From Mizuhopecten yessoensis (lineage: Eukaryota), in contig NW_018404269.1 of the NCBI RefSeq assembly GCF_002113885.1, forward strand, positions 806,028 to 870,027: a stretch of DNA of 64,000 nucleotides, in the 5' to 3' direction. Shown piece after piece: positions 1-64,000 of the stretch. Position 1 is the first letter of the stretch. Every line of letters begins with the position of its first letter. Made by a program: the position numbers and the translations under genes. A model generated the notes under the pieces. The model worked only from the letters and a program-made list of their open reading frames with translations. It ran no database searches and had not been told where the DNA came from.

Positions 1-92
1 TTGGAAGCTTGTAGTTTGGATATGTTCTGGATACAACTGCTCGCTTTCAACATCTTCAGGATGCAGTCCATCTGACTCTTCTAGGTCTATCC
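1..92 (-). CDS. COQ4: Ubiquinone biosynthesis protein COQ4, coding exon 2 (runs off the window edge)
   Basis: On the - strand, after the acceptor ...gacacag| the exon reads (G)IDLEESDGLHPEDVESEQLYPEHIQTTSFQ. LYPEHIxTxxxQ(K) matches the conserved start of the COQ4 domain (LYxxHIPTSPLQK type). Phase 1 fits the exon at 2341-2476. Confidence 0.8.
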
Positions 93-194
93 CTGTGTCA
101 CATAAAACATGTCATATTAATTATTTGCTCTGGTACAACAAGCTAAATGTCAAGCTACATGTAATATTGAATAGTCCTTGAAATACTATACTAT

Positions 195-515
195 TGTAAC
201 AGGAGCAAAAAAATGCATGCAACACTGGGGTTCAAACCTGGGACCCTCCAAACTCTTAGACAGACGCTCTAACCAATTGAGCTACCTGGTCGCCGATGAT
301 CGACCCAGTCTAGTTCCACTACATTCCCAGGTCCAGATATCTCCTTGTCAAGCATTAAACTTGCACTTGAAACAAGGGTTGGTGATCACAGGCACCAAAT
401 GTACAGTGTAACAGGAGTGGGAAAATGCATGGCAACACCCTCCAAACTCTAGATGAAGGCTCTACCAATTGAGCTACCTGGTCGCTGACAATCGAGCCAG
501 TCTAGTTCTGCTACA
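195..515 (-). mobile_element. Miniature non-autonomous LTR element with tRNA-derived LTRs (TRIM/Ajax-like)
   Basis: Two direct repeats (195-323 and 407-515) read TGTAG...TGTTACA on the - strand. Each carries a tRNA-like A box (GGTAGCTCAATTGG(T)AGAGC); the 195-323 copy also has a B box (GGTTTGAACCCC). The 83-bp internal region has a PBS-like TGGTGCC(T)GTGA and a purine-rich end. Flanks CTAT/CTAA form a near-TSD. Confidence 0.7.
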
Positions 516-850
516 CTAATAAAGACTTTTTTTGAGATCCTTTTACATTATAAAGAGAGTTGTAAGTTACTGTTACTGTACGTGCTAGCTGCAATAGTAG
601 AGTGGGTTCTGACGACGAGCCATTTCATATTGCGTCAGAGCCGGTATTAATATTAGTTCTAGTTATGTGCCACTTTATGATCTTAAGCGAACATTGGTTT
701 CTGGGTTTTTTATTGGTTTATAATAACTAGGATTAAATGGAACTTTGACTTTGCCAAAAAGGAAAAAGGAAAACTTAGTATAGAGCTCAATCGAAGGTAA
801 CTACCTCGAAAAATGATGAAACATGAACTCAAATTTTTAAATTGAATTTG

Positions 851-1857
851 ATCTGTATCTGTATGGTATACGGCGCAGATGATCCATATAAACTGGCGAG
901 ATGCACCGGGGGGGGGGGGGGGNNNNNNNNNNNNNNNNNNNNNNNAGCTGTCTTGAAGCTCTCTACTGATGACGCGCACACAACCTCGTCACTTAGACTA
1001 TTCCAGTCTATTGCAGTTTTGATAAAGTATGAGTTTTTAAATGTTGGCGTTTTGTGGTTTGGAATGTCTAGTCCACGGCTGTCATTGGTTGCTCGCGTTT
1101 CTACAATATTGTCCGAAATGAAGTCCTGACATTTCCGCGGTTTAATTTGTCATCCTTTCCGAATGGGCTTAAATATGCTGTAAGGATCTATAGATGGAAC
1201 TAAGCCCTCAACCACTTTGTAACAAAAAGTTAATCTGGAGTTTCGTCTCCTCTTCTGAAATAGGGGAAGGTCCAAGTATTTTAACATTTTTGTCACACAC
1301 CCTTCCTCCCTTGTTTTATAATCGCCTGTGATGAACCTCGCACCTCTCCTTTGTTTTTTTTCAATCCTGTTGATATCCTTCTCTAAGTACAGATCCCACA
1401 CGATGGATCCATATTCCAGTACCGATCTTACCATGGCGATATATGCCACTTTCCTGCAAGATTTCGGACAGTGTTGGAGATTCCGTCTGAGGAATCCGAG
1501 TGTAGAGCTAGCCCTTGATGTCGATTTAGAAATTTGAGTAGTCCAACTTAAGTCTTCCGAAATTGTTAAACCAAGGGAGGGATTTTCTTAAACTTGTTGT
1601 AGAATTTGGTCGTCTAAAGTGTAAAATTTGTTGGATTTTTGTTTGGTACTCATGGTATAACAATTCTTGGCGTTGAACCTCATTCCCCACTTTTTAGCCC
1701 ATACCTTGAGATTGTCCAGGTCACGCTGTAGAATTTCATGGTCTTCCGCCGTTTTTATTTCCTGATACAACAAACAGTCATCCGCGAATAAACGAACAAG
1801 CGACAACACTGCGTCTGACAGATCGTTTATGTGACAGAGGAAGAGAAGTGGGCCCAA
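851..1857 (-). mobile_element. 5'-truncated CR1/L2-group LINE (RT C-terminal half, pseudogenised), inside COQ4 intron 1
   Basis: One reading frame: GPLLFLCHINDL...VRLFADDCLLY...WGMRFNAKNC...AYIAMVRSVLEYGSIVWD...FKNSYFIKTAIDWNSL, broken only by in-frame stops at about 1588 and 1150. A short (CAGATA)n tail lies at about 851-865. An N-gap interrupts it at 923-945. Confidence 0.9.
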
Positions 1858-2340
1858 TCGACTTATCGAATTCTGTCTCTTTTTTCAAAAAGAGACAAAC
1901 GAAAAAAGACCTTAATATCTGACTAGCTCTTTTTATTTTTTAATAGGATTGAGATAGATACAGTTTCTCTGCAACATAAAAAATATCTAAAAAAAGGGGA
2001 CACAATTCAGTTTTATTTGGACGACAGTACCGGGCCGTTTTCATGTAAACGGTCAAACCAGTCGGACCACTGTTGTTCGTTTATTAAATAAGGTCGGACC
2101 TAGTAATCTGATACTGCTTTCAGGCGAGCCTTGACGAAGCCTTGCAAGGCCTGCATAAACATTTACAGGTCCGCCAGGATTTATACCCGAAATTGTTACA
2201 TATATAAACGGTCAAACCGGTTGTTCCGCATAAACGAACAGGCCCCAGTAGTCTAATGAAAAAGGTTCAGACATACAGCGGCTAACAAGATTATGAAAAT
2301 AGACAAATAAGTATGTAAACATAACAGAATACCATGTCAC

Positions 2341-2476
2341 CTTCGTTTGTATTGTTCTCGTATTGCCTTTTAAACTGCTTTGGCAACGACATGCATCTTT
2401 CTCTATTCAGAAGCCGAAAATAACGATGTTTTGCATACGTCAATCTCCGGAAATGTGATACCATGGGCGCAGACAT
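2341..2476 (-). CDS. COQ4: COQ4 coding exon 1 (mitochondrial-targeting-like N-terminus)
   Basis: ATG at 2476 gives MSAPMVSHFRRLTYAKHRYFRLLNRERCMSLPKQFKRQYENNTNE-G, an Arg-rich presequence poor in acidic residues at its start. Donor GAAG|gtgaca is phase 1 and joins the exon at 1-92 in frame. Confidence 0.7.
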
Positions 2477-2560
2477 CTTTGACACTTGGAGTTGTACATG
2501 CGCACAGTAACCGGAAACAGCACGTGTGTGTAAATTGTAAACAGTGGTACACATGTAGTT
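2477..2560. promoter_or_regulatory. Compact bidirectional promoter region between COQ4 and DNLZ
   Basis: 84 bp between divergent ATGs. It contains CATGCGCA (NRF1-like, 2497-2504), CCGGAAAC (ETS/GABP-like, 2511-2518) and a CACGTG E-box (2521-2526). Confidence 0.65.
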
Positions 2561-3054
2561 ATGTCACGATATTTACTCGGGTGTTTACGACACATAAACT
2601 ATTCTAGTGATACACAGTTATGTGTGCGTGCATTAAGAATACACAATCACCGTGTGATATCCAAATCGGTGAAAACATCTTGTGGTTTTGCGAGAGGACA
2701 CAACAAATTGACTGGAAAATTGCATCAGAACACACTCCCGGAAGTGGGACATCTTAACATAAACTCGTGTGCATTTCTGCAAGTTAGGCAGTTGTCGACA
2801 AGCAGCGTATACTGGAAAGATGACAATAACGTTAACGGCCGGCAAGTTGACAACAGTAAAGGCACATCCTCTTTAGGGCAAATACAGGGGAAACTCCACA
2901 TAAAGTATACATGTAAAGTGTGTGGTACACGAATGGCGCACACGTTCTCCAAACAGTCATATGAAAAAGGGGTTGTCATAGTGACATGTTCGGGATGTAA
3001 CAATCACCATCTAATTGCTGACAATCTCGGCTGGTTTGAGGACGTCGGTAAACG
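2561..3054 (+). CDS. DNLZ: DNL-type zinc finger protein (Zim17/Tim15/Hep1, mtHsp70 escort), exon 1
   Basis: Presequence-like N-terminus, then YTCKVCGTR...FSKQSYEKGVVIVTCSGCNNHHLIADNLGWF, the zf-DNL signature with 2x CxxC and DNL. Donor CG|gtcagt at 3055, phase 2. Confidence 0.95.
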
Positions 3055-3874
3055 GTCAGTACCAATGCTCTGTTTCAGTCACTTTCGTGTAGACAATATA
3101 AGTACATTAAAATATCCAGTCATAGGTCTGTGACCAAGGTGTATAAGGTTCTTCTTCTTTAGGTTATCAGTATTTCTTCAATGATCTGAAGATTATTTAC
3201 TGTTTTGCGCAGGTTATATGATATGCATCCATAGTAACTCCTATGCTAATCTATAATAAAACAAATTGCGTTCATAGATCTAGAGCTATAATACGCGATT
3301 AGATCGATGTCGTTTGGAAGCTACTTCGGCTTTGAATAACAGATTCGTAAATATAAGAATCATTATTTTCGAGGCTCATCAAAATTCTATGAGCTAGTAA
3401 ACGACATGGGACTCGTGATATTATGTAGATTTAAAAATGGACTGTGAACTTTTTACATTTGATAATAATCATTAATAAAATTCCCCCTTTTTTTTTTAAA
3501 ACATTTATGCCAGTCCTGTGGGTATGAGCGGGAGTCGGTTATAATTACATACATGTTTTTACAATGGCAATAGGGTTTCGTGGAATATATATGGATACGA
3601 TCGATTTGCATTCAGACCGATGTTAATGTTGAGCTAATGCCGTTTAAATCGAGTTATCTGGCCACCTTATTTGCAGACCTAAATCATTGTCGGACATAAT
3701 TAACGGACAAGACACCATTTCTCAGTGAAATCATGAATTTGGGGGTGGGGGTCACGTCACAATTCTAAGTTCTTTGTGTAACTGCAAATTGTAAGGAGAT
3801 GGGCGTCTACGCAGACATGCCATACCATAAAATATAAAGAGTATAGGTAGGGGAGAAAGAACCGATAATTATCA

Positions 3875-4106
3875 CAGGACTCGTATTTATGAAACCTTTA
3901 TATTATCATGCTCGAACTCTGGTTCTGTGCTCAAACCCAATTTCTTACTTCGGTGATGATATTTATTTTAGAGCCGAATAACGTTAACAACATCTAAATT
4001 TGACCTTTGGACTCTATCCCGTGATTTAAGTAAGTTATAAGAACGTTGGTTTGAGTACATAATCCACTCTTGAGCATGAGAACGGGTTTCATGAATACAG
4101 GCCCTG
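3875..4106. mobile_element. MITE with imperfect TIRs (PIF/Harbinger-like ends)
   Basis: Left end CAGGACTCGTATTTATGAAACC...CATGCTC...TGCTCAAACC mirrors right end GGTTTGAGTAC...GAGCATG...GGTTTCATGAATACAGGCCCTG. Confidence 0.6.
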
Positions 4107-4441
4107 GTGTTTCAGTGATAACAACTAAACATTTGTTGGTATCATCGCGTCATTTGACTCAAAACAGACTGAAGGCTAGTTCAAACGATGTCGTGCCATT
4201 TAGTGCTGCATACGTATTGGGTTTAAAGTGCTTGTACTTTTAATTTTAAAGAGTGCAACTGTAAATTCTCTCTGGTGTTGGAACACGTTATGAGCACGGA
4301 TATGTGCGTGGTATGGATGTAATCCCGACTTTGAACTTTGACACTACTACGTAGTATGTACTTTCACATATGGTCTTGCACGTAGGTAATTTGTTAATTC
4401 TGGCGGAGTGACATAGCCTTTGAAATAGATATGAAACAATC

Positions 4442-4965
4442 TTCAATAAGATTCATCAGTTTGGAAATATTTTATATCAAAGTTTTACTTTTTACACAAA
4501 CAATAACGTGTCGCAACGTTTCAAAACCGACTGGTCCCTTTGTCACGCTATGACTGAGTGAGCGATTTGTATTATTTACCTGTACAACGATGTGACATAC
4601 AATTCTTTAAATGACGAAATTGTATATTTTTCATGTCTCTCGACCCGAGACGTTTCGCCTATTGATAGGGAGCGTATACACACTGCATCAGATAGGCTAC
4701 AGTTAGGGTGTAGATCTAGCCCCCTCCCATGTTATGTGATGTCAGTATCGGGTCATACAGATGACTCAGCTGTTGTCCCTCTCGTCTCTGTTCATGTTCT
4801 GAGTTTTCCTGATTTAAGAAGCTATCAAAATCAGGAAAACTCAGGACATGAACGGAGACGAGTCGCTCGCTCAGTCATAGCTTGACAAAGGGACCAGTCG
4901 GTCTTGAAACGTTGCGACACGTTTAATACGGATATTGTTTGTGTGAAAAGTAAAACTTTAATATT
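4442..4965. mobile_element. Penelope-like/retrozyme-like insertion with inverted arms carrying minimal hammerhead motifs
   Basis: Inverted repeats of about 90 bp (about 4479-4568 vs 4861-4959). A 13-bp direct repeat ATATGAAACAATC flanks the insertion (4429-4441, 4966-4978). The arms contain TTGACAA-A-GGGACC agtc GGTCTT-GAAAC-GTT. Confidence 0.65.
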
Positions 4966-5279
4966 ATATGAAACAATCCATGACATGAATGTTGAAATTG
5001 ATACCAATGAAGTGCAATTTACAACGGAATGTAAATATCAAGGCCGCCGCGGTTAATTTTCTTTTCGGAATTACATGTGGCGTATGTTTCTAAATTAATC
5101 ATTTAATCACGTTTAATAAGTTTTTATTTTTGTTTTGTTATTTATTATAATGTTTGCTGTAAAAAGATTGAAAAGGGCTGTGGAAACGCATCCGAACCGG
5201 TTGCCCGTGACATGAAGGTCTATGGTATAATTGGAATCAATGTCAATTTTCCTGAATGACAAAGAGAACCCAGTGTTGT

Positions 5280-5697
5280 CATCATCGATATCCAGCGGTT
5301 CCTCGATATCCAGGGGTTACGCTCGCTTTCGCTATCTGCATCCTCGATATCCAGGGGTTACGCTCGCTTTCGCTATCTGCAGCCCGTAATATGTCATAGC
5401 AAAATCGAAAGGTCATTATACATGTGCAACACATTGTGGACGAGACGGAAAGACTTGTTTCATCCTTTGATGTAAATCAAAAGAATCTCGAGGTCGCGTA
5501 ACGGTAAAACTTACTGGCTTTGAAGTCGGGCGTCGCTCCTCTGTAATCTTCAAAGAGCAAGCATCAGCCTACTGATTGGTCAGAATTGTTTTACCTGACA
5601 CCAATCAAATAGCTAGCCGCGTGCCTTCAATTTTGCTATGACATATTCCAGGGGTGTAGACAGAGAAAGTGAGCGTAACCTCTGGATATCGAGGATG
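5280..5697. mobile_element. MITE with ~70-bp TIRs and 9-bp TSD (Mutator-like), copy 1
   Basis: Ends CATC(C/A)TCGATATCCAG...CTGGATATCGAGGATG. TSD CAGTGTTGT at 5271-5279 and 5698-5706. The left TIR is tandemly reiterated. Confidence 0.85.
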
Positions 5698-6070
5698 CAG
5701 TGTTGTTGTATTCAGAAAGAAAAGGGGACTGGTTTATCCTAATGATACTTCATATGATTCAATAGTTATCGAGATATAAGATATGTCACGACTAATGATA
5801 AATTAAACATTTCTAGCTATGTTGTTGCATTTCTCTTGAATGAACAGTTATAAATATATTGTTACGTTTTTGGTCCTTATTTCCATTGCAAAAAAAGAAA
5901 GCTTAAGATCCGTCCCTGGAATGGGATCTCTCTCCCCTTTATGTTCGTAAACGGAAAAACCAACTAAATAATCGGATAATGCATAGAAAAATGTTCTAAC
6001 CACGTCATTATGTTGCTACGATGAGCGGCTTACGCTGAACGAAGTTGCTTATTTTTTTATTTTTTTTCAG

Positions 6071-6179
6071 AAATATAGAGGAGATATTAGCGGAGAAGGG
6101 CGAGCAAGTCAAGAGGTTGTCGGCAGATGGCAGTTCCATAGAAATCAGCTCATCAGAATTGAATAATAACGACGTATAA
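6071..6179 (+). CDS. DNLZ: DNLZ exon 2 (terminal coding exon); 200 aa in total
   Basis: A poly-T acceptor tttttcag| gives (R)NIEEILAEKGEQVKRL...NNNDV*. NIEEILAEKGE is the conserved end of zf-DNL. 494+109 nt = 201 codons. Confidence 0.95.
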
Positions 6180-6290
6180 ACACGTTGTAATGGATTTTAT
6201 GTGATTTGAATAACAACCAGAACTCCCGTACAACTAGTTTAGTTTGTAATTTATATGGACGCTTTCATTTGTTAAACAGATTGTTTGTTT

Positions 6291-6296
6291 AATAAA
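6291..6296 (+). terminator. Probable DNLZ polyadenylation signal
   Basis: AATAAA about 110 nt after the stop codon, followed by a GT/T-rich tract (gtgtgctgtttcgtctcttc). Confidence 0.55.
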
Positions 6297-8453
6297 TCAA
6301 TCTTTACAAAGTGTGCTGTTTCGTCTCTTCTACGTGACATTAAAAATCGCAAAACACACCACGTAGTTCAAGAGTTTTTTTTACTACTGGTGATATTCGT
6401 ACAAGTATGTTTCATAGAAACAGATCGTAATATACCTAAGAGTGACTAACTGTATTTGAACTCGGCATATGTTTACTGATATTGTTTATTAAGCTATATT
6501 AAGTAGTGTTAAAATTGCTGGACAAGCTAGATCATTACAAACCTACCTGAACTTTTTCTTAACTGAACGGAAAACTTGAATGAAATATTTAGAGGCATGT
6601 ATCCAAACATGCACCAACTCAAAATAATAAATTAACGATCGGGTATCTAACACACTCTCTTAATGAACGGGAGATGTTTTGTTAAATGCAAATATATTAT
6701 GGTTTCATTTGAGCGGCATGTCACTGCTAGATGTATTCCGATATATGTGCGTGAAATGGTGTTTCACGTGAACATTATTCCGGGGAAACCAATTGTCATT
6801 GCGTGAAAAAGAAACAGCATTTCAATTTGTCAATGTATGTACACGAACAACACGAACATATTATTTCGCATCCGAATTGCCATTGCGTGCGAATGGATTA
6901 TTTAAATTTTATTGACTATAAACGGAATGCTGTTGCTTGTGAATCTTTTATTTTTACGTCTGAACGAGGTGCCATTCCAAGCACTACACCGGTGCGAAGG
7001 TAAAACTGAAAGAAAAATGAGCCCGTCATATCGTGCATGATAATCGAACTGGAAAATACTGCGTGTGACATTTGCATGCGAAAACTATTTATATATAGAC
7101 ACACATGCACGTCTATTGGCGGTACCGTAGGCTTCAGAGTCGTCTTATCAAAATGCGTTATTGCATTGAATAACGTTACCTACACTTTCTGTAGAAAAAA
7201 CACAATTTTATAATGAAACTGGAGTACACGTCAAAAAACAAAAATATGCCGGAGAAATAAAAAGAATGAAATTTCGTTAATAGTTTGTCATCAAAACCCG
7301 ACATCAGTAGCAAAAACTTTCCAAACACAATGTTTGTCCCTCGCACCAAATTTTACTGCAATATAAAACATTTTAACACTAATACTTTCTGAATGAAACC
7401 AAACCGTCGGGTCAGGTGTAACAGACTAGAATGACACTCTCTCACACTCCCACTCTTTCCTCAACATCTACACGCGAAGCAGCACTTAATCTCGTGAATA
7501 ATCAAACTCTCGAACCCAAACCATCAGATCACAGCTACTAGTGGAAACGAACAAACATGTAGTTCCGGCTTTTACTGTGCAGTTCAGAAAAATACTATTT
7601 CATATCTTGCATGTCGTATTGGATGTACCATATTAACTCCTAAGGAACAAAGATTAACATAATAAACACAAACAAATGTGTAGCTGTTATAACGGATATT
7701 TATTGTCCATGTGTTCCTAGTATATTGTCCATGTCCACTTGGTGTATAAGCAAATTGTTCTCGATACATTTTCCACATGTATCTGGTGTGTACTGTCAGT
7801 GTGTACTGATATATTGCTTTGGTAGCTTGCCATTTGGCTTATCTGTGTATTGTACGTTCCTAGAAGTCCTGAGTGAGGAATCCTCTTCTTCCATAGATGC
7901 TTTTAACTTGGCTTGTTCATTTGGTTCTGGCCATCACAGAGTGTGTCATCAAAATTCTTCAAAATCTTACAAAGTGATGTGCGACATTTGAACTGCTTCC
8001 TTGCTAGATAGACCCTTCTTGTTGGCAATGCATGACTGTGGTAATTCCCAGGTTGTCCCTAAGTCCACTGTAAGTAAGCTGGTTGATATATTCAGGACTC
8101 CATTCTAGGTCCGAGACTTTCTCTGTCCCTCTAGATGTTATTCATTTATGATGAGAGATATTAGTAACATGTTTAGCTCATTATCATCTTCGTTGGTGCT
8201 ATGGAATGTGATAATTTCATACGCGAAGGTAAACGCTTTTTTTGCCACGATGCCTGGAATAATACCATCACAAACCATGCGAATCCCCTACCTGCGATAC
8301 TACGGGACTTGAACAATACTGTACGAGACATGACATGACAATTTATCGAGGTAGGGCATACTTCAATTCGAAAAAAAACAACATTCTAACATTAATGCGA
8401 TTTGACTTTTATTTTCATGTCATAACCGAAATATACCCTCTCCCAGATTCACC

Positions 8454-8827
8454 CATCCTCGATATCCAGGGTTTACGCTCACTTTGGCTCTACACCCTGG
8501 AATGTATCGTAGCAAAATCGAAGGCTCTGTGTGCACAACCTTGTAGGCGAGACGAGAAAACTAGTTTAATCCCTTGGTGTACATCAAACGAATCTTGTAG
8601 TCGCGTAACGGTAAAACTTACTGGCTTTGGAGTCGGGCGTCACTCCTCTGTAATCGGGCGTCACTCCTCTGTAATCTTCAAAGGACAAGTTTCGGCCTAG
8701 TGCTTGGTCAGTTGTTGTTTTTACCTGACACCAATCAGATAGCTATCCGCGTGCCTTCGACTTTGCTATGACATATTCCAGGGGTTCAGAGCGCAATTGT
8801 CAGCATAACCCCTTGATAACGAGGATG
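8454..8827. mobile_element. MITE with ~70-bp TIRs and 9-bp TSD (Mutator-like), copy 2 of the same family
   Basis: Ends CATCCTCGATATCCAGGG...CCCTTGATAACGAGGATG. TSD AGATTCACC at 8445-8453 and 8828-8836. Internal sequence is homologous to 5280-5697. Confidence 0.85.
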
Positions 8828-11800
8828 AGATTCACCAGGAAGATAGGAAATATTACTGGCATTATCAAAAATTCGGATTATTTGTATTTTTAAGCTGAGG
8901 TGAGTACTAATCAAGGCCCAATAACAGGCTTCATTGATGTTCCTGTGCTTGCGTCATTTTATGTCTTTCCAAAGTATACACTGACTAGCTCGTCATCTCG
9001 GGATGTGGAGTGGACTCGAATGTCGGATGAAATATGCTTGAAACATTCTTTTAATGCTGCTATAATGTCATGGAGAGGGATAACTATCAAGGCATCTGAT
9101 AGTAAACGTTGCTAGGTCGGTATAGCAATGAAGACATCTGAAAATAATTGAAGACGTCTCGGTGCCATAATCAAGACATCCAAACCAATTCATAACATTT
9201 CGGTGTCGGGATCAAGCCCTCCGATTGTTCAATTCGAGAGCGAGAAAGAGATCAGCTCGTATTATTGTCTGGCAAGCTGGTAGATCTTGTGGTCCTTGCT
9301 CTCCGGAAACACCACAGAAACGAGATATTTACGTTTTCCTCTATTTCGGCGGCTTTCTAACACTGCATGAACTCTGGATATGCACGAGCAAAGCACAAAG
9401 TGCTGATGTTCATTCTCTCCCCCATCCCTTCCCGGGAGACGTTCGCCTTCCTCTTGGCAGTTTAGAAAAGTTTCAAGTGCCACACTTCCTTGGCCTTCTG
9501 CAGTCTCGGCTGGCAAATGTTGATCATGTAAAGCGTTCATACCTATAACATGTCCCGTTTGTCATCGCCCTGAACTTCATTCAGACTGCCGACGTCCTTG
9601 TTACCAATATGTTTAGTATTAGATCATTCATTGCTGAACTAATGCACGTCTGTTAAGCTGGGAACCAAATGCCATCTTCGAGTACTTAAATTCACCCTGC
9701 GAAATACATTATAGTAGCATTGAGGTTTGTCCTGTCACTAGATTTGTGATACAGTCAAGCTGGGTTTTTTCAGGGTATTGCCAATCTGTGTCCCTTCCGC
9801 TCTGCGTAATTCTGAATGGAGTGTTCTTTTTAAATTTATACCTGCTGTTTTTTCCCCAGGAGAAGATCCTTCGCGAACTATGAATTGAGATCATTGTCCT
9901 TATACTCGCACGGAATATACTCTCTGTTACCACTAGTGGTCTCGATTCGGCTACTGTTTAACAGTTCGTCAGTGTAACTTATTGTGTCAAGGGCTTTGTA
10001 TACCATTGTATTGCCACGCTAGTGAGGTCATTATATACTCGGTCTATTTAAAAATAAGATGTGTCATTGCACTCCAGAGCTTTCATTGTGTTTTCTGTAC
10101 CAAAAACGAACAACAAAGAAAGGAGGAGTTTTAATAAGATTGCCTATTATACCGTGACTGTAATCTTTCTTTTTTATCTTGGAATTCGACTCACCACTAC
10201 GGTAAATATTTAAAAAAGAAGAAGATATTTTTCGAGTTTAAGTCGATGTTTTTAAATGCGTCTTATATTTTTATCATATTTGTATTTTAGGGCCCAAACT
10301 CCTTCTGGTCCCCCCAAAATCGGCCATTGTTCTGATGGATTGTTACATGCAGATGGGTGGCGCCGTCTTTCCGGGTATTTGCATGTTCATTGTCCGAAGA
10401 GCTGTGACGAATCTTGTAATCAAGATTTTAACACGAATAATATTATATTTATAATTTTCATAGAACATTTATTAATGTACATGTAATTTAATAATATGGG
10501 AATGTTCTTCTAGCTATAGATTTACTGTAGACTGAAACAAATTGCCAATCTTATTTAAAGTTATCAGTCATTTATCTCTTATCTTTCCCGTATGGTTTCA
10601 CTTGTGACTAATAGTATTCTTGAAAAGTTCTTCACCTCTTGGATACCGGAAAAATGACGTAGCAGTTTCTTTCTGTCTCTCTTTACTTTAATACTGCGAA
10701 ATCCGCCAGCTACCCAGCTTTTATTAAATACCAATAGAAAAAATGACATGCCATGGAAGAGACATTTTGGAGTCGGGCACACACTTAACGGTACTTTGGA
10801 CACAGTGTAAGTTAGTACTAGTATTTCCACGTAAAATACGAAAAGAGGGACTCAGTTAATTGGACACGCAGATTAAGCTGATAAAACTCGGATAGGGTGG
10901 ACTGCATGTTATGCTATGAATAGTTAAAAAATGATAATACTGCAATATTTTGAGAGAGGGAAACAACGACAGAGTTTTTTGGAAAGAGCAGCTTACCCGA
11001 TTAACTGTGTTAACAGAGAGTGAGAGAGAGGGGACACAATCTACTAAGGTATGGTAATTAAGCTGATTGTACTCGAAGAGATTTACACCGAGTTCGGTTC
11101 ATCAGGGTGCAGCTATGTAACAATACGTGAAGAGAAAGAAAGAAAAGAGAGCGATGGGATATGTTCTCGACTATGTAATCTGTCATTTCGCGTTTGAACG
11201 TTAGCCAATGACACTGTTAGGTGTACGTGTAAAACACGTGAGGGAGCCAGGCGGCTGTTGTACGTGACTAAGTTAACTGACACAGATTCACTGTCAGTGC
11301 TAAAGGTCAGTTTTCCTTACGTATATACCTATGCAATTGTGTGTGATGATAGCGTATCTTCTGGCAGGTCCACACAGGTAAGTGAAGTTTGAATGAATTG
11401 TAATGCAAGTGCCGTAAACTAACTTCCGTCTGGGTTCTTATCCGTGGAGCGATTGAAAGATTTTAATGTTTCTCGGTAAATGTTGCATGGGTGGATGATT
11501 GAGACTGAGAGTATAGGTTACAGAACATATATCAATACACCCTTGATTACAACAGGATGTGACCGGTTCAGTGCTCAGCTGGTGAACCCTGTTTATATAT
11601 CTATATATTATATTTGTATGTATATATAATATAGAGAACCCAGTTCATTAAATATAGAGAGGCGTGGTTGGCTGATCGCGATACCTGTAACGTACAGGTA
11701 GATGTTTGTTGTGTGTATATTGTATGCAGTTTATGTTGCATCTGCTACCGTCACACATTATACTTGTTGTCCAAAATGATTACAATCATGATCAGCTGAT

Positions 11801-12371
11801 CGCCAGTGACGTCCGGCCTTCTGCATGTGTGATTGCAAGTAAGTAACGCCTATGCCTCGTACCTTCTGGGTGCACATGGTACTTCTGCATGTGTGTCGAA
11901 AATAATATTGTTAGTAAAATCTTTTCAAGAAGTAAACCGATTGGGAAGTGTTGTGGAGTCTACCAGGACATACGTATTTGTGTACATGATTGTCCCTGCC
12001 ACATTTTGACAAAAAATCGCTAGCTATATAGCCGTGTTCATTATGACCTAAACTTATTTAACTGTGCTAACCGCATTGATATTACTGTACACAACGCCTA
12101 CAGTAGGTGAATGAAAGGTTGAAATATGTAACGGCATCATTATTGCTAAAAGACTAGTAACTGAAGTAATGCTTTAACTTCAAAATAGTTTGTGTCTTTT
12201 GAATGATTTTCATACTTAAATTGTGTCCTATATAGGGATTTCTCGTTTCAATCATTGTAGACTTCTGTATAGTTTAATGTTAGTTAAGGCCAGGGTTTCC
12301 TTCACACGTATGTAAGTTATTGACACTAACTCATCAGACGGGCCCCTTGACTGGCCTACATGATTATTGTG

Positions 12372-14099
12372 TCGCATAGTTGACATTTTTACATAACATT
12401 TCCAGACCCTTGATTAACAAAAGAATTATTTACAGAATCATTGTAAATACCTGTTCTCTTAAAATCTCCGTATACAATCAGTTGTCCCTTGGTTTTGTAT
12501 TCACAATTTATCTCTCCAAGACAAATATCATTTGCATACTTTTTGTAAAAAAAATCTTTTACTGTAACAGGTGGGAAACAACACTCAAATATATTTATAT
12601 ATGTATCTTCGTCATCCTTTGTAACATAACTTTAAACAAATGTTATCGCATAAATATTTACAAAAGGATTGTAACATTAGTGGATAGCTTTTACAGTTCA
12701 ATATTATCCTTACTGTTATCGACTGGTTTAATATAATTACGGTTCCATCACGATTACCATACATCGGGTAAACACACAACACTTCCACTACGCCCTCTTT
12801 CTCAAATCATGCTTTACACACACGTATTGCATCATATTTATAAGTATTGTTTAACACAGCTGTGATATCAGCCATTTTATCCGTGTTATGATGCATGACC
12901 AGCTATCCAATATGTTACTGGTAGCTGGACCGTAATATTGAACAGCGCCATCTGCTATGTCAATTTAACAAAAACAATTGCAATGCGTTCTATTGAAAAG
13001 TACAAACCAGTCACTTTTACTCATATTGAGTTAATTAATTCCTTAGTTTTGAATGTTACTTTCCTTTCATAATGCAACATTCCTTCCTTGCCGACAGTTT
13101 TTTTTTGTTTTTTTTTGTTTTTACATTTTTTCTATTTCTATCAGGTTATTCAAATGATATGCTTGCAGTAAGAATTTCTTGAGTTATTTACGTGATATCA
13201 ACGTCATGAATATAAGAAACACTGTTACTCTTTACTGTGAAGTCAGGATTATAAAATCTATCACTTTTACATGTACCTCCATCAGTTTTCTTTGTGTGTA
13301 AACTATATAATGAAAATTTGTTCCCCCTATCCGAATATATTTATATAAAAAAATTGCGTGCATGATTTAATATTCATGAAAATCGATCAGATCATTATAC
13401 ACATGAGGAATCTTAGAGCAAGGCAATGTCCTGGGTTCGTAAGTGCTTTATTTGTAAAAGTCCAGTATGTTATTGACAAAAACTGCTCGCATGATTGAAT
13501 ACTGGTGAAAATCACTTTTACATGTACCTCCATCAGTTTTTCTTTATGAATAAATTACATAATGAAAAATTGTTTTCCCTGTCTGAATATATTTTATTGA
13601 ATGATTGAAAGTCTCGAAAGCAAATACTTTACCTGAAGGTGTCCATTATTACAATAATAAAATAAATGCGTGCATGATTGAATATTCATGAAAATCGATC
13701 AGATCATTATCCCCACGAGGACTCTTAGAGCAAGGCAATGTCCTGGGTTTGTAAGTGCTTTATTTGTAAAAAGTTCAGTATGGTGTTGACAAAAACTGCT
13801 CGCCTGATTGAATACAGGTGAAAACCAGTCCAATATGTTTACAAGTCCGTTTTATTTTTACAAAAAGAACTCATGTTGGTCTAACAGCTTTCAAATATTC
13901 TTTCTGTCATCATATCTGACTTGTTTAGTCTTTTACTAGTGACCCAGTGGCAAGGAAGCTAGCTATGATTGCTTTCTACAGTCAATACAAGATCAATCCG
14001 CGCTATTACGTATAGACAAATATACACACATACCATACACACATTATTGTTGTTACACACACGGAGGCACGCCCTCAAATGAACTTAGCTTTTAATAGG
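12372..14099 (+). repeat. ~1.7-kb segment duplicated at 16252-17990 (copy A)
   Basis: Sequence appears identical at offset 3880 (the same 118-aa ORF at 12380 and 16260) and diverges after about 13800. It also contains an internal ~250-310-bp tandem duplication (about 13260-13825). Confidence 0.95.
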
Positions 14100-16251
14100 G
14101 CTTCCTTCACACGTGTGTAAGTTATTGACACTAACTCATCAGACGGGCCCCTTTACCGGCCTACATGTAATTTAGATGCGTGAAATTTAAATCAGTAATC
14201 TAGTGAATAAGTACTGAAATGACTGTGTCCTTAAATGTTCAAATACCTCCGGACACGAGTACGCCTACACAAGGACTGTTATATTAATAGATGAGGCATT
14301 GACTGATTCATTTACATACGTTTTAAGTTGGCATCAATGTCGATTGACTCCTAAATTCAAACGGTTATGTATTTTATAATGCTGTAAATTGGCACATTTA
14401 TGCAGAGATATGTCAAAACACTTAATTATGCACCTATCCATACAAATATAGTAGTACAAAAACACTTTCATCCGCGCTCATCCGTATAAAATAGTACCTC
14501 GACACATTCATACATAATTAAATGTACTGTTGGCTGTTTTCTTGAGCTTGTTGCCATGGCGTCAGTGTGTTTACACTATTAGGACGTAATGGCGACTATT
14601 CAAGGTTCAGTTCATTCACGTTATTACATTGAACCTCATTGGTACACACTATACATTTTATATACAGGAATGAACAATAACATCTCTATTTGACATTATT
14701 ATGCACAAGGACAAACAACAATTAGCAAAGTGCAAAGAAACGTTTCTGAATACAAATAATTTCTTTTCTTATTAATTTAACAGCTGAATGATGCAATGTA
14801 ATCAATACAGTTTTGGCATACTTGATTGTACCTTCTAAATCAAGTAAACAGTTTACAAACCTTTGAAGATACAGTCATATGTGTGTGTATGTTATGTTCA
14901 TATTTTACAGATTTTGCTTTCTTGTTTACTTTTTTTTATAAGTGGAATGAATCTGTACATGCTTGTATTACTGTTATAATATTTCGTAATAAAACGTTTT
15001 CTTAAATCTACATAACATTATATCTTAATATAACTGAATGAAATTCGTCTTTGATGTCAGCACTGTTGCAGTATGCAAATATTCCTTCAATCCTTTCAAA
15101 GTTGTTAAACCGATCAAATTTACTATTTAACAGTATATTTTTCTTTCAAAGTGTGTCCTATAGGTTTTGTTAAGTACGGTTGTAGACACAAATCATCGCC
15201 ACTAAACTTGCACAGCGAACGCTTGAAGGTGAATTTATCTTTTCGTTGCATTCTTATTTAATACATCACGCATTCTACTTTTAATGATGTTCATTATATA
15301 AGTGGGTGTACAGGTAACTTCATATTGCCATATATATCCACATCCCATCCTAATGACAGTGGTAAATGTGGCGTAATTTTAACCGTAATATGAAACTATG
15401 TATTCTTAGTAAACCAGTAAACTCTTAACTTTGTAAATTCGCGATTTAAAAAAAAAATCTAACTATCTTTACAATATTTTAAATGTACTGTCTCTACATC
15501 AGATACTTGATGATAGTCCCAAACCTCCGCCAATAATTTAAAATACTACAGACATATGTACGGAAAACAAGAAGCTGAGTTTCAACGTTTAATTGTTTTC
15601 TTAAACACGTTTGTTACCGGAAATTGCTCTTCCACCATGTTCGCCTTTTTTTGTTTAATTGTCCATTAAACTTCATTGATATTCCGACGTATTTAAACCC
15701 ATCTGCAGTAAAATATTTCAAAAGAGTCGGATTACATACACAGAAAACAACATAGGAGACAGTTTACATTGAATGAAATCTGACTCATAATAAACAGAAA
15801 ACTGTACATCTAGGTACAAAGACTATTGTACATGTATGATACATTTTACCTTCTACACCTTCTTTGATAAGTTTATACCACATATTCTGTGTATTCTTTT
15901 TTGAGTAGCGACGGGTTCATTAATTAACATACTTTTCATATTATTGAATAAGAATTATGTAGTACAATTACGTTTTGAACGCATGAATCTACAGCAATAC
16001 AAACAAGAAAATTGTCTTATATCTCGCTTTCAAAATGAGTGATATCATGATGATCTGTCGGTCGTTAATTTAAAAATGTTGAGGCAATACGTTTACATAA
16101 TGAAAGAAACTGTCTTTCTAACTGGTTGCCACACGAGTCCGAACTGTCCTGAACGTACGGATGGGACAGAATCAATAACTCGTTAGCACAGTTTACATTT
16201 TTTTTAAATAACATCTGCAGGACCTTGATTAACAAAAGAATTATTTACAAN

Positions 16252-17990
16252 TCGCATAGTTGACATTTTTACATAACATTTCCAGACCCTTGATTAACAA
16301 AAGAATTATTTACAGAATCATTGTAAATACCTGTTCTCTTAAAATCTCCGTATACAATCAGTTGTCCCTTGGTTTTGTATTCACAATTTATCTCTCCAAG
16401 ACAAATATCATTTGCATACTTTTTGTAAAAAAAATCTTTTACTGTAACAGGTGGGAAACAACACTCAAATATATTTATATATGTATCTTCGTCATCCTTT
16501 GTAACATAACTTTAAACAAATGTTATCGCATAAATATTTACAAAAGGATTGTAACATTAGTGGATAGCTTTTACAGTTCAATATTATCCTTACTGTTATC
16601 GACTGGTTTAATATAATTACGGTTCCATCACGATTACCATACATCGGGTAAACACACAACACTTCCACTACGCCCTCTTTCTCAAATCATGCTTTACACA
16701 CACGTATTGCATCATATTTATAAGTATTGTTTAACACAGCTGTGATATCAGCCATTTTATCCGTGTTATGATGCATGACCAGCTATCCAATATGTTACTG
16801 GTAGCTGGACCGTAATATTGAACAGCGCCATCTGCTATGTCAATTTAACAAAAACAATTGCAATGCGTTCTATTGAAAAGTACAAACCAGTCACTTTTAC
16901 TCATATTGAGTTAATTAATTCCTTAGTTTTGAATGTTACTTTCCTTTCATAATGCAACATTCCTTCCTTGCCGACAGTTTTTTTTTGTTTTTTTTTGTTT
17001 TTACATTTTTTCTATTTCTATCAGGTTATTCAAATGATATGCTTGCAGTAAGAATTTCTTGAGTTATTTACGTGATATCAACGTCATGAATATAAGAAAC
17101 ACTGTTACTCTTTACTGTGAAGTCAGGATTATAAAATCTATCACTTTTACATGTACCTCCATCAGTTTTCTTTGTGTGTAAACTATATAATGAAAATTTG
17201 TTCCCCCTATCCGAATATATTTATATAAAAAAATTGCGTGCATGATTTAATATTCATGAAAATCGATCAGATCATTATACACATGAGGAATCTTAGAGCA
17301 AGGCAATGTCCTGGGTTCGTAAGTGCTTTATTTGTAAAAGTCCAGTATGTTATTGACAAAAACTGCTCGCATGATTGAATACTGGTGAAAATCACTTTTA
17401 CATGTACCTCCATCAGTTTTTCTTTATGAATAAATTACATAATGAAAAATTGTTTTCCCTGTCTGAATATATTTTATTGAATGATTGAAAGTCTCGAAAG
17501 CAAATACTTTACCTGAAGGTGTCCATTATTACAATAATAAAATAAATGCGTGCATGATTGAATATTCATGAAAATCGATCAGATCATTATCCCCACGAGG
17601 ACTCTTAGAGCAAGGCAATGTCCTGGGTTTGTAAGTGCTTTATTTGTAAAAAGTTCAGTATGGTGTTGACAAAAACTGCTCGCTTGATTGAATACAGGTG
17701 AAAACCAGTCCAATATGTTTACAAGTCCATTTTATTTTTACAAAAAGAACTCATGTCGGTCAAACAGCTTCCAAGTATTCTTTCTGTCATCATATCTGAC
17801 TTGTTTAGTCTTTTACTAGTGATCCAATGGCAAGGAAGCTAGCTATGATTGCTTCCTAAGTCACAAAATAACAAGATCAATCCGCGCTATTACAAATAGA
17901 GACAAATATACATGTACACACATACCATACACACATGATTTTGTTACAAACACGGAGGCGCGCACTTAATTGACCTTAGCATTCAATAGG
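16252..17990 (+). repeat. Copy B of the 12372-14099 segment, starting right after a single-N gap
   Basis: Begins at the N at 16251, matches copy A for about 1.4 kb, then is clearly diverged. Confidence 0.95.
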
Positions 17991-20196
17991 ATACTCAACC
18001 CAATAAACTTAGCCAAGCGGTCACAAGGATAACGTCCAAGGTCGTAAAGCCATCGGTCTTGAAGACATTAGTGAGGTCACTCAATTAAAAGTACTACAAA
18101 ATCATATCTGATTTTAAATGAGTAGAAGGGGGGCGTGACCAGTATACTCCCGATGGGCATGGACGAAGTATCCGCCAGAGTCCTGCGCGCTCTTTAGTTC
18201 GCCGGAGCCTAACACCGTTAACCATTTAAAGAGAAACGTCATACAGAGAGTAGCAAGTAGCCAAGTGCCAATTTTAGGCCTTGGGTTTTTCTCGATCAGG
18301 TCGCGCAACCCATAACTTTTCTCGCTTTGAAGGACGCTACAATACAGTTGAGCGCTGCTTACATTTGAAGACCAAAGCCAACAACGTGGTAGTGCTAAGT
18401 GAGGCGTTAAGGAAACAAAATGTTGTTAAATAGAAGAAACAATAAACATCCCAAATTTCAAATGTTATTTTCTTACGTAGAGGTTGTCAATCGATTCCGT
18501 TATTCTCCAAAGTGGTTGTTAGGTAGTAGAAAAAATAAAACACCAAAAAGCCTCGGGTCTCCTGATCAATATTTTACAACTTGGGTTTGAATCACCTTAT
18601 CCATACCTCACATCAGGGATGATTCTATTATTCTTAATCCCTGACCTTCAAGAGCCTGGTAGATAGAGCTTTTTTCATCAATGTACAGCCAGTCTCTAAC
18701 AAGTCTGGTATGGTGACCAGAGCGCTTGTAATGTCTCGTGACTGAGTAAAACTTTTACCGCCAATCTACGACTGCGTCCGAGAATTGCTCATTGATCCCA
18801 AACCTGTCATTGACTAACAGCGACCTTTGACCTCCTGATTGTCCTCGTTATACAACAAGCGGGCTACGGTTGACGTCGAAAGTTTTGTTTTGTTTCATTA
18901 AACCAATAAGAATTGTTTCATAAAACCAATACGTATATTTTATTTATCCTATGGGTACTTGGTAGTATTTATACGACACAGAAATGGACTGCTGTCGTTG
19001 TTAACGGAAAATCGCAACGAATCTCTCTCATTTGTTATATCGGAAATGCCATTTGTTTTACATACCACGTGGAGTCCCAAGGATCACATGGTGATTTCGC
19101 GATTTTAAAAAATGTGTTCATATTTTTACGCCGAAGGTAGAAAGTGGCGAATTATATAGATCCTGGTCAAGCTTCGGATATTGCAATCTTCTTTCAATAT
19201 GGTTAAATTTCATAAGGAAAAACATTGCTAAAAAATATATGTCTCGTCTGATGAAATAATACAGAGAGTATATAGGGTACAAACTGTAATTAAAAACATA
19301 TTTCTAGATGGCATATATCAACTTAACAGTTTGTGAAAAATAGTAAATAAAATATATCCCCCTTCAAACTGATCTCCCCAATTTAGGTTATTGTTAAAAA
19401 CGATCTTTGAGTGATACAACGAGTTGGGCACGTTCATATGGTAAGCTTACAATGTAACAGGCGTTATTGAATTATTTTAGCTTCCCTATCGAGGACCAAT
19501 TATGTGTAACTTATCTATATAGGTACTAGGGACAATCCTCTAAACTTGACTGACCTTCACACGGCTGTTGAAATGTCATCAGAACGATTACATGACGCTG
19601 CATTCGGCGCACGAGGGTCGCACAGTGCTATAGAGAGGTCAAAATGATTTTTATCAGTGTGAACGGAACCCTTTGTGAATAAAAACAGTATATAATTACT
19701 TGCTTTCCAAAAACCTTCACAACATACCATTTTTGTTCTATGTAAACGGTAACCGTTGATGTGTTTACCCGACTCTGGATTAAAACGAAATGCGCCCGTC
19801 ATGTATACACTAACAATTAATGTTAACTTCCCATTGATGGGATTGAAAATTGAGCAGCTACTATTTAGACAACCTAAAGAATATATTCAAAACCGCTTGT
19901 AAAACTTGCTCATCATGTATGGTTACAACATGTTGTGTATTGATTGTGTAGTGACACCTAACACTAAATCAGTAATGAGTGATGGACCTTGGGCACGTGG
20001 AGTTATTCTACAGCGTTAACTAGGCAGACATTAAAAGGACTGGATTGAATTCGACGTGTTGTGTTTTGAACATGGTTAAATCCAAAAACAAATTAAATGT
20101 CCGACCTAGCACAATACTTTGGTGACAATTTCGCATATTCTGCAAACGTGTTAATATTCCCGAATGAGTGAAAATATTGATAAAAACGACACGCAT

Positions 20197-20460
20197 AGGT
20201 CAAAGAACGCTTTCCCTGTGGCACACAACTCAATTGGTCTTTAATTCTGTCGACCATCCGTGTTGGTGTCTGTGTGAAGATTAATTATATACTATTAACA
20301 AATTACATGGGTCCAAGAACGCTTCCCTGTGACATACCACTGAAGCGGTCTTTGTTTCTATATATGGACCATCCGTGTAGAAGCCTGAGTGAATATCATT
20401 CATGTAATAATGACGAAATGTAAAGGTCCAAGAATGCTTCTCTGTGTGGTACCACTCCAG
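20197..20460 (+). repeat. Three degenerate ~115-bp tandem units
   Basis: GGTC(C/A)AAGAA(C/T)GCTT..CTGTG...ACCACT recurs at about 20198, 20310 and 20425. Confidence 0.6.
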
Positions 20461-21180
20461 AGCTCCATAACTTAGTTCAAACTAGCTTACTTACCTTCTG
20501 TGTGATGTAACGTGCATTTTTAAAGGCTTTCTTGACGTGCACGTGTTCGATATCACTATCCAAAATCTCTGTTTAGATGTAAAGTTTTGTTCATGAAAAC
20601 AATCTGATGAAACCATTTACAGTTATTTTCTGTACAGAGTCTCGTTTTGAGCTGTAGTTGAATCGGGTACTTACCTGTATCCATGTACGTAACCACCGCA
20701 TTTCATTCCCATTTGCTTGGAACCTTTAAGACGGAAACCCCAAGAAGATGTTTTCGATTACATCGTTGAAACTTTTAATGAACGAAAAGATACTGCGGAA
20801 AACGTCATTATAAAGGGTGCTAGCGCGGCATAGGTAGGTAAACATAAAATTTCGACAGAATTACGGCGCACAGCGAGATCTGTAAGTAGTTAACTGGTAT
20901 TTGATATACGTAGTAAACTGAAATGGTACCTTGTATTATTACTTCTCTCCGATTCCGTTCTCTTTTCCACTCGTTACGTCAGGTCAACTCATCCGCTTAT
21001 GAGTTTACTCAATTGTTATCCATGTAACAGGGACCAAGGGATCTAATCAAGGGATCAATATGACGTGTTTCATATGTAAATTACGCAGTAGACTCGATAT
21101 ATGTGTAACACTTACCTCCCTTTATCGACGACTTCATTTGTTCCTTATCCCTGTTGATACAGGTAGATCGTTATATTTTT

Positions 21181-21403
21181 TACTGCAAAATTACTCATTT
21201 TCGTGGGGTTTTTAAGTTCGTTGATTTCGTGGGTAATCTTAATCCACGCATCAATAGGTCAACGAAGTAATTACGATTTTGATATTAAGCAATTCTCTGT
21301 TTGAGTGTGTACTCGTTATTTACGAATTCATGTACCTACGAAATGGTGTTTTATCGGGAAACCACGAAATTTTGGGCGCACGAAAATATCTGATTTCACA
21401 GTA
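21181..21403. mobile_element. Tc1/mariner-type MITE remnant
   Basis: Termini TACTG...TTTTCGTG and CACGAAAAT...ACAGTA with TA flanks and repeated TTCGTG/CACGAA motifs. Confidence 0.6.
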
Positions 21404-21730
21404 CTCGTTTGTTAGAACTAGTTTCATGCTTCTCATTAACACAATTAACTATTTAGTAATGATTGCCTAATCCATCGTCTCTTCTTTTGAACTAAACAAA
21501 GTAATATGTTAAAACAAAAGTACATATACAAATATAACCTTCACATGTATAGCATTGTGGTACTATGATGACGCACTGGATCGCATCCGGAATAGCAGGG
21601 AGCCTAGACAGCTCGGAAATTATAAGGAAGCCAAGGATGTGTGTAATTTATTCTTGTTGAAAGCGGACATGATGGTAAGGTGCGGTCTGCTGCGTCACCA
21701 AATTGCCAATGTGGGGTAATTTCATATAGG

Positions 21731-21885
21731 GATTGAACGGCGTATTTTTTTTAAATGTTGATGCCGGTATGAACGCAAATCGATTACATCCATATTGCAT
21801 GAAGACTGCAAGGCTTCTTGTTTAATATGGATGTAACCGATTTGCGTTCATACCGTCATGAAAATTTTAAAATTGCAGTTCAATC
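21731..21885. repeat. Long imperfect palindrome (fold-back element core)
   Basis: CGGTATGAACGCAAATCG(A)TTACATCCATATT pairs with AATATGGATGTAA(C)CGATTTGCGTTCATACCG, and pairing extends outward to GATTGAAC/GTTCAATC. Confidence 0.85.
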
Positions 21886-22047
21886 TATATATTTACATTT
21901 TTACTATAAAACAATTGTTAAATCTTATTCATTTGTTCTTAGATAATTAATTAATTTTAGTTTGTTTTTGTATATGCGCCGTCCTTTAAGGTCGAAATGT
22001 ATCACTCTCTTCTTCTGTCCTTAGAAAAACGCTAACACACAACATTT

Positions 22048-23450
22048 GTATTTTGTGATTTCTCTAAAGCCTTCGATAGGGTATGGCATGCAGGATTACT
22101 TTATATAGTTAAACAATATGGCATCTCAGGCAATATCTTAAAAGGGATTTCAGACTATCTTATGAATAGAGAACAAGCAGTATTTATTAACTAGTTCAAA
22201 AACACCATTGCGGGTGTACCTCAAGGATCTGTACTAGGACCACTATTATTTCTGATATTCATTAAAGATATTTCAAAAGAACTGACTTCACTTTCACGCT
22301 TATTTACGGATGACACGTCACTGTCATATTCATCCCCTAATCTTTTCAATATAGAATCTGAAATCAACTCTGACCTGAATAAATTAGAAAAATGGTCAGA
22401 AGACTGGCTTATGACTTTTAATCCGACAAAAACAGAAATCATGACAGTGACACTTTCAAATCTACCCTTTCAACCACGATTCTTCTTTAATAATACTGAT
22501 ATTCAAATAACTGAAAATCATAAACACCTTGGCGTCACATTAAGCAGTAATGGGAAACGGACAAAACATATAGATGATATTATTCGTAAAGCTTCCAAAT
22601 ATATTGCAACGTTAAGAAAACTTAAAATTATATTAAGCAGAAATACTATTGACAAAATTTATCTGACATATATCCGACCACTTCTTGAATATGTATGTGA
22701 TCAGCTATGGGAAAATTGTGGGGAAGCTAATTCATTAAATATTGAAAAAATCCAATTAGAAGCTACTCGGATTGTCACAGGGTTGCCCATATATACTAAA
22801 CTGGAGTTACTATACACCGAAACGGGCTGGACACCATTATGCGTTAGAAGAAAGATCCGTAAATTCTCAATGTTTTATACAATAAATAACGATATTACCC
22901 CCGAATATTTACGCGAATTTATGCCACCAATAATTGGAAACATGTCTAGATAAAATTTAAGAAATGCACACCAAATAAGAATGCCTGATTGCAAATTATG
23001 CGAAACTCCTTTTTTCCATCAACTATTAAAGCATGGAATGAACTTGATGAACATATTAAATCATCTGAAATCTTCAACATTTTTAAATCGAGAATAAACA
23101 AAAGTATCAATAAGAACGAAAATAAACTTAAACAACATTTCCTAACTTTTGGAGCACGTAAATTTAACATATTACATTGTCGTTTAAGAAATCGTGCGAG
23201 TTTTCTAAACTATCATTTATTTACTCCTTTTGTGGTTGTGGGCATCCCTGTGAGGATTCAAACCATTTCTTTTTTCCCTGTCCTAAATATAATCTATCCC
23301 GACTTTCACTTTTTAGGTCAATGTCATGGTACCCTGGTCAAGTAAATATTGATCTTATACTGAAAGGAGATATCAATTCAAGAACTAATGATAACTCAAA
23401 TATTGCGAGAACAGTTCAACTCTACATAGACAGGACTCGCAGGTTCACTT
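22048..23450 (+). mobile_element. 5'-truncated CR1-group LINE ORF2 remnant (RT plus C-terminal Cys/His motif)
   Basis: FCDFSKAFDRVWH...GVPQGSVLGPLLFLIFI...SRLFTDDTSL...YIRPLLEY...SFFPSTIKAWNEL...CGCGHPCEDSNHFFFPCPKY, with stops and frameshifts. A matching 3' terminus lies at about 24030-24110. Confidence 0.92.
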
Positions 23451-24270
23451 CTCTCACTCTTTTTTTGCCCTCTTTGTCTTACGAGATATATATCATGATA
23501 ATGAATGTGTATTATATGTATAATTTGATATTATTTACTTACTGCCTATTACTTTTATGATTTGATTGTGTTCACAACAAAACATGCACTTTTCATTATA
23601 CACATGTATCAATTTCTCCTCCCCATATACAACTGTTATCCGATTACCGTACACAGCTAACATTCACAATCTATATAAAACAATATATTTATCCATACTG
23701 ATTATGCTATGTGGGGGGGCATTTTCCACGAAGACGGACAAGTGGAAACGGATTTCAACAGCAAGGAAGGAAGGACAATAGACAAGCTGAAGGTGTGTGA
23801 AAAGCGATTAGTTTATCAGAAGCTCCGTCTTCTTGGAAAACGAACTCTCACATGTCTCACAATCTAGATGAAAACTAATTATACTATGCAATAAAACTTA
23901 AGTTAGCTTTTTTTTCGAAAGATATCTCGATCTCTTCTTTGTCGAAGAGGAGNATTCTTTCTTGTCATATGTATATTTAAGTAGCTCTAACATTGCGTGG
24001 TATGTATTGTAATCAATTAATTTTTGTCGAAGAGGAGTTCAATAAGATGGCAAAACTTGTGTCCAATTCGTTTGCAACATCTGTTATTTGCAATGAAATA
24101 TGTTTAAATTAATGAGTGTATCGATAAACGGAAATAGGAAGTACATCCCTAGTTGGAAATCCAATGTAGGGAGACAGTATCACAATTCCCGCATATTCTA
24201 ATGTTTAATCTTAAACTGATGAATATTGTATGTTAATTATTGACAGAACAGTGTGTTCTCTCAATATTAA

Positions 24271-24747
24271 GGTATATCATAGCAATCCAGGCATCACTTT
24301 AGTGGGTTTTTTTTATCAGCGAGTCGCATGTGTCCATTTTTCTGTAATTCAGTAAATCGACTACCTATTTCACTACTGTGAAGATTTTCAAGAAAGATAA
24401 CTCTTACATGCAATTACTATGTGTATATGGTTTTATTATAAAATGTCAATGTTTAATCGTTAATAAATAATTTATTTTTCACAATTTCAGCATTTATTAA
24501 ATTGATATACATTAATGCAATACTAATCTATGGCAGTATCATTTTTATTGACATTATTTTGCAAAAAATTGTGTCTTTCATTTTTTCTTCAAAATTCACT
24601 CCTTTTTACATAAATTTCCATTTAAAATCCTTAAAATTCTGACAACCTTTATTTTATTTGTGGCAGAACATTTTCTTTATTTCAAGGCAATATAACTACA
24701 AATTTTGAAGAAATTCTACTGAGAAATGGTGACACAATCCTATTACC
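24271..24747. mobile_element. Possible non-autonomous Kolobok-type DNA element
   Basis: TTAA|GGTA...TACC|TTAA termini, but the TIR similarity is very short. Confidence 0.35.
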
Positions 24748-25429
24748 TTAAACGACATTGGAGGAAGAGCCATATTTAAATAAAATTTGCGCCAATAATT
24801 AATCTGTAGTCATTTGAGCGTTTGACGCAAAATCATTCTCCATACTATCCGAAGCAAAGCGACAAGACTCTTATTGAACAAGGTTAATCTAAACCACGCG
24901 TTACATCACGAGATATTTTACCCTCATACTCAAATGCTGGTAATGTTCATATAGTGGAATGCAGCGCAAATGTAAATAGACTATTTTAATAACTTTATTA
25001 CTGTACATGTATCATTGATAGCGGTTTCTATTAAAATAAATGTTGTTTGATATGCTAGAGTAACGTAAAGCATTGTAAGCTTTATTATATACAGGTTGTT
25101 CAGACATGTAAGCTTGGTACATAAAATACAAATTAATCTATATGATTTGTAAATTTTATCTTAGGTTTTAGTTTGAATCATTTAAATCGAACTCATCATT
25201 TATATTGTCATTTTAATATTTGAAGGGACAAGACGAATTTCAAGTGACCTAGCACAGTAACATTTCTTTGACACTGGGCAGAAGTATTATAGAGATAGTA
25301 ACATATTCTATAATGACATGTGTAAGCATGACCTTAGAGCGATATAACGGGGTCAAGAAATGCATTCAAGTTTAAAACAACATATCTCAGTAAGCTGTTA
25401 ACAATACATGTACTTATCGCCATAATGCT

Positions 25430-28260
25430 GGTTTCCCTATAGCACGGATCCTGTTTTTCATAGTGTACGTTTATATATAGCAAGGATCCTACATGTATAT
25501 TTCATAGTGTACTTTTATATGTATCACGATACTGTTTTTCATGGTGTAAGTTTACATACAGAACGCTATTGTTTTTCATATTGATTTGCATATAGTAAGA
25601 ATATATACAAAGGATACTGTTTACCACAATGTAAGTTTTATATAAGAAGGATACTGTTTATCATAGTGTACGTTTCATAAAACAATGATACTGTTTATCC
25701 CCAGTGTACGTTTTATATAACAAGGATACTGTTTACCGGAGTGTACGTTTTATATAACAAGGACACTGTTTATCGTAGTGTACGTTTTATATAACAAGGA
25801 CACTGTTTATCATAGTGTATGTTTTATATAACAAGGATACTGTTTCCCATAGTGTACGTTTTATATAACAATGATACTGTTTATCATAGTGTACGTTTCA
25901 TAAAACAATGATACTGTTTATCCCCAGTGTACGTTTTATATAACAAGGATACTGTTTACCATAGTGCACGTTTTATATAACAAGGATACTGTTTATCATA
26001 ATGTACGGTTTATATAACAAGGATACTGTTTATCATAGTGTACGTTTTATATAAAAAGGATACTGTTTATCATAATGTACGTTTTATATAACAAGGACAC
26101 TGTTTATCATAGTGAACGTTTTATATAACAAGGACACTGTTTATCATAGTGTACGGTTTATATAACAAGGACACTGTTTACCATAGTGTATGTTTTATAT
26201 AACAAGGATACTGTTTACCATAGTGCACGTTTTATATAACAAGGATACTGTTTATCATAGGGTACGTTTTATATAACAAGGATACTGTTTATCATACTGT
26301 ACGTTTTATATAACAAGGATACTGTTTACCATAGTGCACGTTTTATATAACAAGGATACTGTTTATCATACTGTACGTTTTATATAACAAGTACACTGTT
26401 TATCGTAGTGTACGTTTAATATAACAAGGATACTGTTTATCATACTGTACGTTTTATATAACAAGGACACTGTTTACCATAGTGTATGTTTTATATAACA
26501 AGGATACTGTTTCCCATAGTGTACATTTTATATAACAATGATACTGTTTATCATAGTGTACGTTTCATAAAACAATGATACTGTTTATCCCCAGTGTACG
26601 TTTTATATAACAAGGATACTGTTTACCGGAGTGTCCGTTTTATATAACAAGGACACTGTTTATCGTAGTGTACGTTTTATATAACAAGGACACTGTTCAT
26701 CATAGTGTATGTTTTATATAACAAGGATACTGTTTCCCATAGTGTACATTTTATATAACAATGATACTGTTTATCATAGTGTACGTTTCATAAAACAATG
26801 ATACTGTTTATCCCCAGTGTACGTTTTATATAACAAGGATACTGTTTACCATAGGGTACGTTTTATATAACAAGGACACTGTTTATCATAGTGTATGTTT
26901 TATATAACAGGGATACTGTTTATCATAGTGTACGTTTTATATAACAAGGATACTATTAACCATAGTGTACGTTTTATATAACAAGGACACTTTTATCGTA
27001 GTGTACGTTTAATATAACAAGGATACTGTTTATCATACTGTACGTTTTATATAACAAGGACACTGTTTACCTACTGTTTCCCATAGTGTACGTTTTATAT
27101 AACAATGATACTGTTTATCATAGTGTACGTTTCATAAAACAATGATACTGTTTATCCCCAGTGTACGTTTTATATAACAAGGATACTGTTTATCATACTG
27201 TACGTTTTATATAACAAGGATACTGTTTACCGGAGTGTACGTTTTATATAACAAGGACACTGTTTATCATAGTGTACGGTTTATATAACAAGGACACTGT
27301 TTACCATAGTGTACGTTTAATATAACAAGGATACTGTTTATCATACTGTACGTTTTATATAACAAGGATACTGTTTACCGGAGTGTCCGTTTTATATAAC
27401 AAGGACACTGTTTATCGTAGTGTACGTTTTATATAACAAGGACACTGTTTACCATAGTGTATGTTTTATATAACAAGGATACTGTTTACCATAGTGCACG
27501 TTTTATATAACAAGGATACTGTTTATCATACTGTACGTTTTATATAACAAGGATACTGTTTACCGGAGTGTCCGTTTTATATAACAAGGACACTGTTTAT
27601 CGTAGTGTACGTTTTATATAACAATGACACTGTTTATCATAGTGTATGTTTTATATAACAGGGATACTGTTTATCATAGTGTACGTTTTATATAACAAGG
27701 CCACTGTTTATCATAGTGAACGTTTTATATAACAAGGACACTGTTTATCATAGTGAACGTTTTATATAACAAGGACACTGTTTATCTTAGTGTACGTTTT
27801 ATATAACAAGGATACTGTTTACCGGAGTGTCCGTTTTATATAACAAGGACACTGTTTATCGTAGTGTACGTTTTATATAACAATGACACTGTTTATCATA
27901 GTGTATGTTTTATATAACAGGGATACTGTTTATCATAGTGTACGTTTTATATAACAAGGATACAGTTTGTAATAGTGTGCGTTTGTATATAACAAGGTCA
28001 CTATTCACAATAGTGAACGTTTGTATATAACAAGCATACTGTTTCACAATAGTGTACGTTTTTCTAAACAAGAATACAGTTTGTAATATTGTGCGTTTGT
28101 ATAATACAAGGTCACTGTTTCACAATAGTGAACGTTTGTATATAACAAGCATACTGTTTCACAATAGTGTACGTTTGTCTTAACAAGGATACAGTCTGTA
28201 ATAGTGTGCGTTTGTATAAAACAACGTCACTGTTCACAATAGTATACGTTTGTCTAAACA
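25430..28260 (+). repeat. Minisatellite, 37-bp unit (ACTGTTTATCATAGTGTACGTTTTATATAACAAGGAT), drifting to ~38 bp at the right end
   Basis: About 70 tandem units are visible, degenerate at the left edge. Confidence 0.97.
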
Positions 28261-30495
28261 AGGATATTGTTTTGTAGTAGTTTATGTTTGCCTATAACAA
28301 GAATACTGTTTTGTAGTAGTTTATGTTTGTCTATAACAAGAATACTGTTTTGTAGTAGTCTATGTTTGTCTATAACAAGAATACTGTTTTGTAGTAGTTT
28401 ATGTTCGTCTATAACAATAACACTGTTTTGTAGTAGTTTATGTTTGTCTATAACAAGAATACTGTTTTGTAGTAGTCTATGTTTGGCTATAACAAGAATA
28501 CTGTTTTGTAGTAGTCTATGCTTGTCTATAACAAGAATACTGTTTTGTAGAAGTGTATGTTTGCCTATAACAAGAACACTGTTTTGTAGTAGTTGATGTT
28601 TGTCTATAACAAGAATACTGTTTTTTAGTAGTTTATGTTTGTCTATAACAAGAATACTATTTTGTAGAAGTGTATGTTTGCCTATAACAAGAATACTGTT
28701 TTGTAGAAGTGTATGTTTGCCTATAACAAGAACACTGTTTTGTAGTAGTTGATGTTTGTCTATAACAAGAATACTGTTTTTTAGTAGTTTATGTTTGTCT
28801 ATAACAAGAATACTGTTTTTTAGTAGTTTATGTTTGTCTATAACAAGAATACTGTTTATAACAAGAATACTGTTTTGTAGTAGTTTATGTCTGTCTATAA
28901 CAAGAATACTGTTTTGTAGTAGCTTATGTTCGTTTATAACAAGAACACTGTTTTGTAGTAGTTGATGTTTGTCTATAACAAGAATACTGTTTTTTAGTAG
29001 TTTATGTTTGTCTATAACAAGAATACTATTTTGTAGAAGTGTATGTTTGCCTATAACAAGAACACTGTTTTGTAGTAGTTGATGTTTGTCTATAACAAGA
29101 ATACTGTTTTTTAGTAGTTTATGTTTGTCTATAACAAGAATACTATTTTGTAGTAGTTTATGTTTGTCTATAACAAGAATAATGTTTTGTAGTAGTTTAT
29201 GTTTGTCTATAACAAGGATACTGTTTTGTAGTAGTCTATGTTTGCCTATAACAATAACACTGTTTTGTAGTAGTCTATGTTTGTCTATTACAAGAATACT
29301 GTTTTGTAGTAGTTTATGTTCGTTTATAACAAGAACACTGTTTTGTAGTAGTTGATGTTTGTCTATAACAAGAATACTGTTTTTTAGTAGTTTATGTTTG
29401 TCTATAACAAGAATACTATTTTGTAGTAGTTTATGTTTGTCTATAACAAGAATAATGTTTTGTAGTAGTTTATGTTTGTCTATAACAAGAATAATGTTTT
29501 GTAGTAGTTTATGTTTGTCTATAACAAGAATGCTGTTTTGTAGTAGTCTATGTTTGTCTATAACAAGATTACTGTTTTGTAGTAGTCTATGTTTGTCTAT
29601 AACAAGAACACTGTTTTGTAGTAGTCCATGTTGTCTATACCAAGAATACTGTTTTGTAGTAGTCTATGTTTGCCTATAACAAGAATACTGTTTTGTAGAA
29701 GTGTATGTTTGCCTATAACAAGAACACTGTTTTGTAGTAGTTGATGTTTGTCTATAACAAGAATACTGTTTTTTAGTAGTTTATGTTTGTCTATAACAAG
29801 AACACTGTTTTATAGTAGTTTATGTTTGTCTATAACAAGAATACTGTTTTTTAGTAGTTTATGTTTGTCTATAACAAGAACACTGTTTTATAGTAGTTTA
29901 TGTTTGTCTATAACAAGAACACTGTTTTGTAGTAGTTGATGTTTGTCTATAACAAGAATACTGTTTTGTAGTGGTCTATGTTTGTCTATAACAAGAATAC
30001 TGCTTTGTAGTAGTCTATGTTTGTCTATAACAAGAACACTGTTTTATAGTAGTTTATGTTTGTCTATAACAAGAATACTATTTTGTAGTAGTTTATGTTT
30101 GTCTATAACAAGAATAATGTTTTGTAGTAGTTTATGTTTGTCTATAACAAGAATACTATTTTGTAGTAGTTTATGTTTGTCTATAACAAGAATACTATTT
30201 TGTAGAAGTGTATGTTTGCCTATAACAAGAACCCTGTTTTGTAGTAGTCCATGTTGTCTATACCAAGAATACTGTTTTGTAGTAGTCTATGTTTGCCTAT
30301 AACAATAACACTGTTTTGTAGTAGTTTATGTTTGCCTATAACAAGAATACTGTTTTGTAGTAGTCTATGCTTGTCTATAACAAGAATACTGTTTTGTAGT
30401 AGTTTATGTTCGTTTATAACAAGAACACTGTTTTGTAGTAGTTTATGTTTGCCTATAACAAGAATACTTTTTTGTGGAAGTGTGTTACAAGGATA
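28261..30495 (+). repeat. Minisatellite, 39-bp unit (ATAACAAGAATACTGTTTTGTAGTAGTTTATGTTTGTCT)
   Basis: About 57 tandem units. They are the source of the spurious SITRILFCSSLCL ORFs and are homologous to the adjacent 37-bp unit. Confidence 0.97.
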
Positions 30496-31367
30496 ATGTT
30501 CGTCTTATTGTACAATTGTACATTTTTTTATGATACTATTAATCATTCTGCAGGTTTGTAATCAAACATCAGTTTATCCCTGTCTGAAAAGATGGCTGTT
30601 TTTACATTGGTTGAAAATACTTTTACCAATAAATAGAACATGGTGTGCATGTAGTGAATTCTGGTTGGATTGTGTTCTGTTATATTTCTGTTTAAACAGC
30701 TTTCCTTTAGAGTTCCCCACAGTAGCGTCCATCGCTGGGGTTTGCACAGCTGGCAGAGCCGATTTTTATTTAAATATCGAACTAGATGATTAGTATTGGT
30801 ATATGTAATACATCTCAGTACATGTTTTTGCATATACTGTAAAAGTAGGTGATTCTTAACGTACGATGTTTTGATAGGTGACGTTACATTAATTGACCGA
30901 CCTTGTCCTTGAAATAAGATACTACACCTTTCAGTTTTGCAAAGTATATTGGAAATCATCAGGCGTTCACTAACATCTATCTCTATTAGCAACAGTGTAT
31001 GATGTATCGGGTAGATCAATGGCGGGCATGTGCTTATTGAAGCGCGTGTATATAAATGATAGATATCGACCCAGCTGACCAGATGGGGAGGAGGACACCA
31101 GTACATTGTCGCCAGTACCTGCCGGTTCTGTTAATGCCATAGTGTTAGTGTATTACACTTTCATGTAGAAGTACTGAGCCTCGACATCGGGTACTGCGAT
31201 ACTTACTAACCTATATATATATAGTTATGTTTTCCAGATAGAGGTCAAGCATGCCTACCCAGAGTGACTAAGGAATCTGTCGGAATCCGACCAGCCGCGT
31301 GCTTCAAACGTCACGCCGAAAACCATGGCACTACGAATCCACAAGTATTGGACCAGGTGACGTGAAC

Positions 31368-31563
31368 ATGGCGGGGGAGAAAAATGAGTCTGGTGACTCG
31401 CCTTCCTCCATATTGGACATCGCCCCTGTGGCACCCCTCCTGTGTTCGGAAGAAAAGCCGTCCAACGATGAGGTACCCCCAGTGACAGACACTGTTCCTC
31501 CCGCTGATGGAGGTTGGGGATGGTTCGTTGTTCTGGGCAGTTTTCTGGCTCATTTGATCATAG
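31368..31563 (+). CDS. SLC16/monocarboxylate-transporter-family protein, coding exon 1
   Basis: AACATGG start; PPADGGWGWFVVLGSF is the MCT TM1 signature. The exon acceptor is at 31237 with a TACTAAC branch point at 31204-31210. Donor G|gttagt, phase 1. Confidence 0.92.
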
Positions 31564-32129
31564 GTTAGTAAACAATATTTCTATTTTCAATGATCTCATC
31601 TAAAATACATTCACCTACTGACCTGCAATACTTTGAAGTGGTAGTTTCGTATACTGGAATTACGAAGCCAGCATTTTATTTTGATAAACATTTTCGTATA
31701 ATCGCTTAGGAATCGTTTAAAAAAAGCCAAACGGTACAAGTTATAAAGGTAACGCATGTATTAAATACATTACACTCATATGGCAATGCAGACTATACAT
31801 ATCAACGTTGTTTGAAAAGACAGCCACGAGGTAGCTGTTGAAGATTTATTTAGAGGCAACACTTGCTCTCGGTTTATACCGTGAAATGTTAACGTTGTTC
31901 AATAAGACATAGATGACACATATGTATTTTAACGAAAACTGGACGGCAGTTTAACCATTCTTGTTACGTATTATGCTAAGATAAAAATTGCGAAGTGAAG
32001 GTTGAAATGGGACCGGTAACTGAGCGTGCTGCAGCTGTCACCTGTCGTAAAGGCTGGATTAGCATTAATTTGGTGGTATTAGGTATTATGTAGCAATGTA
32101 GCATGCCCCGGTCAACACTATGTAACGCC

Positions 32130-32640
32130 ACTGTTTGTCCCGATTAAGTTCACATAACACACGTGCCCCTACCATGCCTGCATAATATCTGTGTTATGTC
32201 CCTGACAACCCTACATAACAGCATTGGTGTGTCCATGACAATCCAAATAATACCCATGTCATGTGTCCCTGTCATCCCACATAATACCCGCGTCGTATCC
32301 TTAACAACCCGTCACAACACCCGTGTCGTTTCCCTGTCAACCCACACAACAGCCATGGTGTGTCCCTGACAACTCCACACGATACCCGTGTAGTGTCCCT
32401 AAAAAATGCCAAATAATAACCTAGGTATGTCCTTGCTGACCCCATATAACACATGTTTTATGTTCCTCTTAATCCCACATAATACCGATAATGTGACCCT
32501 GCCAGTCCTACTTAACACGTGCACCCGTCTTATAAATGTCCCTGACAACCACACGTCATACCCTCGCTATGTCCCTGTCACCCCCACATGACACCCGTGT
32601 TATTTCCCCACATTGTACCCGTACGTGTACCTGTTAACCC
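32130..32640 (+). repeat. Highly degenerate ~30-35-bp tandem repeat in an MCT intron
   Basis: Recurrent TGTCCCTG(A/T)CA..CC.CACATAA.ACC motif. Confidence 0.6.
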
Positions 32641-32934
32641 TACATGTATGTGTAGAACTCGCGATGCCCTTACTAATGATAAGATCATAAACACAATATG
32701 TTACCGCGTGGTCACCATGGCGATATGTATACATTACAACTTGCTGGGCGTGAAGCTGGATACAAAAAATCCAATTTTAAATTTGCACGTTAACGATTTT
32801 TGTACCAGATGTAACAGTATCGTTGCCTAGGAACTGAGTACTGCCGATAGTAGTTACCTGGTCATGAAGTAATCATTTTGTCGCACGTCTATTTGTACAG
32901 AGTACTGCATTACTGTGCACTAAACTGTACAGAC

Positions 32935-33600
32935 GTTAAGGTAGACAGACGTCCAGACATCCAGACATTCAGATATACATAGTCGTAAGGTAGACGGACG
33001 TCCGGACTTACTGTACTTCTCTCATGGTAGAAGGATGTCCATATGTACGTAGTCGTAAGGTAGACGGACGTCCAGACGCACGTCTCTGTAAGGTAGACGA
33101 ACGTTCAGATTAACGGAGCTGTACGGTAGAAGAATGTCCAGATGTACGTCACTAAAAGGTAGAAAGATGTCCAGAAGTAAATTACCGTATGGTTGAAGGA
33201 TGTCCAGATGTACGTAACTAAAAGGTAGAAAGATGTCCAGAAGTAAATTACTGTATGGTTGAAGGATGTCCAGATGTACGTCACTAAAAGGGAGAAAGAT
33301 ATCCAGAAATAAATTACTGTAAGGTTGAAGGGTGTCCAGATGTACGTCACTGTACGTCACTGTAAGGAAGACCAGCGTTCAGATTTACCTAGCCGTAAGG
33401 CAGACGGATGTCCACATGTACGCCAATTTACGGTAGACATAATTATGTCCAGTTGTGCGTCTCCGTGAGGTAGACGGGTAAAACAAATAACGTCGCTTAG
33501 AGGTAGACAGACGTCCAGAAGTAAATTACTGTAAGTTAGACAGTAAGATGAAAAATAAAGATCAATTAAACGTTACCGTAAGGTAAACGAATACCAAGAT
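32935..33600 (+). repeat. Degenerate tandem repeat (~31-bp subunits, ~63-bp dimer) in an MCT intron
   Basis: Recurrent GTAAGGTAGA..GATGTCCAGATGTACGTCAC; the 21-aa periodicity of the ORF at 33022-33360 reflects it. Confidence 0.8.
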
Positions 33601-33809
33601 GTAAGTTAATGTAGGTAGAGCGGCATTTTGATTGCAAATCTTTTGAAATCAATCAGATAAAATGTCCCAAACTTTTCGTTTCAAAGTTTCTCTTTAATTA
33701 AGATGTATTGGAACCGGCATTAAAGTTAAGTTCAATGGGTTTCATTTAAAAATGCACCTCTATGTGCGTTATATAATTATGCTTGCGTGCTGGATGCGGT
33801 ATGTTGGTG

Positions 33810-33975
33810 TATTTGCCGACGTTATAGGACTACCTCACTGAAATACCATGCCGAATGCACCCGACACAGATATCCGACCGGTTATATTATACTGATAGCG
33901 AGTAAACTAGTCCATTCGGACCTTGTAATTATATAACCTTCCATGTTTTGGCGGACTCTCAACACCAAGGCCGAA
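33810..33975 (-). mobile_element. Decayed SINE (Meta-domain-like)
   Basis: The - strand reads CAGTATAATATAACCGG...TGTGTCGGGTGCATTCGGCATGGTATTTCAGTGAGGTAG, which resembles the MetaSINE central domain as I recall it. Confidence 0.45.
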
Positions 33976-34084
33976 AGCTAGGTAATGAGCAAGCGGTTTG
34001 TAACGAGGTATAACGTTGCATAAAAACTACTTATTAAAAAAAATGTTTTTAAGAGTCGTTTAAATATTCTCTTCTTCTATCTAG

Positions 34085-34201
34085 GCGGATTCATGCGATC
34101 TGGAGGCGTGATATTCATTGAACTGCAGCACAAATTTCACCAATCAGCGTCAGAAACAGCCTGGGCAGTATCCCTACACACCAGCCTCCGTCTCTTGTTC
34201 G
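34085..34201 (+). CDS. SLC16/MCT-family protein, coding exon 2
   Basis: tctag|(G)GFMRSGGVIFIELQHKFHQSASETAWAVSLHTSLRLLF-G|gtgagt; 117 nt, phase 1-1. Not in the ORF track. Confidence 0.92.
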
Positions 34202-36353
34202 GTGAGTTGGCGCGTAAACACAGTGTTACGTCATAAGCTATGACGTACAACACTGAATTGCAACGAGCTATAGCCTTCTCTATTTATTGCCATACGTACT
34301 TACTGAATGAAATATAGGCTACATATGTAACTGTTGGGAGTATCTTATGCTAGAAAAAACAAGACATTGCATAAGATCAAGTCCAGAGTTATTTCCATGA
34401 GACAACGTTTTTAATATTGCATCTTACATTCAGTCGACATTCGTGTGCACCTTTTAAGCGTTATTTCTTTGTTTACATGTAATTTTCGAACTTTGGACAG
34501 ATTGAGGTGGACCGTCGAATCTTCGATCTGTATACTGACACTGGTAGATGTCGATATCATATGTAGTTAATAACTTGTCTTTAACACCTAAATATTTACT
34601 CGGCGGTTTATCAACACACATCCTTACCGTAAAAACGTGAACTTAAATCCAATCATTATTATTGCAAACGAACTAATGTTCGTACCACTCAGTACATCAT
34701 AAGATGTTAACATCTCACGTTTTACATTAAAACACCATATTTAACGCCATCTTACGAATGCCATTTCTCAAAACTATCCTGTTATTTCTAGCTGCCACAC
34801 ACATACCAGTGATTTATGCTAAATATTTACGTATGTCCGTACCATTTAGTTATAATGTTCATAACAGGTAGATAATGTGCGTGCCGGTTCCTGTGTGTGA
34901 TTGTTTTTTCTTTATATTTACATGGGATGGTATCCAGAGCTATATTTTAATATTATCTTAAAGTCAGATTACACAAACATGTCAAATATGAACATAAATA
35001 TTTATTTATGCAATGACAGGCATTTAAGCACGGCACATACTGATGCATGTTAATGACTATATTAATAAAAAATGAACAGGTAAACCAACATTTGTCGAAT
35101 TGCGCAGTGTCTAAATCATAACAGGTTTCGTGATTGTCGAAGTGAACGTTTGCGATAAGTATAGGAACAGTATGGGAATAGCATTTATTATCACGAACTT
35201 GAGTGGAAATGGGACTGTTTATAAATGATCAAATATCATGTTTAATTCATCTTAGATCGTCAATAATTGCTTTAACTTCTAAAGGTGTGTGACGTCATGT
35301 TAGAATGTCACTCAATTGTGATGCTAAATATAAGTATTTAGCGAACAAACCTCAAAAAAGTCTCTGTGACAGATAAAAAAGTAAGTTTGAAGTTAGGAAA
35401 TACCTGTCATTTGTTTCGTGCTGCATATTATTAAATGACTCTTAACATGCAATGTCTGCTTCGAATATATGGAATGGAGTGCTCGTTAAGGTACTGTCCG
35501 ATCGGGCCTGCAGAAAACCTTCGGCGACGAGAAATTCGGAGGTTTCGATGCCAAAAACCAAGCAATCAAAACGTTCGTAAATCGGGAAATCACTGAAAGT
35601 CATCACACATTCAAATGTATAAGCATTTGTTTAAAACACGATGTTCTTATACCCTAGACTTCCACAAGTCCTAATTCGTTTTGTTTGTTTTTTTGTTATA
35701 TTTTCCCACAATATCTTTTACATAACTTAAGCCACGGCTTCGTCCGCCTTCAAAAGCACAACATCTCTTTGCAAGATGTTTGAATTTGACCATTGTGAAA
35801 CCTGTAGTAAAACTATCCGTCGTCAATTATTTTCAAGCGTTACTACTCCAGAACAGCTACGTACATTTGACTTTATCTGGTCTGGACCATTGTTGGACCG
35901 ACGAGACAAAGTGTTGTTTAAACTGAGGGTGAACCCACTAACTATATGTACAGTTCAGGCATGAAGAGATTATGAATATACTCGTGCTACCTGAAGCCCA
36001 AAAAAACCTCTGGATCCGCCACTGTACCTGGATAGGTTTTGGGGTCCGGCCCCGCTCATAGGTAATTAGTCTTAGTCGTAATTTGGAACAGTTTAGATCC
36101 CCGTCCTTTAATCATATTTTTATAGCTGCTAAATGTTAATAAAGACATGACTACTTGGATTTTCTCTAGCGTCTAGGCCCCACCCCTCGGAAGTCATGCC
36201 CGAAGATTGACCAATGAAAAAGTGTCGTTATAACATACACGTTGTAAAATACAATTTTTATGATCGTATTGAAAACGATTCTTGATAAACATACTTTTAT
36301 AATGACTTGGCAGAATGCTTTATTCTATATATTTGCTATATATCGGTTTTTAG

Positions 36354-36497
36354 GTCCCCTAGCCAGCATGCTGTGTAACCGGTTTTCCTGTCGGACGGTG
36401 ACTATCATCGGAAGCCTGGTGTCAGCGATCTCTGTCCTCGCCAGTGGCTTCGTTACCAATCTTTTCTTCCTATACCTCACAAATGGTCTTCTACTGG
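36354..36497 (+). CDS. SLC16/MCT-family protein, coding exon 3
   Basis: tttttag|GPLASMLCNRFSCRTVTIIGSLV...LYLTNGLLL-G|gtaaga; 144 nt; MFS loop-2 motif. Confidence 0.95.
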
Positions 36498-36879
36498 GTA
36501 AGAAGTCTTATCACATTGATTTTTTTACATTTATTCTCCCTTATTTATGAAACACCTGTTTTTATGAGAGCCTATTAATGTCTTGCATGTTAATAGAAAG
36601 TTCAATGAAAATAGTCAAATAATTAATTCATAATGAAAATTGATTTTTCTGGTGTACCCTGACGTGAGATCGATATATAAGTGCAATATGAATATCACCA
36701 TCATGTTCCTTTGTCCCCAGGTCTGTCGAACCTATGCCTGTACATCGCTGTAATATAATGGGCCATCCTTTGTTGTTATAATTAAGACTAAACATGATTA
36801 AAAAGCACAAGTCGTATCAGTTATTGATTGCAAAACAGGTTGGCAGACTAAGCAGCAATTGATAAAGGGTGTTGGTAAT

Positions 36880-38200
36880 GTGGTAGTATGAAAGCGCAGA
36901 CGTTTGCTACTTGGTAGATTGTTACTATGGTAGTAACTAATATGTGTTACTGTTGTAAATTGTTACCATGGTTAGACTGATATCTGCTACGCTGGTAGAC
37001 GGTTACTGCTGTAGTACAACCGTTTGTGATTGGTGTAGATCGTTACTATAGTGATAAGTTACCATGGTTATACAGACGTTTGTTACGTTGGTAGGCTGTT
37101 ATATATGGCAGCACAACTGTATGTCACTATAGAGGATTGCTATTTAAGTAGCACAGATGTTTCAAACTGTGGTTAATTGTTACTTTGGCAAAACAAATAT
37201 TTGTTACTGTGGTAGAGTGTTACTTTTGAAATACGTTACCATGGTTATACAAACGTTTGTTATTTGGTAGTATCTATGGCAGTACAAATGTTTGCTTCCG
37301 TGGTAAATTGTAGCTATGGTATTACAAATGTTTGCTACTGTGGTAAATTGTAGCTATGGTAGTACAAATGTTTGTTTCCGTGGTAAATTGTAGCTATGGC
37401 AATACAAATGTTTGCTACTGTAGTGAATTGTAGCTATGGTATTACAAATGTTTGCTACTGTGGTAAATTGTAGCTATGGTTTACAAGTGTTTGCTACTGT
37501 TGTACATTGTAGCTATGGTATTACAAATGTTTGCTACTGCTGTAAATTGTAGCTATGGTAGTACAAATGTTTGCTACTTCGGTTAATTATAACTATGGTA
37601 TTATAAATGTTTGCTTCCGTGGTATATTGTAGTTATGGCAATACAAATGTTTGCTACCGTGGTGAATTGTAGCTATGGTATTACAAATGTTTGCTACTGT
37701 GGTAAATTGTAGCTATCGTATTACAAATGTTTGCTACTGTGGTAAATTATAACTATGATATTGCAAATGTTTGCTACTGGGTAAATTGTAGTTATGGTAT
37801 TACAAACGTTTGCTACTGTGGTAAATTGTAGCTATGGTAGTACAAATGTTTGCTACTGTGGTAAATTGTAGCTATGGTATTACAAATGTTTGCTACTGTG
37901 GTAAATTATAGTTATGGCAATACAAATGTTTGCTACTATGGTAAATTGTAGCTATGGTAATACAAATGTTTGTTACTGTGGTAAATTGTAGTTATGGTAT
38001 TACAAACGTTTGCTACTGTGGTAAATTGTAGCTATGGTAGTACAAATGTTTGATACTGTGATAAATTGTAGTTATAGCAATATAAATGTTTGCTACTGTG
38101 GTAAATTGTAGCTATGGAAGTACAAATGTTTACTACTGTGGTAAATTGTAGTTATAGCAATACAAATGTTTGCTACTGTGGTAAATTGTTACTATGGGAC
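36880..38200 (+). repeat. Minisatellite, 40-bp unit (GTGGTAAATTGTAGCTATGGTATTACAAATGTTTGCTACT)
   Basis: Regular 40-bp period from about 37280 to 38200, with degenerate copies back to about 36880. Confidence 0.95.
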
Positions 38201-38612
38201 TACATATATGTATAACATGCAGTTCAAATTCAAATAAGTCTGATGAAAGAATTTAAATAAAAAACAGTACGATTTCCATAAATATATGAGGTATTGACAT
38301 TTTTAGTCCGAACTATTTTCCAAGATGCGCAATACATTTGACGGAAACTGCGATGTGAGCTATCACGAATAAGGATAGTGTTATATATACGATATACATA
38401 TTTATGAGAATGTAGTAGGCACCTGACTATCTCGTAGGAATAGTTATAGAGAATAATATATTATGTGCAAACTATACAGTTTATAAATCAAGACGATTTG
38501 TTTTAGCGTGATCTATTTTTATAAACTATACTATAACTGTTGAGTCACTCTGTTTACATCCTATTACGTATACATTATACGGTATATGACTTCTTAACCA
38601 CTGTATTTACAG

Positions 38613-38877
38613 GTATAGGCCAGGCGCTGATGTACACCACATCCGTCGCCATTGTAGGCCTGTATTTCCACTCGCGGAGAGGCACGGCGGTTGGTATTGC
38701 CAACGCCGGAGTAGGGGCTGGCACGTTTTTATTCCCGCCACTGCTGGAGATAATGTTTGGGCAGTATAGCTTTTTGGGAACATTCCTCATCATGGCCGGT
38801 CTGTTCCTCAACGGGGTGGTGTGTGGCGCCCTCTACCGGCCTCTCAATGTAGATGAGGAGCTGGTTGTTGAGTACAA
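38613..38877 (+). CDS. SLC16/MCT-family protein, coding exon 4
   Basis: tttacag|GIGQALMYTT...YFHSRRGTAVGIANAGVGAG...CGALYRP...EY-N|gtatgt. The YFxxRRxxAxG motif is typical of MCTs. 265 nt. Confidence 0.95.
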
Positions 38878-39599
38878 GTATGTATTCCTATGTACTGAAA
38901 ATACATTGGTGGCACATATCCACATAAATCGAAGGGGATATTGCATTTGCGTCCATCTGTTAGTTTAAATTTTCGTTTCTTCTCAATTCGCTTTTAGTCC
39001 CATTACAAAACTTTTACATATAGGCCCTGCGACAATGGCTAGGAATTTAGACACAAGTGTGTAATTCAAACAGACGGATGCTTTATTTTGCCCATCAACA
39101 AGATGGCGAATTCAACACGAGGTCAATTATATGTAACATCTGTCTTATACTGACAGTCGAAACAACCTCGAACGGCACAGTGAAATGAAAACAGGAAGAA
39201 CATTGCTTACTTCTTGATGTTTCTTTATGTTATACTCCCAACCAATGTTCCTCTAAGGATCCACTCTGATGGACTCCAATTGTCGTTATAAATATATTTT
39301 TCACTTCCAGTTGGTTCGCTAATAGTGTTGTTGTTTTTTGTATTTTACATTCTGTTCCGTTTCAAAACCTTCCATTCTCTTTTTGAAGCATTGAGGTCCG
39401 ATTATTTATTTAATTCAGCTTTTGTTCTAATGGAGAAATCATTTTTCCGAATTGATGTCCTTTTGTGACTTGGAAGTATTTTCATGGAATTTTCCCTTAC
39501 ACTTCATCCTTCTGTGATATTCTTATGAAATTTGTTGCCGTTTTATTATGTTTTCCGCGCACTTTCTCGTACATTCCCGTGATCACGCCTCTCGTACGC

Positions 39600-40790
39600 T
39601 GATATGCTAGCGTTGGAAGTTTTGGCATTTGTTTTTCTATCGAGATAGGTGAGATTATCCATGCCAGGTGATTGTTTAGTTGTTTTCCTCTGCACCTAGT
39701 TTCCTCTCTCTGTTTACTGTGTCACATAGTGTGTTGATAGTTCCAGTCCTTAACATGTCCTTATCAATTTCCATATTCACACCGTTACTCATTGATCTTT
39801 TCCCTACCCTTACGTTCAACTCTGTGTTTGAAATAATACACAACCACCTGATCTTCTTATATCTGCAGGCTCTGTCTTCTGCATAGGCAACATTGGAAGG
39901 ACTAACCTTAATGTGCTGCCTGCAGTGCAACATTTGAAACATCTGTGTTTTCTTATCTCTACGACTTGCTCTTTCTTCTCGGCCATGTTTCCCTAAGCAC
40001 TCCTGGTCACCTTGTTGTCAGGATAATGTAACATGCTGAAGTGAGTCATTGTGTAGTTTCCATCATCTGTGGAAACCGTCTTTATACGACACTTGGCCGT
40101 GGCGAGGACGCAAACTCATAAGAAAATCAGCAGCCAAATAAGCAATTAGCAAACTTCCAAGTCTGGTTCCAAATTTCTTGATCGCATCCCTAGCTTTTTT
40201 ATCCTGCTTCTGAAGTCGTTGTCATCTTCATTATTAGTTACAGTGCCATCCACGTATACATATTAAGCCACATCATTCAGCCTCCTCCTTAGTGAATATC
40301 CTAGATTTTAAGAAACCTTTATATTGTATTCGAGAATAGGAGGTCGTTCAACGCTCAGTTATGTTTAACTAGCAGCCCGAAACAATGGCAACCTCATCTT
40401 GTATACTTTTAATACTTTCCCCAAAAATCTCACATTGCATTAATGAATGCCGTAATCGATTTCGAGTGGTCACATATCCTAGGAGTACCTTTCTCAGGAA
40501 CTTTCAGAGTTCTTTCCTCAATACTCTGCTATTTTGTTATGATCCCAAATGATAACGGAAAGCTTCTTCAGCTTTTGAACAGTTGTTGTGGAAGTTGCTT
40601 TCAGTAACTTCGTCATAGTATTGTCAGGTAAAACATATAGTGGTATAGTTATGCGGGATCCGTTAGAACAGTTCTCATCACATTTTCCTCTGTAAGTAGT
40701 AAGTATTTTGCTGTATTTGTCCTGCACTTTCTTCCTTCTGTATCATATTCATTTTCCTGGTTTCAACCAGTGCCCATCAGGAGCGTAGTT
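39600..40790 (-). mobile_element. Heavily decayed LINE remnant (RTE-like) in an MCT intron
   Basis: Fragmented - strand frames resemble RTE ORF2 (ITIPLY.LPD near 40650; KIRW...ISN.EL near 39850), with many stops. Confidence 0.4.
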
Positions 40791-42143
40791 AGCCTTTGTT
40801 CAGAGACGATTAATTAAGTAGCGGATCCAGGGCAGTGCCTTGGTACGGGAACAAAGGGGTTCAACAAGTCGTGTTTTTTTCTGTTTGAAAATTGATTTGA
40901 TTCACCTGCCTACCAGCGTACAGGCAGCTAGGCACTCTGCCATTACCGTCTAAATCCGTCGTTTCTAGTTATTTTTTCACCATTTAGTTCTCTCGCTGTT
41001 ACAATAGATATATCACGTTTGAACAAATTTGGACAAAAATAGTTTACAACGGAGCCTGCCCGGATATTGACTGCTTTCCAAAATGAATTTCGGAAAAAAA
41101 TCCGGGATTCAAGCGAATTGCCCACACCTGTAGAGGTTCAATATGTACAAGGTCCTCTGATGAGAAAAGCAAGTCAAACATTGCTGCGCTATCGTGTTTT
41201 GATGAAATATATAATGATAAATGTTGTTAAAAGATTACTTTGTTGAAACTGTGAATTATTTCTAACTGGTTTGCAAAATGTAATGTACTTTATGTTCCTC
41301 TTACCATGTTTTTCTTTGTCAAATGCCATTTATTTTTCATTCTATATCCTGTAATATATTAGCACAAACGTACATTACACCTGTAAGGAGTGACACTATG
41401 TTCGTGTATCTTTGTTTTTTAAAACATGAATCTTATAAAATTATTGAATACTTCACATAAAGAATACGTCTCGCAAGACTTTACGTGTGAGGGATATTCA
41501 ATCACTCCTGCAAGATACTGATTTTTGGAATATGTCTTTATGTCGCTTGATAATTCTTTATCTCGTTTCACGTGGTTGTATGCACTTGTACATGCTGTAA
41601 GCCAGGTAACAGGTTGGAGAACTGTTTTTTTTTGCAAGTGTGACAAATAATCATATTGAAAATCAAGTTAAATGTATATAAAGGTTATATGTAACAATGT
41701 GAGCATTAGTTAATCATTAGTACTGACAAACGGGCTTTAATAATATATTAAATATTATGTTGGGTTTTACCTTTTTAATGTTATATGAGATAAAGCTCTT
41801 TAAATCTTGAGAGCCTTTTCGTTTGTTCAAGCGTTTAAAGATTACTCATAGTTATGGATAGTTTTCAAAGCGGCACATGTAAATAAAGTGTCCATTTCCT
41901 GATTGTCAAAAGGATTTTATCGTCTTTTAAATTTTCAAAACATAGATAAACACGGCCTATTCATTAAAATCATTGGATTTGACACCTCCCTCCCAGACCA
42001 AACTGAATATTAAAAATCAATCTGATAATTTATTAATAAACAAGTCTGCTAGAGATCCCTGAATTTTTTTTAATCAAGATTCATTCTCTGAAAACGCTTT
42101 AAAATGGTATCGATTTCAAAACAGCTGTTCTTGTTTTTTTCAG

Positions 42144-43084
42144 TGAGCCACACAATGGCAGTCATAAAGTAACGGAGAATGGTAGCGTTATTCTGTTCCA
42201 CTTCTCGCGAGATGACCTGCGTGCATTGTCGCATTCCAGTTTGTGCTATGATATAAATATACTGGGGAGCATTCAGCACCTCAACAAGCCAACAAACTTC
42301 AACTTTATCCAGGTACCCGGCTGTACGTCGGGGTCAACGGGAGATATTATGGGACAACATGGTAGATTAAGGGCGGACAGTGAGTCCCGCAGTCGGAGAG
42401 CAATGCCTCTTCTGGGGTCAGATTTTGACTTGACAAATGAGAGGATCAGATCCGGAAGTGATATCACACCTCTCCAAAAGCAGGCATTTCTTAACAACAT
42501 GAACGCCAAATCAGACATGTTGCAGGTTACAGGAATAAAACGGTTGAAAAGTGAAACTTTATCGGAACCAGAATCAGATGAAACGGCAGTCGATGTTAGC
42601 AAAAAGAAAGTACTCGATCTGTCTCCTCTAAAGGACCTTCGGTTCGCTACCCTGGGCGTGGGTATCGGCCTTCTTACATTGTCATTCCAGTCTTCGTTTG
42701 TGTTCCTTCCCCCGCTCGTGCTACAAAAGGGTTTGTCAGAGAGCCAGGGTGCTTTTCTAGTCTCTATAACAGGTGCTATGGAAACGTTTGGTAGCGTGTC
42801 GTCTGGTTTCCTGGTTGACCTTGACGTTGTGCGACCACACCGCCTTACATTCTACAACGCTGCCATGGTGTTGCTAGGTGTGCTTACGTTGGCGATGCCC
42901 TTCCTTGATTTCTTCGTCCTACTTGCGTTTGTTTGCGGCGTTTACGGCTGTGTGCTCGGTATGTGTCTAGCACAGAAGGCTACGTTTGTCGTGGATATCA
43001 CAGGAATCGATAATCTTGTCAGCTCCTTCGGGATTCTCGTCTGTTTTCAGGGTATCGGTACCCTTATAGGACCGCCACTAGCAG
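42144..43084 (+). CDS. SLC16/MCT-family protein, coding exon 5 (large cytoplasmic loop plus TM7-11)
   Basis: ttttttcag|T GAG CCA... is in frame with the ORF at 42226-43140: LDLSPLKDLRF...GLSESQGAFLVSITG...LIGPPLAG|gtaact; 941 nt. Confidence 0.93.
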
Positions 43085-43659
43085 GTAACTTTCTATTTTA
43101 TGATACAGCACTCACATTGTTTACAAAATATAAGCGGTAAGAACGCTTTTTGACCTTAAATGCACATTAATACAGAATAATTATTGTATTATCAACAGCG
43201 AGATTATATAATATATTTATCATATTTCTAGTATTGAAATTTCCGTCATTTCATTAGGAATGTTTTGACTTCGTAATTTAAACGTTTTTTAATTCACATT
43301 GCTTATTTACTGCGGACCTGAACATGTGGCTGGAAATGAAAATAGTTGGGTGTTTACTTCATGCTTATTGTTCTTACTCAAGATTGAAAAGTGGACAAAT
43401 ATATGCATTATTTGAAATCTGCTAATATCTAACATAAGCATTCTTTTATTTGAAAGCTGCATTTGCAGATAAAATAGAAAGGAGGGTACCAACTACCTTA
43501 TGACATGTATATTTACTTAAGATTCCCTTTTTTGCATGTGAATTGTACAAATAAGTCTTTTAATTAATCCTCAATGCTTTTTATGTGTAAATTTTGTTTT
43601 ATCCTATTATATTTGCAAAGTCGTGTAATGATAAGTACCTAAAATTGTTACCTTTACAG

Positions 43660-43793
43660 GTGCTATAAAAGACATGACGGGACGTTACACGGACGGATTC
43701 CTAGTAGGAGGCGTCATATTGATAATCGCCGGTTTTATACAGGCCGGTGGCCTCCTTCTTCATCGTCTCTCTCACAGTAAGAAGGACACATAG
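43660..43793 (+). CDS. SLC16/MCT-family protein, last coding exon; 598 aa in total
   Basis: tttacag|GAIKDMTGRYTDGFLVGGVILIIAGFIQAGGLLLHRLSHSKKDT*. Exon lengths sum to 1797 nt = 599 codons. Confidence 0.93.
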
Positions 43794-45289
43794 ACATTGC
43801 AACACATAGACAGCACGTCAAAGTTTGTAAATCCATGTATCAAGAGATGTACTGCAATGTACTTGGTCGATAGGCTTTGAATTACGAGGGCAAGAACATT
43901 ATTCTCGAGGGAAAGGAGCGAAAGAATGTATGATATAGAAAGAATGTAATCAACATTGGCGGAGTACCAAAACGAAATTTCCACTGGAATTCAAGTCCGA
44001 TTTCCGCTTTCATGTTGAAGTCTCAGGTATAGACAGAAATTGCAAAAATACGCCGAAATAGTTTTGTAAGAGAACAAATGCTTCAATGGTGACTTTTTTA
44101 ATGGAAAACTCGGAATACAGTATCAACCCACGACATGGTGCTGCTACAAAAGACTGCTCCTAATAGTATATATATAGCCACATCGTGCCTAAACTGTTAG
44201 CTTTAGGCTTGTATATCGCTCGAGCAATTTATTTTCGCGAGCACTTGCTGATGCAATACGTATATGTGACTTATTCGCGAGCAAATCACTTTCACATTCC
44301 ATGCTTAACTGCTTAACATGTGTCTTTACGAAGGATACTTCGCGACATATATGTTTAAGAGAACTGTATCAGCCGGACTGCAATAACATCAAAGAGTGAG
44401 AGGAAAAGGATATACATGTGTGTGAAGTAAAGATAGTTTGACGATGATAGTGATTGTTTGGAATACCTGTCATTCCGAACGCTATTTAGACACGTACAGA
44501 TCCGCTACAGGCGGTATATTAGTGCCTTATAGTTTCTTTCTTTATGATTTACATAACTCAGCTGAGCACATGATGAGAAAATTTATGAAGGCCTTCGCCT
44601 GAGTTAACTATTTACCCAACATATTCAAATCTCAAGTTACAGTTTCCACCTTATAATTAACATACAAATGATCTTTGAAACGAGCATGCATATGTTTGTA
44701 ATCCTTTTTAGTCACCTGTCTTTAAATATGACACATTTCGTTGATAATCAACAAACTTTGAGCATTTCCTGATTACAATAAATATTCGTTTGGATGTAAA
44801 ACCCGTCCTCTAGCACTTTGGAATTGTTTCAGTGTCTGTAGGTTGCATGCTGGCCTCTGCTGAAAATCAAAACGTGGCAACACGTCTGATCACATGAAAA
44901 GGGTTTGGACGTCTGAAGATACAGCCGATTGAATATTTAATTTTCTAGGTCATGCTTCATTATTTGTTGGACAAAACTGCATTTCATTGCAATATTTGTT
45001 TTTATTACGATGGAATATGTTACTCGAGATTCGAAGGTATTGGTAGACATACACCGAATGTCTGTGGGCTTTCGTTGATTAGTTTTTCAACATTTCTGAT
45101 TTGAGTTTTATATTCTACCACACAATGCATGACCATATGTTGACCTTCGTCATACTTTCACTGCAGTTACACGGTAGAAAATTCAAGACTAACGTTTTAA
45201 ACACGGTAATTTTCTAACTATTCGATAATTGGCTGATTGTTTTAGCACTTTAAATAATAGTATATGTAATGTTAATCCACATAAATTAT

Positions 45290-45760
45290 GACGAATGCAA
45301 GAAATATTATGTAGTATCTTAGATACAAGAAATCTGTCGGAGTATGTAAGAAACAAGAAATATGATGTGTTACGTTAGAGACAAGAGATATGATGTGGTT
45401 ATTTATTACAAGAAATAAAATGTGGCATGTAAGTAACAGGAAATATATTGTGTTATTTAAGATACAAGAAACATGATGTGGTTTGATAAAAACAAGAAAA
45501 ATAATGTGATATGTTGTATACAATAATGATGTGGTATTTGAAATACAAGAAAAATGATGTGGCATTTTAGATGCAAGAATTATGATGTGGTATTTTAGAT
45601 GCAAGAAATATGATGTGGTATTTTAGATGCAAGAAATATGATGTGGTATTTTAGATGCAAGAAATATGATTTGGTCTGTTACATAAAGATATACAATGTG
45701 GTATTCTAAATACAAAGAAATATAATCTAATGTGTTTGATACAAATAAAATATTATGTTT
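45290..45760 (+). repeat. Degenerate ~28-32-bp tandem repeat
   Basis: ATGCAAGAAATATGATGTGGTATTTTAG, with near-perfect copies at about 45570-45670. Confidence 0.85.
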
Positions 45761-45878
45761 TAAGTTGCGTTGTAACCGTAGATTAAATTGTCTTGTTTAA
45801 CAAAAAATACGCCATGTTCTTGCAATTAATATGTCGTTTCTCATCAAAGTCAATATACGCTAAAAGAGTGAGGCTAAG

Positions 45879-46292
45879 CTTAATAAAGTCATTGTTCGCT
45901 TAACAAAGTCATTGTACGCTTAATAAAGTCATTGGTCTCTTAATAAAGTCATTGTACGCTTAACAAAGTCATTGTACGCTTAATAAAGTCATTGGTCGCT
46001 TAATAAAGTCATTGTTCGCTTAATGAAGTCATTGTTCTCTTAACGAAGTCATTGTGCTCTTAACGAAGTCATTGTGCTCTTAACGAAGTCATTGTACGCT
46101 TAATAAAGTAATTTGCACGCTTAATAAAGTCATTGTACGCTTAATAAAGTCATTGTACGCTTAATAAAGTCATTGTTCGCTTAATAAAGTCATTTACACG
46201 CTTAATAAAGTCATTGTACGCTTGATAAAGTCATTGTTCGCTTAATAAAGTCATTGTTCGCTTAACGAAGTCATTGTGGTCTTAATAAAGCC
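45879..46292 (+). repeat. Minisatellite, 20-bp unit (CTTAATAAAGTCATTGTACG), about 21 copies
   Basis: Direct 20-bp periodicity; 13 units carry AATAAA. Confidence 0.97.
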
Positions 46293-48587
46293 ATTTGCTA
46301 TTCTTTTCATGTTCTTTTAATTTAGGTCGTTTGTGACTTTAATTAAGCTCATGAAATATCAAGTGTCTGCCTGTTTTATGTGTTATGGCATATATTTTTG
46401 ATCAGGGCTGATATTGGTCGAGGGCTGATACGGAGTAGGATATGGAATTGGTCACATAATAACCTCTAACTACACAATTTTAAAAGATTTTGCGATACAG
46501 AAAATACCTTTGTAATTAACCCAATTTAATCTTGAAAGTGTGTGTATTGTACGCAATATTCCTGATAGAGTTTGGAGTGTTTGTAGCAATAAACGAAAGC
46601 CACCAATGTTACGTCATTGTAGTTTAAGCAACGTGCTCGCTGTAAACGTATTTGACTGACCTGATGCCAGTATATTATTATATTTATACATATATATTAT
46701 ATTGTTATCCAAGTTTACAATGGTTAACTGTTTTGTTTTGTCTATGATTGTATATGTACGTTTGTTCCTTAAGGGGAAGCAACTGATAACGTGAGTATGC
46801 ATTTTTATTATGAAAGGAGATGTGTTGTTATCCATGTGTAGGAGGTTAACTTATTATTGCTACTACAACCTTATAATTATGTTTGTTTGTTCGGGCAAGG
46901 GAAGTAACTGAAGACGCGAGTATGATTTTTTTAAGAAATGGAGATATGTTATTATCCAAGTTTAGTATTTAGTTGTTAAGACGACTGTATCAGTGTACAG
47001 AACACGCATGCTACTCATTAAGGGGAGGTAAATGAGGCATGGCGACGAATAAAAGAATGGTTGTTGGTTGTCGTCTGTTTTTGTTGTTATTACATTTGTA
47101 TACATACGAGTATGCGTAGTTTGCTCTTCTGTTTTTCAACACGAAAACATTCTAGAATTCTAGGAATAGCATCTTTCTACACCACAAATAGGAACAGGAA
47201 TTTAAATATATGTAAGCGACTGGGTTGTATAAAATCAGAAATGTTACGAGAATACATTTCTACCCTCTTCTTTATGTTAAAGATATGAAGGAATTTCTAT
47301 CTTAAATTTTTGGAAAGTTAAACAATTTATAAACATTTTTTTTTACCAAATAGAGGAACATCCATTATTGCATGAACAGTGTAATGTTTTCATATTGTTA
47401 CGCTTTTCGTTAGAAGACAAACCCAAAGTTCGAATTTGACGTCACGACATATTTGATCCCCGATTTCGCTATCAGTATTGTGGTATGCTAATTATCCGAT
47501 CAGCATAAGTCACGAAATATTTCAATAACAATATTTTGTGTTGGTAAGCTTATTTAGAGACTGTATCATGGAAAATATTCCAATGCTATTTATTTCAATG
47601 TTATCAATGTTTCAACACTAAGTAACACAATACGACATGAAAATGATGGTCGATTGTGTCGCGTGCACCAGCTGGTGACCTTAACTGAGATTATATTGTA
47701 TCTGGGTTATCTGATACTGGACTGTACCTATATCGGTAGTACCACACACTTACCTGTACAGGTAACACTGACAAGTACCTTTATGGAGTAAACAGCACGA
47801 GAATAAACAAAACTGTATATCTCTCGAACCCGGATATAATTAAGAACTATTTGTTTCATAACACATATGGAGGCACGTCCTTAAATGACCTTTAATGTCT
47901 ATAAGACGTTTAACAAAATAAAACTCATCCAAACTATTTGTAAACTACATTTAAATGATGAGCAATGAGGTCCTTCTCTCACTGTTTCTCTCTGTAAAAA
48001 CAACCATACAACCTGTATCAACAGTAGCGTAATAGTATTGTCTTTTCCTTAACTGATGTCAATGTATCAATATAATTAATCGAATCACGTGAAGAACGCC
48101 CTTATCAAAAATATACAGAGAATACTACTTAACAAAATGTAAAACAAAAATAACGAAACTCGATAACTATATATGTATACTGTCCTCTTATTGAGGCGGT
48201 CATCACAATTCATGGGTTATTTTCCCCCTCAAATGAATCATTTAGTTGCAATTCATATATAGATTCAGCTGTTGTGTTTCACTTTATCTACTGATTAGGG
48301 TAAATAATAGCAATGCACGTGAGTGTTAATACGTGCATGTGTACATTGCTTTAAATTTTAAGATGGTATTGCCATTCTTACTTAAAAGTGTATCGTTTAA
48401 TGGCCTATCGTATTAAAATAAGCTTTATGTATCCAGGGTTGGGTTCAATGTCATGCTTCATCAAGTATTACGGGTATGTGTATATTTTATTTTTGTTTTT
48501 TTGTTTTTCATTATTTTATAAATAGCCATCAACCAGACATACAGTACACATAAACTCTCACATGCAGACAAAGGCAAGGGTTCTCAG

Positions 48588-48633
48588 TCATCATCATCAA
48601 CATCATCATCATCAGCAACAATCATCATCATCA
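48588..48633 (+). repeat. (CAT)n imperfect microsatellite
   Basis: catcatcatcaacatcatcatcatcagcaacaatcatcatcatcac. Confidence 0.85.
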
Positions 48634-49613
48634 CATATACACAATGACAGGTATATTACTAATGCCGAAACAGGTATTACCTCCCTTAGAATGTAGATCT
48701 ATGAATTTTACCTGACAATACCAAATGCCGAAAAGGGCCCGTTCTACATTAAACACCGTAACGGTAAACATTGCCTCCCCCGATAATCTTTACAAAGGTA
48801 TGCATCTCTATAAAATGTACTTCAAATTGTATTCAAGATTGCCGCCATGACCAAGTAGGCTCTGAAAACAGAAATTAGACGTTGTTTAATATGAATCAGT
48901 ATAATTCAGAGATTTTGGGATTTATTTTCTTGATTATTCTAAGTTATAAAGAAACATATTGGAAAATAATCTTTTCAATCAGATACTAGCCGCAAATATC
49001 CTGTTGTTTTATTTAAATGAATTTGATACTTTGGGACATCATGATTATTTCATCTTTTAAAATTACACTTCCGATTAAACTTTAGGCTATGGCCATGGAA
49101 TCTAATAATTAACTCTGTTACTATAACAAAAAATAAGGAAAAATATTATTGGTCAAATGTCAGTCATAAGTTTGTTCATATAAAAACAGGGAATTTAGTA
49201 ATTAGATACTTTGATCTTTTCATCACTTTCAGATACAGGGGCGTCAAAAAAACATCCAAAACAAAAATAGCAAAAGACACTTGTTACTATTTTCGATAAA
49301 TGCAAGTGTCTTCTTTGACTGATATTTAGCTGGATAATTCAAACGTGTTTTATACAGTAACATTGAAGCTCAGTTCTCATTCACGTATGAATGTAGTCGT
49401 AAATACACCACGGTTGATTTGAGATAGCCGTCCTTCTCCTTTGTGGCTAACAGAAATACGCGGACTGCCTACGAACGTATTGTTATACTTTGTTTACAAT
49501 ATAATGAACCCACGTATACAATGACGATTCAAATTTCAGTTTCCAGTTTTCCTATGTAGTAATTCAAGAAAATTCAATATTTCCTTGTCTCCAAGACATT
49601 ATTAAAGCATTAA

Positions 49614-51774
49614 AGGGACATCGCGTGAAGAGCCATATTTTTTTAATAATATGAATGTATGTATTGTATGCACTTCCACTTATGTTACCTCGCTATCCCC
49701 ATATTCATAGTCCGTTCCAAATGTCCAGTTTGACCACTTGAATTGTTCGGGAAAGCCCTGCTAAAAATAGCGCCGATAACGTCACCTGACTAGGCAGGAA
49801 ACGGTTTCCAAAGGGGCCCCCAGAGATGGTCCGTCAGGCAACTGCAACTTCTTACCGCGCTATGAAACCAAGTAATCTGATTTCTAAGTCCGTATTGAAA
49901 CTTATTGAACAGTAATTATTCATCCTCAGAAGTTAATTGCATACTTGCCAATAATCAGAATTTAAATTTATTTAGCTTTTAACATATTTGTTGCCAATAA
50001 AATTGAACAAGGGATGGGGCACAAGTTTTTACAATTTATCACAGCCTTCTCCCGTCATACATTTACAATTAAATGTCATCAATGATAATAGGCATAAATA
50101 TAAAGTAGATATTTATAAATATATATTGAATTTATTACCGGAATGTGACCGGTACCACGGAATAAGTCCGTGCCGGTACAGATGGTACGGGGCTAAACAC
50201 CTTCCCTCAACCATGGGACAAACCTTTCTGTAAAAAGGAATATTCACGAGACGAATATCCCTTTTGAAATGTTTTCATAAAGTGCATACATGCAATGACA
50301 AAATACACGCGTATAAAAAAGGAGAAACGTTTGTGATTTTTTTTATTACATTGTACAACTCAATGTCTTTGGCCAATTTTTTTTTCTATACCATGCATAT
50401 AAATGTATGCATACTCTCTTTCTCACTTTCGCTAACACTTAGTAAGTCATATTATATTTTAAGCCATCACACACAATAAACTGTATGGCAATACCACTAC
50501 GTGTATATGTAGAATATGTGTCAGATATGGAACGTGTTGATATACTTGATCATTATATTTTTTCAATTCTTTACATAGATTAAAGCATTCTTGTAAATGG
50601 ACCCTTTTTTATGTTGAGACAACTTTTCTTTAATCATTTCTTTTTTGTCCGAAACAGAAGCCGTAGTTATCGGTAGCAACGCGTCATTTTTTACAACGTA
50701 AACAAATGTTTTCCCCTGTATTCAATACGTATTCCGATTCTATCTGAAGTCGAAAATTAATTCTTTTTAGAGAAAAGGTTGTTACATGAGCATACATTCT
50801 AAGTCAACATCATATAAAAACATGAACTGTTGAAAAAATTCGATATAAAAAAGAAATGTTAGCGATCCTATTTACTAGAAGTAGGTTCTCCTTCCTAAGT
50901 TATTCATCCTGGTCCGTCATTTTGACATTTTTAATCTAGCTGGGAAAACGTATACGTAGCTTTCTGACGAAGAGCGATTTTTTTTATATATTGCGTCGTC
51001 GCGCCAGAGGAGGCCGGGTATTCATATTAGTACTAATTTAAATCTTGCATGTTAAAACATTTTTTTTTTTAAATCAGCAATATAATTTAATCATACCATT
51101 TTACGGAACCCGGTAATATTATAAATTATGTAAATCTAATAGCGCACGTATCTCATTTGACCCCGATCTCGCGAGACGCCGTGGCCATCACAACAGTTAT
51201 CCCTTGGAGGGCCTCATGGAAAAATCCTTTCGCATAAACCAAAGTTAACTCTCTCCGATACATGCCCATTAACATATTAAACTAAGTTCATCTGTGTTCA
51301 AACTCAGACAAAGATACTAGCGAGGTTAATAGTTTTAGATATTTATTCATTTATTAAGTCCACTACACACCCTAACCGTACTAACTGCTAGGGCAGTTAT
51401 TTTATGCTTTTAATACTTCCCACTGGCAATAATGATTCCGTAACGTACTCCTTACGCTATCATTTGACCATTTGGCAACTTTTCGCTCCGTAGCTGAGAC
51501 GGTACAACACTTTGATTTCGCTTACTTCACACGGCCAGTCATTTTGTTTACAAAGAAATGGTGTGATATGCGCATGTGCTAGCAGAGGGAAATCCCTGAA
51601 CAAAACGTTGGTCAGACAGGTAGAAATACCGATGATTATCTTAAATTTAATCATTTTTATGAATCTATTTCAGCCAAATCCGATCGTTATTTTCCATAAG
51701 GAGTCTCACTTGATATGTTTATGTAGTATTTGAAAAAAAGACAAAAAAATAAGTTACTTTACCGTGATGCCCCT
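49614..51774. mobile_element. ~2.2-kb non-autonomous Kolobok-type DNA transposon
   Basis: TTAA|AGGGACATCGCG ... CGTGATGCCCCT|TTAA: TTAA TSD, purine-purine start and a 10/12 TIR match. No ORF inside. Confidence 0.6.
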
Positions 51775-52329
51775 TTAAATAAACAGCGATCAAGGTCCTT
51801 ATCTAATAGTGAAGTCATTTATTTGTTTTATTCAAGACAACTGCAATAAAATTCATTTATAATGTAGAACACACCGTAAAGAATTATTACAATTATATAA
51901 TTTTGCCTTCACATTCTCAACCACATTTGCAAAGCATGCTACATCAATGGCTGCGTTTACCTATTTCTATTGCAACCTCATATTAAAGCCTCGAGTTGTT
52001 TCGTCCGTAACGACTTTCAAGCACATGATTTTGTAATTCCTAGTCCGATATTTGAGGACATGTCGGTATGGTTTCCAGGCGCTGGACACACTCCCGCCCG
52101 CCTTAGTATACGCGGCGTTATCTCACCAGTAGCGTTTACATACTACTACACCACTACCACACAACGTAACCGGTCAAACATGTTGTCACTGTTCATGCAA
52201 GCCTAACACTATCATACATCTGCAAAAGTCCTGAAGTGAGTTGTTTGTATGACGATCTCTTTTTCCGTGACACTTTTTCCCTTTCCCATTGAAGATTGAA
52301 AAAGTGTGACAAGCACAAAAACAGAGTTT

Positions 52330-52725
52330 TACAATATTCATTCGAATTACAGTTCTGCCTTGGCACTTAGCCTGTGGTAGAACTACGTCGGTGGCGTATT
52401 CATGGCCTTCCATTTCCGGTTTTCAGGATTTTCGGCGTATTCATGGCCTTCCATTTCCGGTTTCAGGATTTTCGGCGTATTCATGGCCTTCCATTTCCGG
52501 TTTCAGGATTTTCGGCGTATTCATGGCCTTCCATTTCCGGTTTCAGGATTTTCCCAACTGCTGCGTCATCTATTTCAGCTGCTATATTTGATCAATCGTT
52601 TTGGTTTTAAACATTTAATGAGGTCCGATTAAAAAAACATCTAAGCTCACCATTTGCTGCTGAGTATCCCAGGTTTGCATTCTTTATAAACTCGTCCAAA
52701 TTACCGTCCCTTGTTTTGCCTGCAA
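52330..52725 (-). pseudogene. Decayed Academ-type transposase fragment (XPG/PIN-like region)
   Basis: Frameshifted - strand translation KTRDGNLDEFIKN...NGELRCF.SDLIKCL...EIDDAAVGKILKP..HEYATDVVLP...IRMNIV resembles the RDGxLxxFFxHE...KSDLLxCL...IDGAAxVxxLKP..xxYA...RxDxV pattern I associate with Academ proteins. Confidence 0.55.
52393..52553 (+). repeat. Four near-perfect copies of a 40-bp unit
   Basis: GGCGTATTCATGGCCTTCCATTTCCGGTTTCAGGATTTTC at 52393, 52434, 52474 and 52514. Confidence 0.97.
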
Positions 52726-53339
52726 AATAAAATCCAGAGAAAAGCCAACTGTTTACATTGTGTTCTAAAACTGAAAGGAGTACAACTTCAGTCTAAGCTT
52801 TTTTATCGGTGGTGATAAAAACGTGGTGTTATCAATCAGGCGCCTTGACCACGTGTGATGTGATCTCCATTTGATCATTGACTGAGCCCTATGTATTCAA
52901 GACTAGTAGAACTGTATTTCTTTTCCTGATGTCTAAGCTCCTCCATAATACCAACAAGCATTTTTAGTACCTTATTAAGTATGTTAGACAGCTTTGCTGG
53001 AACCCTTTATTAATACTTTTCGGATACACCAGTCGGCCTTTTTCGGTTGGTCCGGCGAACTTCGTGAAATTCTGGACTTCTCAGATTGCCGTACCGCTTT
53101 GTAGTCCACCTTAACGCAGCCATTTCTCTCCTCTGTCCTTTAGCATTGTCTACGGCGATGACAGGAAAACCCGTGATTCAACTTCAGTAGAACACACAGA
53201 CCACGATGCAACTATTCAATGAGTTTTCATGGATGTTCTTTGGGAATCATGTTATCCATACTAAGCATGATCATATTTTGTGTATTCAATGCATGATATG
53301 ATATTGACACTCAGTGTGGTAGGTATACGAATGTTCGTA

Positions 53340-53725
53340 TGGCCATATACTAAAACAGACCGACTGCGGTACGGTGGAGTAGGGGGTTATGGGAAGTTCG
53401 TAGGTTTCTATGTTATAACAAACCGTCTTCGGTGCTGTGGGGAAGTTGGGTAGGGTAGGGACTATGGGAAGTTAGCTATATATATATGCCATAACAAACC
53501 GTCTTCGGTGCTGTGGGGAAGGTGGGTAGGGTAGGGACTATGGGAAGTTAGCTGTGTATATATGCCATAACAGACCGACTGCAGTGTGGTTGGGTAGGTG
53601 GATATGGGGTAATGGGAAGCTCATATGTCCAAACGCTAGAACAGACCGACTGCGGTGCGGTGGGGGAGGGGGTGTTTATGGAGGCTAGTATGTCCATGCT
53701 ATAACACATCGGCTATGGTGCGAAA
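53340..53725 (+). repeat. G-rich ~65-76-bp tandem repeat, 5-6 units
   Basis: ATAACA(A/G)ACCG..T.CGGTGC.GTGGGG...TATGGGAAG recurs. Confidence 0.85.
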
Positions 53726-54848
53726 AGGAGATGTGAGAGAGGTTTCGTTTGCCTATCTGTTATTTCTTTTTGACTGAGGTGTAGAAAGTTTAGTTCGGGA
53801 GATTCAATTAAATCTGGGGTAATGGAATGACTGGTGTGTATAGGAGGCAAATGGATGATCGGTACATCTCCGACATAACAGTCCGACTGGGACGTGAAGT
53901 AGGCGATACAGAGAAGACTGGTATGTCATGCTTACACAACACATTTAACATCGTTAACACAGCTATCTGGTTTGTCCCCTTTGGAGTGCTGTACGTACAG
54001 GTATGCGCGTGGTGACATGCCAGATAACATCGCTATCTACTGTAGAGCAGGCTATCCCATCACTGCCTACCGTCTAGATAACGCTATCTCGGCTTCCCGG
54101 GTAGCAACTTATGATTTTATAACAATTTTCTGAACTCGGATTGGCGACGGAGAATGTTTACTTGTTTGTATTCCATGGACAAAATCTTCTCGGTACTAGG
54201 CCTTTCTGTTTCGTTTTAACGATAATTAAACTTTGCAATATTGATATATTTGGATATCATACTTTTTTTAAAATCTATATAGCTGACACTTGTTCGTTTA
54301 TGATAATATCACGTTACTTATAAACACTTTTCGTTCATATTTTTACTTTTGTAAAATTCTCAACATGCTTTTAAATCTGAGTGACAGTTTCTGAGGATTT
54401 GTTTTTTGTCAAATCACAAATATTTCATGAAATATATAGAGGGGAAAATGATGTTTTAGGAAAACTTTATATCTAAGATCACCTTACCACTGCATCAACT
54501 GGAGTTTTGTTTGGAAATTTGCTTTCACCAGTGTGACAATAGTTAAAATGTATCATTTCTAAAAAGAAGCCATACCTTGTAGAACTTTCATGAGAAAAAA
54601 TAATCTATCTGAACATAAATGCGATGGGCCAAAGTAGCCGTCAGTTTACGTCTACTTCTTTTAATGATAACTGTTTACTGTATAATTTCGATGCCATTTA
54701 AACCTTAAAAATACTTTTCGCTGAGCTCATATTCATTTGCTTTGGACATTTGAAGGCACTATGCAAGTTAAATAGAAAAAAACGTGCTATTTCTTCAATA
54801 CAGAAGGACAAAATCCAATTTTGATACCAGTACACAGCAACAGGAAGT

Positions 54849-54908
54849 TGTAAGAACTTGTGCCCAATCCTTTTTGTCATTTTCAAGGCAAGAAAAATAT
54901 GTTTAAAC
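54849..54908 (+). mobile_element. Extremely 5'-truncated CR1-type LINE 3' end with TSD
   Basis: TGTAAGAACTTGTGCCCAATCCTTTT...AAATATGTTTAAAC is flanked by an 11-bp direct repeat CAACAGGAAGT (54838-54848, 54909-54919). The same tail occurs at 58185-58270 and, diverged, at about 24030-24110. Confidence 0.75.
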
Positions 54909-56809
54909 CAACAGGAAGTGTGTCGACAACGAAGCAAAAGAAATGAAATTATTAACCACCACAAACAAGAGGCCCACGGGGCCTTAATGCTCAAGTTCAG
55001 ATAAGTTCAAGTAAAAATATCTCCGCCGATCAGAGGTCACGTATGCAATCTTTCATTTTCGGATCGAAAGGAAACTACACAATAATTATACACAATTTGG
55101 AGATATTCGGTGATGTCACTATCGAGAAATAGTCGAAAATGTCTTGGCAAATCAAAGGATATGGCAGCATTATGGATTTTCTGATCGAAATTATAGATAA
55201 AACCAACCTGGGAGGAACATATTTAAGAATATTTACATCGTGATTGGAATAAATCAGTTTAGTGGTTCTAAAGAAGAAGTTGAACATGTATTTTGTTGAT
55301 TCGCGAAATACGACGGACGACAAACGACAGGCGAAGACAGATGGTATGAGATTTTCTGTTACACACGTCTTGCCCGTCATTACTTATATTTCCCTTCAAA
55401 TCCAAGAGTGTAGGTAATAAACTGAGCCATGGTGGGAAAATCTTAAATCGTGGTTGATGCTGACATCGTAGATTGGGAAAAGAGTTCTCGATGACGATAA
55501 TAAGATTGCTGCAGCGTAGATTAAATAGTCCCTGGTAGACAACCCTGCTGAAGTATCTTATCAGTCAATAGGACACATCTTCATGTACCTAGAACATCCG
55601 TATATTCAGATCATGATTCTGATAGCGAATAATGGAGGCTGGAATGTTTCTACGGACGAAAATGTGATAAACGGAGGTCAATCTTAAGTCATATTTTTGT
55701 CTTAGAGCCTGGTAGTGTTATACTGATCCTCAGATTCCTTGATACAAATGAAAAGTCTGAAATACATTATTGAAATTAAAGAATTACCGTAGGCGAAGGA
55801 TACTCCTGATCAACGTACGATAGCAGATTATTAGCGATAAGGGTTAACACGAAAGCGAAAATACACTTTCGCTGTATCAGGATATCAGAACGATCACCAA
55901 AACCACAAAGTGTTAAGTCTGGCATGTATTAGATGCTATCTTTTTGATTTGTTCGTTAGTCAAACGTTGATTTGACATTAAAAGAAAACCTGCTGCTTTG
56001 TGATAATGTTATGTAACAATGCATAATCTAAAAAACATCTACACCAATAAAAATTGAAACGTGTACTTAGTCAAATAAATATATGTAGTCATTGATTGTA
56101 TACATAGTAGAATGTGTACGCTGCCACGGAGCGAACATTGACGTGACTGGTGTAAACCTACGGCTGATATAGGCCTTCGTACATCTCTTACACATAGACT
56201 TTGATAACGTCGCCTCGTTGTGCAATTAACGCAGTGTTACTAAAGGTCATACGGAGCTTTGACCTTTGTGTTTGCCAAAGACATACATTGCTGAGCGATT
56301 CTACGACCTGTCTATAATGTTTTATAAAACCTGTGACTGATTAGCCGATAACTGAACGAATTTATTTGCACTTATTTATATATATGGCCCTTCGAGATAG
56401 TTGTTTCAGGGACGGTATCTCTTGACCATTGTAAATAGCAAAGTCACAATAAGGTCTCTTAATAATTGAAACTAACAATGTTAAAAGGCGTGTTTTGACT
56501 TTGGGATGTAAAAATATGCTTGTAATTATCTAAATTCTTGAAAAAATAAAGTCAAAAATTGTGTTTTGACCTGGGGAGGTAAAAACAGACTAACGATTAT
56601 CTAAATCATTGGAATTAAACAAAAGAACAATTCAAAAAGATTTGTGTGTGACATTTGGAAGTATCAATATACAGATTATGTATCGTGGGCATAGTCAATA
56701 GTTAAATTATTTTGATTTGAGTTTAAAGACTTTCTTTCTTTTATTAACTTTGTATATATTTGCATGAATATACAGATGCTTCCTAAATATTGTGAAACTT
56801 TCAGAAAAT

Positions 56810-57485
56810 ATAGGTAAGTTTGTTGTTACTAATGACCGGTGATGTTGTAGTTTTACTTACATATATGTATGATAGGTACATTTTTTTTTTATATTAATGA
56901 CAGGTAAGATTGTAGTTATACAAATGACAGATAAGTTTGCAGTTCTAATAATAACAGGTAAGTTTGTAGTTATACTAATGATAGGTAAGCTTGCAGTTCT
57001 AATAATGACAGGTAAGTTTGTAGTTATACTAATGATAGGTAAGCTTGCAGTTCTAATAATGACAGGTAAGTTTGTAGTTATACTAATAACAGGTAATTTT
57101 GTAGTTCTACTAATAATAGGTAAGTTTGTAGTTCTTCTAATAAGAGGTAAGTTTGTAGTTATACTAATGATAGGTAAGCTTGCAGTTATACTAATGATAG
57201 GTAAGTTTGCAGTTCTAATAATGGCAGGTAAGTTTGTAGTTATACTTATGACATGTAAGTTTGTAGTTATACTAATAACAGGTAATTTTGTAGTTATAAT
57301 AATAACAGGTATGTTTGTAGTTATAATAATAACAGGTAAGTTTGTAGTTATACTTATAGCAGGTAAGTTTGTAGTTATACTAATGATAGGTAAGTTTGCA
57401 GTTCTAATAATGGCAGGTAAGTTTGTAGTTATACTTATGACATGTAAGTGTGTAGTTGTACTAATTGCAGGTAAGTTACAAGTTA
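56810..57485 (+). repeat. Minisatellite, 27-bp unit (GGTAAGTTTGTAGTTATACTAATGA(T/C)A), about 22 regular copies
   Basis: 27-bp period from 56901 to about 57480; it produces the 220-aa GKFVVILMI ORF. Confidence 0.95.
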
Positions 57486-58182
57486 TGTTTTACAAAACAC
57501 AAATCAACACGGGTATGGAAAATCAATTTGTAACGGTAAAACCACCCATATTATTCTGAAAAAAATACCCAGCAACATAACTCCACTATGAATTGGTGAG
57601 CTATACTGACGGTCTGATGTGACAGACAGTACACTTACCGCTGGGGATAAGTTTAAACATGCTTTATTATCTTTCTAGAGATATGAAATATTCTTGAGAT
57701 GACGTGAAATGTAACACAGTTCATACATATGACAACTATCATTATGATACGGTATTATGTAATAAAATCAAGTATTACCAGTTTAAATCGTCAATTACTG
57801 TTCAGTTTTCATATAGAGTATTTAATGCAATATCTGATGACTTTTCACACATAACAAATTATCTGCACGTTATTTTTTAGTAATTATTTTATCCTTAACC
57901 TGGGTCGACCCCAAGTATATGTTACTATAACCAGTAGGATACTCATAGGTTAATGCTTATGCAAGCCTTCATGATGATCAACATACATGAAAAACCATGA
58001 CTAACTGGGTATGCCAATTATGCAATACGTTTTATAGCTATGGAGTGATTCAGAAAGACGTTAAGTCTTACTTAGGGGCGCGTTCAAATGCTCAGATGTT
58101 GTTTGAATTACTTTATTTTGCATTGATTGAATACCTGAGTCCTATGTACATGTGGGTTATAAATAATAAAGATATCATATTT

Positions 58183-58270
58183 GGGAGAGGGCCTAGTAAG
58201 TTGTAAGAACTTGTGCCCAATCCTTTTGACTATTCAGTGTCAATAAAATATGTTTGAATGAATGAATGAT
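58183..58270 (+). mobile_element. CR1-type LINE 3' terminus with (TGAA)n tail
   Basis: GGAGAGGGCCTAGTAAGTTGTAAGAACTTGTGCCCAATCCTTTTG...AATAAAATATGTTTGAATGAATGAATGA. Confidence 0.7.
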
Positions 58271-59344
58271 TAAAACGCATGTAAATTTGGTCTCCAACAA
58301 GTACAAACGTCTTGATTGTTTTTCTTTATAAATTTTCATAATATGTTATATACAATTAATTATATAAGCAATATATCCCGATTTAGTATTGATCTATTTG
58401 ATAGTACGAATCAAATCCAGACCTTTGATATAACTTCAATTTATCTACTTGTAGCATCTTATCTGGTGCCGACATACGTAAGAAGTTAAAATTGGAAAAA
58501 AACCAAGAAAGAAAGAAAGAAAAACTACCACCACCACTAACAGCAACAACAAAAATAACAACAACGACAATAAAAACACAACAAAAAACATGCCTCGAAC
58601 GAAATACAATAGCAGTATCCCGGACTTCCACACTGGAAACAAAACTAGATGTTCGTATTCCGCATCAGGATCCCTTCCTGATGTCAAAAAAAGGAACTAG
58701 TCAAAGGCACAACTACAATCCATTTACTTAGACATTAAGATATCATAGTTGTCAATCAGGACAAAATATCGACCGTCAACTAATGAGGTGTAGATTGAAG
58801 CCGCTTTTGTTATGCAATTTATTATACACCATGGCGAATCTATCCAGAAAATTTGTAAACTAAGAAAATAATGTGGAAGAATGAATGTCTACAACACCAC
58901 TCCCGAGCACTATTTATCATACGGCTTAGGTGATAACTATTCTAGCTGTGGTAGTAGTGGTATATAATCATACGGGTAGTCAGATTCATCCGTACAAGTA
59001 TTTCTCGTACTATCTCCATCAACCTTTGGTCACCAAGACGATAACGGGTAGTACCTGGTAGTACGCCTGTCGGTCCGTTGTACCCGGTGATAGCTACCTG
59101 TAAGATAATCCCTACAACTAGGGGGAGTTACCGTCACCAACACAAGGTATAGGGCAGACTCACCACACGAAGAACAAAAGTGGTCGGGAACATTAATGAG
59201 AACATTCAGATCTGATTCCACATCGACGAATCTCCACCTAATCTAGTCTACATAGCGAGATAATTAACCTGTGTGCCGGACCATCTTGGTCTCCTCCTAC
59301 TCCGAACTTTCTTCATAAGAAGAACTAATACAGACATTTTCAAA

Positions 59345-59426
59345 ATGGAGTTACGGAAAAGTCATATTAACTTCAATATGTGTGTGTTTGTTTTAGTGAT
59401 AGCAGCATGTCTTCAAATCTCAACAG
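59345..59426 (+). CDS. Secreted/membrane SRCR-domain protein (DMBT1-like), signal-peptide exon
   Basis: AAAATGG start gives MELRKSHINFNMCVFVLVIAACLQIST-A with a hydrophobic core. Donor CAG|gtgagt, phase 1, matches the exon at 62474. Confidence 0.75.
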
Positions 59427-60136
59427 GTGAGTATTGTTTATGTGGCACAGATTTAATTATTGTTGTAATATCATAACACAGAGCCCTCATACACTAAGCA
59501 TGCATTGATTTGAACCAGCACAGACATCCCAATTTATTAAACAGATAAACTATACCAGGTTTTAAGGTTAAAGTATTAAGTTGCTATGATTTTTCCGTAC
59601 AAACTGAAGTTATTTTTTCTGTTCTCATTTATATTAATTTATAAACTGATCTCCCCTAATTAGTTATGTAATCAAAGTTATCTTCACTACACTATAATGC
59701 TCATTAACTTGTTCTAAAAATTACACACATGTATATATTTATATATATATATATGCATAGCGATAATTGTACATAAATATTCCCCAATCAGATCTTATCT
59801 GAAGTAGTATAATCTCAAACTAATTTATATACTAGTATGGTCTGAAACTGATATTACCTTTATTTTATACCTTTAAACACCTATGTCAGCATATCTTCAA
59901 ACGGATATAAGCCGCAAAACTAATGTAACTTACACTATTTTGCTCTAAAATCACTTTTACACCCTCACACTTATGTATTATACACTATTAAACATTCACA
60001 GTAATTTAAAACAACCATACTACAACCATACTACAATCAAACCATCGAATTTATTTCATGTACTTCATGTTACCCTCAAACTGAAGTTGCAAATACCTTA
60101 TCACTCCCAAAATGACATAATATAGACCATACCACC

Positions 60137-60332
60137 CTTAAACTGGCGTAACGTACATCATAACACACTCAAACTGACGTAACGTACATCATAACACACT
60201 CAAACTGACGTCACGTACATCATAATACCCTCAAACTGATGTAACGTACATCATAACACACTCAAACTGACGTCACGTACATCATAACACTCTCAAACTG
60301 ACGTCACGTACATCATAACACTCTCAAACTGA
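60137..60332 (+). repeat. 31-bp tandem repeat containing CRE palindromes, about 6 units
   Basis: Unit CTCAAACTGACGTCACGTACATCATAACACA; TGACGTCA at 60206, 60268 and 60299. Confidence 0.9.
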
Positions 60333-60412
60333 TATCAGTATAACTGATAACAATAAACTATGAAACCCTCAAAATGTTGTTCAAAACTCCATAACATTCC
60401 AAAATGTATGCC

Positions 60413-61370
60413 TCATAACCCATACCATCACCAAACTAGTGTAACACTATTGTAACATAGCCCTTACCATCATCAAACTAGTGTAACATTGTTGTAACAT
60501 AACCCATACCATCACCAAACTAGTGTAACATTGTTGTTACATAACCCCATACCATCATCAAACTAGTGTAACATTGTTGTAACATAGCCCCTACCATCAT
60601 CAAACTAGTGTAACATTGTTGTAACATAACCCATACCATAACCAAACTAGTGTAACATTGTTGTTACATAACCCCATACCATCATCCAACTAGTGTAACA
60701 TTGTTGTAACATAGCCCCTACCATCATCAATCTAGTGTAACATTGTTGTAACATAGCCCCTACCATCATCAATCTAGTGTAACATTGTTGTAACATAGCC
60801 CCTACCATCATCAATCTAGTGTAACATTGTTGTAACATAACCCATACCATAACCAAACTAGTGTAACATTGTTGTTACATAACCCCATACTATCATCAAA
60901 CTAGTGTAACATTGTTGTAACATAGCCCCTACCATCATCAATCTAGTGTAACATTGTTGTAACATAGCCCCTACCATCATCAATCTAGTGTAACATTGTT
61001 GTAACATAGCCCCTACCATCATCAATCTAGTGTAACATTGTTGTAACATAACCCATACCATCATCAAACTAGTGTAACTCTGTTGTAACATAACCCATAC
61101 CATCACTAAACTAGTGTAACTCTGTTCTTACATAACCCATACCATCACTAAACTAGTTTTACTCTGTTCTTACATAACCCATACCATCATCAAACTAGTG
61201 TAGCTCTGTTCTTACATAACCCATACCATCACTAAACTAGTGTAACTCTGTTCTTACATAACCCATTCCATCACTAAACTAGTGTAACTCTGTTCTTACA
61301 TAACCCATACCATCACTAAACTAGTGTAACTCTGTTCTTACATAACCCATACCATCATTAAACTATTGTA
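60413..61370 (+). repeat. Minisatellite, ~42-bp unit (AACTAGTGTAACATTGTTGTAACATAACCCATACCATCATCA), about 22 copies
   Basis: Direct periodicity; a variant unit (CTCTGTTCTTACA) takes over after about 61080. Confidence 0.97.
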
Positions 61371-62473
61371 ATCCTGCTGTATCTTTAAACAGTTTTACCA
61401 AAACGCCGCTGATTTATTGTACGATCTGCATGATATGTTCTGCATTTGTTTTTCTAAAACTTCTGTAAAATCATAACAGGTAAAAATGTCAACGGGAGCG
61501 GTTAGATTCAGGATCCTTGAGATGTTTGAAAATTGAGGTTCCCCAAAGAATGGTTGTTGACTATCATGTATTACTAACTCAAGTTGGTTAATATTTATAT
61601 TGTTTAAGTACAGCAGGTTTATCGAGTGTCTTTTACAGTATAGAATAACTTATGAAAGTTATATGAAGATGATAACCCACCATCACAAATTTGGGGACCT
61701 TTTGGAAAATAACATGTTTCCCTTAGAAACACATACAGTCTGTTTCTTTTTCCTACTGTTTCCTGTTGCCATCAGTCATGACGTCACTATGACAGATGAC
61801 ACAAACAAACATTGTTACGTCATTATAAAAGGTGTTACCAACTAATGGGTTACCAAAAATGTTTACCAACTACTAGCAGTGTTATCCAATGAGTCATGTG
61901 TGAGAAACACTATAGTGGTTTTGGAAGAATAGTACATCTTCTTTGTTGTGTAATGTTGACCAACACATACTTAGACGACCTAGGAACAACATTGATTTGA
62001 TATCGATACGTTTGCAATTTATTTTCTGAATTATTAATAAAATTAGTCAAATTATTTCCCCTATTATAGGATTCATAACTCATAACATCCTCCGACTTGT
62101 GTTCTTTGAACCGCACCATCCCTGGACTGATGTTACATAAACCATACCGCCATCAAACTCTGTCAAACTGGTATTATATAAGCCATAAGTAGGTTAATAT
62201 AAATTAACCCCCAAGACATAAATACGTCACTGTACACGTATGGCAAACATATTGTATTCGGATCGACATTTGCAACGTTTACAAATTGAACTCTCTGTGT
62301 GAAATTTATCAAGAAAACAAGATAATCTGTCAGGTCATTTAATCAAATATAAAATGATCAAGTAATGCTACCATGCCACATCATATTTTATTATTAAGTC
62401 CAAATGTCTAAATTCCTTTGCGGTTTGGCACGTAATGATCGTACATATACATGTATACTTCATTTGATTTCAG

Positions 62474-62621
62474 CAATGACCATCCGGTTACAAGGTGGTA
62501 AACGGGCGTCACAAGGACGCGTGGAGGTGTTCCATAACAACACGTGGGGTACTGTATGTGATGACAACTTTAACAATAATGCTGCAAAAGTAGTGTGCCG
62601 AATGCTTGGCCTCTATAATTC
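62474..62621 (+). CDS. SRCR-domain protein, exon 2 (first half of an SRCR domain)
   Basis: tttcag|(A)[49 protein letters not shown]|gtaagt, phase 1-2. Confidence 0.95.
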
Positions 62622-63431
62622 GTAAGTAAACCGAACCTGATAGGTATGGTGGTGGTTTATTCTTTAACAAACAAAAAACAAAAAAACAAAAGTAGGACTG
62701 CAACAAAGATTGAACACGTCAAAATCGCTTAGCATGTTAAAGTAATTTAGATTTGTGCAAATACTATTTTAACCCTTATCATAGGGACAGTAATTTAAAA
62801 TTTAAAAAAACCACACTTTTATACTGGGAAATGTTCGCCGAAATTCACTTTCGCCGTTTTCGCCCTCCGTAATAGGGCGAATAGGCAGCGAACACCAGTA
62901 AAAACCATATCAATCATAGCCATCAATGTTTAAGGGCGAAATTAGCACTAGGTTAATATGGACTTAACCGGCGTAGGGTAAAACGATTAATGGGTGAAGG
63001 GTTCCGATGTACCATATGTTGCACGATCTAGACTAATATATGACGTATTGCTAACCAATTGTCGTAGGTTATATGTTGTGGGGAAAGCGTGATACTGTAA
63101 CTGGTGTTATCTAACTAGGAGCCCAATTAAAAAGTTATATTATATGACTCTTTGTTGTAGTTATAATCAAAGACAACAAGTTGAAGTTACTTCATAAAAA
63201 AACCAAGCGAGATGTTTTTTTCACAAATTTCCAGTTGAAGTGATTTAACAAGAACAGCAAAAGCTAGATAACAAGGCCTCTAAATGTATTTTACAGAGAC
63301 TTATGAAAAGTTAGTTGAACGGATCTATAGTTGAAATATACACAAGTCACGTAGCTAGGACACCAACACCATGGACAAATATGCTATGATTAACAGTCTT
63401 TTTTAACTGATAACTTTGTGTTCTGTATCAG

Positions 63432-63613
63432 GCGTAACTACATACTGGCCCGGTCAAACGCCTTTTTTGGGCAAGGAAATAGGTCGATGCCAATCTGGTT
63501 AGACGATGTTGCGTGTACTGGAGCAGAAACAGCGCTAGAGAGCTGTCACCTGAAACCCTGGGGACAACAGAACTGTCGCCACGGCGAGGATGTAGGAGTG
63601 GACTGTAACGCTG
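63432..63613 (+). CDS. SRCR-domain protein, exon 3 (second half of a 6-Cys group-A SRCR domain); the gene continues beyond the window
   Basis: tatcag|RNYILARSNAFFGQGNRSMPIWLDDVACTGAETALESCHLKPWGQQNCRHGEDVGVDCNA|gtaagg, phase 2-1. Confidence 0.95.
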
Positions 63614-63946
63614 GTAAGGGGTTGTATACGTAATTGTTACATATAAGCCTGTATGCATTGCTGTACACTATATTATCACATACTGTACTGTGTTATCCAG
63701 TGAATATAACCATGTCATATTTCTTTGCGTATCAACCCATGTTATATGACCTATCAGCCCTGTGATTGGTTGTAAGTTTCCTTGGACAAGTACATGACGC
63801 CCTGACTTACGCACTGGAGTCATAATGGTGGCTTTTTACATTTCAAGGTTGCATGACAATTGTCGTTGTACACGAATAGATGCCACAAATCTTGATTATG
63901 TGATAAAAAAGGATATTGCAGTCGTTTCATTTTATAGGAACTTGAT

Positions 63947-63983
63947 GAAACTCGTCACGAAGTTTTCCTTCGTGACGAGTTTC
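63947..63983. repeat. Perfect 16-bp stem-loop
   Basis: GAAACTCGTCACGAAG ttttc CTTCGTGACGAGTTTC. Confidence 0.9.
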
Positions 63984-64000
63984 TTAAAAATTCTTAGATT

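What the first reader, a model, noticed from the sequence alone, without database searches (positions are those of the whole stretch)
195..515. 321-bp LTR retroelement whose LTRs are built from a tRNA gene
Seen: two direct repeats bounded by TG...CA. Each has a Pol III A box, and one has an intact B box; the other has lost about 20 bp spanning the T-arm. The 83-bp interior carries TGGTGCC(T)GTGA near the 5' LTR and a purine-rich end before the 3' LTR. Known: TGGTGCCGTGA is complementary to the 3' end of tRNA-His, and non-autonomous LTR elements with small-RNA-derived LTRs exist (Cassandra and Helenus with 5S rRNA, Ajax with tRNA). Inference: this is a Pol III-driven miniature LTR element that a pipeline would likely mis-call as a SINE dimer or tRNA pseudogene, and it may be a new family.
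Basis: partly seen in the sequence, partly recalled or inferred. Interest (0 to 1): 0.7.

Follow-up and report, generated by a model that had tools for sequence, protein, structure and literature searches.

The report
Scallop mini-retrotransposon with split primer site
This is a decayed copy, lying in an intron, of an abundant small retrotransposon of the known Helenus type, whose tRNA-like end repeats likely serve as its promoter and whose intact relatives carry a second stretch predicted to pair with the primer tRNA, a feature the family's description does not mention.

Summary
The element is real. It lies on the minus strand as LTR (515-407), interior, LTR (323-195), and is one copy of a family with at least 522 LTRs, 4-bp target-site duplications (12 of 26 exact against 0.4 by chance), solo LTRs and tandem arrays. 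It is a Helenus TRIM (Kojima 2024): by eye its LTR is close to scallop Helenus-1_ArIr and -2_PeMa. The 321-bp form is not the family. This copy alone lost 50 bp, including the PPT; intact copies are about 380 bp. It lies in a spliced intron. New here: one LTR goes with three interiors, primed by tRNA-His, tRNA-Arg(ACG) or tRNA-Lys(CTT); the His and Arg forms are absent from Kojima's Data S1. His and Lys interiors carry a second site complementary to their own primer, and His-primed Gypsy-type elements carry one in U5. Against strict function, Arg-primed copies keep the His-like site. Pol III transcription is untested. The scan noted a Helenus copy in another genome (e1-9536358).

The parts
407..515 (-). 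5' LTR (109 bp), TG...CA, tRNA-derived; A box at 465-476; about 20 bp of the T-arm/B box deleted
399..406 (-). 7-8 extra bases resembling a duplicated LTR end, absent from the five siblings aligned
386..397 (-). PBS complementary to the 3' end of the genome's tRNA-His(GTG), with the family's one-base bulge; a small insertion follows it in this copy
341..378 (-). interior hairpin 1 (predicted), looped out between the PBS and the second site
   Evidence: cofold; paired C-G / T-A variants among siblings
326..334 (-). remnant of the second tRNA-His-complementary site (up to 14 nt in intact copies; matches the T-arm 5' strand and variable loop)
324..326 (-). junction of a 50-bp deletion unique to this copy; removes the end of the second site, the pre-PPT hairpin and the PPT
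195..323 (-). 3' LTR (129 bp), TG...CA; A box 273-284, degenerate B box 228-238, T7 run 207-213
191..194 (.). 4-bp target-site duplication, copy beside the 3' LTR (3 of 4 match)
   Evidence: family statistics
516..519 (.). 4-bp target-site duplication, copy beside the 5' LTR
   Evidence: family statistics
93..2340 (-). host intron of 2,248 nt (CT..AC on +, i.e. GT..AG on minus) that contains the element in the same orientation; context, not part of the element
   Evidence: spliced reads in 4 of 4 RNA runs (6, 18, 3, 2 reads)

Best explanation
The stretch is an old, internally deleted, intronic copy of a Helenus-type miniature LTR retrotransposon, whose intact copies are likely transcribed by Pol III from the tRNA-derived LTR and likely copied and inserted by a Ty3/Gypsy helper using a host tRNA primer that is predicted to pair at two separate sites. 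Steps: (1) Pol III would start at the tRNA-like unit of the 5' LTR, leak through its T4-5 run and stop at the same run in the 3' LTR (inferred). (2) tRNA-His anneals to a 13-14 nt bulged PBS (complementarity shown; priming supported by LTRs joined to 16-20 nt tRNA-His copies) and is predicted also to pair by its T-arm with a second site about 45 nt downstream, hairpin 1 being looped out (inferred, about 55%). (3) Plus-strand synthesis would start at the purine tract behind a second hairpin (inferred). (4) Integration leaves a 4-bp TSD (shown). This copy has since lost its PPT and 5' B box, so it likely cannot replicate, and it is spliced out with its intron.
For: Family structure: 16 LTR-interior-LTR, 4 solo, 3 truncated, 1 fragment and 1 partial among 25 held-out loci; arrays of 3-5 LTRs. 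TSD: 4 bp exact in 12 of 26 (control mean 0.38, max 3), 5 bp 0 of 26; held-out 3 of 9 exact, 8 of 9 within one mismatch. tRNA origin: sibling LTR scores 48.4 bits on Rfam tRNA; relaxed A box in 79 of 81 and B box (GTTYRANNC) in 53 of 81 LTRs. Primer: PBS duplex -23.1 kcal/mol with tRNA-His, next best -16.0 of 7 tRNAs. Family LTRs followed by 19 nt (L070) and 16 nt (L202) of tRNA-His copy and then unrelated DNA, about where plus-strand strong stop ends in retroviruses (PMC11251516 passages). Second site: match of 8 nt or more to tRNA-His outside the PBS in 11 of 15 His-type interiors (one of the 15 was mis-sorted) against 3% of shuffles, 0 of 15 to tRNA-Lys; Lys-type interiors 8 of 18 to tRNA-Lys, 0 of 18 to tRNA-His. 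Helper: His-primed LTR elements with gag, protease and integrase domains; L185 has TG..CA ends, a 4-bp TSD and a near-identical PPT and the same anti-T-arm site in U5.
Against: No discrete transcript: four standard RNA-seq runs show reads on both strands and no start or end pile-ups; such libraries would lose a short Pol III RNA, so this is inconclusive. A T run of 4 or more follows the tRNA unit in 74 of 81 LTRs, so read-through must be assumed. No intact autonomous element was found in 43 stretches fetched around His-PBS sites. Second site: whole-duplex energy shows no excess for the His type (-31.6 against -31.1 +/- 4.1 shuffled). Only 6 of 13 held-out His/Arg-type interiors reach 8 nt, one of them at another place. 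Arg-primed copies keep the His-like site (9 of 20 match His, 1 of 20 Arg). Lys-primed long elements have no upstream site of 9 nt or more (0 of 16 clusters).
Confidence: 0.85

Rival explanations
1. It is a Helenus TRIM as above, but the second site is a relic or serves something else, for example pairing with the T-arm of the element's own tRNA-like LTR RNA, or packaging or dimerisation; priming uses the PBS alone.
For: Arg-primed copies retain the His-specific end of the site. The LTR's own T-arm could form about 10 bp with it (by eye). No duplex-energy excess for the His type. Lys-primed long elements lack a long upstream site.
Against: The site gives 14 bp with tRNA-His against about 10 with the LTR. 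Lys-type interiors share the same LTR yet carry Lys-specific sites instead. The motif is visible in all 15 His-type bivalve families of Data S1 while the hairpin between diverges, and 4 His-primed long-element clusters carry 11-14 nt tRNA-His-complementary sites in U5. tRNA-His and tRNA-Arg(ACG) have an identical 17-nt T-arm here, so the core of the site still fits after the switch.
Confidence: 0.4
2. It is a head-to-tail dimer of a tRNA-derived SINE moved by a LINE.
For: tRNA-like unit with A and B boxes and a T run; a LINE-like RT fragment lies in the same intron.
Against: Fixed TG..CA ends, strict 4-bp TSDs, PBS and PPT at the junctions, solo LTRs with TSDs, no tails evident; three interchangeable PBS types.
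Confidence: 0.03
3. It is a pair of real tRNA-Ser genes or simple tRNA pseudogenes.
For: ARAGORN of 81 LTRs tRNA-Ser(AGA).
Against: The window copy is not called. The unit has the short variable loop shown, whereas tRNA-Ser has a long arm (established knowledge). Copies sit inside LTR boundaries with TSDs.
Confidence: 0.02

Closest known systems
Helenus-1_ArIr and Helenus-2_PeMa (scallop Helenus TRIMs; Kojima 2024, PMC10886601, Data S1 and Table S1)
   Same: LTR of 129-130 bp; by eye 48 of the first 52 nt of the window's 3' LTR equal Helenus-2_PeMa-LTR. 4-bp TSD, same PPT type. The Lys-primed 88-bp interior found here reads as their counterpart.
   Different: Both published families are Lys-primed. 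The window's interior is His-primed and about 122 bp when intact, and a third, Arg(ACG)-primed interior shares the LTR. The His-type and Arg-type PBS words had 0 hits in the supplement. Arg is not among the bivalve primers that the paper lists.
His-primed bivalve Helenus interiors (Helenus-2C_CGi, -2_SaGl, -4_PeMa, -2_MiYe, -4_MiYe and others)
   Same: Same layout by eye: PBS, hairpin, anti-T-arm motif, short hairpin, PPT. Bulged His PBS also occurs there (Fig. S2 text).
   Different: Different LTRs and hairpin sequence. The paper aligns only the first 20 or so nt with the tRNA; its main text has 0 hits for 'hairpin', 'bipartite' and 'T-arm'.
Cassandra and Ajax (5S-derived TRIMs, 'TRIMp3')
   Same: Short non-coding LTR elements with a Pol III promoter in the LTR; only Cassandra transcription is validated (PMC10886601).
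   Different: 5S rather than tRNA promoter; Ajax makes 5-bp TSDs and uses tRNA-Leu.
Bipartite PBS of Ty1 and Ty3, and the HIV-1 primer activation signal
   Same: Extra pairing of the primer's T-arm outside the PBS (PMC5371799 passages; PMC11251516 passages).
   Different: There the pairing is shown experimentally and lies upstream of the PBS (HIV-1), close to it (Ty1) or in U3 (Ty3); here it is predicted only and lies downstream of a looped-out hairpin in a non-coding element.
biv-TRIM (PMC6934838)
   Same: Bivalve TRIM with solo repeats and tandem arrays.
   Different: Repeats of 202-218 bp, 77-80 bp interior, no clear PBS (Results part 1); not this family.

Membership tests
Helenus (TRIMp3) | Two LTRs, TG...CA, total under about 1 kb, non-coding | tested here: met
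   321 bp here, about 380 bp intact; TG 21 of 26, CA 22 of 26
Helenus (TRIMp3) | tRNA-derived sequence with A and B boxes inside the LTR | tested here: met
   Rfam tRNA 48.4 bits on a sibling LTR; relaxed A box 79 of 81, B box 53 of 81; degenerate in the window copy
Helenus (TRIMp3) | PBS complementary to a tRNA 3' end just after the 5' LTR | tested here: met
   genome's tRNA-His; 127 exact LTR-PBS junctions, 17 of the 100 listed lying in one array
Helenus (TRIMp3) | PPT before the 3' LTR | tested here: met
   present in siblings; deleted in the window copy itself
Helenus (TRIMp3) | 4-bp TSD in animal families | tested here: met
   12 of 26 exact against 0.38; 5 bp 0 of 26; 3 of 9 exact held-out; window copy 3 of 4
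Helenus (TRIMp3) | Sequence similarity to a described family | tested here: met
   by-eye comparison with Data S1; no computed alignment, and Repbase itself was not searchable
Helenus (TRIMp3) | Transcription by Pol III (also unproven for published Helenus) | tested here: inconclusive
   standard RNA-seq only
Helenus (TRIMp3) | Mobilisation by a Gypsy helper | tested here: inconclusive
   His-primed Gypsy-type elements with matching PPT and TSD; none intact among those fetched; no RT domain or tree examined
Ajax / Cassandra | 5S rRNA-derived sequence in the LTR | tested here: not met
   no 5S match among Rfam hits
tRNA-derived SINE | 5' tRNA head, 3' tail, variable-length TSD | tested here: not met
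Bipartite PBS / PAS systems (Ty1, Ty3, HIV-1) | Second template site that pairs with the primer outside its 3' 18 nt and is needed for initiation | tested here: inconclusive
   complementarity and His/Lys specificity met; no adaptation in the Arg type; function not testable here

The most novel reading that the evidence does not exclude
Helenus TRIMs prime reverse transcription through a split primer-binding site. Having replaced the helper's LTR with a tRNA-derived one, they lost the U5 primer-activation-like site that His-primed Gypsy elements of this genome carry, and hold it instead in the interior, behind a looped-out hairpin. The second site follows the primer (His against Lys, and by eye in oyster, mussel and wasp families) and restricts primer switches to tRNAs with a compatible T-arm, as in the His-to-Arg(ACG) switch between two tRNAs with an identical 17-nt T-arm. 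The 120-nt interior would be a minimal natural model of extended primer-template pairing.
Probability: 0.5. Interest if true: 0.6.

Novelty: new member of a known kind. Interest (0 to 1): 0.38.

Why it matters
The copy itself is ordinary: a broken intronic insertion of a described class. The family adds three modest things. First, His- and Arg(ACG)-primed interiors on an LTR published only with a Lys primer, a clear case of primer switching under one LTR. Second, genomic traces of the primer (LTR plus 16-20 nt of tRNA copy) that support the assumed priming for an element class with no experiments. Third, a candidate second primer-pairing site shared with Gypsy-type elements. If that site works, extended primer pairing known from Ty1, Ty3 and HIV-1 also governs animal TRIMs, could limit which helper and tRNA a TRIM can switch to, and could be tested on a 120-nt non-coding RNA. 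Practically, the LTRs inflate tRNA-Ser(AGA) counts (31 of 81 called).

Tried and rejected
Expression: no listed holder was on record as RNA. Four raw RNA-seq runs laid on sibling L038 at 85% likeness gave reads on both strands, over 90% running on into unlike sequence, with no start or end pile-ups: not informative on Pol III. RNAduplex total energy did not separate the His-type second site from shuffles, though it did for the Lys type (-37.2 against -27.6 +/- 4.4). The anchored site scoring mis-placed the site in several rows; only its tRNA sequences and correctly anchored rows were used, and one search replaced it. The A/B labels mis-typed short or deleted interiors (the window copy among them) and were not used for counts; the LTR-pair divergences by type (A 0.13, n=4; B 0.10, n=8) rest on them and are rough. 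The 59 Lys junctions include some other LTR families. Search for an intact helper: 13 plus 30 stretches of up to 9.9 kb around His-PBS sites gave only broken or partial elements and unrelated genes. Lys-PBS test used 30 of 45 sites and was negative at 9 nt (three clusters reached 8 nt). biv-TRIM rejected. Literature searches found no Helenus follow-up on the primer site; PMC12859917 and PMC13570524 mention Helenus but were seen as listings only. Subscription papers, Repbase and Dfam were not searchable, and the figures of PMC10886601 were not visible, so prior mention cannot be excluded. Published consensus sequences were compared by eye only.

Full report
1. Observation. The window holds two direct repeats at 195-323 and 407-515. 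On the minus strand both read TG...CA and enclose 83 bp; they differ at 14 of 108 aligned positions. Each has an A box. The 5' LTR lacks about 20 bp of the T-arm, and the 3' LTR's B box is degenerate, so Rfam gives only 18.6 bits (cut-off 29) and ARAGORN finds no tRNA in the window. The flanks form a 4-bp duplication matching at 3 of 4 (191-194, 516-519).

2. Family. A genome search gave 2,819 candidates, 40 scored; a 19-mer of the LTR occurs 522 times, control 0. Of 78 de-duplicated clusters, 26 had both outer ends scorable: TG 21, CA 22, exact 4-bp TSD 12 (shuffled pairs mean 0.38, max 3), within one mismatch 19 (mean 2.75), exact 5-bp 0. In 25 held-out loci (30 returned, 5 dropped as already seen or duplicate) there were 16 LTR-interior-LTR, 4 solo LTRs, 3 truncated, 1 fragment and 1 partial; 3 of 9 scorable had exact and 8 of 9 near-exact 4-bp TSDs. 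Arrays of 3-5 LTRs occur. A sibling LTR scores 48.4 bits as tRNA. Among 81 distinct full LTRs a relaxed A box is in 79, a strict one in 53, a B box in 41 (strict) to 53, a T run of 4 or more in 74, and ARAGORN, of which 31 Ser-AGA.

3. This copy is damaged. Against five siblings the interior lacks 50 bp spanning the end of the second site, a small hairpin and the PPT, and has gained 8 and 3 bp near the PBS. The junction is found once, here (control 1). The 321/83-bp sizes are thus private; intact copies are about 128+122+128 bp. RNA reads splice across 91-2340 with CT..AC ends in 4 of 4 runs (6, 18, 3, 2 reads), and depth over 201-600 is 1.2 or less per direction. The copy lies in an intron of a minus-strand gene.

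4. One LTR, three interiors. Type A (about 122 bp) has a bulged PBS for the genome's tRNA-His(GTG) (14 gene-pattern hits, 4 of 4 checked by ARAGORN); 127 exact junctions, 17 of the 100 listed in one array. Type B (88 bp) matches tRNA-Lys(CTT); up to 59 junctions, some from other LTR families. Type C has the type A body with a 14-nt PBS for tRNA-Arg(ACG); 36 junctions, and 20 of 20 inspected carry the family LTR. PBS duplex energies pick the right tRNA of 7 tested: A -23.1 (next -16.0), B -24.1 (next -19.5).

5. Traces of the primer. All 63 sites with a perfect 13-nt His PBS were inspected. Two have the family LTR followed by 19 nt (L070) or 16 nt (L202) of tRNA-His complement, longer than the family's own PBS, and then unrelated DNA. 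Sister Helenus LTRs show the same (L074 18 nt; L182, L190, L193, L195 19 nt; L080, L084, L191 16 nt; L177 20 nt). In L182, L190, L195 and L080 the tRNA copy is fused to the 3' part of the interior, by eye at the second site, with the hairpin lost; these may be one or two amplified events rather than four. In retroviruses plus-strand strong stop ends before m1A58, after 18 nt (PMC11251516, passages). I infer mis-transferred plus-strand products, which supports tRNA-His as the physical primer.

6. Second site. Beyond the PBS, type A interiors match tRNA-His over 8 nt or more in 11 of 15 (up to 14 nt, T-arm 5' strand and variable loop; L074 was mis-sorted into the 15) against 3.3% of shuffles, and tRNA-Lys in 0 of 15. 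Type B matches tRNA-Lys in 8 of 18 (shuffles 1.1%; a 6-nt T-stem site and an 8-nt anticodon-stem site) and tRNA-His in 0 of 18. Longest-helix medians: A-His 11 against 5.5-7 for six other tRNAs; B-Lys 9 against 5-6. Cofolding puts both sites on the tRNA with hairpin 1 looped out; hairpin 1 shows paired C-G and T-A variants, with mixed T-G forms too. By eye in Data S1 of PMC10886601, all 15 His-type bivalve families listed in Fig. S2C show a trace of the motif, 6 with 12 or more exact bases; 14 of 17 bivalve and 6 of 6 wasp Lys(CTT)-type interiors seen show the T-stem word. These families share ancestry and were compared with this genome's tRNAs, so the counts are not independent. Long His-primed elements carry an 11-14 nt tRNA-His-complementary site 46-77 nt upstream of the PBS, in U5: L185/L129 and L135 to the same T-arm segment, L189/L175 and L200/L134 to the tRNA 5' end. 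That is 4 of 17 non-Helenus clusters, against 1 of 17 for the tRNA-Lys control.

Results against: total duplex energy shows no excess for type A; 6 of 13 held-out A/C interiors reach 8 nt, one elsewhere; type C keeps the His-like site (9 of 20 His, 1 of 20 Arg), although the two tRNAs share an identical 17-nt T-arm; Lys-primed long elements show 0 of 16 clusters at 9 nt (30 of 45 sites examined). Copies decay after insertion, so misses are expected, but function is not shown. I put it at about 55%.

7. Helper. His-primed LTR elements carry protease and integrase C-terminal domains (L189), integrase H2C2 and core (L175), and gag, zinc knuckle and protease (L200); L130 has a weak Ty3 capsid hit below cut-off. 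L185 (3.2 kb) has TG..CA ends, an exact 4-bp TSD, a PPT nearly identical to the TRIM's and a hairpin just before it. A Ty3/Gypsy helper is inferred; none of the 43 stretches fetched held an intact one.

8. Transcription. Inferred only. Standard RNA-seq on a sibling shows family reads on both strands without defined ends, as expected from copies inside Pol II transcripts.

9. Comparison. Kojima 2024 (PMC10886601; whole main text read; supplement parts 6, 7, 10, 11 and passages; figures not visible) defines Helenus as TRIMs with tRNA-derived LTRs, 311-1263 bp, 4-bp TSD in animals, probably Gypsy-mobilised, and Ajax as the 5S type. The LTR here closely matches Helenus-1_ArIr and -2_PeMa, both Lys-primed; an LTR motif hits only those two entries, and the His- and Arg-type PBS words have 0 hits. 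Sister LTRs in G000 read like the paper's MiYe families (against 22, 23), so the host is likely a scallop. The main text has no 'hairpin', 'bipartite' or 'T-arm', and Fig. S2 aligns about 20 nt. Precedents for extra primer pairing are Ty1 and Ty3 (PMC5371799, passages) and the HIV-1 PAS. biv-TRIM differs (PMC6934838, outline and Results part 1). Earlier scan notes hold one other bivalve Helenus copy, no look-alike sequence and no matching split-site note.

10. Verdict. A real, dead copy of a Helenus TRIM; a new member of a known kind (confidence 0.85 for class and mechanism). Interest 0.38, carried by the three-primer family and the candidate split primer site (probability 0.5, interest 0.6 if true).

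Noticed in passing
window 1150-1884 (-): Fragment of a non-LTR retrotransposon in the same intron; RVT_1 hit E 2.6e-7 on 1588-1884.
   Followed up: partly
window 2534-3133 (+): Expressed ORF with a zf-DNL domain (E 2.8e-26; reads in 4 of 4 runs), next to the exon of the minus-strand host gene near 2340.
   Followed up: partly
L041-L057 (G000:C588 about 104,900-110,800): Tandem array with a 52-54 bp period built from the LTR end plus PBS of this family, a satellite-like derivative.
   Followed up: no
L143-L151 panel against Fig. S2C of PMC10886601: The genome's tRNA-Lys(TTT) 3' end matches, by eye, about 18 nt of the PBS of Helenus-1_MiYe, which the paper aligns with a gap to tRNA-Lys(CTT); those families are probably Lys(TTT)-primed.
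   Followed up: no
L208, L214, L218, L221: A tRNA-type LTR of another family followed by 17-18 nt of tRNA-Lys(CTT) complement, like the His primer traces.
   Followed up: no
L177 (G000:C5378 about 567,400): A sister Helenus LTR plus 20 nt of tRNA-His copy runs straight into an inverted LTR of this family at the T-loop: a template switch or a chance juxtaposition.
   Followed up: partly
L072, L077, L094, L188, L192, L194, L199: Isolated 19-20 nt tRNA-His 3' complements with no related upstream cluster, perhaps captured tRNA fragments or decayed elements.
   Followed up: no
L006, L100, L104: Family elements whose LTRs are 460-1,000 bp apart but keep matching or near-matching 4-bp flanks, i.e. 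copies with later insertions.
   Followed up: no
type A, B and C interiors; L185 and L129: A short hairpin directly before the PPT in all three interiors and in the L185/L129 long elements, and by eye in many published bivalve Helenus; a candidate packaging or plus-strand signal.
   Followed up: partly

What the first reader, a model, noticed from the sequence alone, without database searches (positions are those of the whole stretch)
4442..4965. TSD-flanked inverted element with compensated (U3-A8) minimal hammerhead ribozyme motifs in the DNLZ intron
Seen at 4874-4918 (+): GTCATAGC-TTGACAA-A-GGGACC agtc GGTCTT-GAAAC-GTT-GCGAC. This fits a type-I hammerhead with the core CUGANGA changed to UUGACAA and a palindromic minimal stem III (AACGTT). 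A mirror copy on the - strand (about 4509-4554, core GUGACAA) continues toward a truncated canonical CTGATGA at about 4453-4459. A 13-bp direct repeat flanks the whole. Known: C3-G8 is a tertiary base pair that tolerates U-A, and Penelope-like elements carry minimal hammerheads in pseudo-LTRs that are often inverted. Inference: a non-coding PLE- or retrozyme-derived insertion places a potentially self-cleaving motif in the sense strand of the DNLZ pre-mRNA.
Basis: partly seen in the sequence, partly recalled or inferred. Interest (0 to 1): 0.7.

Follow-up and report, generated by a model that had tools for sequence, protein, structure and literature searches.

The report
Penelope transposon remnant in DNLZ intron
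This is the broken-off tail end of a Penelope-type jumping gene lying as an inverted pair in an intron of the DNLZ gene; it carries an already described variant of the hammerhead self-cutting RNA motif that is predicted to be folded shut in the host transcript, so it is likely an ordinary passenger.

Summary
The sequence features are real, but the element is ordinary. 4442-4965 is a 5'-truncated Penelope/Poseidon-type retroelement insertion: two head-to-head arms, each with the last endonuclease codons plus pseudo-LTR, a ~32-bp tail on one arm only, and a 10-13-bp target duplication. Longer genomic copies carry RT and GIY-YIG pieces. The U3-A8 minimal hammerhead is the family norm (72 of 78 aligned segments; 82 exact 36-mers in the genome). 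A model built only from 11 foreign PLE families ranks it first in the window (E 1e-6), and a sister family keeps U3-A8 with compensatory stems, so it is a true PLE hammerhead. U3-A8 cores and opposite-strand pairs were published in 2014 (PMC4209133). Corrections: the 'truncated CTGATGA' is the start codon of the element's ORF (MNLIED), and the element is neither a retrozyme nor purely non-coding. In DNLZ pre-mRNA the motif has no dimer partner and is predicted ~95% paired to the opposite arm; the intron is spliced normally in 4 of 4 RNA runs. The scan reported a PLE hammerhead remnant elsewhere in this genome before (e1-9880437).

The parts
4429..4441 (.). Left target-site duplication ATATGAAACAATC (last 3 bp ambiguous with the element end)
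   Evidence: D5; family ends continue GAT after the tail
4442..4815 (-). Main arm: 5'-truncated PLE copy = last endonuclease codons, 3' UTR/pseudo-LTR and tail; 337 of 350 aligned bases match the family majority
4510..4554 (-). Minimal type-I hammerhead copy with a broken 3-8 pair (G3/A8); antisense to DNLZ
   Evidence: 21.4 bits, E 2.5e-4
4649..4691 (-). Degenerate upstream hammerhead-like relic (CTGATGC...GGCGAAACGTC; C at position 9, no adjacent stems)
   Evidence: not found by model R1 at E up to 5; further decayed in the sister family
4732..4815 (-). C-terminal GIY-YIG endonuclease codons (IRKTQNMNRDE, then a 1-nt frameshift against the family majority)
   Evidence: same peptide ends L038 and L043
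4781..4862 (.). 35-bp hairpin (94%) formed by the head-to-head junction of the two arms
   Evidence: I3; Rfam miRNA matches all below gathering score
4816..4965 (+). Inverted arm: 47 nt of endonuclease (EAIKIRKTQDMNGDE), internal deletion of about 195 nt, then pseudo-LTR end without tail
4874..4918 (+). Minimal type-I hammerhead, U3-A8 core, A9.1, G10.1-U11.1, ACGU palindrome, GUU cleavage triplet; sense to DNLZ
   Evidence: 28.2 bits, E 1e-6
4966..4978 (.). Right target-site duplication
   Evidence: D5
3055..6070 (+). Host DNLZ (zf-DNL) intron, GT..AG, spliced in 4 of 4 RNA runs laid

Best explanation
The element is a dead, 5'-truncated copy of a Penelope-like retroelement family, inserted as a head-to-head inverted pair with a one-sided tail and a target duplication, and its U3-A8 minimal hammerhead is the family's standard pseudo-LTR motif, which is predicted to be inert in DNLZ pre-mRNA. 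Shown: family membership, RT and endonuclease in longer copies, tail, duplication, covariation of the motif across families, normal splicing of the intron. Inferred: the parent's RT-endonuclease nicked AT-rich DNA and started cDNA at the two internal start sites that define the long (tailed) and short ends, as shown in vitro for anole Poseidon (PMC11167929); both products were joined head to head after early truncation, one with an internal deletion. In the parent RNA the hammerhead likely works as a slow, dimer- or protein-assisted cutter about 70 nt upstream of the start codon; in this intron it likely does nothing.
For: Family: 2869 first-look candidates, 40 scored, 124 matches; 82 exact copies of the 36-nt motif, 0 for the reversed control. 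Longer copies run into GIY-YIG (L040: Pfam 25.2 bits, above the 22.6 cut-off) and RT (L034: RVT_1 E 8.2e-6, 26.1 bits, below the 29.6 cut-off), 46% and 41% identical to a full-length 855-aa PLE protein P0041. Inverted architecture in 31 of about 82 non-redundant loci; tail on exactly one arm in 30 of 31, on both in 0; 13 of these were fetched by the tail pattern, and among the 18 that were not it is 17 of 18. Flanking direct repeat of 8 bp or more in 22 of 31 against 46 of 930 mismatched flank pairs. U3 with A8 in 72 of 78 segments. Across relatives 38 of 43 motifs have a Watson-Crick 3-8 pair (C-G 20, G-C 15, U-A 3) against 1 of 28 in shuffles; 17 of 18 by family. Sister family: TTGACAA with stem II GGAAAC/GTTTTC, palindrome AGCU, stem I TTTGC/GCAAA. 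Folding 4400-5000: stem I and II probability 0.0, motif bases paired to the left arm with mean probability 0.95, duplex -119.7 kcal/mol; no other sense copy in the window. Splice joint in 19 reads of X19 and in contigs of three more runs; no pile-up of read ends.
Against: No full-length or tandem copy with an upstream pseudo-LTR was found: 0 of 66 tail ends ran on into family ORF, so the ORF start is inferred from relatives. Clade (Penelope/Poseidon) rests on domain order and absence of a Cys linker by eye, not on a tree with reference elements. Within the family there is no covariation and the core is not significantly better kept than other UTR positions (875/912 vs 12940/13806, p 0.12). Folding is equilibrium prediction only. 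RNA depth over unique intron sequence was near zero in the one raw-read run, so a cleavage end could have been missed. No empty site was seen among the 15 joints listed (115 not shown), so the target duplication is not proven by an empty allele.
Confidence: 0.9

Rival explanations
1. The sense-strand U3-A8 hammerhead was co-opted and cuts DNLZ pre-mRNA (in trans-dimers with other family transcripts or with PLE protein help), tuning splicing or mRNA level.
For: The sense copy matches the family motif base for base while the antisense copy has lost the 3-8 pair; the right junction is carried by DNA contigs of 4 of 4 runs; family RNA is present in RNA runs, so partners in trans exist; PLE hammerheads can be protein-assisted (PMC11167929).
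Against: 82 exact copies of the motif exist genome-wide, so an intact copy needs no selection; the complementary arm is transcribed first and predicted to sequester it; only 2 stem-I pairs next to the core, G-U at 10.1-11.1 and a GUU triplet; min-HHR monomers showed no cleavage in vitro (PMC4209133); normal splicing.
Confidence: 0.04
2. The element is a non-autonomous retrozyme or MITE-like unit amplified as a whole, with terminal inverted repeats.
For: Terminal inverted arms and a target duplication; many copies are short and lack most of the ORF.
Against: Each copy has its own truncation and inversion points, spans 111-1958 bp; endonuclease codons in both arms; longer copies continue into RT and endonuclease; no head-to-tail monomer array, which defines non-LTR retrozymes (bioRxiv 10.64898/2026.07.22.740005).
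Confidence: 0.03
3. Motif B is a decayed pseudo-ribozyme even in the parent element: U3-A8 is kept by descent or for another role (RNA structure, protein binding), not for catalysis.
For: Weak stem I, G-U closing of stem II, GUU triplet; hammerhead mutants do not impair anole PLE insertion in vitro and no reads ended at the cleavage site (PMC11167929). This rival is compatible with the best explanation's account of the insertion.
Against: Two families of this genome keep U3-A8 while changing stems I, II and the stem III palindrome in compensating ways; G-U at 10.1-11.1 occurs in 3 of 11 foreign families and GUU in several.
Confidence: 0.3

Closest known systems
Minimal type-I hammerheads (min-HHR) in pseudo-LTRs of metazoan PLEs, including the U3-A8 variant of Schistosoma mansoni Cercyon elements (Cervera and de la Pena 2014, PMC4209133; parts 1-2 of 4 of the text read: abstract, results, discussion, start of methods; figures and supplements not seen)
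   Same: U3-A8 core, unpaired base between 9 and 10.1, longer helix II, short helix I, palindromic 15.2-16.2 without loop, dispersed single motifs from truncated PLEs, and pairs 100-700 bp apart on opposite strands (here about 320 bp).
   Different: Host is a bivalve-like genome, not a trematode; G10.1-U11.1 instead of the conserved G10.1-C11.1; stem I next to the core is only 2 bp before a bulge; a degenerate second motif lies 126 nt upstream.
Canonical EN+ PLEs, Penelope/Poseidon clade, insertion structure (Craig et al. 2021, PMC8557442; 12 passages read)
   Same: 5' truncation, inverted truncated copy at the 5' end giving flanking inverted repeats, 30-40-bp tail at one end only, RT followed by C-terminal GIY-YIG without a Zn-finger-like linker.
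   Different: No partial tandem or full-length copy recovered here; this copy keeps only a few endonuclease codons.
Poseidon of Anolis carolinensis, PAc (Frangieh et al. 2024, PMC11167929; parts 1-2 of 4 read)
   Same: Two discrete 3' ends about 30 bp apart (family ends pile at positions 342 and 374 of the query, 16 and 28 of 67), AT-rich target, hammerhead in the pseudo-LTR.
   Different: In PAc the ORF starts inside the hammerhead and the tail lies over 100 nt into the ORF; here the hammerhead lies about 60-70 nt upstream of the ATG and the tail straddles the start codon.
Non-LTR retrozymes (bioRxiv 10.64898/2026.07.22.740005, part 1 of 5 read; PMC7229834 seen as listing only)
   Same: Type-I hammerhead related to PLE pseudo-LTRs.
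   Different: Retrozymes are non-coding head-to-tail repeats; this is an inverted, ORF-derived fragment.

Membership tests
EN+ Penelope-like elements | RT domain followed by C-terminal GIY-YIG endonuclease in family copies | tested here: met
   pieces in L034, L040, L043, L019; homology to full-length P0041
EN+ Penelope-like elements | Hammerhead in the pseudo-LTR, after the stop and before the next start codon | tested here: met
EN+ Penelope-like elements | 5' truncation with inverted copy and a 30-40-bp tail at one end | tested here: met
   30 of 31 inverted loci have the tail on one arm only
EN+ Penelope-like elements | Partial tandem with upstream pseudo-LTR and a full ORF | tested here: inconclusive
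   0 of 66 tail ends continue into ORF; relatives in metagenomes do show it; only about 150 of thousands of candidate loci were fetched
Penelope/Poseidon clade | No Zn-finger-like linker between RT and EN; EN C-terminal | tested here: met
   L034, L043, L100 read from the RT thumb into the EN without a Cys cluster; criterion from PMC8557442
Penelope/Poseidon clade | Placement in an RT tree with reference elements | not tested
   no named reference PLE proteins were available from the tools
Minimal type-I hammerhead | Core N3-UGA-N-N8-A with a 3-8 pair, GAAA, UH, helix II, helix I, palindromic helix III | tested here: met
Minimal type-I hammerhead | G10.1-C11.1 pair | tested here: not met
   G-U in 68 of 78 segments; a wobble also seen in 3 of 11 foreign families; G-C in the U3-A8 sister family. 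A common, not obligatory feature
Minimal type-I hammerhead | Self-cleavage as dimer | not testable with these tools
   needs in vitro assay
Rfam hammerhead families | Match to a curated model | tested here: not met
   22 matches at E up to 10, none a hammerhead, none at gathering score
Non-LTR retrozymes | Non-coding head-to-tail repeats each with a hammerhead | tested here: not met

The most novel reading that the evidence does not exclude
The intact sense-strand U3-A8 hammerhead escapes the duplex or pairs in trans with family transcripts and cuts DNLZ pre-mRNA, making a PLE relic a regulator of a mitochondrial Hsp70 escort gene; or the 35-bp and 66-bp hairpins act as a double-stranded RNA element on this transcript. 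A milder novelty that is better supported: a bivalve PLE lineage of at least two families fixed U3-A8 with compensating stems, a ready natural series (C-G, G-C, U-A) for testing what PLE hammerheads do.
Probability: 0.04. Interest if true: 0.65.

Novelty: new member of a known kind. Interest (0 to 1): 0.16.

Why it matters
As it stands it matters little: one of very many dead PLE fragments, with a motif variant and an insertion shape already described. Its use is as material: the families found here give natural C3-G8, G3-C8 and U3-A8 cores with compensating stems, which could help test the open question of whether PLE hammerheads cleave in vivo. It would matter more only if the intronic copy were shown to cut or regulate DNLZ RNA, which the folding and splicing evidence makes unlikely.

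Tried and rejected
Rfam scan found no hammerhead; the miRNA matches reflect the 35-bp junction hairpin and are all below gathering score. Third hammerhead at CTGATGA 4453-4459 rejected: the family continues GATATT, not GAAA, after the small stem; related ORFs start MN[LF] and only some have CTG before the ATG. Upstream motif A as a cis dimer partner rejected by inspection: neither cross stem I pairs at the first positions, and it lies on the other strand from the sense motif; model R1 does not find it. Search for a tandem or full-length master: 66 tail ends, matches after the tail were unrelated repeats or duplicated loci. Within-family selection test negative. Empty-site allele not seen; the left junction is crossed by only 26 letters, under the tool's 31-letter bar. 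RNA reads on the element come largely from other copies (loose ends), so they say nothing on editing or cleavage of this copy. A first locus search failed because the alignment was too diverse; viral contigs were not scanned. Rows dropped: 8 duplicate or overlapping loci, 10; for alignment A5, three families with a longer loop III (out of register) and the U3-A8 family L133 (left out on purpose so the model held no U-A example). Rows of A5 were picked for a stem II of 5 bp or more, so stem II pairing there is partly by construction; the 3-8 pair and stem I were not selected for. Family grouping was by eye and families are not independent, so its p value is only indicative; one sister-family row (L218) was mis-parsed. 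Lunse et al. 2017 on PLE hammerhead variants was not held (title seen in a reference list only) and may already cover U3-A8, G3-C8 and G-U variants. Searches for print; only PMC4209133 held 'U3-A8' with hammerhead terms; none described this family.

Full report
Observation. The motif, its mirror copy, the CTGATGA and the 13-bp direct repeat are all at or within a base of the stated places. The host gene is DNLZ on the + strand: zf-DNL at E 2.8e-26, second exon NIEEILAEKGE..., intron 3055-6070 with a GT..AG joint in 19 reads of one raw RNA run and in contigs of three more. Rfam holds no matching hammerhead model, so I tested the motif by comparison instead.

What the element is. A DNA search of the own genome gave 2869 first-look candidates, 40 scored. 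Aligned copies share the window's left arm and many run further upstream into coding sequence. Those pieces are a GIY-YIG endonuclease (L040, above Pfam's cut-off) preceded by RT (L034, E 8.2e-6, below cut-off), 46% and 41% identical to a full-length 855-aa protein with the same layout. No Cys-rich linker lies between RT and endonuclease, which by the criterion in PMC8557442 (passages) points to Penelope/Poseidon. The closest named protein to a sister family is from the scallop Ylistrum balloti (76% over 68% of the query), so the host is probably a pectinid bivalve (inference). Both window arms keep the last endonuclease codons. The left arm matches the family majority at 337 of 350 bases; the right arm is a 47-nt coding piece joined, across a deletion of about 195 nt, to the pseudo-LTR end.

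Insertion signature. Family 3' ends pile at two places 32 nt apart (16 and 28 of 67 ends). Of 31 inverted loci (of about 82 non-redundant loci examined), 30 have the long end on exactly one arm and none on both; 13 were fetched through the tail, and among the other 18 it is 17. A flanking direct repeat of 8 bp or more occurs in 22 of 31, against 46 of 930 mismatched pairs. This is the published PLE pattern: an inverted truncated copy at the 5' end and a 30-40-bp tail at one end, explained by two RT start sites in anole Poseidon (PMC11167929). The tail reads ATG AAT CTT ATT GAA GAT, MNLIED; related full ORFs begin MNLFQDL, MNLFRDL, MNFFNTI, and their tails also stop a few codons after the ATG. 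This is inferred, since no tandem master was found (0 of 66 tail ends).

Is the hammerhead real? U3 with A8 stands in 72 of 78 aligned segments and G10.1 with U11.1 in 68 of 78; 82 exact 36-mers lie in the genome. Inside the family there is no covariation and no significant extra conservation (95.9% against 93.7%, p 0.12; CpG 84.8%), as expected of dead copies. Between families there is. A sister family at about 50% protein identity has CTGATGA in the same place. A closer one has TTGACAA with different, compensating stems and the palindrome AGCU for ACGU (17 of 19 rows parsed as U3-A8, one mis-parsed). Among 80 metagenome loci plus 3 own loci and the window piece, 43 motifs in 37 of 84 loci (shuffled mean 1.4) had a Watson-Crick 3-8 pair in 38 cases: C-G 20, G-C 15, U-A 3. 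On 11 foreign families 94.5% of cells pair, covariation 0.933 against 0.252 shuffled (stem II partly by selection). A model built from these, holding no U-A example and nothing from this genome, ranks 4874-4919 first in the window (28.2 bits, E 1e-6) and the mirror second (21.4 bits), and scores the sister families alike.

How it most likely works. In the parent RNA it would cut slowly after GUU as a dimer through the ACGU palindrome or with protein help; published min-HHRs were inactive as monomers and weak as dimers (PMC4209133), and the anole one needed protein and was dispensable for insertion in vitro. In DNLZ pre-mRNA only the right-arm copy is sense, no other sense copy lies in the window, and the left arm, transcribed earlier, is 92% complementary over 66 nt: stems I and II have probability 0.0 and the motif is 95% paired to that arm; even alone stem I forms at 0.05 or less. 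The intron is spliced and no read ends pile up, though intron depth was near zero. DNA contigs of 4 of 4 runs cross the right junction; no empty site was listed.

Comparison and verdict. Cervera and de la Pena 2014 describe the U3-A8 core (about 1,300 hits in S. mansoni), the 9.1 base, and dual motifs 100-700 bp apart on opposite strands. What differs here is the host, the G-U closing pair, the weak stem I and a decayed upstream motif. My searches found no description of this family; the most relevant paper on PLE hammerhead variants was not held. New member of a known kind; interest low.

Noticed in passing
L144, L145, L150, L151, L163, L165, L172, L177, L183, L189, L193, L198, L200 and L210: PLE families in metagenome contigs with a natural G3-C8 hammerhead core (GTGATCA), in at least two families with different stems; L133 is an independent U3-A8 case.
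   Followed up: partly
window 4649-4691 (-): Degenerate second hammerhead-like stretch 126 nt upstream of the U3-A8 motif; GGCGAAAYGTCTC is shared with the sister family while the CTGA half has decayed there, suggesting an old duplicated ribozyme.
   Followed up: partly
L131, L144, L178, L192, L204, L215 and window 4480-4500 (-): A GTTGTGT/GTTTGTGT motif about 20-30 nt after the cleavage site, and often GGTAA just after stem I, recur across distant PLE families; could be a protein-binding or splice-donor signal.
   Followed up: no
window 5280-5698 (+), second copy near 8450-8830: Another abundant repeat in the same DNLZ intron with about 33-bp terminal inverted repeats and an internal 41-bp duplication, MITE-like.
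   Followed up: no
window about 4070-4110: Short, very high-copy repeat in the same intron (depth spike).
   Followed up: no
window 1150-1884 (-): Fragment of a non-LTR retrotransposon RT (…LVRLFADDCLLY…) upstream of DNLZ.
   Followed up: no
window 12380-12806 and 16260-16686: Identical reading frames 3880 bp apart: a recent tandem duplication or an assembly duplicate.
   Followed up: no
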